A stretch of DNA of 64,000 nucleotides from Candidatus Sericytochromatia bacterium (GCA_035285865.1 JAYKHS010000015.1:1-64000), one strand, 5' to 3'. Shown: positions 1 to 64,000, numbered from the stretch's first letter. The notes: generated from the sequence alone by a model not told the origin. Translations and numbers: made by a program.

Positions 1-352
1 CCTTGCGCGTGCTGACCCCGTGCACGTAGGCCTCCTGGATGACCGACAGCAACGCCTGCTCCGAACGACGGCGGGGCTCGAGGAAGGACGGCAGGTACGT
101 CCCGTTCCGCAAACGCGGAATCCGCAGATCCAGCGTGCCCACCCGCGTGTCCCACGCCCGGTCCCGATAGCCGTTGCGATGGGCCTTGCGCTCGTCCGTT
201 TGCTCATGCAACGCGGCGCCGGCCAGCTTGCCGACCTCCACCTCCATCACCAACTGCACCATGCGCTCCACCATGGCCCGTAACGCATCGGCATGACCTT
301 CCCCCAACACTTTGCCGATGACCTCGCCCAACGTCCTGATATTCTCCGCCAC
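1..352 (-). CDS. IS256-family transposase, N-terminal part (cut by window edge; not in ORF track)
   Basis: Manual translation from GTG 352 (SD GAAGGAGG upstream): VAENIRTLGEV...HRNGYRDRAWDTRVGTLDLRIPRLRNGTYLPSFLEPRRRSEQALLSVIQEAYVHGVSTRK. These are the classic IS256/Mutator motifs. Confidence 0.95.
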   Translation of the reverse strand, partial: MAENIRTLGEVIGKVLGEGHADALRAMVERMVQLVMEVEVGKLAGAALHEQTDERKAHRNGYRDRAWDTRVGTLDLRIPRLRNGTYLPSFLEPRRRSEQALLSVIQEAYVHGVSTRK

Positions 353-428
353 CGCCTTGGACCTCCTTCGTTTGTTCGCAACTACGAAAGGATCGCGGCG
401 GTGGTTGCTGCTACAAGCCGCCGGCGGA

Positions 429-455
429 TTTACACCAACTCTAGGGACGTAACCC
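429..455. repeat. Putative terminal inverted repeat of the IS256 element
   Basis: TTACACCA...GGGACG pattern typical of IS256-family ends, about 75 bp upstream of the transposase start. The partner end is outside the window. Confidence 0.65.
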
Positions 456-749
456 TATGACACGTCGACGAATGTGTTTCTTGGAGGCATGACGAGACTC
501 TCCTTGCCCGGTCCGTGGCGCCTCTACGATGCATCGATGCAGGTCATCCGATGGCAATTTGATGCCTGAAGGCTCAACTCCACTGCCTGAAATGCCCGAC
601 GTGTTCAGGACCCTGCGAACCTCGGGCAATGCTCTGTCTGGTGGCATCGAACCAAGCCTGTGGCGAGTCCGATCAAGTCGAACGTTTCGTCCCCCCCACC
701 CGCGGGGCACGATGCCCTCGGGTGCCGTGACGACGCGGAGATTCGCCCG

Positions 750-1382
750 ATGCTTCTGCCCATGCTGGCCCACGAGGTTCCTGCGGGACCTGCGATTTAC
801 GGGTATGGGGACGCCGAATGGCATCACTGGGAGAACGCGACGCTGTTCCCCTGGGACCCCATGGTCGCCTATCGTCCCGTCGAGGATGGCGAGATGGGGC
901 GCGTGCTGCGTGCGGACAGCAAGGCTGCTGCTTCGATGATTCGGCGGCAGGTCACGATCGATCTGTCGCGGACACCGCGGTTGACCTGGGCCTGGAAGGT
1001 TGCAGGCCGGATCGCCGGTGCGGACGAGTCCGTCCGACGGACGGACGATGCCCCTGCGCGGGTCTACGTGTTCTGGAACCTGCACCACCGCAACGACCTG
1101 GTACGGGCGCAAGGCCTCGGCTATGTCTGGGGTCAACGGTTGCCTGCCGGCACCGTCCAGCCCGATCCCGACTCGCCTCGGATCGGGATTTTCGTGTTGC
1201 GCAGCGTGGCGGATGGCGTAGGCGTCTGGCGCCGCGAGTCACGCAACCTGCTCGAGGACTTCCGTGCGTACTTCAAGCGTGAGCCCGCAGGTCCCGTGAC
1301 GCTGGTGTCCCTGCTGACGGACACGGACCAGACGGGGCAGCGCGCGACGGCCTGGTACGGGCCGATCGAGGCGGGGCGGTAG
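750..1382 (+). CDS. DUF3047-family protein
   Basis: Motifs P.LTWAWKV, DDAPARVYV.W, LGYVW, W..ESRNL.ED, LLTDTDQTG..ATAWYG. Start is uncertain (ORF opens at 660). Confidence 0.8.
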   Translation: MLLPMLAHEVPAGPAIYGYGDAEWHHWENATLFPWDPMVAYRPVEDGEMGRVLRADSKAAASMIRRQVTIDLSRTPRLTWAWKVAGRIAGADESVRRTDDAPARVYVFWNLHHRNDLVRAQGLGYVWGQRLPAGTVQPDPDSPRIGIFVLRSVADGVGVWRRESRNLLEDFRAYFKREPAGPVTLVSLLTDTDQTGQRATAWYGPIEAGR

Positions 1383-1630
1383 GGGGGCGATGGCTGAGGC
1401 CCCGACGTCATGGGCTTTTTCGGCATAAGGATTGCGTAGCAGGCAAGCCTTATGACGTCGGAAGGATCTTCCCGTGGACGGGACGGCGACAATCGACGTG
1501 TCACCACAATGTGACTGACCGACGAATTCGGGATCCGGTAACAGGACTCTACTCTGTCGTTTAATGCCCCACGTCTCCCCGCATGCTCGGGGTGTCACCC
1601 GACCGGGCCAAGTCAGAAAGGGAGTTCCCG

Positions 1631-2206
1631 ATGCACGTCACGCTCTTGCTCACCGAACGGCAATCCGAAACCATCTACAACTCGTGGCATATCTTCGAGG
1701 CCTACGACAACCCCTCGACCGTGAGCCTCGCCGGTGGCGTATGGTGCACCGATGACGGGGGTGTTCACCGACTCGCCAAGGACGCTGCCGGCAGGCATCT
1801 GCTGATCTACGACGGTCCACGGTCCGGCGCGGCTGCCTTCGCTGCCACGGGGGTCGACTTCGAGACCCTTCCCGTGCTGGCCTACCGGACAAGCACACCG
1901 GACCAGCCGTGGTGGCAGAAGCCCGTCGATGAAGAGAAAGAGAGAAATCTTGCATGGACCAAGACCGAGCTGTTCGAGCCGAAAATCTATGGTGAGCCGA
2001 CCAAGACCGAACAGGGCTTTCCCGGCGGCTTGCTGGTAAAGGTCTGGTGGGACGAACCTTATTACTTTCTGGCCTATCTGCTCGACGGCGAGCCCGTCGC
2101 CAACCAGGCGGCCTCGAATTACCTTCGCGAGTTGGCGGCGATTGAGGCAGACCCTGAGGCATTCATCAAGGAACTGCAGGAGTTCCGTCGGAGTCGGCAG
2201 GCTTAG
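1631..2206 (+). CDS. Hypothetical protein (191 aa)
   Basis: SD AAAGGGAG before ATG 1631; globular-protein composition; no family recognised. Confidence 0.75.
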   Translation: MHVTLLLTERQSETIYNSWHIFEAYDNPSTVSLAGGVWCTDDGGVHRLAKDAAGRHLLIYDGPRSGAAAFAATGVDFETLPVLAYRTSTPDQPWWQKPVDEEKERNLAWTKTELFEPKIYGEPTKTEQGFPGGLLVKVWWDEPYYFLAYLLDGEPVANQAASNYLRELAAIEADPEAFIKELQEFRRSRQA

Positions 2207-2357
2207 CCGGATATCTCGCGATCGCCTGCCCTGTTGACCACGACGGACCTTCACGGTGCGGGAGGCGTCTCCGCGAACGGCTTGATACCCACGGGCGCGA
2301 TCTGGAAGACGTGGCCCTCGTGAACGGTGTCTGCCGGCTTGCGGAGCTGGGAGGCGA

Positions 2358-3362
2358 TCAGCCCGTCCTCGAGGGCTGATCCGTCGTCTCTGTGCCATAC
2401 CGCTCCATCGTCGCCCGGATTCTCGCGCGCATGGTTTCCCGCAACTCCGCAGGTTCCAGCACTTCGGCATCCGGTCCCCACTTCAGAATTTCCCGGATCA
2501 GGTCCGGCCCCTCTGCTCCATAGGGAATGCGCAGGTCCAGCGAGCCATCCGCGCAGTCATCCATCTGCTGCTCGGCATGCCACCGCTGGTCCCTCACCCA
2601 CCGGGCCACGGCAGGCACGAATCGGACCCGCGCCCATTGTCGATCGAGACGCTTGTGGATCCCGAAGACCCCGGCAAGGTCCTCGCGGGGATCCTGACCC
2701 GACACCGTGGCCTCGCGGTCGAATCCCGGGCCGCGGCGCAGGACGCGGTCGATGCGATCCACGCTGAACATGCGCCGTTCCCGACGCAGGTGGCACCACG
2801 CGTACAGGTACCAGTTGCCCGCGTAGCTGTGCAACAGCAGGGGATCGAGCGATCGAACCCCTTCGCTGCCGCTGCTTGGTGCCCTGTAGCGCACGGTCAG
2901 CGTCTGGTCGTTCGCCAGAGCCTCGAGCAGTTGCACGAAGATCCCGGATTGCGGCGGATGGTGCTCGGGCGTCTCGACGACTATCCGGTCGGCAAGGCAT
3001 GCCCACGGTCCGGGCAGCAAGCGGGCCAGGGGTTCCCCGAGATGCTCACCGTCGCGCAGGGTCGCCGCCAGCAGGGCCAGCCCCCCGAGCAGGACGCTGC
3101 TGGCTTCGCTGGCCAGCCAGGCCGGGGGCAACTCGGCGGCGACACAACCCGGCGGGTACCAGTAACCCTTGCGGGATGCGTCATAGGCGATGGGCGCACC
3201 CAGTTGGCGCTCGAAGCGTTCTATGGTGCGCCGGGCCGTGTCCACCGAAACCCCGAAGGTGCTGGCCATCTGGGAAGGCCGCGGAAATGTCCCGGCCTTC
3301 AGGCGCTCGTTGAACCATGCGAACCGGGCCCAGAGGCCCGCATCACCCTCGCCACCCTGCAT
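2358..3362 (-). CDS. WYL-domain transcriptional regulator (HTH-WYL-WCX, YafY/PafB-like)
   Basis: N-terminal wHTH (MASTFGVSVDTARRTIE...YDASRKGYWY), WYL core (YAGNWYLYAWCHLRRERRMFSVDRI) and WCX tail (ILKWGPDAEVLEPAELR). ATG 3362 is the likely start within the 1208-aa track ORF. Confidence 0.92.
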   Translation of the reverse strand: MQGGEGDAGLWARFAWFNERLKAGTFPRPSQMASTFGVSVDTARRTIERFERQLGAPIAYDASRKGYWYPPGCVAAELPPAWLASEASSVLLGGLALLAATLRDGEHLGEPLARLLPGPWACLADRIVVETPEHHPPQSGIFVQLLEALANDQTLTVRYRAPSSGSEGVRSLDPLLLHSYAGNWYLYAWCHLRRERRMFSVDRIDRVLRRGPGFDREATVSGQDPREDLAGVFGIHKRLDRQWARVRFVPAVARWVRDQRWHAEQQMDDCADGSLDLRIPYGAEGPDLIREILKWGPDAEVLEPAELRETMRARIRATMERYGTETTDQPSRTG

Positions 3363-3443
3363 GACCTGAAGCCTAGCACGAACCCTGGTGAATCCTGCCC
3401 CAGGTCGTGCCGGATGTTGGGATTGCAAGCGAGGAGGCCGGTG

Positions 3444-5363
3444 ATGACCGAAGAGATTTTGACAGGCAGTCCCATCAGGGATGCCGCCCTGCTGCGCTTG
3501 ATGGTCATCGAACGCATCCGGACGGCGACCACTCCCGATCGGGCCGCTGCCGAGGCGGCCATGCGAGCCCTTTGCGATTACCTCGCGGAGCCCTGTCCCG
3601 TGGTGCTCTGGTTTCCTTCGCCGCTGATGGCCGCGATGGCCCACGGCCTGCTTCGCGAGATGACGCGGCGGGGTGAGGCTTGGAGTCGCCACGTGGTGGC
3701 CATGGCCGCGGCTGAGGTCCGTGGGCCCGTGGCGTGTCCCCCGGAGCTCGCGGCCCTGCTGCCCGGATCCCTGCCGTCGACCGGCTGGCGGGACCTTGGC
3801 GAAGAGCTGTGGGGCCCGGCTGCTTCGGAAGATGCCGCACACGCCCTGTCCCCTGAGGTCTGGCGCGGCGTCTGGAAGCGCCTCGCGACCGAACTCTGGC
3901 ATCAGGCGTGGGATGCAGGGCGCACGCTGCCGGAGCCGGGGCCATTCGTGGGCGGTTGGCAGGCATTGGAGCTGGATCATCGCCTGCGCCGACTCGAACG
4001 TCGGGTCCGCGACCTGCTGGGCGGCGAATCGGGCAATCCCCGGGATGGGGTGCATCGACTGGTATGGCAACATCTGACCGAGTTCGTGGGGGCCGCTTCG
4101 GGGGACGTCCTGTGGCCCGAGCCTGCCGAGGCCATGGGCCACGTGACGATGCCCCACGCCTGGGCTTGGCTCGACATCGTGACGGAGGCGGAACTGTCCG
4201 CGGAGCCCGAAGCGCAGCATCTGCTCGGCATCCTGCGCGTCCTTTCCCGCGCTGGTACGTGGCGCATTGCGTGCAAGCACGTGTGGTTCATGGCGGACCC
4301 GCCCTGCCAGATCAGTCTGGAACCCGGGCATGAGGCCGCATTGCTCCACGCCGAGCGCGACGCGGCGCTGCGCTACGCCGACGGCCACGTCCTGCACGCA
4401 TGGTTCGGTGAACGGGTGCATCCCCGGTTCGCGAACCTTCCTGCCCGCATGACCTGGGAGGACGTCGTCGGTGAACGTGAGGTCGCGAGGCAGCGCGCGA
4501 TGCTGGGCATGCTTCAGCCCTCGGAGTGGCGGCGCGCCACCGTGCGCGAGGGCGTGGGCTGGCACGAACCTGCCCGGGGTCGGTGCCAGGTCCTCGAGGT
4601 CAAGCCTCCGGGGCACTCGGGCCGGCCATGGAACGTGCTCGAGACGGCACGTCCGGGCTCCGGCCTTCGCCAGCGCATCCGATTGCCCGGCGATCTGATG
4701 GAGGCACGTGCCATCCGGGAGTGGTTGCTTGGCCCGGATGGCGAGAACGATCCGGAAGGGGCCGAGGAAGCGGCCGCGGCGGTACCGATGTCGGCAGATA
4801 ACCACGAGGAGGTCAGGACCATGGGACAGGAGAGCACGCGCAAGCGCCGGGGGCGGCTCGAGGCAGCCGTTCGACAGGCGGTGGCGGCGGCGATGCAGGA
4901 TCCGGTAAGGGAGCGTCATTCCATCGGTGAATCGGAGCAGGAGCGCGACATGCTCATCCACCGGATAATCGAGGGACTTCGCGATCCAGCGAAACGTCAC
5001 GATGATCGCTTGGCCGAGTTGCTCGGGCGCCTGATTCGGATCACGGGACCCGACATCAACTGCTATCCGGGCCTGCCCGGAACGGCCTGTCATCGGGAGT
5101 GCTGGCTCTTCAGCATCGTGCCCTTGCACGGTGAACCCGAGTCCGATGCGTGCATGCGGTTCCCGGACCTCCTGCGCATCCTGCGGGATCACGCCGACAA
5201 GTGTCGCAACACCCGTCGCTTCATCGTCGTCACCGAAGAGTGGTCGGCGCGCGCATGGCACGACTGGCGGGACAGCCTGGCCGTCCTCGAGAGCCGGGGG
5301 ATCCGGATCGAGGTCTTCCTCTGGGCCGGTGCCGAGTTGACCCGCATCTCCACCCAGACTTGA
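3444..5363 (+). CDS. DUF6745-like protein fused in frame to a ~180-aa unknown C-terminal domain
   Basis: SD GAGGAGG at 3431-3437. Motifs DRAAAEAA, VVLWFPSP, LH...DAALRYADG..LHAWFGERV and RIRLP...EA..WLLG resemble DUF6745. There is a second SD and ATG at 4806-4823. Confidence 0.7.
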   Translation: MTEEILTGSPIRDAALLRLMVIERIRTATTPDRAAAEAAMRALCDYLAEPCPVVLWFPSPLMAAMAHGLLREMTRRGEAWSRHVVAMAAAEVRGPVACPPELAALLPGSLPSTGWRDLGEELWGPAASEDAAHALSPEVWRGVWKRLATELWHQAWDAGRTLPEPGPFVGGWQALELDHRLRRLERRVRDLLGGESGNPRDGVHRLVWQHLTEFVGAASGDVLWPEPAEAMGHVTMPHAWAWLDIVTEAELSAEPEAQHLLGILRVLSRAGTWRIACKHVWFMADPPCQISLEPGHEAALLHAERDAALRYADGHVLHAWFGERVHPRFANLPARMTWEDVVGEREVARQRAMLGMLQPSEWRRATVREGVGWHEPARGRCQVLEVKPPGHSGRPWNVLETARPGSGLRQRIRLPGDLMEARAIREWLLGPDGENDPEGAEEAAAAVPMSADNHEEVRTMGQESTRKRRGRLEAAVRQAVAAAMQDPVRERHSIGESEQERDMLIHRIIEGLRDPAKRHDDRLAELLGRLIRITGPDINCYPGLPGTACHRECWLFSIVPLHGEPESDACMRFPDLLRILRDHADKCRNTRRFIVVTEEWSARAWHDWRDSLAVLESRGIRIEVFLWAGAELTRISTQT

Positions 5364-5471
5364 GCGGCGGGGTCCCGGCGCTGCCTGCGCCGACAGGCCT
5401 ATGGCCGGTGGCTTCCCTCGCCAGTCCGGCGGGTATGCTATCCGCGAGCCATTCACGATGGAGTGACCCGC

Positions 5472-6197
5472 ATGCGCAGTGCCAATCCGACCCTGAACGC
5501 CAACACCTTCCGCGGCATCGAACGCACGGCGGGCGATCGGCCGATGACCCTGGACGACGTCGTCAACCGTGCGGTGTTCCTGCTGATCCTGGTGTTGTCC
5601 GGGGCCATCGGGACTTGGCAACTGCTGCCCGATCCGGGGACGATTTTTCCGGTTGCGACCCTCGGGGCCTTTGTCCTTGGCATCATCACGGTCTTCGCCA
5701 AGCGGGCGGCATTCGTTACGGCTCCCCTCTATTCCGTGCTGGAGGGTGTCTCCCTGGGGGCTCTCTCGTACCTGACCGAGAGGGCTTATCCCGGCATTGC
5801 TGCAGAAGCGCTGGGTCTGACGCTGTGCATCTTTCTGGCCTTGCTCATGGCCTACCGCACGAGGCTGGTGCAGCCCTCCGAGAATTTCAAGTTGGGCGTC
5901 ACGGCTGCCACTGCCGGCTTGTGCCTTTTCTACTTGGCGGGGTTCATCGGTTCGTTCTTCGGGTGGCAGTTGCCGCTGATCCATGAGACGGGCCTGCTCG
6001 GGATCGGCTTCAGCCTCTTCGTCGTGGTGCTGGCGTCGATGAACCTCGTGCTCGATTTCGACTTCATCGAAGAGGGCGTGCGCAACCGGGTGCCGCGCTA
6101 CATGGCTTGGTACTCGGCATTCGGGCTGGTCGTCACGCTGGTCTGGCTGTACGTCGAGATTCTCAACCTGCTCGTGAAACTTCGCAGCAGGGATTGA
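5472..6197 (+). CDS. Bax inhibitor-1/YccA-family membrane protein
   Basis: MRSANP start, MTLDDVV, about 7 TM segments, NLVLDFDFIEEG, W..AFGLVVTLVWLYVEIL. Confidence 0.9.
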   Translation: MRSANPTLNANTFRGIERTAGDRPMTLDDVVNRAVFLLILVLSGAIGTWQLLPDPGTIFPVATLGAFVLGIITVFAKRAAFVTAPLYSVLEGVSLGALSYLTERAYPGIAAEALGLTLCIFLALLMAYRTRLVQPSENFKLGVTAATAGLCLFYLAGFIGSFFGWQLPLIHETGLLGIGFSLFVVVLASMNLVLDFDFIEEGVRNRVPRYMAWYSAFGLVVTLVWLYVEILNLLVKLRSRD

Positions 6198-6231
6198 CGG
6201 CGAGCATCGTCAGCCTTTCGCCCCAAAGCCT

Positions 6232-6265
6232 GCGCCCCCCGGACCGTCGACGGTCCGGGGGGCGC
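6232..6265. terminator. Perfect 34-bp palindrome, probable bidirectional terminator
   Basis: GCGCCCCCCGGACCG-TCGA-CGGTCCGGGGGGCGC lies between convergent stop codons at 6197 and 6271. Confidence 0.7.
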
Positions 6266-6270
6266 GTCCC

Positions 6271-7410
6271 TCACGCCACGCCGCCGTATGTGGATCCCGA
6301 GGAGTTGGGCGGCGTCGCCTCCGTTTCCTCGGGGGATTCCGGAACTGGGGCAACAGGCGGTTCCACGGGTGCCGGAGCTTCGGGCTCTGCCGGAGGTGCG
6401 GGAGGAGCCGGAGGCTCGGGTGCCGCGGGCGGGGCTGGTGGCGCGGGAGAGGCCGGAGGCTCGGGTGCCGCGGGCGGGGCTGGCGGCGCGGGTGAAGGAT
6501 CCTCCTCCTCCTCCTCCGGTTCCTCCGCGACGGGCTCCTCCTCTACCGGTTCATCGATGACCGGTTCTTCCTGGACGGGATCTTCCTCCTCCTCGACCGG
6601 AGGCGCCGGAGGCGCAGGTGGCGCCGCCTCTCCCAGCCACTCGGGCAGATCCAGGCGACCGTCGCCATTGGTGTCCTTGCTGGCCAGCACATCGCCCTGA
6701 ATTTCCTTGCCGGACAGGAATCCGTCGCTGTTCCGCTCGTAATCCGCGAACTGCTTCTCCAGACGCGAGCGCTCGCGCGCCGCGACGAACTCGTCCTTCG
6801 ACACGCTGCCGTCGGCATCCTTGTCCAGTGCAGCCAGATCGAACTTCGCGGCTTCCTTGCCCGTGAGCACGCCGTCCTTGTTCCGGTCATAGGCATCGAA
6901 GCGCGCTGCAAAGTCCACGTTCCGCTGGTTGTAGCGGCGTAGTTCGCCTTTGGCCACCACGCCATCGCCGTTCTCGTCAGCTTTCTTGACTTTCGCTGCT
7001 TCCTTGCCCGTCAAGACGCCGTCTTCGTTCTTGTCGAAGCGCTTCATCTGCTTGTTGGTCTTGACACCGTCCCGGCCAAGCTTGAACTCTTCCTTCGTGA
7101 GGGCCTCGTCGCCGTTGCGATCCCAGCCTTCGTGCTTCTTGCGGATCTCCTTGCCGGTCAGGACGCCGTCGTTGTTCTTGTCGAGCTTGGCGAAGCGCTT
7201 GTCCTCAAGGGATAGACCGCTCGCCTTGCCCTGCCCGCCGGCGGCCTTGCGCTCGTCGGTCGCAGCCTTCCCGATTGCAGCTTTCCCAGGCGCTGCCTTG
7301 TTCTCGGCCTTTGCTGACTTGGTAATATCAGGAGCCTTTGCTCTGGGGGCAGAGGCCGTCTTGTTCGCCTTGCCACCGCCGCCACCCTTGCCGTTGATCT
7401 TGCCTGCCAT
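6271..7410 (-). CDS. Multi-EF-hand calcium-binding protein with Lys/Ala-rich N-terminus and Pro/Glu-rich tail
   Basis: Eight EF-hand-like loops, e.g. DKNNDGVLTGKE, DKNEDGVLTGKE, DRNKDGVLTGKE, DKDADGSVSKDE, DTNGDGRLDLPE. Confidence 0.85.
   Translation of the reverse strand: MAGKINGKGGGGGKANKTASAPRAKAPDITKSAKAENKAAPGKAAIGKAATDERKAAGGQGKASGLSLEDKRFAKLDKNNDGVLTGKEIRKKHEGWDRNGDEALTKEEFKLGRDGVKTNKQMKRFDKNEDGVLTGKEAAKVKKADENGDGVVAKGELRRYNQRNVDFAARFDAYDRNKDGVLTGKEAAKFDLAALDKDADGSVSKDEFVAARERSRLEKQFADYERNSDGFLSGKEIQGDVLASKDTNGDGRLDLPEWLGEAAPPAPPAPPVEEEEDPVQEEPVIDEPVEEEPVAEEPEEEEEDPSPAPPAPPAAPEPPASPAPPAPPAAPEPPAPPAPPAEPEAPAPVEPPVAPVPESPEETEATPPNSSGSTYGGVA
6407..6492. repeat. 45-bp tandem duplication (about 2 copies) encoding PAPPAPPAAPEPPA
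   Basis: Unit GCCGGAGGCTCGGGTGCCGCGGGCGGGGCTGG(T/C)GGCGCGGG at 6407 and 6452. Confidence 0.85.
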
Positions 7411-7672
7411 CTTCGATAAGCCTCGCGTGGTCTGTCGTCAGTGCTGGAACAGCTTCCTTGAGACATGGTGGCAGCCGGAACGCCCGTGTCTGTATCCTTT
7501 CATCAGATTTTCACGATGGGCTGGACGGCGGTACCCCCCCCTCGGGCCGGCCTCAAGCGCACCTGGCCGTGGTCTCGGCCAGAGGGAGCCGTCCCGAATC
7601 TCCTTCTTTGCCATGGCTGCCCCGGGTGGAACCGCCCGGGGATGCCAAGCCCTGCCCCTTCGTGGTAGGACC

Positions 7673-9349
7673 ATGGGACACGACCCGCTTTCGGAGCCAT
7701 CCTTGACCACGTCCTCCCCGACCCTCGCCGCCGAGGTCGCCCGTCGCAAGACGTTTGCCATCATCTCGCACCCGGACGCGGGCAAGACGACGCTGACCGA
7801 AAAGTTGCTGCTGTACGGCGGAGTTATCCAGCTTGCCGGGGCCGTCAAGGCTAAGCGCGGCCGGGCCTCTGCCGTTAGTGACTGGATGGAGATGGAGCGC
7901 GAACGCGGCATCTCCATCACGACCTCTGTCCTGCAATTTCCCTATCGGGGCCTGCAGATGAATCTGCTGGACACCCCCGGACATGCCGACTTCTCCGAGG
8001 ACACTTACCGCACGCTGCACGCCGCCGACGGGGCCGTGATGCTGCTGGACGCGGCGAAGGGCGTCGAGGCCCAGACCAAAAAGCTGTTTCACGTGTGCCG
8101 GCAGCGGCGTATGCCGACCTTCACCTTCGTCAACAAGATGGACCGTCCGGGCCGAGACCCCTTCGACCTGATCGGCGAGGTCGAGAGCCTGCTCGGCATC
8201 GGAGTCTTCCCCGTGACCTGGCCGGTCTTCCGCCAGGGCGTGTTCCGGGGCGTCGTGCACCGCCTGAACCGGCAGGTCCATCTGTTCTCCGAGACCCACG
8301 CCGGTTCCAGCGCAGCCGTCGGTTCCGAGGTGCCTCCCGTGGCCCTTGCCGGCTTCGATGATCCGCTGCTGACGGGCGAACTCGGGGAGGAGGGGCACCA
8401 GCGTCTGCTCGAGGAGCTCGAGATTCTGGACATGGCCGGTGACGGTTTTGACCTGGCACGATTCTCCGTCGGCGACGTCTCTCCGATGTTCTTCGGCAGC
8501 GCCATCAACAACTTCGGGCTCGAGGCCTTCCTCGAGAGCTTCTGCGATCTGATGCCGCCGCCTGCGCCGCGCATCTCGAACGCGGGCCCCATCGCGGCCG
8601 ATGACGAGCGCTTCAGTGCGTTCGTCTTCAAGATCCAGGCCAACATGGACAAGACGCACCGCAACCGCGTGGCCTTCATCCGGATCTGTTCGGGTCGTTT
8701 CGAACGCGGCATGAAGACCGTGCACGTCCGGACCGGTCGGGAGATGCGGCTCTCCAATCCGACGCAGTTCATGGCGCAGGAGCGCAGCCTGGTGGACGAG
8801 GCCTTCGCCGGCGATGTCCTGGGCATCCACGATCCCGGCGTCTTCGAAATCGGCGACACGCTGACGGATGGTCCCGTGCTGACGTTCGACGAGATTCCCA
8901 GCTTCGCCCCCGAGTTGTTCAGTCGCCTCGAGATGGTCGATCCGCTCAAGCGCAAGCAACTGTCCAAGGGGATCGAGCAGCTTGCGCAGGAGGGCACCAT
9001 CCAGCTCTACCGGCCCCCTTCGGGCCGGGGAGGCGACATCGTGCTCGGGGCCGTCGGTCAACTGCAACTCGAGGTCGTCAAGTACCGCCTGAAGAGCGAA
9101 TACGATGTCGAGGTCCGGCTGATGCCCGTCAATTGCTCGTTCGCGCGCTGGGTGGTCCGCAAGGACGGCGGTGACGTCGACCCCGAAAGGCTTGCACAGG
9201 CACGCATCGCGACGGTCGTCGTCGATGTGCGCGATCGGCCGGTCTTCCTGTTCCAGGGCGAGTGGCAGCTCAACATGGCCATGCGGGATCTGCCCGATTA
9301 CGAGTACCGGGAGACGGCCCGGGGCGTGGTCGTCCGCGAACGGGGCTGA
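7673..9349 (+). CDS. prfC: Peptide chain release factor 3
   Basis: RRKTFAIISHPDAGKTTLTEKLL, SDWMEMERERGISITTS, DTPGHADFSEDTYR, FKIQANMD. Confidence 0.97.
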   Translation: MGHDPLSEPSLTTSSPTLAAEVARRKTFAIISHPDAGKTTLTEKLLLYGGVIQLAGAVKAKRGRASAVSDWMEMERERGISITTSVLQFPYRGLQMNLLDTPGHADFSEDTYRTLHAADGAVMLLDAAKGVEAQTKKLFHVCRQRRMPTFTFVNKMDRPGRDPFDLIGEVESLLGIGVFPVTWPVFRQGVFRGVVHRLNRQVHLFSETHAGSSAAVGSEVPPVALAGFDDPLLTGELGEEGHQRLLEELEILDMAGDGFDLARFSVGDVSPMFFGSAINNFGLEAFLESFCDLMPPPAPRISNAGPIAADDERFSAFVFKIQANMDKTHRNRVAFIRICSGRFERGMKTVHVRTGREMRLSNPTQFMAQERSLVDEAFAGDVLGIHDPGVFEIGDTLTDGPVLTFDEIPSFAPELFSRLEMVDPLKRKQLSKGIEQLAQEGTIQLYRPPSGRGGDIVLGAVGQLQLEVVKYRLKSEYDVEVRLMPVNCSFARWVVRKDGGDVDPERLAQARIATVVVDVRDRPVFLFQGEWQLNMAMRDLPDYEYRETARGVVVRERG

Positions 9350-9350
9350 T

Positions 9351-9782
9351 TCAGGGCTGAGGAGCGTGGTCCGGACGGACGCGTTCCCTGAAGGACCCGA
9401 TGGCTCTGATGCCTCGGGTGTTCCTGCCGCACCGCACGACATGCAAGGCATCGCCCAGCACCCAGTAGATGCCAGCCTGTCCGTAGCGCAGCCCGAGGGC
9501 GACGCCGACGGCTTGCGGCGCCGCCACGAGCCAGGAAGGCTCGGCATGCGTACCGTCCGGTGACTGGCCCGTGATGGGGCGAAAGACGTGCCCGCGACGC
9601 CTGAGCTCCCGTCCCAGCCGGGCCATGGCCGTACGGTTGCGTGCCCGGGACCACGTTTGCCCGGTCGGTGCCCAAGCCGTCACGATCACGAATTCGTCGG
9701 GCCACGGCGGGTTGCTGCCGGGTCCCGTGAACACCGTCCCGAGCCAGGCTTCGGGAAAGTCCGGGCCTTCGAGGGTTGGCAC
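9351..9782 (-). CDS. DUF3293-family protein
   Basis: F.IVTAW.P, N......L..EL, G.SPDG.H.EPSW, LG.RYGQ..IY pattern. Confidence 0.75.
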   Translation of the reverse strand: MPTLEGPDFPEAWLGTVFTGPGSNPPWPDEFVIVTAWAPTGQTWSRARNRTAMARLGRELRRRGHVFRPITGQSPDGTHAEPSWLVAAPQAVGVALGLRYGQAGIYWVLGDALHVVRCGRNTRGIRAIGSFRERVRPDHAPQP

Positions 9783-9791
9783 CCGGCTACC

Positions 9792-10565
9792 CTAGCGTTT
9801 CAGGACCAGCGAATCCGTGAGCACCAGGTTCAAGCCGCCCGTGACCTTGAAAGGCTCCACCAGCCTCGCGTTGCCCAGCACGCGATGACTGGCAACCAGA
9901 CGGAATCGCCCCGCCGGCAGATCGTCGATGCGGAAGGCCCCGGACGCGTCCGTCACCGTCAGATACTCGGATCCGGGAATCCAGACCGTCACGCCGGCGG
10001 TTGAAGCGCCGCCGTTGGCCAGCACCTTGCCCGCCACGCTCGCGGTCGCGCCCAGCGAGAGCGCGGTGCTGGCGCTGGCGCCCGGCGTGGTCAGGGGGAT
10101 CTCCAGTTTCCACGCCTTTTCTGCCTCGCTGCGGACGGCTTCGATGTTGTACGAACCCGTCCCGTCCATCACGAACGAGAAGCGTCCCGCGCCATCTGTC
10201 GTCGTGCGCCATGCCGTGACGAGGGATTGGGCGCGCCGTCCGGTGGCCCCGAGGACTCCGAAGCCCACGAGGGCCGAGGTGTTGTTGAGCGCCGAGGTGT
10301 TGTTCAGTGCTGAAGTGTTGTTGAGCGCCGAGGTGTTGTTGAGCGGGGACGAGACATCAAGCATGGCCGAGACAGGCACCTGGGACGCCGGCTTGCCATC
10401 GGTGCTCGAGAGTGTGCCCTCGAGACGCACACGCGTGCTGCCGGCTGCCGTCGCCGATTCCGGACTGCCGGTGGAGGCAGGGGTGGGGGTGCAGGCTCCG
10501 AGAATTCCCGCGAGGCCGAGGGCCATCAGGGTCGCGTGCGCACGTGGGGTCATATCCATTTGCAT
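9792..10565 (-). CDS. Lipoprotein with two carboxypeptidase-regulatory-like beta-sandwich domains and (LNNTSA)4 repeat
   Basis: Lipobox ILGA-C; TTDGAGRFSF and TDASGAFRIDDLPAGRF motifs. Confidence 0.8.
   Translation of the reverse strand: MQMDMTPRAHATLMALGLAGILGACTPTPASTGSPESATAAGSTRVRLEGTLSSTDGKPASQVPVSAMLDVSSPLNNTSALNNTSALNNTSALNNTSALVGFGVLGATGRRAQSLVTAWRTTTDGAGRFSFVMDGTGSYNIEAVRSEAEKAWKLEIPLTTPGASASTALSLGATASVAGKVLANGGASTAGVTVWIPGSEYLTVTDASGAFRIDDLPAGRFRLVASHRVLGNARLVEPFKVTGGLNLVLTDSLVLKR
10272..10343 (-). repeat. Four 18-bp units encoding LNNTSA x4
   Basis: Identical peptide units with synonymous codon differences between copies. Confidence 0.9.
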
Positions 10566-10676
10566 AGGGGCATCCTATCAGGTCGATAGGAACAAAGTCT
10601 GTGCTCGGGGCTTGTCCGGGACGCACCCGACGGGTATGGACAAAGAGTAGACAGGTTTTGCGGACGGGGTTGCAGC

Positions 10677-11711
10677 ATGCATCGAAACACGCACTGGTTG
10701 GCCGTTCTGGCACCGATGTTCCTGATTGGCGGTACGGTCGGCGTCGCGACGCGTGCCATCGCGGCCGGAGATGACCTGCAGGTCCGCGCTCAGGCTGCCT
10801 TCAAGCCGATCGACCGGCCGGCACCCAACAAGGCCGTGCGCGTGGAGCTGGGGCGCCAGCTCTATCACGATCCGCGCCTGTCCCGCAGCGGGGCCATCAG
10901 CTGCGCCTCCTGCCACAATCTCGCCAGCGGCGGCGTGGACAATCGCGAGACCTCGCTCGGTCACAAGGCTCAGGTGGGCGGGCGCAATGCGCCGACCACA
11001 CTCAACGCCTCGGTGCATCTGGCCCAGTTCTGGGACGGCCGCGCCAAGGACCTGACGGAGCAGGCCAAGGGCCCTATCCTCAATCCTGGCGAGATGGCCC
11101 TGCCCAGCGAGGCCGAGGCCGTGAAGATCATCCGCAGCGTGCCCGGTTACCAGAAGGCCTTCAAGGCAGCCTTCCCGGGCAGCGGAGTCACCTACCAGAA
11201 CATCGCGGTGGCCATCGCAGACTTCGAGAAGACGCTCGTCACGCCAAGCCGCTTCGACGACTATCTGCGTGGCCGCAAGGATGCCTTGTCCACAGCCGAG
11301 AAAAAGGGCCTCAAGACCTTCATGGACAAGGGTTGCGTCACCTGCCACAGCGGCGTCGGCGTCGGTGGCGGCATGTACATGAAGTTCGGCATGGTCGCAC
11401 CCTACAAGCATCAGGCGGACGAGGGCCGCTTCGCCATCACCAAGGACCCTGCAGACAAGTTCGTCTTCAAGGTGCCGTCCTTGCGAAATGTCCAGAAGAC
11501 CTATCCGTACTTCCATGACGGCAAGGTCTGGTCCCTCGACGAGGCCGTGGCGATCATGGGCAAGACCCAGCTTGGCGTCGATCTCTCCGGCGAAGAGCGC
11601 GCCTCGATCGTCGCGTTCCTGAAGGCTCTCGATGGCGATTTGCCCCCGCAGGCCATGCGCATTCCCGAGCTGCCCGTCTCGGGACCGGACACTCCGCGTC
11701 CGTCCCTCTGA
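10677..11711 (+). CDS. ccp: Di-haem cytochrome c peroxidase (bCcP/MauG family)
   Basis: Signal peptide, CASCH and CVTCH haem motifs, RNAPT..N, QFWDGRA, FKVPSLRN, PYFHDG. Confidence 0.93.
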   Translation: MHRNTHWLAVLAPMFLIGGTVGVATRAIAAGDDLQVRAQAAFKPIDRPAPNKAVRVELGRQLYHDPRLSRSGAISCASCHNLASGGVDNRETSLGHKAQVGGRNAPTTLNASVHLAQFWDGRAKDLTEQAKGPILNPGEMALPSEAEAVKIIRSVPGYQKAFKAAFPGSGVTYQNIAVAIADFEKTLVTPSRFDDYLRGRKDALSTAEKKGLKTFMDKGCVTCHSGVGVGGGMYMKFGMVAPYKHQADEGRFAITKDPADKFVFKVPSLRNVQKTYPYFHDGKVWSLDEAVAIMGKTQLGVDLSGEERASIVAFLKALDGDLPPQAMRIPELPVSGPDTPRPSL

Positions 11712-11769
11712 TCCGGCGACGAGGCGGCAGGTCCGATCCTTCCCGGGCCTGCCGTCCGGCGTCCGGGGC

Positions 11770-12441
11770 TCAGTCGCCTCCGGAAACGGTGTCGGGCACC
11801 ATGGGCTGTCCCTGGGGCATGGCCAGCAGAGCTACGTTCAGCACGGGATCCTGCGCCCACGCACCATTCCTGAACTGGCTGCGGATCATCAAGCCCGTGT
11901 CGAGGCGCGTCGACGCGCCCAGCCGCCGCGCGATGCCGACCTGCGTCCGGACCTGGGCAAGGCCCAGATCGTTCGCGGCGAATCCGGCCTGATTGGCGTC
12001 GAAGATGCCCTCGATCCACGCGAAGGGCATCCAGGCGGCATCCGCCGGCGCCCACATCATCCGGAACTGGTTGCGGTAGCGCAGGCTCTGCTGCCCGGCG
12101 GCCACCCGTGCGCGCCACTCGACGCGGTGTCGGTCCACCCACGCGACGTCACCCCAGCGACCCAACTGGTTCGGCTCGACTTCGAGGCGATACTCCTGGT
12201 CCCAGGTGCCGGGTGACGCCTGCGTCGTGATGGCGGCGACCTGTGTCGCAAGCATCCACTCCGGCGAGAGCGTCCAAAGGGCCCCGGTCCTCAGGAACTG
12301 CCCGCCAAGGCCACCATAGCGGGAACCCAGCCGCAGATCCGTCGCCAATCGCCATTGCAGGGGGCTGCCCGTGATCGGAGCCGCCGCCGTGACGGGAAGG
12401 CGCACTTCCTGCCAGAACCATGCCTCGGGTTCAGCAATCAT
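11770..12441 (-). CDS. DUF2490-like outer-membrane beta-barrel protein
   Basis: Amphipathic beta strands, EYRL, DRHRVEWR, RYRNQFR motifs. Start uncertain and no clear signal peptide. Confidence 0.6.
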   Translation of the reverse strand: MIAEPEAWFWQEVRLPVTAAAPITGSPLQWRLATDLRLGSRYGGLGGQFLRTGALWTLSPEWMLATQVAAITTQASPGTWDQEYRLEVEPNQLGRWGDVAWVDRHRVEWRARVAAGQQSLRYRNQFRMMWAPADAAWMPFAWIEGIFDANQAGFAANDLGLAQVRTQVGIARRLGASTRLDTGLMIRSQFRNGAWAQDPVLNVALLAMPQGQPMVPDTVSGGD

Positions 12442-12515
12442 CGTCGTTGTTGCCTCGTGCGCACGCCGTGGCGCATCTTCGTGCCGGACCGTGGGGTACC
12501 ATGAAACCGGGACCC

Positions 12516-13568
12516 ATGACCATGATCCAGCCACAAGCCACGGCCGTCGACCCCTTCGAGGCCATCGAACGCCTCAAGCGCGAGCGCAGGGCCATCGTGC
12601 TCGCCCATTACTATCAGGATCCCGACATCCAGGACGTGGCCGACTACCTCGGCGACAGCTTGGGCCTGTCCCAGCAGGCCGCATCCACGGATGCGGACGT
12701 GATCGTGTTCTGCGGCGTTCACTTCATGGCCGAGACCGCCAAGATCCTGAACCCCGGCAAGACGGTGTTGATGCCGGATCTCGATGCCGGTTGCAGTCTT
12801 TCCGACTCATGTCCGGCCGATCGCTTCGCTGCCTGGCGTCTGGAACACCCCGGTCTGCCGGCAGTCAGTTACATCAACTGCTCCGCGCAGGTCAAGGCGC
12901 TTTCGGATGTCATCTGCACCTCCTCCAACGCCATCGAGATCGTTGCGCGCCTGCCGGGCGACGGTCCCGTGCTCTTCGCGCCGGATCGGCACCTGGCCGC
13001 GCACGTTGCGAGGCATACGGGACGCACGCTGATTCCGTGGCCCGGAGCCTGCCACGTCCACGAGGTCTTTTCCGAGCGCAAGCTGGTCGAACTCAAGGGC
13101 CGCCATCCCGAGGCGGTCGTGCTGGCCCATCCCGAGTGCGACGCGGCCGTGCTGGCACATGCCGACGTCATCGGGTCGACGAGTCGCCTGCTGGAGACTG
13201 CGGTCCAGCATCCGGCTGCAACCTTCATCGTGGTCACCGAGGCCGGCATCCTGCACCAGATGCAGAAGCGGGCACCGGGCAAGACCTTCGTGCCCGCACC
13301 GCCGAACAATCAGTGTGCCTGCAACGAGTGCCCGTTCATGCGCGTCCAGACCCTCGACAAGGTCGTCTCGGCCCTCGAGCGCCTGTCCCCGGCCGTGGAT
13401 GTCCCCGAACCGCTGCGCGGTCAGGCCCTGCTGGCCATCCGGCGCATGCTGGAACCTGATCTGCCCGTGACCCCCCTGTCGCCGGACGAGATTCGCCGCA
13501 GGATGGAGAGTCCGCTCCCCGCCACGGTCCTGACGGACCGTCGCCCGCGCGATCCCGGGGCCTGCTGA
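12516..13568 (+). CDS. nadA: Quinolinate synthase
   Basis: IVLAHYYQ, GDSLGLS, FCGVHFMAETAKILNP, AGCSL, YINCSA, CHVHE, AHPEC, CPFM. Confidence 0.97.
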   Translation: MTMIQPQATAVDPFEAIERLKRERRAIVLAHYYQDPDIQDVADYLGDSLGLSQQAASTDADVIVFCGVHFMAETAKILNPGKTVLMPDLDAGCSLSDSCPADRFAAWRLEHPGLPAVSYINCSAQVKALSDVICTSSNAIEIVARLPGDGPVLFAPDRHLAAHVARHTGRTLIPWPGACHVHEVFSERKLVELKGRHPEAVVLAHPECDAAVLAHADVIGSTSRLLETAVQHPAATFIVVTEAGILHQMQKRAPGKTFVPAPPNNQCACNECPFMRVQTLDKVVSALERLSPAVDVPEPLRGQALLAIRRMLEPDLPVTPLSPDEIRRRMESPLPATVLTDRRPRDPGAC

Positions 13569-13570
13569 AG

Positions 13571-15193
13571 GTGGCGGCCGCTGCTGGCGCGGGGCTGCCG
13601 TCCCACGTCGACGTGCTCGTCATCGGCTCGGGCATCGCGGGTTGCGCCGCGGCGCTGGCAGCCGCGGACGCAGGCGCCCAGGTCTTGGTTCTGACCAAGG
13701 AGGCCACGGCCGAAGAGTCCAATACCTGGTACGCGCAAGGGGGCATCATCTTCCGCGGTATCGAGGACAGCCCGGAGCGCCTGCTTGCGGACATCATCGC
13801 GGCCGGGGCCGGACTGGTTCTCGAGCCGGCTGCCCGCTTGCTTGCCGAGGAAGGGCACCGGCAGGTTCAGGAGGTCCTGATCGATCGGATCGGCGTGCCG
13901 TTCGACCGTGAGGGCACGGACTTCCATCTGGTGCAGGAGGCCGCGCACAGTGCCCCCCGGATTCTGCACCGCAAGGACCACACGGGTCGTGCCATCGAGG
14001 AACCCATGACGCGCGTCATGGCCCAGCATCCCCGCATCCGTGTGCTGACGCGCCATACCGCCGTCGACCTCATCACCACCGACCATCACGCGCTGGTGCC
14101 GGAGCTGCTCCACGAGGAGCCGCGCTGCATCGGTGCCTATGTCTTGGCCGAAGATTCGGGGATGGTCGAACCCGTCCGTGCCCGTGAAGTCATCCTGGCA
14201 ACGGGGGGGCTCGGGCGGCTGTACCTCCACACGACCAACCCCGCGGGGTCCCGAGGGGATGGCCTCGCGATGGCCGACCGTGCCGGCGCGCGTTTGGTCA
14301 ACCTGCCCTACATCCAGTTTCATCCGACCGCCCTCTACCACGCCAGCGGACGCTTCCTGCTGTCCGAGGCCCTGCGGGGGGAGGGCGCCCACCTGCTCGG
14401 TCCCGACATGCAGCCCTTCATGGAGCGTTTTCATCCCGACGGCACCCTGGCGCCCCGTGACGTGGTCTCGCGGGCGATCCACCAGGTCATGCTCGAAACC
14501 GGCTCGCCTCACGTGTGGCTGGACATCGCGCATCGCGGCGAGAACTGGGTGCGCGAACACTTTCCCGATCTTTGTGCCGTCAGTGCGCGTGCCGGCGTCG
14601 ATCTGGCGCGCGAGCCGGTGCCGGTCGTCCCCGCTGCCCACTACAGTTGCGGTGGCGTGGCGGTCGATCTCGAGGGGGCCTCGTCCCTGCGCGGACTCAG
14701 GGCCGTGGGCGAGGTCAGCTGCACCGGGGTGCACGGAGCGAACCGGCTTGCCTCGACCAGCCTGCTCGAGGGCCTCGTCTGGGGGACACGCGCCGGTCGC
14801 GCGGCCGCATCCTCGGGCCCGCTGGGTGCCGAGCAGGGTCCGCCCATCGCCCCCTGGCGCCACGAGCATGAGCCGGTGGACCCGGCGCTGGTTGCGCAGG
14901 ACTGGAACACCATCCAGCACACGATGTGGAACTACGTCGGCCTCGTCCGGAACGAACGCCGCCTGGTGAGGGCCGGGCGCATCCTTGCCGCGCTCGATGA
15001 AGAGGTGTCGGCCTTTTATGCCAGCGGCACGATGAGCGATGCCCTTGTCGGTCTGCGCAACGGAGTCCGGGCCGCTCGACTGGTGGCCCGTGCCGCCCTC
15101 AAGGCCCGCTGGAGCCTGGGCTGCCACTATCGGGAAGACGTGCCGGGGCCACCGGCCCTGGGTCGCCTTCCGACGCTTCGTCCCATCGGCTGA
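13571..15193 (+). CDS. nadB: L-aspartate oxidase
   Basis: IGSGIAG, NTWYAQGGI, IQFHPT, LLSEALRGEGA, LAPRDVVSRAI, TGVHGANRLASTSLLE; adjacent to nadA. Confidence 0.96.
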   Translation: MAAAAGAGLPSHVDVLVIGSGIAGCAAALAAADAGAQVLVLTKEATAEESNTWYAQGGIIFRGIEDSPERLLADIIAAGAGLVLEPAARLLAEEGHRQVQEVLIDRIGVPFDREGTDFHLVQEAAHSAPRILHRKDHTGRAIEEPMTRVMAQHPRIRVLTRHTAVDLITTDHHALVPELLHEEPRCIGAYVLAEDSGMVEPVRAREVILATGGLGRLYLHTTNPAGSRGDGLAMADRAGARLVNLPYIQFHPTALYHASGRFLLSEALRGEGAHLLGPDMQPFMERFHPDGTLAPRDVVSRAIHQVMLETGSPHVWLDIAHRGENWVREHFPDLCAVSARAGVDLAREPVPVVPAAHYSCGGVAVDLEGASSLRGLRAVGEVSCTGVHGANRLASTSLLEGLVWGTRAGRAAASSGPLGAEQGPPIAPWRHEHEPVDPALVAQDWNTIQHTMWNYVGLVRNERRLVRAGRILAALDEEVSAFYASGTMSDALVGLRNGVRAARLVARAALKARWSLGCHYREDVPGPPALGRLPTLRPIG

Positions 15194-16517
15194 CCGGAGC
15201 CCCGAGCGCCGCGAGCTCCCCCGGTGGCCCGTGGACCGTGACCAGCAGGCCCCCTTCCGGTCCGTCCTCGACCTTGACCACGCGTACCCGCCGGTAGATC
15301 TCGGACAGCCGTGCGCGATCCCCTGCCGCCAGCGCAAGCACCGCTTCGCGCGGCGGGCCGGCCACCTGCGCCTCGACGACGGCGCGCAGATCCTTCAGGC
15401 CCTCGCCCGAGGCCGCGGAAACAGGGACACAACCGGGTTCCTCGTCGCGCGCCTGGTCGAGTCGTGCCTGCGCCTCGGGCCGGTCCACCTTGTTGAAGAC
15501 CACGATCTCGGGGCGATCACCGGCTCCGATTTCCGTCAGGACCGAGCGCGTCTCGGCCATGTGCTCGGCCCAGGCAGGGTGGGAGAGGTCTACCACGTGG
15601 AGCAGCAGATCGGCTTCGGCAGCCTCGGCCAGCGTGGACCGGAAGCTGGCGACCAACTGGTGGGGCAGCTTGCGGATGAATCCCACGGTGTCCGTCAGCA
15701 GGGCATCGCGTCCGGTGGCAAGGGACCAGCGTCGGGTAGTGGCGTCCAGCGTGGCGAACAGCTTGTCCTCGGCGAGGACCCCTGCCCGGGTCAGGGCATT
15801 GAGCAACGAAGACTTGCCGGCATTGGTGTAGCCCACCAAGGCAACCCGGAAAAAGCCGTCGTGTCCCCGCAGCCGTGTCTCGGCCTGGCGCCCGATACGA
15901 CCCAGCTCCCGCTTGAGCGCGGCAATGCGGGCCTTGACGATGCGACGGTCGATTTCCAGCTGACTCTCGCCCTCGCCGCCGCGGGTGCGCGTGCCGCCCT
16001 TCTGGCGCGTGAAGTGGGTCCAAAGGCCCGTCAGGCGCGGCAGCATGTACTCGTGCTGCGCCAGTTCGACCTGGGTGCGGGCCTCACGAGTCCTGGCGCG
16101 CATCGCGAAGATGTCGAGGATGAGGCCGGTCCTGTCCATGACCTTGACCTTGGCCTGCTTCTCGAGGTTGCGCTGCTGGCCTGGCGTGAGCTCGTCGTCG
16201 AAGAGCAGCCAGTCGGCTTTCTGCTCTTCGGCCAGTGCCATCACCTCCTCCACCTTGCCGCTGCCCAGGAACGTGGCCGGATCGGGCTTGGAACGGGCCT
16301 GGATCACCCGGCCCACGACATCCATCCCGTCCGTCGTCGCCAGCTGGGCCATCTCCTCGAGGTGTTCCTCGACCTCGGGGCGGTCCTGACCACGACCTTG
16401 GACTCCGATCAGGATGGCCTTCGGGCGGATCTCGACCGTCTCGAAGAACTCCTTGCGCGTGTCGCGTTGCTTGCGGCCCAAGGTCAGCCTCCTGCCGGTC
16501 TTGGCGCGGAAGCCCAC
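15099..16517 (-). CDS. hflX: Ribosome-rescue GTPase HflX
   Basis: GSGKVEE, DRTGLILDIFA.RA, VALVGYTNAGKSS, LFATLD, DTVGFIRKLPH, NKVD. Confidence 0.97.
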   Translation of the reverse strand: MGFRAKTGRRLTLGRKQRDTRKEFFETVEIRPKAILIGVQGRGQDRPEVEEHLEEMAQLATTDGMDVVGRVIQARSKPDPATFLGSGKVEEVMALAEEQKADWLLFDDELTPGQQRNLEKQAKVKVMDRTGLILDIFAMRARTREARTQVELAQHEYMLPRLTGLWTHFTRQKGGTRTRGGEGESQLEIDRRIVKARIAALKRELGRIGRQAETRLRGHDGFFRVALVGYTNAGKSSLLNALTRAGVLAEDKLFATLDATTRRWSLATGRDALLTDTVGFIRKLPHQLVASFRSTLAEAAEADLLLHVVDLSHPAWAEHMAETRSVLTEIGAGDRPEIVVFNKVDRPEAQARLDQARDEEPGCVPVSAASGEGLKDLRAVVEAQVAGPPREAVLALAAGDRARLSEIYRRVRVVKVEDGPEGGLLVTVHGPPGELAALGAPVSRWDEASEGDPGPVAPARLPDSGSPGSSGP

Positions 16518-17259
16518 GCCAACGCCGAGCCGGCCGGTCCCAGATCGATCTCCAGCGCCTGGACGACTTCTTCCATCTGGCGCTGCCAGACCACGGCCAT
16601 CTGACCGATGGGGTCGGGGTGACTGGCGAAGCCTTCGTAGGTCATCGCCGGCAGGAAGCGGATCTTGAGGGGGCCGGGGTTCACCTCGAGCAGGCGGTCC
16701 TGCGGGAAACGGGCAAAGGAACCGGCGATGGCCGCGGGAATCACGGGCAGGCCCGTCTCCCGGGCAAAGTGGAACACGCCGCGCTTGGCCTCGCCCATCA
16801 CCCCGGTCCGGGTCCGGGTGCCTTCCGGGAAGAGGGCCAGGTACTGGTCACCGTCGACCTCGGCAAGGCCCGCACGAATCTGCCGGACGGCCTGGTCCCG
16901 GTCCTTGCGGTTGATGGGGATGTTGCCATACCAGAGCTGAAGCCGGCCGAAGATGGGCACGGAAAGCAGCTCCTGCTTGAAGACGAAGCGCGGCAGCCGG
17001 GTCGGCAAGGCGGACACCAGAGCCGGGATGTCGAGGTTGCCTTGATGATTCGGGGCGAGTAGGAACGGCCCGTCCGGGACATGTTCCAGGCCCTCGACCT
17101 CGAGGCGCACGCCGGCGGCCTGCAGGAGCAGAGGAAAGACCTTCTGGGGCTGGGTGCGCAGGTAGGCGCGCCGATCACGCCGCAGCAGGGCACCGAACCA
17201 GACCCTCGGGAACTGGAAGAGCGCCGATGTCGCCAGCGCAAGGCCGTGCCGCAGGCCCA

Positions 17260-17260
<1 letters not shown>
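16484..17260 (-). CDS. plsC: 1-acyl-sn-glycerol-3-phosphate acyltransferase
   Basis: NHQGNLD and FPEGTR acyltransferase blocks. Confidence 0.85.
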
Positions 17261-18564
<1,304 letters not shown>

Positions 18565-18566
18565 GA

Positions 18567-19961
18567 TCAGTAACCGCCGCCCGGAATTTCCAGGTTGTCG
18601 AACAAGGTGAACTCCTTGTGGAAGTAGAGCATCGTCGAGGCCGTGGGGCCGTGGCGATTCTTGGCGATGATGATCTCGGCCTGGTTCTTGAGCTCGGACG
18701 TTTCCGGGTTGTAGTAGTCATCCCGGTGAATGAACATGACGAGGTCGGCGTCCTGCTCGATGGAGCCCGACTCTCTCAGGTGGCTGAGCATGGGTTTCTT
18801 GTCCTTGGATTGCTCCGAGGCGCGGGAGAGCTGGGAAAGCGCCATCACCGGGCACTCGAGCTCTCGGGCGAGTTCCTTCAGGGCCCGCGAGATGTAGCTG
18901 ACCTCGGTCGCGCGGTTGTCGGACGAGCGCATCCCCCCGCCCTTCATCAACTGCAGGTAGTCGATGACGATGAGTCCGAGCTGGTCGATGTTGTTGCGGG
19001 CCATGACCCGGCGGCACTTGCTCTTGACCTCGAGCACCGAAATCGAGGGAGTATCGTCGATGTACAGCGGCAGCTCGATGAGGCGGTTCACGGCCTCGAC
19101 GAGGTGGGCCCATTCGTGGTCGGCCACGATGCCCTTCTTGATGTTCTGGCTGTTGAGCCGGGCTTCGCCGCAGAGCATGCGCTGGCTCAGCTCGTCGGCC
19201 GACATCTCGAGGCTGAAGACGATGACGGGTTTGCCTTCGATGTTCTGGGAGGCGTCGCCGCCCGCAGCGTGACGGGCCACCGACAGCGCGAAGCTGGTCT
19301 TGCCCATGCCGGGGCGAGCTCCGAGGATGATCAGGTTCCCGGGCTGGAAGCCGGTCGTGACCTGATTCAGGTCATAGAAGCCCGTATGCGTGCCCGTGAT
19401 GACGCCGCTGTGCTCGAAGCGTCGCTCGATGGCGTCATAGGCCCGCAGCAGCGAAGGCTCGATGTGCTCGCTGTCGCGTCCCCCACGGTGCTGGGCGACG
19501 GAGAAGACCTTCTGTTCGGCCTGTTCGAGCACGGCCGCGATGTCGTCCTCCTCGTCGAAACCGAGGGCCGAGACCTCGCCTCCCGCACGGATGAGCTGAC
19601 GCCTGAGGGCCTTTTCGGCCACGATGCCGGCGTAGTATTCGGCATTGGCCGTCGTGGCCACCGCATTGACGAGGTCCGTCAGGAAGAATCGTCCGCCAAC
19701 CGTCTCGAGTTGGCCACGGGTCTCGAGCAGGTTGCTGACGGCGAGCACGTCCGAGGGCTGGTTGCGCTCGACCAGGTGCCGAATCGCATCGAAAACCCGT
19801 TGATGGGCGTCCCGGTAGAACAGGTCCTGACCGCTGAGGATCTCGAGCACCGACGTCACGGCATTGGGAGACAGCAACATGGCGCCGAGCACCGCCTGCT
19901 CGGCCTCGGTGTTGTGAGGCGGGATCCTGGGCTCGCCGTAGCCCTGGCGCGGCTCAGCCAC
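18567..19961 (-). CDS. dnaB: Replicative DNA helicase
   Basis: [57 protein letters not shown]; no intein seen. Confidence 0.98.
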
Positions 19962-20403
19962 CGGCCACCACGTGCACCCGGACCGAGGCGCTTACCTCGG
20001 GGTGCAGGCGCGCAACCAGCTTGAAATGGCCCAGGGCCTTGATGGGCTCGTCCAGTTCCAGCTTGCGCTTGTCGACCTCGATGCCCGTCTGGGTCTTGAG
20101 TGCGGTGGCGATTTCCTTGCTGGTGATGGCCCCGTACAGACGATGCTCGCTGCCGGCCTTGGCCTCCATGCGGACCTCGATGCCCTCGAGGCGCTTCGCC
20201 GTCTCCTCGGCAGCCGCCTTGATGCGGGCGGCACGGACGGCCTCGGTCTTCTTGAGGTCGGCCTGGTGCCGCAGCGCCCCGTCCGTCGCCTCGACCGCCA
20301 GCTTCCTCGGGAACAGGAAGTTCCGTGCGTAGCCGTCGTTGGCCTCGACGGTCTCGCCGGCCTTGCCGACTCCCTTGACGTCCTTGATCAGGATGACTTT
20401 CAC
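19954..20403 (-). CDS. rplI: 50S ribosomal protein L9
   Basis: [16 protein letters not shown]...[29 protein letters not shown] start with AAGGAG SD. Confidence 0.97.
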
Positions 20404-20476
20404 TGCACGCTCCTTGTCGTGGGGGTACCGCATGCGCCGGAGTGGGCGTCCCGGACGCCCGGCCGCCAGCCCATGG

Positions 20477-20971
20477 CTAGTCCCGGAAGTTGAGGAACTG
20501 GAGGTCCAGGGGGAAGTCCCCCGCGCGCAGGGCCTTGATGACGGCCTGCAGGTCGTCCTTAGACTTGCCGAGGACTCGGACCTGGTCGTCCTGGATCTGG
20601 GTCTGGACCTTGAGTTTGGTGCCCTTGATCAGATCGACCAGTTTGCGGGCGTGATCGCGGTCGATGCCCTGCCGGATGCCCAGTTGCTGCCGGACCTTGC
20701 CGCCGAGCGAGGCCTCGACCTTGCCGGCATCCAGACACTTCAGGGAGATCTGGCGGCGGGTCATCTTGTCGTGCAGCACGTCGAGGATGTTGCGCAGCTT
20801 GGTCTCGTCGGGGGCGTTGAGCGTGATGCCGTCCTTGCCGAGGTCGATGGAACTGCCGGTGCCCTTGAGGTCGAAGCGCTGCTCGATCTCCTTGGCGACC
20901 ATGTTCACGGCGTTCTGCACCTCGTTCATGTCGGCTTTGGACACGATGTCGAAGCTGGCTTCCTTGGCCAC
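20477..20971 (-). CDS. yajQ: YajQ-family cyclic-di-GMP-binding protein
   Basis: SFDIVSK, NAVN...[33 protein letters not shown]. Confidence 0.95.
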
Positions 20972-21027
20972 GGGAGGGTCCTTTCTCCAACCGGCGGGGC
21001 TGTCGGCAACCCCCGGATGGACCGTTC

Positions 21028-21037
21028 ATTGTACCAT
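21028..21037. promoter_or_regulatory. Overlapping divergent -10 elements for yajQ and rlmH
   Basis: ATTGTACCAT gives TACAAT (extended, TGG-TACAAT) on minus and TACCAT on plus, sharing the central TA. Confidence 0.5.
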
Positions 21038-21081
21038 CGGGGCACGGGCCCAAGGCGGCCTGGCATGACGGAGGACATGAC

Positions 21082-21567
21082 CTGCACTGGCTGGTGGCGG
21101 CGGTGGGGCGGATGCGCGACGAGGGGTTGGCCCGTGCGGCTGCCGTCCACGTGGGACGCCTCTCCGGACCCCGTGGCTTGCAGGTGGTGGAGGTTGCCGA
21201 CGTCCCTGCCCGTGGCGGGAAGATTCTGGATGCGTTGGCGCGTGAGGCGGAATCCCTGCGTCGCGTCACGCGGGGCACGCACCGGATTGCCCTGTCCGAG
21301 CGCGGGCCCTCCTGGGACACGCGGGCACTGGCCGATCGCCTGGCCCGGCTGCGGGATGAGGGCCTCCGGGTGTCGTTCCTGATCGGCGGGGCCGAAGGCC
21401 TTGATCCCGGCCTCGAGCGCGAGGCCGAGGATCGTCTTGCCCTGTCCCGGATGACGCTGCCTCACGAGTTGGCCCGTGTCGTCCTGCTCGAGCAACTCTT
21501 TCGAGTCGACAGCCTGTGGCGGGGGTCGCCCTACCATCGGGACGGCGTCCCGGAGGATCGGCCGTGA
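21082..21567 (+). CDS. rlmH: 23S rRNA (pseudouridine1915-N3)-methyltransferase
   Basis: AVGR, F.IGGAEGL, LSRMTLPHELARVVLLEQLFR, GSPYHR. Start may be CTG 21082 (track uses GTG 21094). Confidence 0.92.
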   Translation: MHWLVAAVGRMRDEGLARAAAVHVGRLSGPRGLQVVEVADVPARGGKILDALAREAESLRRVTRGTHRIALSERGPSWDTRALADRLARLRDEGLRVSFLIGGAEGLDPGLEREAEDRLALSRMTLPHELARVVLLEQLFRVDSLWRGSPYHRDGVPEDRP

Positions 21568-22001
21568 AGCGCGAGGTCCGCATCGTGTTGCTGAGCCGCG
21601 TCGAGGAGCCGGACGGCGAGGTGCGCGAGACCGTGCAGGTTCACGAGGGGCTCTGGTACGGGGACCTGGACCGCGGAACCCTGCGCTGGACGGATGATGG
21701 GGTCTCCTCGACCCTGCGATGGGCTCCCGATGAGTGGCGGCTTGTGCGCCACGGCGAGCGTCTGGAGGCCACCCAGGTGTTTCGCCCCGGACTGCCCCAG
21801 CCTTTCGATTTCCGGTCGGCCGCCGGCATCCTGCCCTTCGAGACGGCGTGTCATCGCCTCGAGGCCCGGCCCCGGGACGGGGGGCTCGAGCTTGATCTGG
21901 AATACAGCCTCTGGGGTGGGGGGCAGCGTGTCGGCGACTTTTGTCTGCGCATGACGGCCACGTTGGTGTCGGCCCCGGGCACCGCTACAATGGATGTCTG
22001 A
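21564..22001 (+). CDS. DUF1934 (YwiB-like) beta-barrel protein
   Basis: Beta-rich ~145 aa with lvR.G......F, G...F.T and L.LEY.L pattern; directly upstream of argS, as ywiB is in Bacillus; GTGA overlap with rlmH. Confidence 0.7.
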   Translation: MKREVRIVLLSRVEEPDGEVRETVQVHEGLWYGDLDRGTLRWTDDGVSSTLRWAPDEWRLVRHGERLEATQVFRPGLPQPFDFRSAAGILPFETACHRLEARPRDGGLELDLEYSLWGGGQRVGDFCLRMTATLVSAPGTATMDV

Positions 22002-23662
22002 TGATTCGCGAATTGCTTGCAGACAGACTGGCCGTGGCCCTCGAGGCTGCGGTCGCGGCGGGGGACCTGCCGCTTGCCGATGCCGGAACCATTCATGTCG
22101 AACGCGCCCGTCACGAGGCGCATGGAGACTTCGCGAGCAACGTGGCCATGGTGCTGGCCAAGTCCGCACGTCGTCGTCCGCTGGACATCGCTCAGGCCAT
22201 CTCCGACAGGCTCGTGACGGGCGATGATCTTGCCGAGGTTTCGGTCGCCGCACCCGGCTTCCTGAACATCCGCGTCTCGGATGCGTTCCTGCGCCGCAGC
22301 CTTGCGACCATCCTCGGAGAGGGGGCCGCGCATGGTCGCAGCACGGTCGGCAACGCCGAGAAGGTCCTCATCGAGTATGTGTCCGCCAACCCCACGGGTC
22401 CCCTGCATGTCGGCCACGGTCGCTGGGCGGTCCTGGGCTCGGCGCTCGCCGCCACCATGCGCTGGGCGGGCTACGACGTCGCCCAGGAGTTCTACGTCAA
22501 CGACGCCGGCAACCAGCTGCAGAACCTGGGACGCTCCCTGCTGTACCGCATGGAGGGCCGCCCCCTGCCCGAGGATGCCTCGGAGTTCTACGGCGGGGCC
22601 TATGTGGAGGAGGCGGCCAAGGCCGCGCGGGAGCAACTCGGCGATCTGTCGGCCCTCGACGAGGAGGCCCGCGTCCGCAGGCTGGCGGACTTCGGTCGCG
22701 ACTGGTTTCTGGCCGCGCAGGACACGACGCTGGATCGACTCGGGACCCGCTTCGATCGCTGGGTGTCCGAGCGGACCCTTCATGAGGCCGGTGCCGTCGA
22801 GGCCATGTTGCGGGAGATGGAGGCCAGCGGGGCCGTGGTTCGCCGTGACGGCGCGCTGTGGCTGACGTCTGCGGCGCACGGCGATACCGAGGATCGGGTG
22901 GTCGTCCGGGCGGACGGTCGGCCCACCTATCTGGCTGCCGACATGGCCTACCACGCCGACAAGTTTGCCCGCGGCCACGATCGCCTGCTGAACATCTGGG
23001 GTGCGGACCATCATGGCTACGTCGCGCGAATGCGCGCGGCCGTCGCTTGCATGGGGCGTGACCCGGGCAAGCTCGAGGTCGTGCTGGGCCAGTTGGTCAA
23101 GCTGTTCCGCGACGGCCAGGAAGTCCGCATGAGCAAGCGGACGGGCGACATGGTCACGCTCGACGAGGTCCTGGACGAGGTGGGTCGCGATGCCACGCGC
23201 TGGTTTCTCGTCGCCCGCAGCGCCGACAGCACCATCGATTTCGACCTCGATCTGGCCCGCCAGGAATCGTCGGACAATCCGGTCTTCTACGTCCAGTACG
23301 CCCACGCCCGCATCTGCTCCATCATGCGCGCGGCTGGCGAGGCCGGCCATTTGCCGACTGACTGGGGAACCGTCACCCTGCTGCCCTTCGAGGCACCTGA
23401 GGAGCGTGCACTGGCCCTCTGGTTGGCCGGCTTCACCGACGAGGTAGCCGGGGCAGCCCTGGCCCGTGAACCGCATCGCCTGACCCGATACGCGACGGAT
23501 CTGGCCCAGCGCTACCACGCCTTCTACACCCAGTGTCGCGTCATCGACACCGCACAGCCCGAGCGGACGGTCACGCGCCTCGCGCTTTGCGCCGCGACGC
23601 GTCAGGTGCTTGCCATCCTGCTGGAGTCGCTTCTGGGAATCTCGGCTCCGGAGGCGATGTGA
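22001..23662 (+). CDS. argS: Arginine--tRNA ligase
   Basis: HGDFASN, EYVSANPTGPLHVGHGR, WGADHHGY, MSKRTG, NPVFYVQYAHAR. Confidence 0.98.
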   Translation: MIRELLADRLAVALEAAVAAGDLPLADAGTIHVERARHEAHGDFASNVAMVLAKSARRRPLDIAQAISDRLVTGDDLAEVSVAAPGFLNIRVSDAFLRRSLATILGEGAAHGRSTVGNAEKVLIEYVSANPTGPLHVGHGRWAVLGSALAATMRWAGYDVAQEFYVNDAGNQLQNLGRSLLYRMEGRPLPEDASEFYGGAYVEEAAKAAREQLGDLSALDEEARVRRLADFGRDWFLAAQDTTLDRLGTRFDRWVSERTLHEAGAVEAMLREMEASGAVVRRDGALWLTSAAHGDTEDRVVVRADGRPTYLAADMAYHADKFARGHDRLLNIWGADHHGYVARMRAAVACMGRDPGKLEVVLGQLVKLFRDGQEVRMSKRTGDMVTLDEVLDEVGRDATRWFLVARSADSTIDFDLDLARQESSDNPVFYVQYAHARICSIMRAAGEAGHLPTDWGTVTLLPFEAPEERALALWLAGFTDEVAGAALAREPHRLTRYATDLAQRYHAFYTQCRVIDTAQPERTVTRLALCAATRQVLAILLESLLGISAPEAM

Positions 23663-24987
23663 CGGGGGCCCGGCCTCCCGGTCCCGACACGCCCCTCCTC
23701 GATGCTGTCCTGAGGGCTGCCCGTGCGCCCGGTACGCGCCTGCAGACCCCGGCGCACCAGGGTCGTCCGCCGTGGCAAGCCGCCTGGCCGGATTGGGCTG
23801 CGGCGGATCTGACGGAGAATGAGGCCACCGACGATCTCGGCTGGCCCGTAGGCCCCGTTCGTGAGGCACGACTTGCCCTTGCGGCGTGCTTCGGGGCCAA
23901 GGCAAGCTGGTTCAGCGTGGGCGGGGCCACGCTCGCGCAGCAGGCCGCTTTCTGGGCACTGGCCGTGACCTTGGCCTCCCGCGGGCGACAACCCTTGGTC
24001 GCGGTCGATCGCAACGCCCACGTGTCCGTCCTGCGTGGCATGGCGCTCGCAGGCCTCGAGCCCGTCTGGTACGGCGGTGCGTGGGACGCTGCCTGGGGCG
24101 TCCGACGACCGCCCGATCCGGAGGACCTGGCCGCCCTGTTGGCTGCTCGTCCCGAGATCGGTGCCGTGCACCTGACCAGTCCGACCTATTTCGGCGAGGA
24201 TGCCCAGACGGCTGCCCTGCGCGATTTGGCGGGAGACCGACCGCTGCTGGTGGACGAGGCGCATGGGGCCCATCGACCGCGCGCGCTTTCGGCCGGGGCC
24301 GACCTCGTCGTGCATTCGGCCCACAAGGGCTTGCTGGGCCCCACGCAGGGCGGCTTCCTGCATCTTGGGGGGCACCTGATCCTCGAGGCCGATGTGGATC
24401 GGGCCATGCGGTTGCTGCAAACCACCAGTCCGAGTTGGCCCCTGCTTGCCGCGCTGGACGCCTGCCGCGCCGCATTCGCGTTGCCTCGTGCCGACGTTCC
24501 TGCCGATGCGCTCTGGCTGCGCGGTCTTCGGTGCCGTCCCGGCGCGGATGCGATGCGCTGTCTCGTGGCTTTCCCGGACGGCATGGCGGCTTATGAGGTC
24601 TTGGTCAGGGCTGGCCACGCACCTGAGGCCGCCTTGCCGCGCGGGGTGTTGCTGCTCGTCGGGGGGGCGGGCGATGACGAGGCGGCCTTGGATGAACTGG
24701 GCTCCTTGCTCAGGGCCGAGGCTCTGCGTCAGGAGTCTTCGGGGCTCGAGCCCGTCCTCCCGCCACCCGATCCGGACGTGCCGGTCATGGGCCTGAGGGA
24801 GGCGATGCTGGCTCCGGCTGTTTGCGTTCCTGTCGCTCAGGCCGTGGGCCGGATTGCCGTGGAGCCCCTTTGTCCCTATCCGCCCGGCGTGGCCGTGGTG
24901 CTGCCGGGCCATCGTGTCACGGAGTCACAGCTGGCATTTCTTGCCGACCACGATGCCCTGCCCGAAGGCATGCAGGTGGTGGCGTGA
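23659..24987 (+). CDS. Orn/Lys/Arg decarboxylase-family PLP enzyme (YaaO-like)
   Basis: DRNAHVSV, TSPTYFG, VDEAHGAH, HSAHK, QTTSPSW, PYPPGV..VLPG. Confidence 0.88.
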   Translation: MTGARPPGPDTPLLDAVLRAARAPGTRLQTPAHQGRPPWQAAWPDWAAADLTENEATDDLGWPVGPVREARLALAACFGAKASWFSVGGATLAQQAAFWALAVTLASRGRQPLVAVDRNAHVSVLRGMALAGLEPVWYGGAWDAAWGVRRPPDPEDLAALLAARPEIGAVHLTSPTYFGEDAQTAALRDLAGDRPLLVDEAHGAHRPRALSAGADLVVHSAHKGLLGPTQGGFLHLGGHLILEADVDRAMRLLQTTSPSWPLLAALDACRAAFALPRADVPADALWLRGLRCRPGADAMRCLVAFPDGMAAYEVLVRAGHAPEAALPRGVLLLVGGAGDDEAALDELGSLLRAEALRQESSGLEPVLPPPDPDVPVMGLREAMLAPAVCVPVAQAVGRIAVEPLCPYPPGVAVVLPGHRVTESQLAFLADHDALPEGMQVVA

Positions 24988-25919
24988 CCGTCCGGGCGTG
25001 GGCTGCCATGGCGCTGCAGGTGCTCATTGCCGGGGCAACATTCCACGTCGCCCGCCATGGGCTTCAGGTCTTCGAGCCGTTGCACTTCATCCACTGGCGC
25101 GTCCAGGGGGTCGCGGTCCTCTTCGCCATCCTGCTTGCCCTGCTGGGACGGCCGTTGCTGCCCCCCGCAGGGACGCGCGCGCCGCTGCTCCTGCTGGGCC
25201 TGCTGGGAGGCCCGTGCAACCAGGTGCTCTTTTTCGTGGGGCTGGCCCGGACCTCGCCCGTGCACGCTGCCCTCATCTATGCGCTGACTCCGGCCACCAT
25301 CCTGCTGGGGTCGTGGCTGACGAAGGCCGAGAAGCCGCGCTTGCGCGACGGTGTGGCTCTGGTCCTTGCCTTTTCAGGGGTCCTGTTGCTGCTGGCGCCC
25401 GGGTTGGCCTCGGGGTCAGGCACGGCTTCGCTGCAGGGTGACTTGCTCGTGGTCGGCGGCATGCTCTGCTGGGCCGCCTACTCCCGAGGGATGCGGCGAT
25501 GGACCGAGGCCTTGGGGGCCGTCCCGGCTACGGCATGGGCATGGCTTCTGGCGGCTGCGGCGACCTGCTGCCTCTGGCCATGGCTGGGACCGGGCCTCGT
25601 CGTCGGTTCACCCCAGCAGGGCCACTGGGCCAGTTTTGCCTATGTGCTGGTGCTGACCAGCTTCGTGGCCTACATGCTCTATGGTTACGGCCTCGAACGA
25701 CTCGGGCCGGCGCGGACCGCCATCTTCCTGAACGGGCAGCCCGTCGTGGCGATGGTCATCGGCCTGCTGCTCGGACAGCGGGATGCGGGGCCCACGGCGA
25801 TTGTCGCGACGGGCCTCGTCGTGGGCGGCGTCGTGCTGATGCAGCGTCAGCGCGGCCGCAGCTTGCCCACTGCGGCTCTGGCGGCTTCGGCCACACCCGG
25901 ATCGTCGTCGTTGGCATAG
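24984..25919 (+). CDS. DMT/EamA-family transporter
   Basis: About 10 TM segments in two EamA repeats (NQVLFFVGLARTS, GDLLV, P.RTAIFLN.QPV). Confidence 0.88.
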   Translation: MTVRAWAAMALQVLIAGATFHVARHGLQVFEPLHFIHWRVQGVAVLFAILLALLGRPLLPPAGTRAPLLLLGLLGGPCNQVLFFVGLARTSPVHAALIYALTPATILLGSWLTKAEKPRLRDGVALVLAFSGVLLLLAPGLASGSGTASLQGDLLVVGGMLCWAAYSRGMRRWTEALGAVPATAWAWLLAAAATCCLWPWLGPGLVVGSPQQGHWASFAYVLVLTSFVAYMLYGYGLERLGPARTAIFLNGQPVVAMVIGLLLGQRDAGPTAIVATGLVVGGVVLMQRQRGRSLPTAALAASATPGSSSLA

Positions 25920-27439
25920 GGGCTGATGCGTGGCACGCAGCTCGCATCACCCACTTCGGCCAAGGACATGAGGGCGGCCCGGCGGACGGGTGGTTTGGCG
26001 TCATCGAGCAGTGCAAGCAGGCCGTCGCGGGCGCCCGTGACGCGCAGCACGCCGATGAGCTCGGCGGCGATGCGTCGCAGCAACCAGTCTTCGTCGCGCA
26101 GCAGGCCGAGGAGGGGCGGATGCAGTTCCGACCCCAGCTTGGTCAGAATCACGCCTACGGCGTGCGTGGTGGCGCCTTTGCGGTCACGCAAGGCAAGGAA
26201 CACGCGGCCAGGCAGGTCTTCGACCTCCGCGCCGGCACCCCAGGCCTTGAGTACCTGGGGCCGTCGCGCCGGCTTCTCCCAGAAGGCCACCTCGAGGTCC
26301 AGCGCCTCCCGGTCCGATTCATCCAACGCCTCGACACGCTTGTCCGCACGTCTCGCGCCATCATCGACGCCAACCATGCCCAGCAGTCGGCCTGCGATGC
26401 CCACCTTGCCTTCAAGGGCATCGAGTGCCTTTGCCGCAGCGCCTCGGACCGCATCGTGCTCTGACAGCAACCAAGGCCTGATCCACGGGATCGTGTCGGG
26501 GTTGCCCAGCGCCTGCCACGCCGCAAGGACCGCGGTCCGCATCGCCGGATCTCCTTCCCGCAGGAAGGGCAGCAGGGCCGGCGCAAGGGCCGCGCGCTCC
26601 TTGACGGCAATCGGAGCCAGACGCTCTGACGGAGGTGGAGCCGGCTTGCCTGCCTTGGGGCGGTCTCCGAGGTAGAGCTGCCGCAGGGCCGCCAGATCAT
26701 CCTGAGCCCCGTTCTCGAGGCTGACGAGTGCTCGCAGTGCACCCACGCGGACACTGCGATACAGGCCATGGACCAGCAGATGTCTCAGGCGGGGAATGTG
26801 CCGCGCTGCCTCGTCCAGGGAGACTGTCGTGAGCAGGTCGAGACCGCGTTGGATCTCCAGCGGATCGATGCTGGCCAGCAGAGGCGTCGGGTCCGTCGTG
26901 ACGGGCCCTTCCTGATCGGCGGCGCGGTCCGAGACCAGACCCAGATCGCCTTCGATATGACCGCGCAGCTCTGCCTCCTCGAACGGTATGGCCAGCGCCT
27001 GCTGCAGGAATTTGCGGGCAGTGCCGAACTTCCCAGCTTGATAGGCGTTGCGTGCCTGCAGGTGCAGGGTCGTGGCCTGAAGGCCGCGCAGGAGGTCATT
27101 CTCGCCGAAGTCCTTCTCGAGGACCTTGAGATGGTCCCAGGCGGCCTTCATGCTGCCCTCCGCCAAGGCTGCAAGCACCTTGGGCAATAGGCCCAGCAGC
27201 GCCCGATCCCGTTCGTAGGCCAGTTCCTCGTCGTAGGCGACGCGCCGTTGGGCGTCCTTGAGGGTCTCGTAGGCCTCGTTGATGATCTTGAGCTTGGACG
27301 CCGCCACCTCGGGATCCAGCGTCGTGATGTCCGGATGGTAGTACCGGGCCTGCTCGCGGTAGGCAGCCCGGATCTGGTCGTCCGTGGCACCGACGGCGAT
27401 CTGCAGGATGTCGTAGTAGGAATAGGGCAGTTGGCTCAT
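25847..27439 (-). CDS. J-domain protein with TPR-like segment and HEAT (PBS-lyase-like) repeats
   Basis: YYDILQ...IRAAYRE.AR.YHPD...INEAYETL.D...R..YD; C-terminal VR.AA..AL repeats. Confidence 0.88.
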   Translation of the reverse strand: MSQLPYSYYDILQIAVGATDDQIRAAYREQARYYHPDITTLDPEVAASKLKIINEAYETLKDAQRRVAYDEELAYERDRALLGLLPKVLAALAEGSMKAAWDHLKVLEKDFGENDLLRGLQATTLHLQARNAYQAGKFGTARKFLQQALAIPFEEAELRGHIEGDLGLVSDRAADQEGPVTTDPTPLLASIDPLEIQRGLDLLTTVSLDEAARHIPRLRHLLVHGLYRSVRVGALRALVSLENGAQDDLAALRQLYLGDRPKAGKPAPPPSERLAPIAVKERAALAPALLPFLREGDPAMRTAVLAAWQALGNPDTIPWIRPWLLSEHDAVRGAAAKALDALEGKVGIAGRLLGMVGVDDGARRADKRVEALDESDREALDLEVAFWEKPARRPQVLKAWGAGAEVEDLPGRVFLALRDRKGATTHAVGVILTKLGSELHPPLLGLLRDEDWLLRRIAAELIGVLRVTGARDGLLALLDDAKPPVRRAALMSLAEVGDASCVPRISPYANDDDPGVAEAARAAVGKLRPR

Positions 27440-28149
27440 GCGTCGTCACCGATCGGCGCACCTGCCGTCAACTGGGCGAAGAGAGACTGCTTGCCCTCGG
27501 TGAGCTGGGCAGCGGCCTCGAGCTCTTCCTGGAAGGCCCGCAGCAGGCCCTCCTCGACTTCGAGCATGCAGCAACCGATGAGCAGGTCCGTCAGATCCTC
27601 GGTCTGATCGAGGTAGAGGTGCTTGCCAAGCGTGGCTTTGGCCATCTTCCCGAAGGCCTTTCGCGTGTCCTTCTTGCGGCCGCACTGGACGGCGTAGATC
27701 CGGATGGACTTGTTGGCGAGGGCCTTGGTCTCCACTTCCCAATCTCGGCGCATGGTGCAGGCGCTCTTCGGATCGCTGACGCCATGCGGCGGGGCGTCGC
27801 CGATCAGCACGACGGCGCGCGCCGCATTGAAGCGCCAATCGAGCCTGTTGGCTTCCCAGAGCGCATCCTCGACGGCTTCGGGTTCGTCGCCGCCGTGGGT
27901 GCCTTCCACGGTCTGGACCCACTGGGCGATGCGATCCCACTGGTCGGTAAGGGGATGAACCTTGGTCAGGTAGGTCCGGCCTGCGTCGTGGTGGTCCCCG
28001 AAAGCGATGACGCCCAGCCGCACGCCCTCGAGGCGGTCGGCCAGCAACTCGGTGAGCCGGCTCAACTCGGCCCGGACACGTTCCAGGTTCCGATACATCG
28101 AGTCCGTCGTGTCGAAGATGAACACGACGTCAAGTGGTTTGACGTCCAT
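27436..28149 (-). CDS. von Willebrand factor A-domain protein
   Basis: LDVVFIFDTTDSM (MIDAS variant), GVIAFGDH, GGDEPEA, VLIGDAPPH. Start uncertain (28149, 28200 or 28239). ATGA overlap with the J-domain gene. Confidence 0.88.
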   Translation of the reverse strand: MDVKPLDVVFIFDTTDSMYRNLERVRAELSRLTELLADRLEGVRLGVIAFGDHHDAGRTYLTKVHPLTDQWDRIAQWVQTVEGTHGGDEPEAVEDALWEANRLDWRFNAARAVVLIGDAPPHGVSDPKSACTMRRDWEVETKALANKSIRIYAVQCGRKKDTRKAFGKMAKATLGKHLYLDQTEDLTDLLIGCCMLEVEEGLLRAFQEELEAAAQLTEGKQSLFAQLTAGAPIGDDA

Positions 28150-28368
28150 CGGAATCTCGAGGCCCGCGCCAGCGCAGGCACGGACGAGATAGCGGTTCAT
28201 GTAGCCGCCGGGCAGCGAGAAAGCGTCGAGAAAGGTCATCCCCGTATCCTGTACCACGCTGTCCGGTTGTTCTAAGGAGGCCATGTCCTGGGGTCCGGAA
28301 ACGGGCGAAATCCCCCGGAACGGGCTAGAATGGGCCCACGAAGCACACGAAGGAGTGGATGCTGCACC

Positions 28369-31371
<3,003 letters not shown>

Positions 31372-31382
31372 AGCAGCATCAG

Positions 31383-31430
31383 GGCCCCGTGCCTTTCGGA
31401 CTCCCTTCCCGGGGACGATGGCACGGGGCC
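31383..31430 (+). terminator. Putative hairpin downstream of gdh
   Basis: 11-bp inverted repeat GGCCCCGTGCC...GGCACGGGGCC just after the stop codon. Confidence 0.45.
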
Positions 31431-31484
31431 TCTGCTTTGGGCCTGACCACCGACACGCCCCAGACGTTGGCCTGTACTGGGCCG

Positions 31485-31523
31485 AAAAACCGGAAGTCCC
31501 GGGCCAGCTTCCTGACCCGGGAC
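31485..31523 (-). terminator. Putative intrinsic terminator of the minus-strand secreted-protein gene
   Basis: GTCCCGGG/CCCGGGAC stem with an A5 tract (U tract on minus). Confidence 0.45.
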
Positions 31524-31540
31524 CCCCGGAAACGCGCGGT

Positions 31541-33073
31541 CTACTTCGCGGCGTAGGCCGTGATGGCCTTGCCCGAGACCAATTCGGCTTGCCAGTCGTA
31601 GCTGAGCTTGCCCTTCTCGGTGGTGACCGTGGTGGTGCCGAAGAGCCGCTTGCCATCAAGCGCCGAGCGCACTTCGGTCGTCACCTTGGTCCCATCCGGG
31701 GAAGGTGCCGTCCAGCTCATCCTGTCGCCCTTGCGGTCGCCCGCCACAGGCACGACGTTCATCAGGCCGGGAGCGGCCTTGGCCACGCCAATCGTCGGAA
31801 TGGTCGCCCCTTGCACCTTGCCGCCGTTCGCGCGGAGCTTCAGGAAGCCACCGACCGGCTTGGGTGCGCTGGGCTCGGACATCCAGACATAGGTGGCGTC
31901 CTCGGGAGCGGGGGCGCCGAGGGCCCACCAGTCCCAGGTGCTGACCTTGGCCTGCTTGCCGTCTGCGCCCTTGCGGATCGCACCGCCCGGCACGCTGTAG
32001 TTGCCGGTCCCGTCCTTCACGGCGCGCACGTCAAGTCGCTCGAAGCCGGCGTCAGCCAGCTTCTGGACCTCGCCGGGCTCCGAGATGCCGTTGCTGTTGG
32101 CATCGACCCAGACTCCCAGCTTGGAGAACTCGTCCGGAGTCAGCGCGCCATCCTTGTTCTTGTCGAGGGTGGCCAAGGGCTGGTAGCCATGCTTCCACGT
32201 CTTGCCCCAGGTCACGTTCCCGAAGAGCTGGCGACCCGACGTGATGCGGCCCTTGCCGGTCTCATCCCAGACCAGCAGGCCCGACTTCGGCCCGACCCAT
32301 TCCCACTCGTGCGTGCCCTTGCCGTCGATGTCGAAGGGACGGACAGCCGCCGACGCCAGCTTGCGGCCGGCGACCTTGCCCCAGTGGCCACCCGCCAGCA
32401 GGTCAGGCTTCCCGGTGCCGGACAGGTCCAGGATGATGGGGCTGGACCAGACGGATGAACCGGCGAACTGGACGTTCAGGGCCTTGGAACCGCCGCCGGC
32501 GTAGTTGACGGTCGTGGCAATCGGCCGGCTCGCAGCACCGCTGTCGACCATGCCCTCCATGACGGCACGGGCATCATAGCTGCTGCCAACGGCGTAATGG
32601 CCGACCAGACGACCGGTGTCGGCATCGATCAGCGCGATGGCGCTGGATTGACCGGCGTTGTAGACAACGCCGCTCAGGTAGTTGTAGAGCGACCGGATAT
32701 CGGTTCCGGCCACGACATTGCGAACTCTGTCCTGATTGAAGTTGGCCCGGGTGGCGACGTTGTCCTCGCGATCCCGCAGGTTTTCCTCACCGGCTCCCCA
32801 GTTGAGGCCGGATCCGCCCTGAAGCTCCTGATTCAGCCAAGGCCCCTGATAGGCGCGGTAGTAGGCCACCACGTTCAGGAACTGGATCTTGTTGTACAGG
32901 TAGCGGTCGTACGAGACATTGAAGCCTTCGACGCCGTTGACCGTCGCCGCGGAGCCCGAGACTCCTCCGACTTCCACCCGGTCCGCCGCGAGGACGGGGG
33001 TGGCGACCGTTGCGAGACCGATTGTGAAGCTGCCAGCCAGTGAGAGCGCGCGACCCCTGGACCATGAATGCAT
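31541..33073 (-). CDS. Secreted protein with FrpC-like self-processing/Ca2+-binding module
   Basis: Signal peptide (…LATVATPVLA); SPIILDL, GLLVWD..G.G.I.SG.QLFG, HGY..LA.LD.N.DG, VWVD.N.NGIS..GE match the FrpC SPM pattern. Confidence 0.75.
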   Translation of the reverse strand: MHSWSRGRALSLAGSFTIGLATVATPVLAADRVEVGGVSGSAATVNGVEGFNVSYDRYLYNKIQFLNVVAYYRAYQGPWLNQELQGGSGLNWGAGEENLRDREDNVATRANFNQDRVRNVVAGTDIRSLYNYLSGVVYNAGQSSAIALIDADTGRLVGHYAVGSSYDARAVMEGMVDSGAASRPIATTVNYAGGGSKALNVQFAGSSVWSSPIILDLSGTGKPDLLAGGHWGKVAGRKLASAAVRPFDIDGKGTHEWEWVGPKSGLLVWDETGKGRITSGRQLFGNVTWGKTWKHGYQPLATLDKNKDGALTPDEFSKLGVWVDANSNGISEPGEVQKLADAGFERLDVRAVKDGTGNYSVPGGAIRKGADGKQAKVSTWDWWALGAPAPEDATYVWMSEPSAPKPVGGFLKLRANGGKVQGATIPTIGVAKAAPGLMNVVPVAGDRKGDRMSWTAPSPDGTKVTTEVRSALDGKRLFGTTTVTTEKGKLSYDWQAELVSGKAITAYAAK

Positions 33074-33217
33074 GGTCATACCTCCTGTCGATGGGAACCC
33101 TGACGAGTCGTGTAGCGGGAACATGATGGGCGTACCCACGGGTGGCGTCGGATTAAACCAGAGTCTTCCGGCGGCGGTATTCCTGCCGTGCTACGATCTG
33201 CGCTTGGAGGACGAATC

Positions 33218-33781
33218 GTGCCCGACATTCTGGCTTGGCCCCTGCTGGCCGCCGCTGCTGCGGCGACCCCATCCGTCGCGCCCCTGCCTGCGCCGTCCGA
33301 GTGGGCCGGAGCGGAGCCGTGGGAGGCGGACATCCCTGAAGAGGATGCCCCGCACATCAAGCCCGTGACGGGTGCGCGCGTGTTCGCGGGCCTGGCCAAT
33401 CCGGAGTTTGCCCACCTTGGCCTGGCGTGGCGGTCGGGCAATGTGGAGGGTGCCGTCTCGCTCGGCAGCATCGGCACGGCGAACCGGGTCGATCTTCGGG
33501 CTCGAGGCTATCTCCTGCCGCATGTGGGGGCACTCTTCGCCGAGGCCGGATACGGGTTCCTCCAGTTGGCCCGTCTTTCGGACCAGACTCCGACCGAGAC
33601 CTTCCAGCAGCCTTTCTTCGGAGTGGGCTGGCAGTTCTTCGAGCGCCCGAGCCCCTGGGTCTTCGATCTGAGCATCGGGCTGGCGCCCGGCGGACCGGAC
33701 ACGCTCGCCGCTGCACCCGGCATCATCAACGGCAGCCGCATGCTGCCGCGCTTCGCTCTGGAGGTGGGCCATGCGTTCTAG
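33218..33781 (+). CDS. Putative small outer-membrane beta-barrel protein
   Basis: GGAGG SD plus GTG; N-terminal hydrophobic stretch; alternating beta strands; C-terminal RFALEVGHAF ending in Phe. Confidence 0.6.
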   Translation: MPDILAWPLLAAAAAATPSVAPLPAPSEWAGAEPWEADIPEEDAPHIKPVTGARVFAGLANPEFAHLGLAWRSGNVEGAVSLGSIGTANRVDLRARGYLLPHVGALFAEAGYGFLQLARLSDQTPTETFQQPFFGVGWQFFERPSPWVFDLSIGLAPGGPDTLAAAPGIINGSRMLPRFALEVGHAF

Positions 33782-34859
33782 CCATCGTTGGCGGGCTTCC
33801 CTGCTGGTGGGTGCCTTGGCCCTGTCGGGTTGCGGCTTCTACTCCGTGGCGTCGGTCAGCGGCCAGGATCTGGGCGCGGGGCTCGCGACGCCTGCCGAGA
33901 ACGGGGCGAAGCTGGTCTCGACCGCCTTCGCCAATCGCGTGCCGACCGAGCAGGAGATAGACACGCCGGTGCTGGTCGCCGTCCACGGCTTCTCCGCCAC
34001 GACCTTCGAGACCATGTATGGCACGGGCACGGCCCCGCAGGAGGCCAATGCTCCTTACAACCTCGAACGCCGGGGCCTCCTCGTGTCGCGCGTCCTGATG
34101 GGCGGGCACAACGAGACGCCGGCCGCCTTCGGTGCGAGCCGCTGGAGCGACTGGCAGAAGCCCGTTCTGGATGAGGTCCAGGCCTTGCAGAAGCTGGGCT
34201 TCCGCAAGATTGACATCCTGACGGTCTCGACGGGCGGCCCCATCGTCATGCAGGCCCTGCTCTCGGGCAAGTTCAAGGCCTTGGGTGTCACGCCCCGTCG
34301 CGTCACGCTGGTGGCGCCCATCCTCGAGTTCAAGGACAAGGCCATCAACCTGCTGGGTGTCCTCGAGACGCTCGGCGCCTCGAACAGCCCGTCGCCGACG
34401 AGCGGCGTCTCGCGCGGCCACTGGTACGCCGATCGCCCCATCGGCGCCGTGAAGCAGTTGCTGGATCTGACGGAGGTGGTCAAAGGCCAGCTTCGCCAGG
34501 TCTCTGCCGGCACCCTCGATGGCGTGCCCGCCGAGACCCGCGTGCTGATCGTCCAGTCCGATGGTGACGGGACCGTGGATGCCGTCAGTGCCGATATCTG
34601 GGTCCGGGGCCTTCGCGGCAAGATTGCCGACACGACGCAGGCTGCCGGTCTCGTCAGCGTCCTGAAGGTCGTTTCGTCGCGCCATGTGCCCATCGGTCCG
34701 CCGAATCTCGAGGGCAGCAAGGATGGAACCCGCAGCATCGATGGCATCGTCCATCCGACGTTTGCCGACGCCAAGGGTGCCGATGCTTGGTCGGATGCCG
34801 AGGTGCGCCTGAGGGTCCGCCTGCTCGAGCAGATCGGCGACTTCCATACGGCCAAGTGA
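33771..34859 (+). CDS. Lipoprotein alpha/beta hydrolase (esterase-like)
   Basis: Lipobox LSG-C, VAVHGFS, nucleophile elbow TVSTGG, QSDGDGTV, SSRH. Confidence 0.8.
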   Translation: MRSSHRWRASLLVGALALSGCGFYSVASVSGQDLGAGLATPAENGAKLVSTAFANRVPTEQEIDTPVLVAVHGFSATTFETMYGTGTAPQEANAPYNLERRGLLVSRVLMGGHNETPAAFGASRWSDWQKPVLDEVQALQKLGFRKIDILTVSTGGPIVMQALLSGKFKALGVTPRRVTLVAPILEFKDKAINLLGVLETLGASNSPSPTSGVSRGHWYADRPIGAVKQLLDLTEVVKGQLRQVSAGTLDGVPAETRVLIVQSDGDGTVDAVSADIWVRGLRGKIADTTQAAGLVSVLKVVSSRHVPIGPPNLEGSKDGTRSIDGIVHPTFADAKGADAWSDAEVRLRVRLLEQIGDFHTAK

Positions 34860-35467
34860 TCGCGGACGTCGATGCACCCCACGTCGCGCTGGGTCTGTCC
34901 GGACCCACGCGGCCCGGTTGGCTCGGACGTGCGGCGGCTGATCTTCCGGCCTTGCTGGCGGACCATGCCTCTTGCGAGCGGAAAGCTGCTGCCACCGCGA
35001 TGGCCTTCGTGGCGCGCCACCCCGAGGATGTCCGGCTCGTCGAGAGCATGGTCCAGCTTGCGCAGGAAGAGTTGGCGCACTTCGAGCGGATATTTCACCT
35101 GATGCGGCGTCGGAACTGGCCGCTCACGCGGGATCGGGCAGACGACTACGTCCGCGCCCTGCTGGGGCAGGTCCGCCATGCGCCGCAGCACCAGACGGTG
35201 GACCGCTTGCTGGTCCTGGGGCTCGTCGAGGCGCGCTCCTGCGAGCGCTTCCGTCTGCTCGGGCAGGCCCTCGAGGCGGTGGACTCGGAACTTGCCGGCA
35301 TGTACCGCGACCTGTCCCTGTCGGAGGAGGGCCACGCCCGCTTGTTCCCGGCCCTGGCCGCACGCTATGCGCCAGAGGCCGAGGTCATGGACCGCCTCGC
35401 GGCCTTGCGAGACTTCGAGTGGTCCGTGGTGGTCGGCCTGCCGGACGATCCGGCCATGCACGGTTAG
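34856..35467 (+). CDS. miaE: tRNA-(ms2io6A37) hydroxylase MiaE
   Basis: DHASCERKAA, LAQEELAHF, DRLLV..LVEARSCERF, SEEGH di-iron motifs, C-terminal MHG. Confidence 0.9.
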   Translation: MIADVDAPHVALGLSGPTRPGWLGRAAADLPALLADHASCERKAAATAMAFVARHPEDVRLVESMVQLAQEELAHFERIFHLMRRRNWPLTRDRADDYVRALLGQVRHAPQHQTVDRLLVLGLVEARSCERFRLLGQALEAVDSELAGMYRDLSLSEEGHARLFPALAARYAPEAEVMDRLAALRDFEWSVVVGLPDDPAMHG

Positions 35468-35479
35468 GAAGAGGTAGCG

Positions 35480-36508
35480 ATGGGACTCGGCTTGCTGGCG
35501 GGTTGGGTCCTCGTTTCCTACCACAACCACAGTTTCCACAGCCCGGATTCCCGGCTCACGGCTGGCGACTTCATGCGCTTTGCACGTGGCAGCGGGCTCG
35601 ACGCCGTCATCGTCACCGACCATGACAACGTTCGGGCCGCGCGGGATCCGTCTTTCCTGGCTGTCGCTCGCCCCAGTGGCGGTGCCTTTGCCCCGGTGGC
35701 CCGACGTCCGGAGGCGCCCTTCCTCATGTTCGGGGAGGAGTGGGGGACCTTTCGCGCCGGCCGAGTCCGCTGGGGGCACGTGGGGCTGATCGGCCTCGAG
35801 GACGGTGTCTCTCCCTTGCCGGATGCCTCGTTGTCGGAGCTGCTTGCCGGTGCGGGCAGGCGCGGGGTACTGGCCATCATCAACCATCCGTTCAACTGGG
35901 CCTTGTCCTGGCGCGGGACCGAACCGCCGGCCGGTGCCCACGGCATCGAGGTATGGAATCAGTCCTGGACGATGCCGGTGATGGAGAATGCCCGGGCCCT
36001 CGCCTGGTGGGATGCCGCACTGCGCAAGGGGCGCCGTCTGCTGGCGCTGGGAGGGGCGGACACCCACGGGCTGGAAGGCAGCAGCTACTTCTACAACGAG
36101 ACCCGGGTCGACCGACCCGTGAACCTCGTCTGGGCCGAGCGCCCGGATGCCGCGTCGGTTCTGGCGGCACTTCGTGCCGGGAGGGTCATGGTGGCGCGGG
36201 ATGCTTCCGCACCCGGCATGGTCCTCGATGTCGATGGACTGGGTCCCGGCGAAGTCCTTGCGGCCGGTACCCCCGGCCGTGTCCGTGTCCGCCTGGTTCG
36301 CGCCCGGGGCTGCGTGCTGCAACTGCATACCGCGCAGGGCCTGATGCACTTGGTCCCTGTCACGGAGGATCGGGCGGAGATCCGTTGTCGCCTGCCGCTC
36401 CTGGCATCGGGGGATTTCGTCCGCGCCGAGCTGCGTCGGCCCGCGTGGGGCGGTGACGAGATGGAGGTGCTCTCCAATCCGGTCTACGTTTCGCCGGGCC
36501 CCCTTTAG
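35480..36508 (+). CDS. PHP-domain (CehA/McbA-like) metallohydrolase
   Basis: HNHS..S.D, VTDHD, GEE, GH, NHP, IEVWN, GGADTH. Confidence 0.85.
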   Translation: MGLGLLAGWVLVSYHNHSFHSPDSRLTAGDFMRFARGSGLDAVIVTDHDNVRAARDPSFLAVARPSGGAFAPVARRPEAPFLMFGEEWGTFRAGRVRWGHVGLIGLEDGVSPLPDASLSELLAGAGRRGVLAIINHPFNWALSWRGTEPPAGAHGIEVWNQSWTMPVMENARALAWWDAALRKGRRLLALGGADTHGLEGSSYFYNETRVDRPVNLVWAERPDAASVLAALRAGRVMVARDASAPGMVLDVDGLGPGEVLAAGTPGRVRVRLVRARGCVLQLHTAQGLMHLVPVTEDRAEIRCRLPLLASGDFVRAELRRPAWGGDEMEVLSNPVYVSPGPL

Positions 36509-36558
36509 GCCCGTGGCCGGCGTCTGCTATCCTTGAGGCTTTCCAGACGAGGACGCCG

Positions 36559-37902
36559 ATGTTCCGCAAGGTCCTGATCGCCAACCGTGGCGAAATTGCC
36601 GTCCGCATCATGCGGGCTTGCAGCGTGCTGGGCATCCAGCCCGTGACGATTCATTCCGAGGCCGACGCGGCGGCGCCCCACGCGACCGGTGCGGAGTCCT
36701 ATCTGGTGGGGCCTGCCCCTGTCGCTCAGAGCTACCTGAACGTGGACGCCATCCTCGAAGCTGCGCGGACCAGCGGGGCAGAGGCCGTCCATCCCGGCTA
36801 CGGCCTGCTTTCGGAGAATGCGGAATTCGCGCGCCGGGTCATCGAGGCCGGACTTGTCTGGATCGGTCCTTCGCCCGAAGCGATTGCCCGAATGGGGGAC
36901 AAGGTCGAGGCGCGGGCTTTCGCAGAGGCGGCCGGTGTTCCGGTGGTGCCCGGGACCGGTTCACCCGTGCCCGATGTCGCGGCGGCGCTTGCTGCGGCCG
37001 AGACCATCGGTTACCCCGTCATGCTCAAGGCAGCCAAGGGTGGTGGGGGCATCGGCATGCAATTGGTCCACGACGCTGCCGAGCTGGAGAAGGCGCACAA
37101 GCTCTGCACCGCCCGTGCCAAGGCCTACTTCGGAGATGCGTCGGTCTACGTGGAGAAGGCCCTCGATCGTCCGCGCCACATCGAGATCCAGGTGCTGGCC
37201 GACAGCCATGGGCGTGCCGTCCATCTGGGCGAGCGCGAGTGTTCCGTGCAGCGTCGGCACCAGAAGGTCGTCGAGGAGGCCGGCTCTCCCGCCGTCGATG
37301 ATGCGTTGCGGGCCCGCATGGGTGAGGTGTCCCTCCAACTGGTGCGTGCGCTTGGCTACGTCAATGCCGGCACGCTCGAGTTCCTGCTGGACGCCTCGGG
37401 TTCGTTCCATTTCCTCGAGATGAACACGCGTCTTCAGGTCGAGCATCCCGTGACCGAAGCCGTGACCGGCGTGGATCTTGCGGTCTGGCAGATTCGCATC
37501 GCGGCGGGCGAGCACCTCGAGGCGTCGATCGGGGCTTCGACTTTCCGGGGACATGCCATCGAGTGCCGCCTCTACGCCGAGGACCCGGTCACGGGCTTTC
37601 CTTCCCCGGGGACGCTGGACACCGTCGTGTGGCCCGAGGATGTCCGCGTCGACACGTTCGTCAGTGCCGGTACGGTCGTCAGTCCCCACTACGATCCGAT
37701 GCTGGCCAAGATCGTGGTCCACGGCGAGGACCGTGCGCGCGCCATCGCCCGCATGGAAGAAGTCCTCGAGAGGACGGTCGTGACGGGCGTGAAGACGAAC
37801 CTGCCGGTGCTGAAGCAGGTGATGGGTCATCCCGACTTCCGTTCGGGTGCCTTCGATACCGGCCTGCTGGGCCGGATGGCGGCCGTGGCCGCGACGGTGT
37901 AG
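36559..37902 (+). CDS. Biotin carboxylase subunit of an acyl-CoA (probably methylcrotonyl-CoA) carboxylase
   Basis: KVLIANRGEIA, HPGYGLLSEN, KAAKGGGGIGM, RECSVQRRHQK, EMNTRLQVEHPVTE, YDPMLAK. Confidence 0.95.
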   Translation: MFRKVLIANRGEIAVRIMRACSVLGIQPVTIHSEADAAAPHATGAESYLVGPAPVAQSYLNVDAILEAARTSGAEAVHPGYGLLSENAEFARRVIEAGLVWIGPSPEAIARMGDKVEARAFAEAAGVPVVPGTGSPVPDVAAALAAAETIGYPVMLKAAKGGGGIGMQLVHDAAELEKAHKLCTARAKAYFGDASVYVEKALDRPRHIEIQVLADSHGRAVHLGERECSVQRRHQKVVEEAGSPAVDDALRARMGEVSLQLVRALGYVNAGTLEFLLDASGSFHFLEMNTRLQVEHPVTEAVTGVDLAVWQIRIAAGEHLEASIGASTFRGHAIECRLYAEDPVTGFPSPGTLDTVVWPEDVRVDTFVSAGTVVSPHYDPMLAKIVVHGEDRARAIARMEEVLERTVVTGVKTNLPVLKQVMGHPDFRSGAFDTGLLGRMAAVAATV

Positions 37903-37967
37903 TCGGGGCGGGACCGAGGTTCCGCAAGCAGGCCCCCGGGCGGGCCCAGTATGGAAAGGTGGGCGAC

Positions 37968-38180
37968 GTGGCAGATGTGAAGGCGCAGATGGCCGGGACC
38001 GTGCTCGAAGTGCTCGTGACGGACGGTCAGGCAGTCGAGGAGGGTCAGGACCTGGTCTGCCTCGAGTCGATGAAGATGCAGATGTTCCTCCAGGCCGAGC
38101 AGGCCGGGACCGTTTCGGCAATCAAGGTCGAGGCCGGTGACTTCGTCAACGAAGGCGACACCCTGATCGTCTTGGCCTGA
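37968..38180 (+). CDS. Biotin carboxyl carrier protein (stand-alone, 70 aa)
   Basis: ESMKM biotinylation motif; C-terminal part of track ORF 37563..38180. Confidence 0.92.
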   Translation: MADVKAQMAGTVLEVLVTDGQAVEEGQDLVCLESMKMQMFLQAEQAGTVSAIKVEAGDFVNEGDTLIVLA

Positions 38181-38190
38181 GCGGGTAGCG

Positions 38191-39132
38191 ATGCCAACCC
38201 TGCCCGACAGGATTCGCGTGGTCGAGGTCGGTCCCCGGGACGGCCTGCAGAACGAGGCAGCCCACGTGCCCACCGAGCGGAAGATTCGCCTCGTGGAGGC
38301 CCTCGGTGAGGCCGGACTTCCCGCGATCGAGATGACGGCTTTCGTCCATCCGCGGTGGATTCCGCAGATGGCAGACGCCGCCGAGGTCGCCGCCGGGGTC
38401 CGTCGGCGGGAGGGTGTGGCTTACAGCGCGCTCGTCCCCAATCTCAAAGGCTATGCTGCTGCGGCCGCAGCCGATGTCCCCGTGGTCGCCGTTTTCATGT
38501 CGGCCACCGAGACCCATTCGCGCCGGAACCTGAACAAGGGCATCTCCGAAGCCATCGAGGCCCTGCGCGAGGTGACGGAGGCGGCTCAGGCCGATGGACG
38601 GCGCGTGCGGGCCTACCTCTCCGTGGTGTTCGGATGCCCCTACGAGGGTGATGTTTCACCCGGGGCGACCCTCGCGATTGCGCGGCAACTGGACGCGATG
38701 GGCATCGGCGAACTCTCGCTTGGCGACACGACGGGCATGGCCAATCCTTCCCAAGTGCGTCGGCTCGTCGCGGCGCTGCGCGAGGCCGTTCCCGGGATGG
38801 ACCTCGCGGGGCACTTCCACGACACCCGTGGCACGGCACTGGCCAACACCTATGCGGCCATGCTCGAGGGGCTGGACATCTTCGATGCTTCGGTCGGGGG
38901 ACTTGGCGGCTGCCCCTATGCCCCGGGTGCATCCGGCAATCTGTCCACCAACGACCTCGTCGCGATGATGGAAGGCATGGGCGTGGCCACGGGCGTGGAC
39001 CGGGAGCAACTGCTCGACGTGACGCGCTGGATCTGTCTGGACGTGCTGGGGGTGCCCATTCCCAGCCGCGAGGCGACGGCGGAACTGGCGCGCCGGGCCA
39101 AGGCGGCCCGCGTGTCGGCCGAGCGGGCCTGA
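38191..39132 (+). CDS. Hydroxymethylglutaryl-CoA lyase
   Basis: EVGPRDGLQNE, FGCPYEG, LGDTTG, HFHDTRG, GGLGGCPYAPGASGN. Confidence 0.95.
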   Translation: MPTLPDRIRVVEVGPRDGLQNEAAHVPTERKIRLVEALGEAGLPAIEMTAFVHPRWIPQMADAAEVAAGVRRREGVAYSALVPNLKGYAAAAAADVPVVAVFMSATETHSRRNLNKGISEAIEALREVTEAAQADGRRVRAYLSVVFGCPYEGDVSPGATLAIARQLDAMGIGELSLGDTTGMANPSQVRRLVAALREAVPGMDLAGHFHDTRGTALANTYAAMLEGLDIFDASVGGLGGCPYAPGASGNLSTNDLVAMMEGMGVATGVDREQLLDVTRWICLDVLGVPIPSREATAELARRAKAARVSAERA

Positions 39133-39165
39133 CGCCGGGGGCGGGTGCAAGGAAGGATTTCGGAC

Positions 39166-39945
39166 ATGGAACGGATGCATCGTCTCGAGCGCGAGGGCCA
39201 CGTGGTCACGCTCGTTCTGGATCGGCCGGACGCGGCGAACGCCCTCTGCTTTCCGATGCTGCTGCAGCTGCGCGCGGAACTCGAGAGCCTGCGCCATGAC
39301 CGCGACATCCGCGTGCTGGTCGTGACGGGTTCGGGCGCCAAGGCCTTCTGTGCCGGAGCGGACCTGAAGGAGCGGGCCGGGATGTCCCAGGACCAGGTCC
39401 GGCGCTTCATCGTCGAGATCCGGGGCCTGATGGACGACATCGCGGCGATGCCTTGCCCCGTCGTGGCGGCGTTGAATGGCCTGGCCCTCGGGGGCGGCAC
39501 CGAACTCGCACTTGCGGCGGACATCCGGATTGCGGCCGACCACGTCCTGATGGGCCTTACGGAGACCGGGCTCGGCATCATCCCGGGAGCGGGAGGCACG
39601 CAGCGGCTCCCGCGCCTGATCGGCCTGCCGCGGGCCAAGGAGCTCATCTTCACGGCGCGCCGCGTCGCCATGGACGAGGCCCTGGCGATCGGGCTGGTGC
39701 AGCGGGTCGTGCCCGCCACGGACCTCGCGGCGGCCGTTGCCGAACTGACCGGACGCATCGCGGCCAATGCGCCGCGCGCGGTCGAGATGGCCAAGTGGGC
39801 GATGGATCGGGGTTACGAGACGGACCTGTGCACGGGCCTCGAGATCGAGGAGCGCGCCTACGGCGCCATCATTCCCACCCGCGATCGGCTCGAGGGGCTG
39901 GCAGCGTTTCGCGAGAAGCGCGCTCCCGTCTACACGGGGGAGTGA
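39166..39945 (+). CDS. Enoyl-CoA hydratase (probably methylglutaconyl-CoA hydratase, YngF-like)
   Basis: AFCAGADLKER, ALGGGTELALA.D, ETGLGIIPGAGGTQRLPRLIG, AFREKR.P.Y.G. Confidence 0.92.
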   Translation: MERMHRLEREGHVVTLVLDRPDAANALCFPMLLQLRAELESLRHDRDIRVLVVTGSGAKAFCAGADLKERAGMSQDQVRRFIVEIRGLMDDIAAMPCPVVAALNGLALGGGTELALAADIRIAADHVLMGLTETGLGIIPGAGGTQRLPRLIGLPRAKELIFTARRVAMDEALAIGLVQRVVPATDLAAAVAELTGRIAANAPRAVEMAKWAMDRGYETDLCTGLEIEERAYGAIIPTRDRLEGLAAFREKRAPVYTGE

Positions 39946-39998
39946 GGCTCCTCACGCTCCTTGTTGGGTCTCTTCGGGGATGAGGGTACGGTTTCCTC

Positions 39999-40331
39999 AT
40001 GCAGCCGCATCCTTCCCAGGCCTTCGAACACCTCGCCCTTCGCTGCGCTTCCGCCTTGCAGGTCGGTGTCGTCGTCGACGCGATCTACGACGTCAACGAG
40101 CACGTCTACGGTGGCGAACCCGTGCTGTGGGCACAAGTCGATGTTTCCGGGGACGGCTCGGGACTCGGTGACGGGACCGTGCTCCTGATCGGGGCCTCCG
40201 CACCGGACGCGCTCGTGCATCTCGTGGCGACGATGGCTCGCCTGCATGCCTCGCTGCCTGCCTCTGCCACGCCGACGCTGCGGGACCGCCTCGGGAGCTG
40301 GGTGGCGCGCATCCTGCGCCGCCAACGCTGA
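39999..40331 (+). CDS. Hypothetical protein (110 aa)
   Basis: Fills the gap on the cluster strand; TACGGT -10-like hexamer 6 nt before ATG; no family recognised. Confidence 0.5.
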   Translation: MQPHPSQAFEHLALRCASALQVGVVVDAIYDVNEHVYGGEPVLWAQVDVSGDGSGLGDGTVLLIGASAPDALVHLVATMARLHASLPASATPTLRDRLGSWVARILRRQR

Positions 40332-40404
40332 GGCTCGTCGTCATGTTCGCCTTGCCCCTCGTGTCCCGCCTGCCTATCATGGGACTTTCGAGGAGAAGTG
40401 TGCG

Positions 40405-41955
40405 ATGACGACCACCCCTGCGGCTCCGGCCACCGAAGCCCCGACCCTTCATGACCGCCTTGCCCGCATCACTGCGGGCGGCGCCCCCAAGTACCACGAG
40501 GCAGCCGCCCGTTCCGGCAAGCTGTTCGTTCGCGAACGCCTGCGGCTGTTGCTGGACGAGGGAACCTTCCTCGAGGAGGGTGCCTTCGCCAACTGCGATG
40601 CACCTGATCTGCCGGCTGATGGCGTCGTGACGGGTGTCGGGCGCATTCACGGCCGTACCGTCTGCGTCATGGCCAACGACTCGACCGTCAAGGCCGGCTC
40701 GTGGGGGTCGCGCACCGTCGAGAAGATCCTGCGCATCCAGGAGACGGCCATCCGCTTGCGCGTGCCCATGCTGTATCTCGTGGACTCTGCCGGTGCCCGA
40801 ATCACCGACCAGGTCGAGATGTTCCCCGGACGCCGCGGTGCCGGTCGCATCTTCCACAATCAGGTGCGGATGAGCGGCTTCGTCCCCCAGGTCTGCCTGC
40901 TCTTCGGCCCGTCCGCTGCCGGCGGGGCGTACATTCCGGCCTTCTGCGACGTCGTCGTCATGGTCGAAGGGAACGCCTCGGCCTACCTTGGCTCGCCCCG
41001 CATGGCCGAGATGGTCATCGGCGAGAAGGTTTCTCTGGAGGAGATGGGCGGCGCCCGGATGCACTGCAGCGTTTCCGGTGTCGGCGACGTGCTGGTCAAG
41101 ACCGAGCCCGAGGCCATCGACTGGCTGCGCCGGTACCTCGGTTACTTCCCCCAGAACTTCGCCGGCGTCCCTGACCTGGCTCCTGCGGTGGCTCCCAAGG
41201 CCGGCAAGGAAATCGCCGACATCATTCCCCGCAACCAGAACCAGCCTTTCGACATGCAGCAGCTCATCGACCGCCTCGTGGACGAAAGCTCGTGGCTGGA
41301 GATCAAGAAGCTCTTCGCGGGCGAGCTCCTGACCGGCCTTGCCCGTATCGGCGGTCAGCCCGTCGGCATTCTCGCCAACCAGTCACGGGTCAAGGGTGGG
41401 GTGCTGTTCACGGATTCGTCCGACAAGGGTGCCCGTTTCATCACGTTGTGCGACGCTTTCAGCATTCCGTTGCTCTTCCTTGCGGACGTGCCGGGTTTCA
41501 TGATCGGCTCGGCCGTCGAGCGTTCCGGCATCATCCGGCACGGGGCCAAGTTCATCTCGGCCATGGCTTCCGCCCAGGTGCCCAAGATCAGCGTCGTCGT
41601 CCGCAAGGCCTATGGTGCCGGTCTCTATGCCATGGCTGGCCCGGCCTTCGAGCCGGACATCTGCCTCGCGTTGCCCACGGCAAAGATTGCGGTCATGGGG
41701 CCTGAGGCTGCCGTGAACGCCGTCTACGCCAACAAGATCGCCGAGTTGCCCGAGGACCAGCGCGAGGCCTATGTCGCCGAGAAACGTGCCGAGTACGAGC
41801 GTGACATCGACCTGTATCGTCTGGCCTCCGAAATGGTCATCGATGGAGTCGTGCCGCCCGAGCAGCTCCGCGATGAGCTTTGTGCCCGACTCGCGGCCTG
41901 TCGCAGTCGGGAGACCGCCGACCTGCCCAAGCGTCGTCCCGTCACGCCCGTCTAG
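40405..41955 (+). CDS. Acyl-CoA carboxylase carboxyltransferase (beta) subunit, YngE-like
   Basis: GKLFVRERL, ANDSTVKAGSWG, VDSAGARI, GPSAAGGAY, EEMGGA.MH, DVPGFMIG, RKAYGAG. Confidence 0.95.
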   Translation: MTTTPAAPATEAPTLHDRLARITAGGAPKYHEAAARSGKLFVRERLRLLLDEGTFLEEGAFANCDAPDLPADGVVTGVGRIHGRTVCVMANDSTVKAGSWGSRTVEKILRIQETAIRLRVPMLYLVDSAGARITDQVEMFPGRRGAGRIFHNQVRMSGFVPQVCLLFGPSAAGGAYIPAFCDVVVMVEGNASAYLGSPRMAEMVIGEKVSLEEMGGARMHCSVSGVGDVLVKTEPEAIDWLRRYLGYFPQNFAGVPDLAPAVAPKAGKEIADIIPRNQNQPFDMQQLIDRLVDESSWLEIKKLFAGELLTGLARIGGQPVGILANQSRVKGGVLFTDSSDKGARFITLCDAFSIPLLFLADVPGFMIGSAVERSGIIRHGAKFISAMASAQVPKISVVVRKAYGAGLYAMAGPAFEPDICLALPTAKIAVMGPEAAVNAVYANKIAELPEDQREAYVAEKRAEYERDIDLYRLASEMVIDGVVPPEQLRDELCARLAACRSRETADLPKRRPVTPV

Positions 41956-41988
41956 CCTGCGTCGTCCAGTTCCCGAGGAGGCCCGTCC

Positions 41989-42660
41989 ATGGCTGAACCC
42001 GAAGCCGAACCCCAGAAGGACGTCGAACTCGTGCCTGAGCCCGGCACGGTTCGCAAGAACTTCGGACCGCTCGCCTTCGACATCAACGCCGATGAGGCGT
42101 TGGCCACCATCCTGTCCGAGCTGTCGACCGAGCGCGAGAATCGCCGCAAGGCCATTCGCTGGGCTTGCCATCAGGAGATGGAGATCGCCCTGCCCGGTGC
42201 TCAGGAATACCATCGGGCCATGATCTTCGACCTGTCGGCCGGAGGCATGCGGGTCAAGCCTTTGGAGACCCTCTCCAAGAAGAGTCTTCCTGTCGGCATC
42301 AGCGTCCACATCCGTCTCGCCACCGAGTTCGGCTCCTTCAGGGGCAGGGCACGGGTCGTGCGGCTCTCCGAGAATGGCCAGTTGGGCATCGAGTTGCAGT
42401 CGCTCTCCACGGCCATGAAGGAGATCCTGGCCCAGGAGGTGGCGCGCATCCAGGCGAGGGCAGCGGGCAACCAGCCACTCTCCCGGCGGCGGAAGGTCGT
42501 CAAGTCGGAGCTGGTCGAGCAGTTGGTCCAGCGCGCAGAGCCCCTGCCTACCCAGAACCAGAAGGTCAACGACGATCTGCGGCGCGGCGGATCGCTGATG
42601 GATTCTCTGGTCGAGGGCCGCCAGCGCCCGCGGGATGTCCACTCGCGCTGGGTCCGCTAG
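41989..42660 (+). CDS. PilZ-domain protein
   Basis: RKAIR (RxxxR) and DLSAGG (DxSxxG) c-di-GMP motifs; GAGGAGG SD. Confidence 0.85.
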   Translation: MAEPEAEPQKDVELVPEPGTVRKNFGPLAFDINADEALATILSELSTERENRRKAIRWACHQEMEIALPGAQEYHRAMIFDLSAGGMRVKPLETLSKKSLPVGISVHIRLATEFGSFRGRARVVRLSENGQLGIELQSLSTAMKEILAQEVARIQARAAGNQPLSRRRKVVKSELVEQLVQRAEPLPTQNQKVNDDLRRGGSLMDSLVEGRQRPRDVHSRWVR

Positions 42661-42702
42661 GGGCCGCGGAGCCGCCCCTGGCCCCGTGGTACGATGACGG
42701 CC

Positions 42703-43239
42703 GTGTCCGGCGTGCGTGGAGCCCTCTGCGGCGTGGCGCTCCTACTGGGAGCGTGCACGTCCACCGGTGCTGAGGTCGCGGACTCCGGGGCCTTGCCCGG
42801 CATGACAGGTCTGGTGCTCCGGGACATGCCTGGTGGCCGGATTCAGTGGGAATTGCGCGCCGACCGTGTGCGCGAAGGCGCTGCCACCACCCGCCTCGAG
42901 GGCGTACGGATGTTGTGGCAGGTGCCCGGTCGGCCGGGAGTGCGCGCGCAGGCTCCTTCCGGAGTCTGGGATGCGGCCCAGGGCCAGATGGATCTGGTCG
43001 GTCCGCTCCGCGTGGATCTGCCGGGTCGGGACGTGGCCGTTCGTGCCCAGGGGCTCGTCTGGCGCCGCGACACGCGCAGCATCGCGTTGACGGGGGGGCT
43101 CGAAGTCCGGCGGGGTCGCAGCCTGCTGATTGCCGAGTCTCTCGAGGCCGACGAGGGTCTTCGTCGCCTGCGCATGCGCGGCAAGGTCCGCCTTGCCGTG
43201 CCCCTTGCCGTGCTGGACGGCAAGGCAGGTGGTGCGTGA
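42703..43239 (+). CDS. lptC: LPS export protein LptC-like
   Basis: N-terminal anchor/lipobox-like segment, WEL.A and beta-jellyroll pattern; first gene of the lpt cluster. Start is 42694 or 42703. Confidence 0.7.
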   Translation: MSGVRGALCGVALLLGACTSTGAEVADSGALPGMTGLVLRDMPGGRIQWELRADRVREGAATTRLEGVRMLWQVPGRPGVRAQAPSGVWDAAQGQMDLVGPLRVDLPGRDVAVRAQGLVWRRDTRSIALTGGLEVRRGRSLLIAESLEADEGLRRLRMRGKVRLAVPLAVLDGKAGGA

Positions 43240-43682
43240 TGGCGATGCCCCCGACGGCGCTTGCCCGCGCGATCGGACTCGCGAGTCTGGTCGTGGCTGG
43301 TGTGCTTGCGCCCGGGCTGGTCGTGGCGGCTCCCGGAAGGCCTTCTGCGGGTACACCGGTGCCGATTGACCTGCTCGAACTCGAGGCCGAGCGCACCGAA
43401 TATGACGACAAGGCGCGGGTTTACGTGCTGGCTGGAAAGGTGCGCATTCGCATGCGCGACATTCAGGTCACGTGTCGCGAGGCCATCCTCGAGATGGATG
43501 CCCGGGGAGAGGGTCTGCAGGTGATGCGCCTGAAAGGCGGGGTCCGGGCCGTGCGTGGCCGTCAGGTCTTCCGTGGCGAGCGCATGACGTGGCTGGCTTC
43601 CGCAAGACGTTTCGTGGCCGAAGGTGAGGTCGAAGCACGCGTGCCGTGGCCGTCCGCGGCGACATCGGAGGCCAGACCTTGA
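43239..43682 (+). CDS. lptA: LptA/OstA-family LPS transport protein
   Basis: Signal peptide, LEAER.EYD, G.V.I, G.V...RG, GE..T, A.G.V OstA pattern; between lptC and lptB. Confidence 0.7.
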   Translation: MAMPPTALARAIGLASLVVAGVLAPGLVVAAPGRPSAGTPVPIDLLELEAERTEYDDKARVYVLAGKVRIRMRDIQVTCREAILEMDARGEGLQVMRLKGGVRAVRGRQVFRGERMTWLASARRFVAEGEVEARVPWPSAATSEARP

Positions 43683-44391
43683 TCCAGACCGAACAGTTGG
43701 TGAAGGTCTATCGCGGTCGCCGCGTCGTCAATCAGGTCAGCATCAATGTCCGTCGGAACGAGATCGTGGGCCTGCTGGGCCCCAACGGTGCCGGCAAGAC
43801 CACGACCTTCTACATGGTCGTCGGCCTCGTGCGTCCGAACGAGGGTGCCGTCCAGCTGGATGGCGAGCCCATCGCCCACCTGCCGATGCACCTGCGCGCG
43901 CGCAAGGGTATCGGCTATCTGGCGCAGGAGCCCTCCGTATTCCGGAAGTTGTCGGTCGAGGAGAACCTGCTGGCCGTCTGGGAGCTCCTGGGCATGCCCA
44001 AGGATGTCCAGCGTCGGCGTCTGGAGGAGCTGCTGGACGAGTTCAGCATCCAGAAGATCCGCAAGTCCAAGGGGATGCAACTGTCGGGTGGTGAGCGGCG
44101 CCGCGTCGAGATTGCCCGGGCACTGGCCACGGATCCCTCCTTCATCCTGCTGGACGAGCCGTTCTCCGGCATCGATCCTCTGGCCATCGCGGACATCCAG
44201 AAGATGCTCAGGCACCTGCGGTCGCGGAACCTTGGCCTGCTCATCACGGATCACAACGTCCGCGACACCCTGAAGATCGTCGACCGCGCATACATCATTG
44301 ATTCGGGGACCATCCTCTTCGAGGGCACCCCCGACGAGATCGTGGCTTCCGAGGTCGCCCGCAAGCATTACCTGGGCGAAGAGTTCGGCCT

Positions 44392-44395
<4 letters not shown>
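43679..44395 (+). CDS. lptB: LPS export ABC transporter ATPase
   Basis: GLLGPNGAGKTTTFY, GIGYLAQEPSVFRKL, LSGGERRRVEIARAL, LDEPF, ITDHNVRDTL, YLGEEF. Confidence 0.96.
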
Positions 44396-46843
<2,448 letters not shown>

Positions 46844-46906
46844 TCAGCCCGAATGCACGCGGGGCCTGTCCGGGACAACCGGGCAGGCCCCGCCATCTTG
46901 AGGGCT

Positions 46907-47131
46907 TCAGACCAGCGGGCGCAGCCGGTCGAGGACTTCGGGTCCCTCCGGAAACTCGCCGGTCTCGTGCTTGGAATACAACAGCGCCTGACCGGCGTGC
47001 ACGTCGAAGATGCCGCGGCTGCCGGGCACCAGGGTCACGGTGACGGGAAACTCCTGCTTGATGAGGGCCGCCAACCTGGTGGCCTCGGGCAGGTAATCTC
47101 ACATCGTGCAGTAGGTAATCCGAATATCCAT
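46907..47131 (-). CDS. Rdx (SelW/SelT/SelH)-family selenoprotein, 74 aa, Sec at codon 11 (not in ORF track)
   Basis: Manual translation MDIRITYCTM-UGA-DYLPEATRLAALIKQEFPVTVTLVPGSRGIFDVHAGQALLYSKHETGEFPEGPEVLDRLRPLV. CxxU, G.FDV and SK...G.FP are Rdx hallmarks. Confidence 0.9.
47053..47093 (-). promoter_or_regulatory. Putative bacterial SECIS hairpin
   Basis: Just 3' of the UGA (47099-47101): CCUGC...GGCC-A-CCA-GGU-UGG-C-GGCC...GCAGG, with a G-containing apical loop about 22 nt after UGA. Confidence 0.65.
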
Positions 47132-47183
47132 GTCCGGCACCTTACGGCAAACCGCTTGGCCTCGCAAGGTGATAAAGTGGACC

Positions 47184-48692
47184 ATGCCCAACAGTGCGAC
47201 AGAGCGTCCCGAGTTCCGTTCCTTTCATCTTCGGCGTGAACTCCTCGAGGGCCTTGCAGAGATGGGCTATGCCACGGCGACGCCCGTGCAGGCCCTCGCC
47301 ATTCCCTCCGTTCAGGAGGGGGGTGACTGGTTGGTCCAGGCCAAGACCGGTTCTGGCAAGACGCTGGCCTTCGGTCTGCCTCTGCTGAATCGTGTCGACC
47401 TGCATCGGCCGGACTGCCAGGTCCTGGTCGTGGTGCCGACGCGTGAACTGGCGCTGCAAGTGGCAACCGAACTCGAACGCGCGGGCGCGTCACTGGGCAT
47501 CGTCATCGGGGCCGTCTTCGGCGGCATTCCCATCAAGGAACATGTCACGACGGCGCAGTGGGCAACGGTGCTGGTCGGCACGCCCGGGCGCCTGCGGGAC
47601 TTGCTCGAGCGCGGCATGCTGCGGCTTGACCATGTGCGGTCGGTGGTTCTCGACGAGGCCGACGAGATGCTGGACATGGGCTTCAAGGTCGACCTCGAGT
47701 TCATCCTCGATGCCGCGCGTCAACGCCAACAGACCCTCTTCTTCTCGGCCACCTTCCCGCCCGAAATCCTGAAGATCGCCAAGCGCACCCTCAAGGATCC
47801 CCGTCGTCTGCAGGCCCAGCCCGAGGAGCAGACGCCCACCACCATCGAGCATCGTGTGGTCCGGGTCAGCCAGGAGAAGAAGTTCGAGGCGCTCGCCCGT
47901 TTGCTCAAGGGTGAACACGTCACCCAGGGCATCATCTTCTGCAACACCAAGACCGAGACTCCGTGGCTGACGCGCCGTCTTCGTGCCCAGGGCTTTTCTG
48001 CCGACTGCATCCACGGTGACATGGGCCAGCAGGACCGCCTGAAGGTCATGGACCGCTACAAGGCTCAGGGCTTCACGATTCTGGTGGCGACCGAAGTTGC
48101 GGCGCGGGGCCTCGACATCGCCGGCATCAGCCACGTCGTCAACTATTCGGTGCCCAATAACCCCGAAGTGTACTTCCATCGCTGCGGTCGCACCGGCAGA
48201 GCCGGACGCAGCGGCGTCGCGATCACGATGGTGACGCCGCCCGAGGAGCGGCAGTTTGCCCGGATCGAGGAGGCGCTGGCTGCCCGCAGGCCCAAGGGTG
48301 TCAAATCGGAGAAGCCGGCTGCGCGCGCCGAGGCCCCGACTGCGTCCCCAGACCGCGCCGAGTCTGCCCGCGTTGCCGAACCGGCACGTGGTGAGGGGCG
48401 GGCACCTTCACGGGAACCTGCTTCCCGCGAGCGTCCGGCATCGCAGGCCGACAATCGTGACCGTGCTCCCCGCGAGCCGCAACCTGAGCGCAACGGTGCA
48501 CGGAGCCGCAATCGCGGAAAGGGGCTCAAGGTCGCCTCGGATGATCTCATCGCCTATGCCGGGTCGACGGCCGATGCGCACCACGCGCTGGCGCGCCACC
48601 TGCTTCACGCCGGTGATCCCGTCACGCTGGTGTCTGCGTTGCTGGCCGTGCATCCGCTCGTGCACGAGGCCGCCCGGCAGCAACAGTCCTGA
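47184..48692 (+). CDS. DEAD-box RNA helicase
   Basis: Q motif, AKTGSGKT, PTRELA, TPGRL, DEAD, SAT, ARGLD, HRCGRTGRAG. Confidence 0.96.
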   Translation: MPNSATERPEFRSFHLRRELLEGLAEMGYATATPVQALAIPSVQEGGDWLVQAKTGSGKTLAFGLPLLNRVDLHRPDCQVLVVVPTRELALQVATELERAGASLGIVIGAVFGGIPIKEHVTTAQWATVLVGTPGRLRDLLERGMLRLDHVRSVVLDEADEMLDMGFKVDLEFILDAARQRQQTLFFSATFPPEILKIAKRTLKDPRRLQAQPEEQTPTTIEHRVVRVSQEKKFEALARLLKGEHVTQGIIFCNTKTETPWLTRRLRAQGFSADCIHGDMGQQDRLKVMDRYKAQGFTILVATEVAARGLDIAGISHVVNYSVPNNPEVYFHRCGRTGRAGRSGVAITMVTPPEERQFARIEEALAARRPKGVKSEKPAARAEAPTASPDRAESARVAEPARGEGRAPSREPASRERPASQADNRDRAPREPQPERNGARSRNRGKGLKVASDDLIAYAGSTADAHHALARHLLHAGDPVTLVSALLAVHPLVHEAARQQQS

Positions 48693-48779
48693 GCGATTGT
48701 TCGTCATTCATTAAGAATCCGTTGCGCCCGGTCGGCGGGCCGCCTTGCGGGGTCACAATGCATGCAGGAGGGCCCCCCA

Positions 48780-50270
48780 ATGTCCGACAGGATGGCCATC
48801 GGCCGCCAGACAGGGACCCGACCGCTCAACGGTCCGGGCACCCGTCCGATGGGGCAGACGAATCCCCTGCGGGAGACGGGACGTTTCGTCCGTGACGTCT
48901 TCGTCGGGGGTGGCGAGGCCGTGGTGGACATGGCCAAGGGGTTGTGGCAAGTGGTGTCCCACCCCATCCAGACGGCCAAGGGCATCGGTTCCCTCGCCGC
49001 GATGGTCATCCGTAATCCGGGCGAGGGTTTGAGGACCATCGGCGCGGCGCTTGTCGAGCCCTATACTCAGGCGATGAAGGAGGGACGGCCGGGCAAGGCC
49101 CTCGGACGAGGCATCGTCGAGATCGGTTCGTTGTTCCTGGGGCCGACCGAGGTCGTGCAGGGCGTGAAGTCGGCGGCCAACTTCGGTCGTGGGGCCGTCG
49201 GCGCCGTCAAGGCGGGGGCCACCGTCGGCGAGGCAGCCAAGGCAGGCTATCTCGCGGCCAAGTGGTCGGGTGAGGCCAGCCAACTCGCGGCGAAGGCGCA
49301 GCAATTGGCCAAGCTGGGCCACGTGGCCGAAGCCAGCCAGCTGACCCGGATGGCGGGTGCCTTCGGCCGAGGGGCGCATGCCGCCAAGGTCGGTCAACTC
49401 TCCCGTTTCGGCCATTACGCCGCCATTCTCGAGCGACCATTCGCCATTCGCGTCGCCGGGCAGATGATGTCCAGCGCTGACCTGATGATGCGCAGCCAGA
49501 GCCTGCTCTCGTCGGGCAGGATCCTGGGGCAGGCCGGTGCACGCGCCGCTGCCTTGGGTGGCGAGGCGGCCGAGCAGGCCGCGCGTGTCCAGGCCGTGGC
49601 CAAGGCCCTGCAGGCGGGTCAGGTCATCGATTCGGGCGTCGTGCGCGCGCTGCTCGAGGGCCAGAAGTCCCTGGCGATGCTCGACGGGGCCGGCCGCCTG
49701 GCTGCCGGGGGGCTCGTAGCCGGCAATCTGGCTTCGGACGCCGCACAGGTTGCGGCCAAGGTTCCCGTCTGGGAGCGCTTTGCTCAGACGGCTGCCCGCT
49801 TTGCTGTCTCCAACCCCATCATTCTGTTCCCGATTGCTCCGGCGGCCGGCGTGGCGCTGGACGCTCTCGGGCGTATCGGCCCCGTTCGGGAGTTCCTCGA
49901 GGCACCGGGTGATGGCGAGGAACTGGCGCGCAAGCATGGCGTGGCGACTGACCCGGACAATGTCCGGCGTTTCATGGATGAAATCGGTGGATACGCGACC
50001 CGCGCCATCGGTCCGGACGTGGGCACTCCGGACAAGGTGCGCGATTTGCAGTTGGTGCTCAGGGGAATCGGGTACGCCACCGAGCCGACCGGCCAGTGGG
50101 ACGAGAACACGTCGCGTGCGGTCATCGACTTCAAGCGGCGGCAGGGCATGCATCAGGACTATCGCTTGCAGGACGGTCATTACGCGGTCAACGAATACGT
50201 CACCGAGGACGTCATCGAGCGCATGGTGGACGTCGCCGAGGGGACGCAGCAGGCTCGCTCAGGCCGCTGA
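48780..50270 (+). CDS. Ala/Gly-rich helical protein with C-terminal peptidoglycan-binding domain
   Basis: AGGAGGG SD; C-terminal VRDLQLVL..IGY...TG.WD..T..AV.DFK...G matches the PG_binding_1 pattern. Confidence 0.75.
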   Translation: MSDRMAIGRQTGTRPLNGPGTRPMGQTNPLRETGRFVRDVFVGGGEAVVDMAKGLWQVVSHPIQTAKGIGSLAAMVIRNPGEGLRTIGAALVEPYTQAMKEGRPGKALGRGIVEIGSLFLGPTEVVQGVKSAANFGRGAVGAVKAGATVGEAAKAGYLAAKWSGEASQLAAKAQQLAKLGHVAEASQLTRMAGAFGRGAHAAKVGQLSRFGHYAAILERPFAIRVAGQMMSSADLMMRSQSLLSSGRILGQAGARAAALGGEAAEQAARVQAVAKALQAGQVIDSGVVRALLEGQKSLAMLDGAGRLAAGGLVAGNLASDAAQVAAKVPVWERFAQTAARFAVSNPIILFPIAPAAGVALDALGRIGPVREFLEAPGDGEELARKHGVATDPDNVRRFMDEIGGYATRAIGPDVGTPDKVRDLQLVLRGIGYATEPTGQWDENTSRAVIDFKRRQGMHQDYRLQDGHYAVNEYVTEDVIERMVDVAEGTQQARSGR

Positions 50271-50279
50271 GCGGAACCT

Positions 50280-50726
50280 TCAGCCCGCGAAGGTCATCCG
50301 GGCACTGCCGAGGGCCTGGGACTGCGTGCCACCGCTGCTCACCGACTGGACGGTCCACTGGTCTCCGACCCGGACGACCTGAAGATACGAGCAGGCCGTG
50401 CAGCCCGTGTACGAGTTGCGCTCGCCCGCGTCGCAGCGACCGTTGCCGTTGGCGTCTCGGAACGCGAAGACCGTCAGGTTGCTGACGCCCGTCGGGATGG
50501 CGTACCGGAACGTGCCGTCGGCCGCCACGCTGGCGACCTCGGCCTTGGGCAAATCCTCGGGGAAGGGGATGTCCCGCAGGACACCAACCTTGATGCCGTC
50601 CAGCGCCACGCCACTGATGCTTCCTGTCAGGACCTGGGTCCCGAGACCGGGCAGGTTGCCCGCCGCATCGCAACCCGTGGCGGCAAGGGCCAACAGAGTC
50701 CAGACCATCCGACGATGCGCGAACAT
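50280..50726 (-). CDS. Hypothetical lipoprotein
   Basis: Lipobox LAATG-C; beta-sandwich-like; DANGNGRCD Ca-loop-like segment and CxxC. Confidence 0.7.
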   Translation of the reverse strand: MFAHRRMVWTLLALAATGCDAAGNLPGLGTQVLTGSISGVALDGIKVGVLRDIPFPEDLPKAEVASVAADGTFRYAIPTGVSNLTVFAFRDANGNGRCDAGERNSYTGCTACSYLQVVRVGDQWTVQSVSSGGTQSQALGSARMTFAG

Positions 50727-50731
50727 GGGGC

Positions 50732-50743
50732 CATGCTAGCATG
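50732..50743. promoter_or_regulatory. Palindromic bidirectional extended -10 element
   Basis: CATGCTAGCATG reads TGC-TAGCAT on both strands; ATG follows 7 nt later on plus (50750) and 6 nt later on minus (50726). Confidence 0.6.
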
Positions 50744-50749
50744 ACGCTC

Positions 50750-51235
50750 ATGCGCTCCCTTACGGAACCGCCGGCACAGGGTCGTGTCCATTTCCGCATC
50801 GGCCGCAAGGATCGCCTGTCCCTCTTCCGAGAGAGAGGGGAGACCTGGGACAGGGTCTGCCTGCGTGCCTTGGCTTGGCTGCTGCATTACCGGGATGCGC
50901 GCTCCCCCGTGCTGGATCCCCCGTTGGAGCATCGGCTCAGGGCGGATCTCGCGGCCTTCGACGCCACGGGTGCACCGACGCTCTGGGTCAAGGTTGCGCC
51001 CATCGACGAGGCGGCCATCCTGCACGCCTGTCGTCACCTGCCGAGAACCCGCATTCAACTGCTGGTTTCGGAAGAAGACCCCGAGGCCTTCGTGGCGCGG
51101 GTGCGCAAGCACGTACACTACCGCTACGCCCACGACCACCTCGAGATCGTGAACTTTCTCCCGCCGCTGGAGGCGTGGCTGGACCCGGAGGACCTCCGCA
51201 TTCCAGATGATGCGATGACCACCTGGCTGCTCTGA
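50750..51235 (+). CDS. YaeQ-family protein
   Basis: GET..RV.LRALAW.L, ADL...D.TG...LWV.V......I..A pattern. Start is 50741 or 50750. Confidence 0.7.
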   Translation: MRSLTEPPAQGRVHFRIGRKDRLSLFRERGETWDRVCLRALAWLLHYRDARSPVLDPPLEHRLRADLAAFDATGAPTLWVKVAPIDEAAILHACRHLPRTRIQLLVSEEDPEAFVARVRKHVHYRYAHDHLEIVNFLPPLEAWLDPEDLRIPDDAMTTWLL

Positions 51236-51260
51236 GGCCCGCATCCACGACTCGGCTGGA

Positions 51261-54200
51261 TCAAGTTAGCTGGAAGTGCCAGGTCAGGTTGTGGTTGCTG
51301 TCCACCTCGACCACATGGTTGGCACCGGCATGGTGGACCATCGTTCGCCCGGACTCCAGTCGCCACGCCAGCACAGGTGTCAGCATCTGCATCTGGAAAC
51401 GGCCCTTTCGACCGTAACAGGCCGCGGCGCCCCCGTACTGCCAGACCAGCTTGCCGGACACATCCAGTTCGATGACCCTATGATTCTGCGTGTCGGCAAT
51501 CAGCGTGTGTCCGTTGGCAAGCCGCGTCGCGTGCTCGGGGTGGAACAGCTGCCCGTGGGCATTCCCCGCGTTGCCGGGCTGTCCGAAGGCCCAGACGGTC
51601 CTGCCCTGGGCGTCGAACTCGTAGACGGCATGTCCGCCCCAATCCGTGACCAGGACATGACCGTTGGCGAGGCGCGTGGCGTGGCTGGGCGCGGCGAGGT
51701 TGTCCTTGCGCCAGATGACATCCTGGCTGACGGTAACCTCGATGACCCGACGGTTGCCCATGTCTGCGACGAGGAACGTTCCCTGCGGCGTGCGCTCGAC
51801 GCTTGCCGGCTCGTCCAGCTGCTTGGGGGCTGATCCGCGTTCTCCGATTTTGCCGAACTGCCAGACGATGGCATTATCCCTGATTTCGATGATGCGGTGG
51901 TTCCCGGTGTCTGCAACAAGGGTTCCCCCTTGCGGCGTACGCCACGCATAGCGGGCCTGAGCAAGGCGCTGGCGCTCGCCGCCGGAAAAGCCGGTGTACT
52001 GCCAGCTGATCTGCAGTTTGCGGTCGACCTCGAGCAAGCGATTGCGCGTCCGGTCGGCGAATAGAAATGCCTCGGGCAGGTTCGGCGGCAGCGGACTGGC
52101 GAGGCTTTCGGATGCGGCAGCCTCGCCGGCTGCCATCTCCGCCGGCGTGCCCTCGGTGGCCTGCACGTCCGCCGAGGCCGGCGGTGCGCCCAGGGACAAC
52201 TCGCGCAACGGATGGCCTTCCGCGTCGATGCAGACGGCGCCCCCCCTGCCGGCGATCCACGTGCGGCCCTGGCCGTCCCGCTCGGCGGCGTAGGGGTCGC
52301 GGGCGGCGGCTCCCCCACGTGCCGGGGCGATGCGGTGGGCCCAGCGAATCTGGCGGCCTCCATCCAGCTCGATGACGCGCTGGTTGCCCGTGTCGCAGAC
52401 CAGCAGGCCGCCATCGGGCAGCAGGCTGATGCCCTGGGGGTCGTTGAGCTGACCTGCGCCCGTTCCATGTCCCCCGCCGAGGCGACTCGAGGCGTTGCCG
52501 TATTGCCAGAGGACGTCGCCATTGCGCGCGATACCGAGGACGCGATGGTTGCCCGTGTCCAGGATGACCGTCAGGCCGTCCGGCCTGCGCAAGGCGGCCG
52601 TCGGCTTGAAGAGCAGGCCGCGGGCAACGCCGGCCTTGCCGGTCTCGCCGTAGGTCCACGTGACCTGACCGTCGGGCGTGACTTCGAGGACACGATGCTG
52701 GCCCGTATCCACGACCAGCGTGTGCCCGTTCGCCAGGCGCGAAGCGTGTCGGGGTTGCTTCAGACGCTCGGCGTCGCCACCCCCGAAGCCCCAGACCTCG
52801 GTCTGGTTGCGCCTGTCAAACTCGATGGCGCGTCCGAGGTCCAGGTCCACGAGCAGCACGTTGCCGCCCGGCATCCGGCGAACCATGGCCGGCATGGGCA
52901 TGCGCTGCGACCAAGTCTCGCTGCCGTCCGGGGCGAGCCCGACGGCCCGGCGGCGGGGCGGGTCTGCAAGGAGCACCTCGGCGTCGTTGTCTCCGACCCA
53001 GACATCGACCGAGCGCTCGTCGGCCGGATCGGGATCGGTTGCGGCGGTCGCGTCCTCGACCTGAAGCGCCGGCCACGCTGGCTGCGGACTGGCCGGATCG
53101 ACGACAAGGGCCGGCGGCGCCGATTCCTCGGCGGGTCTGTCCGGGGCTGGTTGCTCCGGGAGCTGCGGGGACTGGCCGGTACGCAGGGCGGCTGCCTGCT
53201 CGAGCAACTGGGAGTAGCGTCCGGTCAGGAACCTGGCAAGCTGGTCCTCGGCGATGGCGACCGGCGCGGGTTCCGCACCGCCCGCAAGCTGGCTGGCCAG
53301 TTGGAGGCCCGTCGGGTCCCTCGGGTCCAGCATGGCAACGATGAGGCGTCCATCCTCACGGAATAGGGGCACCATCCCGAGCGAACGCACCATGCGTTCA
53401 GGCAACTGGGCGACGACGAGCGGATCCACGCGGCTGTCGTCCAGGGGGCCGGCATCGGGATCGTTGTCCTTGAGCCGGGCCAGCTCCGCTCTGGTGACGA
53501 CGCCCATGCCGATGAGGACATCCGTCAGGCTCGGAGTCACAGGCAACCATTCGCGAACCGGCGGGTGCCCCAGAGTCAGGGGCAGCACGTCGAGGGGGGC
53601 GTCCTTCTCAAGCCGTCGCTTCTGCAGGTCGATGGTCAGCAGACGATGGCGGTCTGCCTGCCCGCCTTCCTGAACCACCACGTTCAGGCGCTGGCCGTCC
53701 GGGGATACCCTGAGCGGCTCGATGGGGGCTGCTGCCGAACGACGACCCGGTAGGTTCAGCAGGTGCCGCACCCGCAGATCAGCCGTCGAGACGGTCAGCA
53801 GGCCAAGCTCGTCGCCCGTCCGGTAGAACAGTACGTAGAGCAACTGACCGTCGGGACTGAGACCGAGCGGACCCAGCGGGCCTGTCGGAAAGTTCTGGAA
53901 CCGCGGCTTGCCCGTCGTGAGGTCGATGATGCCGAGCCGCGGCGTTTGCCCGTCCGTGACCCAGCCCTGTCGCCCGAGCACGGCCAGACCCAGGCCCTTG
54001 CGTCCCCCGGCCGGGCGAATCTGCAGGGCGGCTGCCTGGGTGCCGGAGGCGGCCGCAATCACGTGGACGATTCCGGTGCCGCGATTGCCGGCCAGAATGA
54101 ACTCCCCGCCGGGAGAGGTCGCGAGGTCGATGGGGCCTGCCTGAACCGGAGCCGGCGACTGGATCGGGCTGGGCAGGCTGAGGATGGACGGGGAGGATGC

Positions 54201-54659
54201 GCGATTCGGCATGCCGGCCAAGGCAAGGAAACCACCCTGGGACGTGGCGAAAAGGCCCGGTCTGACGTTGGCAGGAGCCTGCACGACATCTTCGATGGAT
54301 GTCCCGTCCAGACTCAGCACCAGCATCCTGCCGTCGGTCCAGCGGGGCCAGTCGGAGGCGTCCACAGGTTCCCCGGCCTTGACCGATGCCATGACCGTGC
54401 CGCGTCTGGGGTCCTTGAAGGGGATGATCTGCGCCGCGTCATCCGGCACCACGGCCGGTGGCATCGGGATGGGCCGGGTCACGGTCTCCTGCTGGACGCG
54501 CCTCTGGGCCTCCGCCAGTTGGGAAGGCGTGACGAGGCGGGATCGGACGAGCAAATCGCCAATCAGGGCGTCGTCTGGGGCAGGATTCGTCACGACCGTG
54601 GCACCGCGGGACAGGGGACGCCGGGTCCCTTTGACGAAAGGCCCGTGCCTGCCTATCAT
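51261..54659 (-). CDS. Large protein with MshEN/T2SSE_N-like segments and multiple NHL-type beta-propellers
   Basis: LIGDLLV..RLVT.SQL.EA at the N-terminus; LTDVL..MGVV...LP....R....VPL..EDG.L.VAM.DP centrally; many P..A.RL.NG.TL..DT.N.RV.E repeats. Start uncertain. Confidence 0.85.
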   Translation of the reverse strand: MIGRHGPFVKGTRRPLSRGATVVTNPAPDDALIGDLLVRSRLVTPSQLAEAQRRVQQETVTRPIPMPPAVVPDDAAQIIPFKDPRRGTVMASVKAGEPVDASDWPRWTDGRMLVLSLDGTSIEDVVQAPANVRPGLFATSQGGFLALAGMPNRASSPSILSLPSPIQSPAPVQAGPIDLATSPGGEFILAGNRGTGIVHVIAAASGTQAAALQIRPAGGRKGLGLAVLGRQGWVTDGQTPRLGIIDLTTGKPRFQNFPTGPLGPLGLSPDGQLLYVLFYRTGDELGLLTVSTADLRVRHLLNLPGRRSAAAPIEPLRVSPDGQRLNVVVQEGGQADRHRLLTIDLQKRRLEKDAPLDVLPLTLGHPPVREWLPVTPSLTDVLIGMGVVTRAELARLKDNDPDAGPLDDSRVDPLVVAQLPERMVRSLGMVPLFREDGRLIVAMLDPRDPTGLQLASQLAGGAEPAPVAIAEDQLARFLTGRYSQLLEQAAALRTGQSPQLPEQPAPDRPAEESAPPALVVDPASPQPAWPALQVEDATAATDPDPADERSVDVWVGDNDAEVLLADPPRRRAVGLAPDGSETWSQRMPMPAMVRRMPGGNVLLVDLDLGRAIEFDRRNQTEVWGFGGGDAERLKQPRHASRLANGHTLVVDTGQHRVLEVTPDGQVTWTYGETGKAGVARGLLFKPTAALRRPDGLTVILDTGNHRVLGIARNGDVLWQYGNASSRLGGGHGTGAGQLNDPQGISLLPDGGLLVCDTGNQRVIELDGGRQIRWAHRIAPARGGAAARDPYAAERDGQGRTWIAGRGGAVCIDAEGHPLRELSLGAPPASADVQATEGTPAEMAAGEAAASESLASPLPPNLPEAFLFADRTRNRLLEVDRKLQISWQYTGFSGGERQRLAQARYAWRTPQGGTLVADTGNHRIIEIRDNAIVWQFGKIGERGSAPKQLDEPASVERTPQGTFLVADMGNRRVIEVTVSQDVIWRKDNLAAPSHATRLANGHVLVTDWGGHAVYEFDAQGRTVWAFGQPGNAGNAHGQLFHPEHATRLANGHTLIADTQNHRVIELDVSGKLVWQYGGAAACYGRKGRFQMQMLTPVLAWRLESGRTMVHHAGANHVVEVDSNHNLTWHFQLT

Positions 54660-54724
54660 ACCTCCCTGTCCCCGCGCCGGACCTGACGGTCGTCACGTCG
54701 GAGCACGCATCCCGGAGGAATCCG

Positions 54725-55009
54725 ATGGCCGGTTCACCCCAGCCCCAGCAGCCCGGTGCTCCCCAGAGTGGCCTGCCGTCGTCCCAGACGGGCCCGCTCC
54801 AGCAGCGTCCCCGCAAGCTCTGTCCGGTCATGAGCACCGCGGCCCAGCAGGCCGGCTGCGTCGAGCACAACTGCGGCCTCTGGTCCCAGACCTACAAGGC
54901 CTGCGGCCTCGCCTGCGGTCCCGAGGCGATGGCGGCAGGCTTCGACAAGCTCGAGTCGACGTTCGACTACATGTCGAAGCTTATCGCCGACATCAAGGCC
55001 AAGATCTAG
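54725..55009 (+). CDS. Small Cys-rich hypothetical protein (94 aa)
   Basis: GGAGGA SD; CP-x10-C-x4-C-x9-C-x3-C followed by a coiled-coil-like tail. Confidence 0.7.
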   Translation: MAGSPQPQQPGAPQSGLPSSQTGPLQQRPRKLCPVMSTAAQQAGCVEHNCGLWSQTYKACGLACGPEAMAAGFDKLESTFDYMSKLIADIKAKI

Positions 55010-55878
55010 TCCGGCCTGGCCGGGGCGAAGGGGTTGCGCATCCTTTCGCGGGCGGCCGTGGTGGCCGGCCCGTGGCCCGGCAGCAGCAGTGTCTCCGGCG
55101 GTTGCTCAAGAAGCAGGTGCAACGATCGACGGTGCTCCGGATGATCTGCCGGACCGCCGAAGGTCCGGCCCAGAGAGGCGGCGAACATCGTGTCGCCCGG
55201 GAACAGCCGGTCGCCGATGCGCCACGTCGTGCCACCGGCCGTGTGACCGGGGGTGGCGAGGAGCCCGACCTCGGCGTGCCGCAGGTCCCTGGGGTCGTGG
55301 AAGGGGCCATCGGCCCCGCTGGACTGGGCCAGTGCGTGATCAGCCGGATGAAGCCAGACGTCCGTGCCCGTCTCCTGCGCCAGCCAGCGGGCACCGCCGA
55401 CGTGGTCGCGATGACCGTGGGTCACGAGAATGCCGCGCAGGACCACGCCATGCCTTCGTAGCCACGCTTCCGGCACCTCGGGCCGGAAACCCGGGTCCAC
55501 CAGCCACGCCGCTTGTCTGTCCGGATGGATGACGATCCAGGTGTTGGAGGTGTAGCCGCCGGGTGTCGCGGACAAGGTGAAGCGCAGGGTCTGCCAGCCG
55601 TCCTCGGGCTCGTCGACGGGTTCGGGTTGCCACGTCCCTGTGGCAAGTGCCGTGAACGCGCCCGGCCGGAGGTCCAGCAGTCTGGCCAGGCGCTCGGCAT
55701 GGTCGGCCGGGATGGGGACCGTCAGGGCCTCCCAGGCGATGATGACGGACTCCGGCACACCCAAGGCGCTGGCGAGCTCCGGTCGCTCCATGCCAAGTCC
55801 GCTGCGCGCCTTGGCGAGGATATCCCCTGCCTCGTCCTCGAGCGGCAGGACGTCCGCGAGCGTGCCGGGTTCCTGCAT
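55006..55878 (-). CDS. XRE-type HTH fused to MBL-fold metallo-hydrolase
   Basis: ILAKAR..LG....ELA..LGV....[33 protein letters not shown]. Confidence 0.88.
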
Positions 55879-55924
55879 GTTAACCTTGTCCTATCCCGAG
55901 GCCCATTTTCGAGGAGGTTCGTCC

Positions 55925-56995
55925 ATGGCCACCGCCATCGCCCACAAGCTGGAAGAGTTGCTCGGCGCCGAGGCCGACAGCCTGCTCAACTACACCTGCA
56001 AGGGCATCGACAAGTCCATGCTGCACCTGCCCGGCCCCGACTTCGTGGAGCGTGTCTTCACGCCGTCGGACCGTCCGATTCGCGTGCTCAACAACCTGCA
56101 GCGCCTCTTCGGGACCGGCCGCCTTGCCGGCACCGGCTACCTCTCCATCCTGCCCGTCGACCAGGGCATCGAGCACAGTGCCGGGGCATCCTTCGCCAAG
56201 AATCCCATCTACTTCGACTCGGAGAACATCGTGCGGCTCGCGATCGAGGGCGGCTGCAATGCCGTGGCCTCGACCTACGGCGTCCTGGCGTCCGTTGCCC
56301 GTAAGTACGCGCACCGCATCCCCTTCATCGTCAAGATCAACCACAACGAGTTCCTTTCGTACCCCAACAGCTACGATCAGGTGATGTTCGGCTCCGTCGA
56401 CGAGGCAGCCGAGATGGGCGCTGCGGCCGTCGGCGCCACCATCTACTTCGGTTCGGATGAGTCCCGCCGCCAGATCGTCGAGGTGGCCCAGGCCTTCGAG
56501 CGCGCCCACGAACTGGGTCTTGCGACCATTCTGTGGTGCTACACCCGCAACAACGGCTTCAAGAAGGACGGGACGGACTTCCACACCGCCATGGACCTTA
56601 CGGGCCAGGCCAACCACCTGGGCGTCACGATCAAGGCCGACATCGTCAAGCAGAAGCTGCCCGAGGTCTTCAAGTCGGGTTACGAGACCATCAACTTCGG
56701 CAAGATCGACAAGCGCGTCTTCACGGAGCTGTCCGCAGACCATCCCATCGAGATGACCCGCTATCAGGTCGCCAACGGCTACATGGGCCGTGCGGGCCTG
56801 ATCAACAGCGGTGGTGCCAGCTCCGGGGCTACCGACCTCGCCGAGGCCGTCAAGACTGCCGTCATCAACAAGCGCGCCGGTGGCATGGGCCTCATCTCGG
56901 GCCGTAAGGCCTTCCAGCGTCCGATGAACGAAGGAGCCGCCCTCCTTCACGCCATCCAGGACGTCTACCTGGATTCCGCCGTCACCATCGCCTGA
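55925..56995 (+). CDS. fbaB: Class I fructose-bisphosphate aldolase
   Basis: [69 protein letters not shown]. Confidence 0.96.
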
Positions 56996-57010
56996 TTCCT
57001 CAGGACCCGG

Positions 57011-57047
57011 AGGCTCGGTCTTTCCCGTCACGGGAAGGACCGAGCCT
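57011..57047. terminator. Bidirectional terminator hairpin
   Basis: AGGCTCGGTCTTTCCCG-TCA-CGGGAAGGACCGAGCCT, a 17-bp stem with one G-U, between convergent genes. Confidence 0.75.
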
Positions 57048-57063
57048 TCGTCCTGATATCGCC

Positions 57064-59223
57064 TCAGGCCCGCAGCAGTGCGGTCGTCAGACGCAGGTAG
57101 ACACCCGGGTTCTGCTGCAGGAATCGACGCAGGTCCGCCGCACGCATGCGGTAGGCCGTGACGGGGCCCCGAGTCACCAGATGGCGGGATGCGGCCTTCT
57201 GGTCCAGGATGCGGTCGAGCTCACCAGCCAGTTCTCCGGCTCCCCACGTGATGTCCGGCAGGCCCTCGGCCTCTCCGACGACGACGCCTTCGTCGATCAG
57301 GTGGCAGACCCGCGCCCGTTGGCCGGCTTGGGCCAGTTCCGTGCCATCGGGCAACACCACCGCCTCCAGCATGCTCTGGAACTGCGTGCGCTGGGTCGGC
57401 GTCAGCTGTCGGAAGACCGGCGTGTAGGCCAGACGATCCCACGCGGGCAACTGCCGGATGCGGGCAAGGCGGCGCAGCGTCTCGAGCAGTTCGGTGCCGC
57501 GCAGCAGGTACAGCAGATCATGCGCGGCCATCGTCAGGACCTCGAGATCCGACCGGGCGACAACGTCCGCCGTTCGCGGCGTCCCCAGCACGATGGCCGT
57601 CTCGCCGAAGTAGTCGTGCTGGCCGTAGACCGCGACCTCGCGACCTTCGTGATCAAGCACCGCGGCTTTGCCCTCCACGATGATGAAGAACTCGGCCCCT
57701 GTCTCTCCGCGGCGGATCAGGACCTCGCCGGCGCGGTAGCTCCGTCGTTGCGTCAGGGCAAATGCCTCGGCTGCCTTGGCCCATGAAAGGCTGCTGAAAA
57801 GACCCACGCGGCTCAGGACATCCAGCGTCGTCTGGGCCTCGCTGTGCCGAGGACGTTCCCGGACCATTTCCACGGTCTCGTCGAGCCCGGAGGGTGCGAT
57901 GCGCATGCCCGTGCCCTCCGGCAGATTGCGCGCACTCAGGTGAATCAGCATCACCCGCCTGCGTACGCCTTCGGGCAGCTGCAGCAGCTCTTCGAGGCGG
58001 GTGTGCAGCGGTGGGATTCCCGCTTCGTGCAGAACCAGGTCGTGATGCCAGGGGAAGTCCATGAGCTGGTCGAGCCGCTCCTGACTGATCACCCCCAGCC
58101 GATGCAGGGCGCGGAACGTCGCCGGGTCGTACAGTGTGTCCGAACTATAGACGAGCGAACGGCCGCCGTAGAAGACCTCGAAACCGACGCAAGGCACCGA
58201 ATGCAGCGAGTAGCGGAAGTGGAACTCGGCGCCCTCGATCCTGACCGGCTCGCCGATGCCGACGGGCGTGAAGTCGAACAGCGAGGCGAAGCGGGTCCGC
58301 GACAAGCCCGCAAGCGGGGCGTTCTTCGCGATGAAGCTGCGCATGATGGTCGGGGTGGTGAAGATGCGGATGCGGCCCTCGGCCAGCACTTTCTGCAGGG
58401 TGCCGCCATCGTGGTCGGCGTGGCAGTGCGTCAGGACGATGGCGTCGATGAGCTTGGGGTTGATCTCCTGATTGCGCAGCCAGTCCATGCTGCCCACCGG
58501 CGGATCGACGAGGATGCCCCGGTGATTGGCCCAGATGATGAAGCCGCTGGTCATTGTCTCGGGGTCGAAGCCGTGACCGGTGCCAATGAATGTCAGACCA
58601 AAGGCCGGCGGATGGAAGGGTTCCTTGCGATCGTGGCGCTCGCTCTCCGGTTCGGGCAGGGGCACGGTCTCGGGCAGCGTGCCGAGCAAGGCGCTGCCCT
58701 CCGACACGACATAGCCTGAGCCGGGCTCATGCACAACCGTGACGCCGTCGACCTTGGCCACGCCCTTCCGGTCGAAGGTCGCGAAGGTCAGCATGTCGGA
58801 CAGTTCCATTTCCACGCCCCGGAACGGACAGGTCCGGAAGTAGCGGAATTCGGCCGCGAGGTCCGGCACGGGCCCGCGCAGCACCTCCCGCGAGACGTCG
58901 GGCTTGCCCGGTCCGAAGACCGCCTCGCGCATCATCGCCGTCAGGTCACGCCTTTGGCGTTCTTCGCAAATCACGGTGGTGCGCTGGCGGCGCACGAAGT
59001 AGTTGTAGTAGACCGGAAATTCGAGGTCGGCGAGGCTGATGCCCAGATCGGCCGAGAACAGGTGGCCAGGCAACAGGTAGATGGACGGGACGCCGTCGGG
59101 CAGGCCGATGGTGTCCTTGATGGTCTCGGGCACGGCCCCGAACTGGAGCGGCCCGGCAGACGTCCGCACGAGGAGACCTCCGCGGGAAAGCGGCACGGGG
59201 CCTCGGGCGACCTCGGGGCTCAT
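57064..59223 (-). CDS. MBL-fold cyclic-nucleotide phosphodiesterase with two cNMP-binding domains
   Basis: PETIKD, EFPVY, HGFD, THCHADHDGG, HSVPC, SSDT, HEAG..PLHT; cNMP cassette FGE.A......RTADV. Confidence 0.85.
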   Translation of the reverse strand: MSPEVARGPVPLSRGGLLVRTSAGPLQFGAVPETIKDTIGLPDGVPSIYLLPGHLFSADLGISLADLEFPVYYNYFVRRQRTTVICEERQRRDLTAMMREAVFGPGKPDVSREVLRGPVPDLAAEFRYFRTCPFRGVEMELSDMLTFATFDRKGVAKVDGVTVVHEPGSGYVVSEGSALLGTLPETVPLPEPESERHDRKEPFHPPAFGLTFIGTGHGFDPETMTSGFIIWANHRGILVDPPVGSMDWLRNQEINPKLIDAIVLTHCHADHDGGTLQKVLAEGRIRIFTTPTIMRSFIAKNAPLAGLSRTRFASLFDFTPVGIGEPVRIEGAEFHFRYSLHSVPCVGFEVFYGGRSLVYSSDTLYDPATFRALHRLGVISQERLDQLMDFPWHHDLVLHEAGIPPLHTRLEELLQLPEGVRRRVMLIHLSARNLPEGTGMRIAPSGLDETVEMVRERPRHSEAQTTLDVLSRVGLFSSLSWAKAAEAFALTQRRSYRAGEVLIRRGETGAEFFIIVEGKAAVLDHEGREVAVYGQHDYFGETAIVLGTPRTADVVARSDLEVLTMAAHDLLYLLRGTELLETLRRLARIRQLPAWDRLAYTPVFRQLTPTQRTQFQSMLEAVVLPDGTELAQAGQRARVCHLIDEGVVVGEAEGLPDITWGAGELAGELDRILDQKAASRHLVTRGPVTAYRMRAADLRRFLQQNPGVYLRLTTALLRA

Positions 59224-59277
59224 GCCGCCACCATGCCCGCTCCCGGTGATTCCTCACCACGACCGAGGCGCCGGGCC

Positions 59278-59994
59278 TCAGGAGGCCTCGGTCCGCTCTC
59301 CTTCCACGGCGACGCAGCGGTAGCCCACGCCGCGGACCGTACGGATCTCGACGGGAGAGGGCCCAAGCCTTTCCAGCTTGTCGCGCAGGCGGCAGATGTG
59401 GACATCGACCACCCGGTCGTCCCCGAAGAAGTCGTCGCCCCAGACCCGGAAGAGGATGGTGTCCCGAGTGATGGCCTTGCCGAGGTTCGCCACCAGCAGG
59501 ACCAGCAGCTTGTACTCCTTGTAAGGCAACTCGAGGGCACGCTCGCCCAGGGTCACGGTGTGCTCGTCGTCGTCGATGCGGAGATTGCCGACCTCGAGGA
59601 TGCGGCACGCATCGGTCATGCTCTGCCGGACACGCTCGACTCGGCGCAGGTTGGCGCGGACGCGGGCTGCGAGCTCGATCATGCTGAACGGCTTGGTCAT
59701 GTATTCGTCGGCCCCGACGGCAAGGCCGACGACCTTGTCGGTGTCGCTGGCCTTCGCCGTGAGCATGATGATTGGCAGCGCGTGATCGCGGCGCAGTTGC
59801 CGGCAGACCTCGAGCCCGTCCACGTCGGGCATCATCAGGTCTAGGATGAGCAGGTCCGGACCTTCCCGCCGACAGGTCTCGATGGCTTCGGAGCCGCCCG
59901 AGACCGTCAGGATTGCGTGGCCTTCGTGCTCGAGCTGCTTCTGGAGCAGCAGCCTCATGTTGGGGTCGTCGTCGGCAATCAGGATTCTGGCCAT
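59278..59994 (-). CDS. OmpR/PhoB-family response regulator (no adjacent kinase)
   Basis: ILIADDD, LDLMMP, MLTAK, GADEY..KPF, VDVHICRLRDK, TVRGVGY. Confidence 0.95.
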   Translation of the reverse strand: MARILIADDDPNMRLLLQKQLEHEGHAILTVSGGSEAIETCRREGPDLLILDLMMPDVDGLEVCRQLRRDHALPIIMLTAKASDTDKVVGLAVGADEYMTKPFSMIELAARVRANLRRVERVRQSMTDACRILEVGNLRIDDDEHTVTLGERALELPYKEYKLLVLLVANLGKAITRDTILFRVWGDDFFGDDRVVDVHICRLRDKLERLGPSPVEIRTVRGVGYRCVAVEGERTEAS

Positions 59995-60152
59995 CTCGTT
60001 CCTGCCTCGGGGTGCTTGGGGTGGGGTCCACTCTTGTAGGACCTCCGTGCGGGGAAGACAACGGAAATCTGCCTGTTTCCGGCCTTGACCCCTTGCATCG
60101 TGCGTGCGATTCCTTTATGGTTTCTTAACCAGATCTTATTTAGAGGTGCTTG

Positions 60153-61442
60153 ATGCGTCGTTCTGCGCTCTTTCTTGCTCCCGTCGCGCTCGTGGCCTGC
60201 GGATCGCCGCTCGTGGCCGGCCAGCAGCCCGCTGCCGTCCGCGAGGCGATGACGGTGGCTCCGGCCTCCGCCCGTCAGGTCACCTTCCGCAGCACCCACG
60301 AAGCGCATGACCGTGATCTCGCAGGTGATGCCGCAGGCATCGAGGCTCTGGCCCAGCGCCTCGCCGGCGAGGGTCGACTCGAGGCCGGCGTGCGCGTGTT
60401 CCCCGTGACGGCCTCCCGTCCGGCACGCCCCTATGCCGGGCCCCGCGTGGCGGCCGGCATTCCGGTCGTGGGGCGCCTGACGGCGGATGATCTGTCCGGC
60501 AAGCGTGCCCCGCTGGCGTATGCCACCGTCGAGGCCCTCGGCTCCGGCAACAAGGTGGTCGCCGCCACCACGACCGATGCCGAAGGGGCCTTCAGTCTCG
60601 ACATCGACCCGAAGTTCCAGCGCATCGGCCTGACGCTGTCCTATCGGCTGGCCAACCAGTACTGGGATGTCGAGAAGTACCGCTGGGAGGGCGCCCCCTT
60701 CACGGCGGGTTCCGGTGTCGACCTCGGCGAGATCGGTCTGGTCCGTGGTTCGGCCAATGCCGAGGCTGCCTGGATCCACGAGATCGGAGTTCGCTACCTG
60801 AAGACCTTCCAGCGCGAGGGCGTGTCGCTGGCTTTCTGGAAGGCCCGGATCGGCATCACCTGGCCCGGAAGCGCCGACTACTACAGCTTCGGTCAGGTCA
60901 ACATGACCAAGGCTCACCAGTGGGATGTCAACGGTCACGAGCTGGGTCACGCCATCAGCGACCAGGGCCTGAACATGCGCTTCGGTGGCGGTCAGCACTA
61001 CATCGACCGCTGCTACGACGAGACCATCGCCTTCTCCGAGGGCGTGGCCAGCTACCTGGGTCTTGCCGTCAGCGTGGCTGCGGATGCTCCCAACGCCAGC
61101 TTCGAGTTCATGGTGCCCCGTCGGGCGCCCCTTCGGTACGAGAACGTGCCGGACGAGAAGGATCCCGAGCATCCCGATGCTCCGGCGGTCTGTCGGGGGC
61201 CCGGCAACGAGTGGCGCGCCGGTGCGGCGCTCTGGGACCTGTATGACACCCATGCCGACGGCACCGACCAGGTGGCCATTCCGTTCTCCACCATCTGGGG
61301 GGCGATGGCCAAGGGCAACGGCAAGCCGGCCATCCGCAGCGTTCTGGACGCCTACCGCCTCGTTTCCGAGAAGGTGGATGGTGGCGTCCGCAGCGGCATG
61401 ACCGGCGCGGCAGCCCAGAATTTCATCATCTTCAAGCCCTGA
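60153..61442 (+). CDS. Lipoprotein zinc metalloprotease (HExxH)
   Basis: Lipobox LVA-C; HELGH; downstream FSEG.ASY as likely third ligand; N-terminal beta-sandwich. Confidence 0.75.
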   Translation: MRRSALFLAPVALVACGSPLVAGQQPAAVREAMTVAPASARQVTFRSTHEAHDRDLAGDAAGIEALAQRLAGEGRLEAGVRVFPVTASRPARPYAGPRVAAGIPVVGRLTADDLSGKRAPLAYATVEALGSGNKVVAATTTDAEGAFSLDIDPKFQRIGLTLSYRLANQYWDVEKYRWEGAPFTAGSGVDLGEIGLVRGSANAEAAWIHEIGVRYLKTFQREGVSLAFWKARIGITWPGSADYYSFGQVNMTKAHQWDVNGHELGHAISDQGLNMRFGGGQHYIDRCYDETIAFSEGVASYLGLAVSVAADAPNASFEFMVPRRAPLRYENVPDEKDPEHPDAPAVCRGPGNEWRAGAALWDLYDTHADGTDQVAIPFSTIWGAMAKGNGKPAIRSVLDAYRLVSEKVDGGVRSGMTGAAAQNFIIFKP

Positions 61443-61450
61443 TTGGTCTC

Positions 61451-62800
61451 GTGGAGGGCGCATCCGTGACGCGCTGGATCATCGACGACGCGGAACAGCG
61501 CCGGGCCATCCTGAGCCTGCTCGGGCTCGAGGACCGGGATCCGGAGCTTGGCTTGATGGTGACGCTGGGTTCGGAAACCGAAGCTGGCGTGGCCATCAAG
61601 GACCCGCTCACGGGCCTGATGACCCATTCCGTTTTTCTTGATGCCCTGCAGCGTCAGGAAGCGACCAGCCGGCGTTATGCCGAGTCCTACAGCCTGCTGC
61701 GCGTCGATATCGACGGATTTGCCGCGGTGAATGCCGCCCAGGGCTATGGTAAGGGCGATGCGTGGCTGGCCGAGGTGGCCAGCGTGATCCACGAGTGCAT
61801 CCGCGTCAGCGATCTGGGCGCACGGCTGGCTGGGGACGATCTGGCTGTCCTCCTTCCCCAGACCGATCAGGACGGTGCGTGGATTCTGGCCGAGCGCATC
61901 CGCGAGGCTGTCGCGGTGCGCAAGGAGGCGTCGCTGGCTGACAACCAAGCGAGTGGTGCCGTAAGCATCGGCCTTGCCGAAGCGCGCCCGGGCGAGGCCC
62001 ATGGGGCGTTGATCCAGCGGGTCGAGTGGGCTCTGGCATCAGCCAAGGAGGCTGGGGGCAACAGGGTCGTGCGTGCCGGCGAAGAGACGCCCCCGGACGC
62101 CTCTGCGGTCAGCCGAGGCCTCCAGTTCCGTCGTGAAGCCCTGGTGGATGCCATTGAGGCCCTTGCCGGTGTCGTCGAGGCCAAGGATGGCTATACGTCG
62201 AGCCATAGCGTCGCCGTAGCCGAGTACGCCACGCGGCTTGCCACCCGTGTCGGGTATGCCGGCGATCGGCTGGAGACCTTCCGCCTGGCCGCCCGACTGC
62301 ACGACCTGGGCAAGATCGGCGTTCCCGACGCCATCCTGAAGAAGGCCGGTCCGTTGTCGGATGAGGAGTGGGAGTTGATGCAGCAGCACCCCTCGATGGG
62401 CCGTCGCATTCTGGGCAACACCCGCCACTTCAGCAGCGTCCTGCCGGCCATGGTCTACCATCACGAACGGTGGGACGGCCGGGGCTATCCCGAGGGTCTT
62501 GCCGGCGAGGCCATCCCGCTGGATGCACGCATCGTCTGCATTGCCGACGCCTACGGAGCCATGGTGGATGACCGGCCCTATCGCAAGGGTCTCGGGCATC
62601 AGACGGCCTGCTCGATCCTGCAGAAGGGAGCCGGACTCCAGTTCGACCCGCATCTCGTCGAGGTCTTCGTGGCCATGATTGCCGAGGAAGAGCTGGGCAG
62701 CCTGCGCATCGAGAACGCCGATGCGCCGGTTTCCACCGGCCCTACCCGTGCCGACCTTGCCAACGAGGAAGCGCTCAGGACCGGGGCCGCCAAGGACTGA
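61451..62800 (+). CDS. Degenerate GGDEF plus HD-GYP cyclic-di-GMP phosphodiesterase
   Basis: DPLTGL, DIDGF..VN, RVSD I-site, AGDDL in place of GGDEF; HS..VA, HDLGKIG, HHERWDGRGYP, QFDP. Confidence 0.92.
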   Translation: MEGASVTRWIIDDAEQRRAILSLLGLEDRDPELGLMVTLGSETEAGVAIKDPLTGLMTHSVFLDALQRQEATSRRYAESYSLLRVDIDGFAAVNAAQGYGKGDAWLAEVASVIHECIRVSDLGARLAGDDLAVLLPQTDQDGAWILAERIREAVAVRKEASLADNQASGAVSIGLAEARPGEAHGALIQRVEWALASAKEAGGNRVVRAGEETPPDASAVSRGLQFRREALVDAIEALAGVVEAKDGYTSSHSVAVAEYATRLATRVGYAGDRLETFRLAARLHDLGKIGVPDAILKKAGPLSDEEWELMQQHPSMGRRILGNTRHFSSVLPAMVYHHERWDGRGYPEGLAGEAIPLDARIVCIADAYGAMVDDRPYRKGLGHQTACSILQKGAGLQFDPHLVEVFVAMIAEEELGSLRIENADAPVSTGPTRADLANEEALRTGAAKD

Positions 62801-62843
62801 CGGGTACCGCGGCGTTGCGTCCGGCAGTCGTCCAGTGACTCAG

Positions 62844-63941
62844 CTAATGCTCGGCCCAGCGCGTGAGCAGGTCGACCGCACGCCTCGCCCCGGCGGCTGC
62901 ATCAGGACCTTCCACGGGCAGGGTCAGTATGCGCCGCGCTAGCCAGTGGCTGTCCGGGAAGGACGCAGCCGCGACCTCATTCGGCACCTCCCAGTGCACG
63001 GTGGTTTCGATGCCCTCTCGCAACAGCAGCTGCTTCAGAGCTTCGCGAGACTCGGACCAGATGGGGAATCCGTAGGGCACCACTGTAGGCGGCAGATCCG
63101 GCATGACCTGTTGCAGGCCAGGAAGACCCTTGAGGCCGCGCTGATAGACAAGGTAAGCCTCGCGCCGACTGGCCCGCCATGTGATGGGGTCGAAGTCCTG
63201 CAGGCGTGCAAGGGGCTCCCCGGCGAGCGCCACGGGGCGGACCGGAGAGACATCCATGCCCATCTCGTCTTCGGCAATGCGGGCCATGGCTGCCTGCCAG
63301 GCCGCGCGGTCGCCGGCCACCGCCGCACGCTCCTTGGCCTGACGCAACTGCGTCAGCCTGTCCCATCGACGGAGGACATCCGCACCCGGCTGGGGCAGCG
63401 GCGGGATGTCGACACGATCCAGCAGGAACCCGCCGGCCGGCATCGGCCCGAACTTGCGGAAGCTGCCGATGGCCCAGCGGCCCCGCGTCCAGTTCTGCGG
63501 ATCCAGCAGGCCTTGCACGGCGTCTTCGAGCACCGGCAGGCCAAGTCCGTAGATCCAGTCCGGGGCGGGAAACCCGAAATAATGGACGACGTGGATGGAG
63601 CCTGCACCACGCTTCAGGGTCATCAGGGCTTCGCGGTCCGGGACGAGGTTCCGATCGACCGGGTAGAAGCGGACCCCGCGTGAGGCCTGCAAGTAAGGCT
63701 GAACCATCGAGCGGCAGCCGTAGGCGGGCACCAGGACCGCACCGGGCGGTGCCAGGTGTCTTTCCCACCAGGCAGCGGCCTCGCGGCCGGAGCCTGCAAG
63801 CACGACCTGATCGCGGTGGAGCCCCAGCAGGCGCAGCATCCGCTCCTGGGCCGCGGGCGACAAGGGGGGCGCTGTTCCCCCTATGCCGGGGGGGCCTCCG
63901 TGGAGGCGCTGACTGGGCGACGAGGCATCGGCGGCGGGCAC
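62844..63941 (-). CDS. DegT/DnrJ-like PLP-dependent aminotransferase-family protein
   Basis: SGR.A, VPAY.C, VVHYFGF, EDAVQ, SFRKF....GG, HW, ILTLP. Start uncertain. Confidence 0.7.
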   Translation of the reverse strand: MPAADASSPSQRLHGGPPGIGGTAPPLSPAAQERMLRLLGLHRDQVVLAGSGREAAAWWERHLAPPGAVLVPAYGCRSMVQPYLQASRGVRFYPVDRNLVPDREALMTLKRGAGSIHVVHYFGFPAPDWIYGLGLPVLEDAVQGLLDPQNWTRGRWAIGSFRKFGPMPAGGFLLDRVDIPPLPQPGADVLRRWDRLTQLRQAKERAAVAGDRAAWQAAMARIAEDEMGMDVSPVRPVALAGEPLARLQDFDPITWRASRREAYLVYQRGLKGLPGLQQVMPDLPPTVVPYGFPIWSESREALKQLLLREGIETTVHWEVPNEVAAASFPDSHWLARRILTLPVEGPDAAAGARRAVDLLTRWAEH

Positions 63942-64000
63942 GGCCCCATCTTGCGCAAGGGTTGCTCGATCGTCAATCCGATGCCCGGTCTCCGAGGGTT

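Follow-up and report, generated by a model that had tools for sequence, protein, structure and literature searches.

Among the closest described counterparts of the locus analyzed here are WYL-domain regulators. SiwR is described as switching on adjacent genes after genotoxic stress, acting on them through an intergenic region of roughly 60 bp (PMC10693628), and for PafBC, two arginines of the beta4/beta5 loop have been described (PMC6789036). The CapW/BrxR repressors are reported to carry an RWHVR motif in the WYL strand as their mark (PMC11662680), and 48% of BrxR homologues are given as lying near defense systems (PMC9122601). Inactive restriction endonucleases, in turn, have been proposed as nucleotide sensors in defense (PMC12839542).

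Here, we compare with these systems a locus from a Candidatus Sericytochromatia bacterium. The stretch of DNA analyzed, hereafter the window, is 64,000 nucleotides long and forms the start of contig C15 in an 83%-complete, 2.8-Mb genome. As the initial annotation had described, an intact HTH-WYL-WCX gene lies head-to-head with a 639-aa open reading frame (ORF), the two start codons being 81 bp apart, and an orphan gene is present beside the WYL gene. The features are as follows.

1383..5429, no strand: accessory cassette of 4,047 bp (GC 0.666), flanked by DUF3047 and BaxI-1 genes
1631..2206, plus strand: orphan ORF of 191 aa, in the cassette, convergent with the WYL gene
2358..3362, minus strand: HTH-WYL-WCX regulator of 334 aa (Pfam), most similar in sequence to the activator-type PafBC
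3363..3443, no strand: divergent intergenic region of 81 bp, presumed shared promoter (sequence)
3444..4751, plus strand: residues 1 to ~436 of the 639-aa protein (P0001), a divergent, apparently full-length DUF6745 (Pfam, own profile, hhalign)
4752..4931, plus strand: linker of ~60 aa with an internal ribosome-binding site (RBS) and ATG (sequence)
4932..5363, plus strand: residues ~497 to 639 of P0001, an NCYPG-family domain (relatives, predicted model)

The cassette and its 639-codon reading frame

Comparison with other sequencing runs showed that the block at 1383-5429, which holds the orphan ORF, the WYL gene, and the 639-aa ORF, is replaceable and is absent from another assembled allele. 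This follows from two observations. First, run X4 contains a 148-bp contig (depth 33) that joins position 1382 to position 5430 with about 70 other letters between them, a join that rests on this one contig and has 30 letters on its short side. Second, run X2 continues with other sequence after 1383. In X4, the flanking contigs had a depth of 35 compared to 10 to 13 for the cassette contigs, although contig depth is not the share of cells. The GC content of the cassette is like that of the genome, the cassette contains no integrase gene, and BaxI-1, EF-hand, and RF3 genes (Pfam) come after the 639-aa ORF. The IS256 end placed within 2 kb by the initial annotation does exist, as a Transposase_mut fragment (Pfam) 1.9 kb from the WYL gene, but it is incidental because it lies outside the cassette and because the sequence before position 684 differs in three other runs. 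The contig begins with a 457-bp repeat that includes this fragment; the same repeat opens contig C22 at 97.6% identity and therefore marks an assembly break.

The ORF at 3444-5363 is open over 639 codons on the plus strand with no stop and is preceded by an RBS, GAGGAGG, at 3430-3436. It had been described as an uncharacterized ORF with DUF6745-like and unknown domains. This description has to be amended in that one frame contains two protein families. In the front part, DUF6745 (PF20530) was detected by Pfam at residues 251 to 355 with a score of 24.1 bits, below the gathering cutoff of 27 (E value of 2.5e-5). A profile that we built from 22 DUF6745 proteins found P0001 at an E value of 9.7e-11, and hhalign matched residues 240 to 431 to DUF6745 with a probability of 78% (E value of 1.7e-5); by both methods, the homology covers the core of the family, namely, the LHAE..A..DG motif and the C-terminal beta region. 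By MAFFT alignment alone, the N-terminal motif of DUF6745 is placed at residues 28 to 60, and the family motif CPST..H is altered to RPGS..Q. A single-sequence model of the whole of P0001 was unusable (pLDDT of 40), and a fold search with it was meaningless. A small His-rich partner gene adjoins DUF6745 in 21 of 40 other loci, which makes it common but not universal; it was not found in the 83%-complete window assembly (best E value, 0.98). Our literature search found no paper naming DUF6745.

The rear part belongs to a different family, with the motifs NCYPG..C, H...C, and TD.W. An exhaustive search with residues 460 to 639 gave 77 matches, consisting of the protein itself, three repeat artifacts (P0005, P0009, and P0069, dropped before counts), and 73 relatives. 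Of these, 70 do not exceed 200 aa (median, 147 aa). The window domain and 69 of the 76 matches were aligned (alignment A1); no Pfam family describes these 70 members, and our literature search found no published description of the family, although supplements may list it unnamed. A 31-row tree placed the window domain together with the standalone proteins P0003 and P0004 (100/98). Nineteen distinct loci of the family entered the neighborhood counts, after removal of G613 (which duplicates L037), G1125 (a near-copy of G617), and a G053 match with three stops.

The fusion of the two parts was found only in the window species. No match to P0001 was obtained among 60 relatives, a word-index search with the N-terminal part returned only the protein itself, and one with the C-terminal part returned no relatives. 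DUF6745 was absent from the four longest nonartifact matches of the C-terminal part that were scanned. A search with A1 among longer proteins likewise returned only P0001, but this is weak evidence since the search also missed P0021, a known 375-aa member. The fusion is a local, species-specific arrangement, and the recurring unit is a WYL regulator with an NCYPG-family gene.

The ORF was present at 95 to 99%+ identity in contigs of four runs (X2 to X5) from two other studies, and the X2 and X3 contigs bridge the fusion junction without gaps. Variants occurred at 35 places, 24 synonymous and 11 nonsynonymous, with no stop or indel. The pN/pS ratios, which carry no correction for transition bias, were 0.07 in the DUF6745 core (residues 231 to 430) and 0.11 in the C-terminal domain, compared to 0.26 in residues 1 to 230 and 0.63 in the linker (residues 431 to 496), the last value coming from only three variants, one synonymous and two nonsynonymous. 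These data show that purifying selection acts on both halves, and neither half looks like a pseudogene.

One explanation of this structure is that loss of a stop codon joined two cargo genes, in which case the fusion would be neutral and the halves independent, the rear one being made from its own start. A candidate for such a start is found in the linker, where a strong RBS, GAGGAGGT, at 4806-4813 precedes an ATG at 4821 (another ATG in the same frame occurs at 4950). That the NCYPG family is otherwise standalone, that the fusion was found in this species only, and that the linker shows no clear constraint would also fit a neutral join. However, sequencing runs from two other studies show no stop or indel across the junction, one strain differs at 4813, where the internal RBS ends, and three linker variants are too few to judge constraint. 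We consider a neutral fusion unlikely, though by no means far-fetched. Such a history is compatible with control by the WYL regulator.

The WYL regulator and the three-gene set

The 334-aa regulator matched the Pfam WYL (E value of 2.8e-19) and WCX (E value of 4.1e-17) families, both above cutoff, and the N-terminal HTH was weak; with this reservation, the domain order HTH, WYL, WCX is present. Searched against PDB sequences, it matched PafBC at an E value of 1.7e-15 and PafC at 9e-10, compared to 0.004 to 0.02 for CapW/BrxR and only 0.04 for DriD-sized WYL fragments. The RWHVR repressor motif is absent from its WYL strand, which reads NWYLYAW, the canonical WYL form. As judged from these sequence features, an activator is the better guess over a repressor of the BrxR/CapW type. 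The loop that reads RVFRLSRM in PafBC aligns with RMFSVDRI here, so that the middle arginine is replaced by serine and the flanking arginines are kept; this means that the ligand and the polarity of regulation may differ. When metagenomes were scanned with the WYL protein, six distant loci (21 to 26% identity) were obtained, which served as profile seeds only.

No operator was found in the 81-bp intergenic region. An apparent palindrome was rejected because the best ungapped inverted repeat was equaled by 229 of 300 shuffled sequences. Neither a sigma-70 consensus nor a GACA-N5-TGTC box was found in the 81 bp; upstream of the NCYPG-family genes, this box occurred in 1 of 19 regions compared to 1.1 expected. 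An inverted-repeat operator is reportedly missing for many BrxR homologues as well (PMC9122601).

The initial annotation read the 639-aa ORF as the regulated effector of a two- or three-component system, a candidate anti-phage or DNA damage module. A fixed system was not borne out, as neither the trio nor the fusion was found a second time and the orthologues in a sister species are dispersed. For instance, a WYL orthologue (55% identical) occurred in 1 of 46 relatives, the sister species G001, where the gene facing it is unknown (130 aa) and the one that comes after it encodes an HExxH protein (the HExxH gene had no BLAST similarity to the N terminus of P0021). The orthologue of the orphan ORF (42%) lies in the same species on a different contig from the WYL gene, beside a DEAD/DSHCT helicase. 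The orphan ORF itself had no Pfam match above cutoff and no match in NCBIfam, PADLOC, or PHROG. The linkage of ORF homologues to WYL genes that the initial annotation's reading implied held for the C-terminal half (6 of 19 loci). For DUF6745, 40 loci were examined in 26 other genomes of the phylum, and just one had a WYL neighbor at a distance of up to about 4 kb. This locus is in G004, which belongs to the same family as the window genome; directly upstream of a partner-DUF6745 pair, it carries a WYL gene different from that of the window.

A dedicated anti-phage system made of the WYL regulator, a fused DUF6745 sensor and effector domain, and the orphan ORF would account for the three genes traveling in one cassette, and the G004 arrangement points the same way. 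The proximity of BrxR homologues to defense systems noted above would also fit, as would the neighbors of the NCYPG family, which are often defense genes; they include PD-(D/E)XK, HNH, AbiEii/AbiE pairs, an MBL hydrolase, tandem AAA genes, and a DUF6079/BrxC-like ATPase. An extra DNA polymerase III alpha gene lies beside the family gene at L033 and L053 (Pfam confirmed) and at L173 and L174 (by eye). However, the trio is not conserved, the WYL protein does not belong with the BrxR/CapW repressors, no WYL neighbor lies up to about 4 kb from DUF6745 at 39 of the 40 loci, and PADLOC 2.0 matched none of its families to P0001, to either half, or to the orphan ORF. The last result agrees with the earlier statement that the proposed module matches no recognized defense system; a defined anti-phage system, as first proposed, is not supported, and we regard it as quite improbable. 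One plasmid record matched the NCYPG family, whereas no phage match was found; viral pattern scans gave three loci, none matching A1.

The NCYPG-family domain and its WYL neighbors

An AlphaFold model of the domain made with the alignment had an alpha/beta core and a pLDDT of 82.9. In a VIA search of 48,161 chains, the best match to the whole domain was BstYI (Z of 5.8, root mean square deviation [rmsd] of 3.9 over 111 residues), followed by BglII (Z of 5.6) and OkrAI (Z of 5.5), these three at about 4 Å over 109 to 116 residues, and by BamHI (Z of 4.8); all these matches are below a Z of 8, the reliability line of the tool, and an acetyl-CoA carboxylase fragment reaches the same Z of 5.8 over 75 residues. 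Foldseek gave nothing at an E value of ≤0.001 in the PDB or among viral structures, and its weak deaminase rows were not adopted. The best hit of A1 among PDB sequences was unrelated (E value of 0.015), and an Atlas search gave no usable match, with P0006 leads all under 0.8.

Across the 70 sequences, N539, Y541, P542, C549, and C587 are invariant, and H583, T590, D/E598, and W600 are nearly so. In the mapping drawn from predicted secondary structure, the strands that presumably correspond to the PD-(D/E)xK strands hold the NCYPG and A-x-F-x-S-L motifs, and no conserved D or D/E-x-K was found on them in the 70 sequences. From the weak fold match and the conservation, we infer that the domain is probably a catalytically degenerate restriction endonuclease-like fold with a Cys/His metal site (C549, H583, and C587).

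Alternatively, the domain may be an active nuclease or other metal enzyme with a noncanonical Cys/His site and serve as a toxic effector that the WYL regulator restrains. In favor of this, type II restriction enzymes are its best full-domain structural matches, it has the invariant residues together with near-invariant H583 and D/E598, and 1 of the 70 members weakly matches NucC (E value of 0.009, PADLOC 2.0). Set against this are the lack of a conserved acidic or lysine residue on the presumed PD-(D/E)xK strands, themselves assigned by inference, and the many family members that have no visible regulator or antitoxin. An active enzyme therefore appears very improbable, and we return to the reading of a domain that binds without cutting.

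A WYL gene was present within 7 kb in 6 of the 19 family loci and was directly adjacent in four. At L041 and L173, the WYL and NCYPG-family genes are head-to-head as in the window (the L041 WYL gene, cut by the contig end, was recognized by homology only). At L174 and L175, the family gene is directly downstream, and both members are distant (E values of 1.6e-9 and 2.6e-8); at L038, it is two genes downstream, and at L053, it is in a divergent cluster. The other 13 loci showed no WYL gene, and 8 of the 19 have less than 1.5 kb of flank on one side. WYL genes were counted in 15 genomes (39 matches), and five of these genomes had a Pfam WYL gene within 7 kb compared to 0.15 expected under a uniform null, which overstates the enrichment since WYL and island genes cluster anyway. 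DUF6745 was found at none of the 19 loci, of which L173 to L175 were profile checked within 1.5 kb only.

The linked WYL proteins are mostly 20 to 30% identical, except for one related pair at 76%, and the WYL-linked genes are scattered on the family tree (seven changes, at least three of them forced). This means that the NCYPG-WYL link arose repeatedly, and the data support a link that is more than chance and runs through the C-terminal domain. The different neighbors of the G001 orthologue and the missing operator might suggest that unrelated island genes came to lie head-to-head by chance, without WYL regulation. This is highly improbable given that the NCYPG family lies independently beside unrelated WYL genes, twice head-to-head, and that two independent promoters would hardly fit into 81 bp.

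Proposed function and comparison with known systems

The reading that we prefer, with about even confidence, is that a PafBC-like WYL regulator switches on the divergent DUF6745-NCYPG fusion, the rear domain of which is predicted to bind metal and nucleic acid and not to cut the latter. The cassette is likely stress-induced DNA damage or defense cargo and not a fixed anti-phage system. This reading is favored by the recurrence of the family beside unrelated WYL genes, by its nuclease, phosphatase, and defense-type neighbors, by the purifying selection on the ORF, by the empty-site contig, and by the similarity of the regulator to PafBC; the missing operator, the serine in the ligand loop, the 13 loci that show no WYL gene, and the low Z of the fold match speak against it. 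By analogy with PafBC, DriD, and SiwR as these are described (PMC10693628 and PMC6789036), single-stranded DNA arising from damage or from phage restriction or infection would bind the WYL dimer. The activated dimer would then induce the divergent promoter in the 81-bp region, and the fusion would be made. To judge by the weak fold match and the conserved residues, its C-terminal domain could serve as a metal- and nucleic acid-binding accessory in a DNA damage or defense response, and it may also be made alone from the internal start at 4821.

A bolder extension, which we think has little chance of being correct and rank with the dedicated anti-phage system, is that NCYPG is an undescribed class of Cys/His metal-dependent effectors on a restriction endonuclease scaffold, recruited independently by WYL sensors in several phyla. 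Here, the class would be wired to a DUF6745 whose variable middle is a recognition surface, giving a single-chain inducible anti-phage sensor-effector.

Since the fusion is local, the value of the locus lies more in drawing attention to the NCYPG family than in being a system of its own. The family is small, foldable, and unnamed, it has invariant Cys/His residues, and it recurs beside unrelated WYL genes, so that biochemistry and phage challenge could be tried on it at little cost. More broadly, WYL regulons are productive ground for new damage response and defense genes.

The cassette resembles several known systems in part. First, compared to DUF6745 (PF20530) proteins, the motifs of P0001 align from the N terminus to the C-terminal end of the family, but the protein falls below the Pfam cutoff, its CPST..H motif is changed, the partner gene is missing, and the frame continues into another domain. 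Second, the C-terminal domain as modeled resembles BamHI, BglII, and BstYI in topology, and these are among its best whole-domain matches (Z of 4.8 to 5.8 at about 4 Å over about 110 residues), whereas it is only 4 to 11% identical to them at a subthreshold Z, carries invariant Cys/His in place of any PD-(D/E)xK residues, and lies in a cassette with no cognate methylase. Third, members of the NCYPG family lie beside enzymes of the kind found in the WYL-regulated ADP-ribosylglycohydrolase/phosphatase operons described in PMC9503650, but at few loci (a DSP phosphatase at 2 of 19 and an ADP-ribosylglycohydrolase at 1 of 19); these enzymes are absent from the window cassette, and NCYPG is no constant member of such operons. 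Fourth, the regulator shares with BrxR and CapW its architecture and its position on an accessory cassette, but it lacks RWHVR, matches them weakly among PDB sequences, and has no recognized defense system in its cassette. Finally, PafBC, DriD, and SiwR, which are transcription activators that respond to single-stranded DNA, differ from the window locus, which has no significant palindrome, a serine for one loop arginine, and cargo that is neither DinB-like nor a known repair gene, but they share with it the same domain order and the canonical WYL motif, and PafBC and PafC are the best matches of the regulator in the PDB.

Sequence flanking the cassette

Window 458-683, which runs from the IS end (the IS256 fragment in the 457-bp repeat at the contig start) up to where the DUF3047 gene begins at its 5′ side, looks strain-specific because the contig comparison showed that the window sequence before 684 differs in three other runs. 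The start of the DUF3047 gene may be altered. The gene listed below adjoins BaxI-1; it is kept there in 3/3 sister species examined and carries a 45-bp repeat-length variant in X4, a sequencing run from another study.

6271-7410, protein rich in EF-hands that carries a Pro/Glu/Ala tail

Other fusions and neighbors of the small NCYPG family

The small domain is also fused to other partners (L056/L176, L055, and P0021), including a Nif11 leader in a 262-aa fusion and an HExxH-type N-terminal region in a 488-aa fusion, which the 375-aa P0021 appears to resemble. At locus L041 (510-550), two clean inverted repeats, one of them a GACA-N5-TGTC box, lie between the family gene and a WYL gene; such repeats were not found at the remaining small-family loci tested. 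Additional DNA polymerase III alpha genes, whole or in fragments, occur close to family genes at L033, L053, L173, and L174, which hints at DNA-damage cassettes.

WYL genes and their cargo

The window genome (G000) has additional WYL-domain genes:

C8:26953-27162, WYL-domain gene
C18:22897-23094, WYL-domain gene

A second WYL-DUF6745 adjacency within the same bacterial family is found in G004 (L098, C14 2392-6167), where a His-rich partner and DUF6745 pair lies directly downstream of a WYL gene differing from the window's and is followed by a PQQ-type beta-propeller gene. In the sister species G001 (L014, C18 43-2652), an orthologue of the window WYL gene is followed by an ∼300-aa HExxH protein with no match in a Pfam search, and a 130-aa uncharacterized gene with a strong RBS lies opposite. 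Thus, compared with the window, the cargo differs whereas the regulator is the same.
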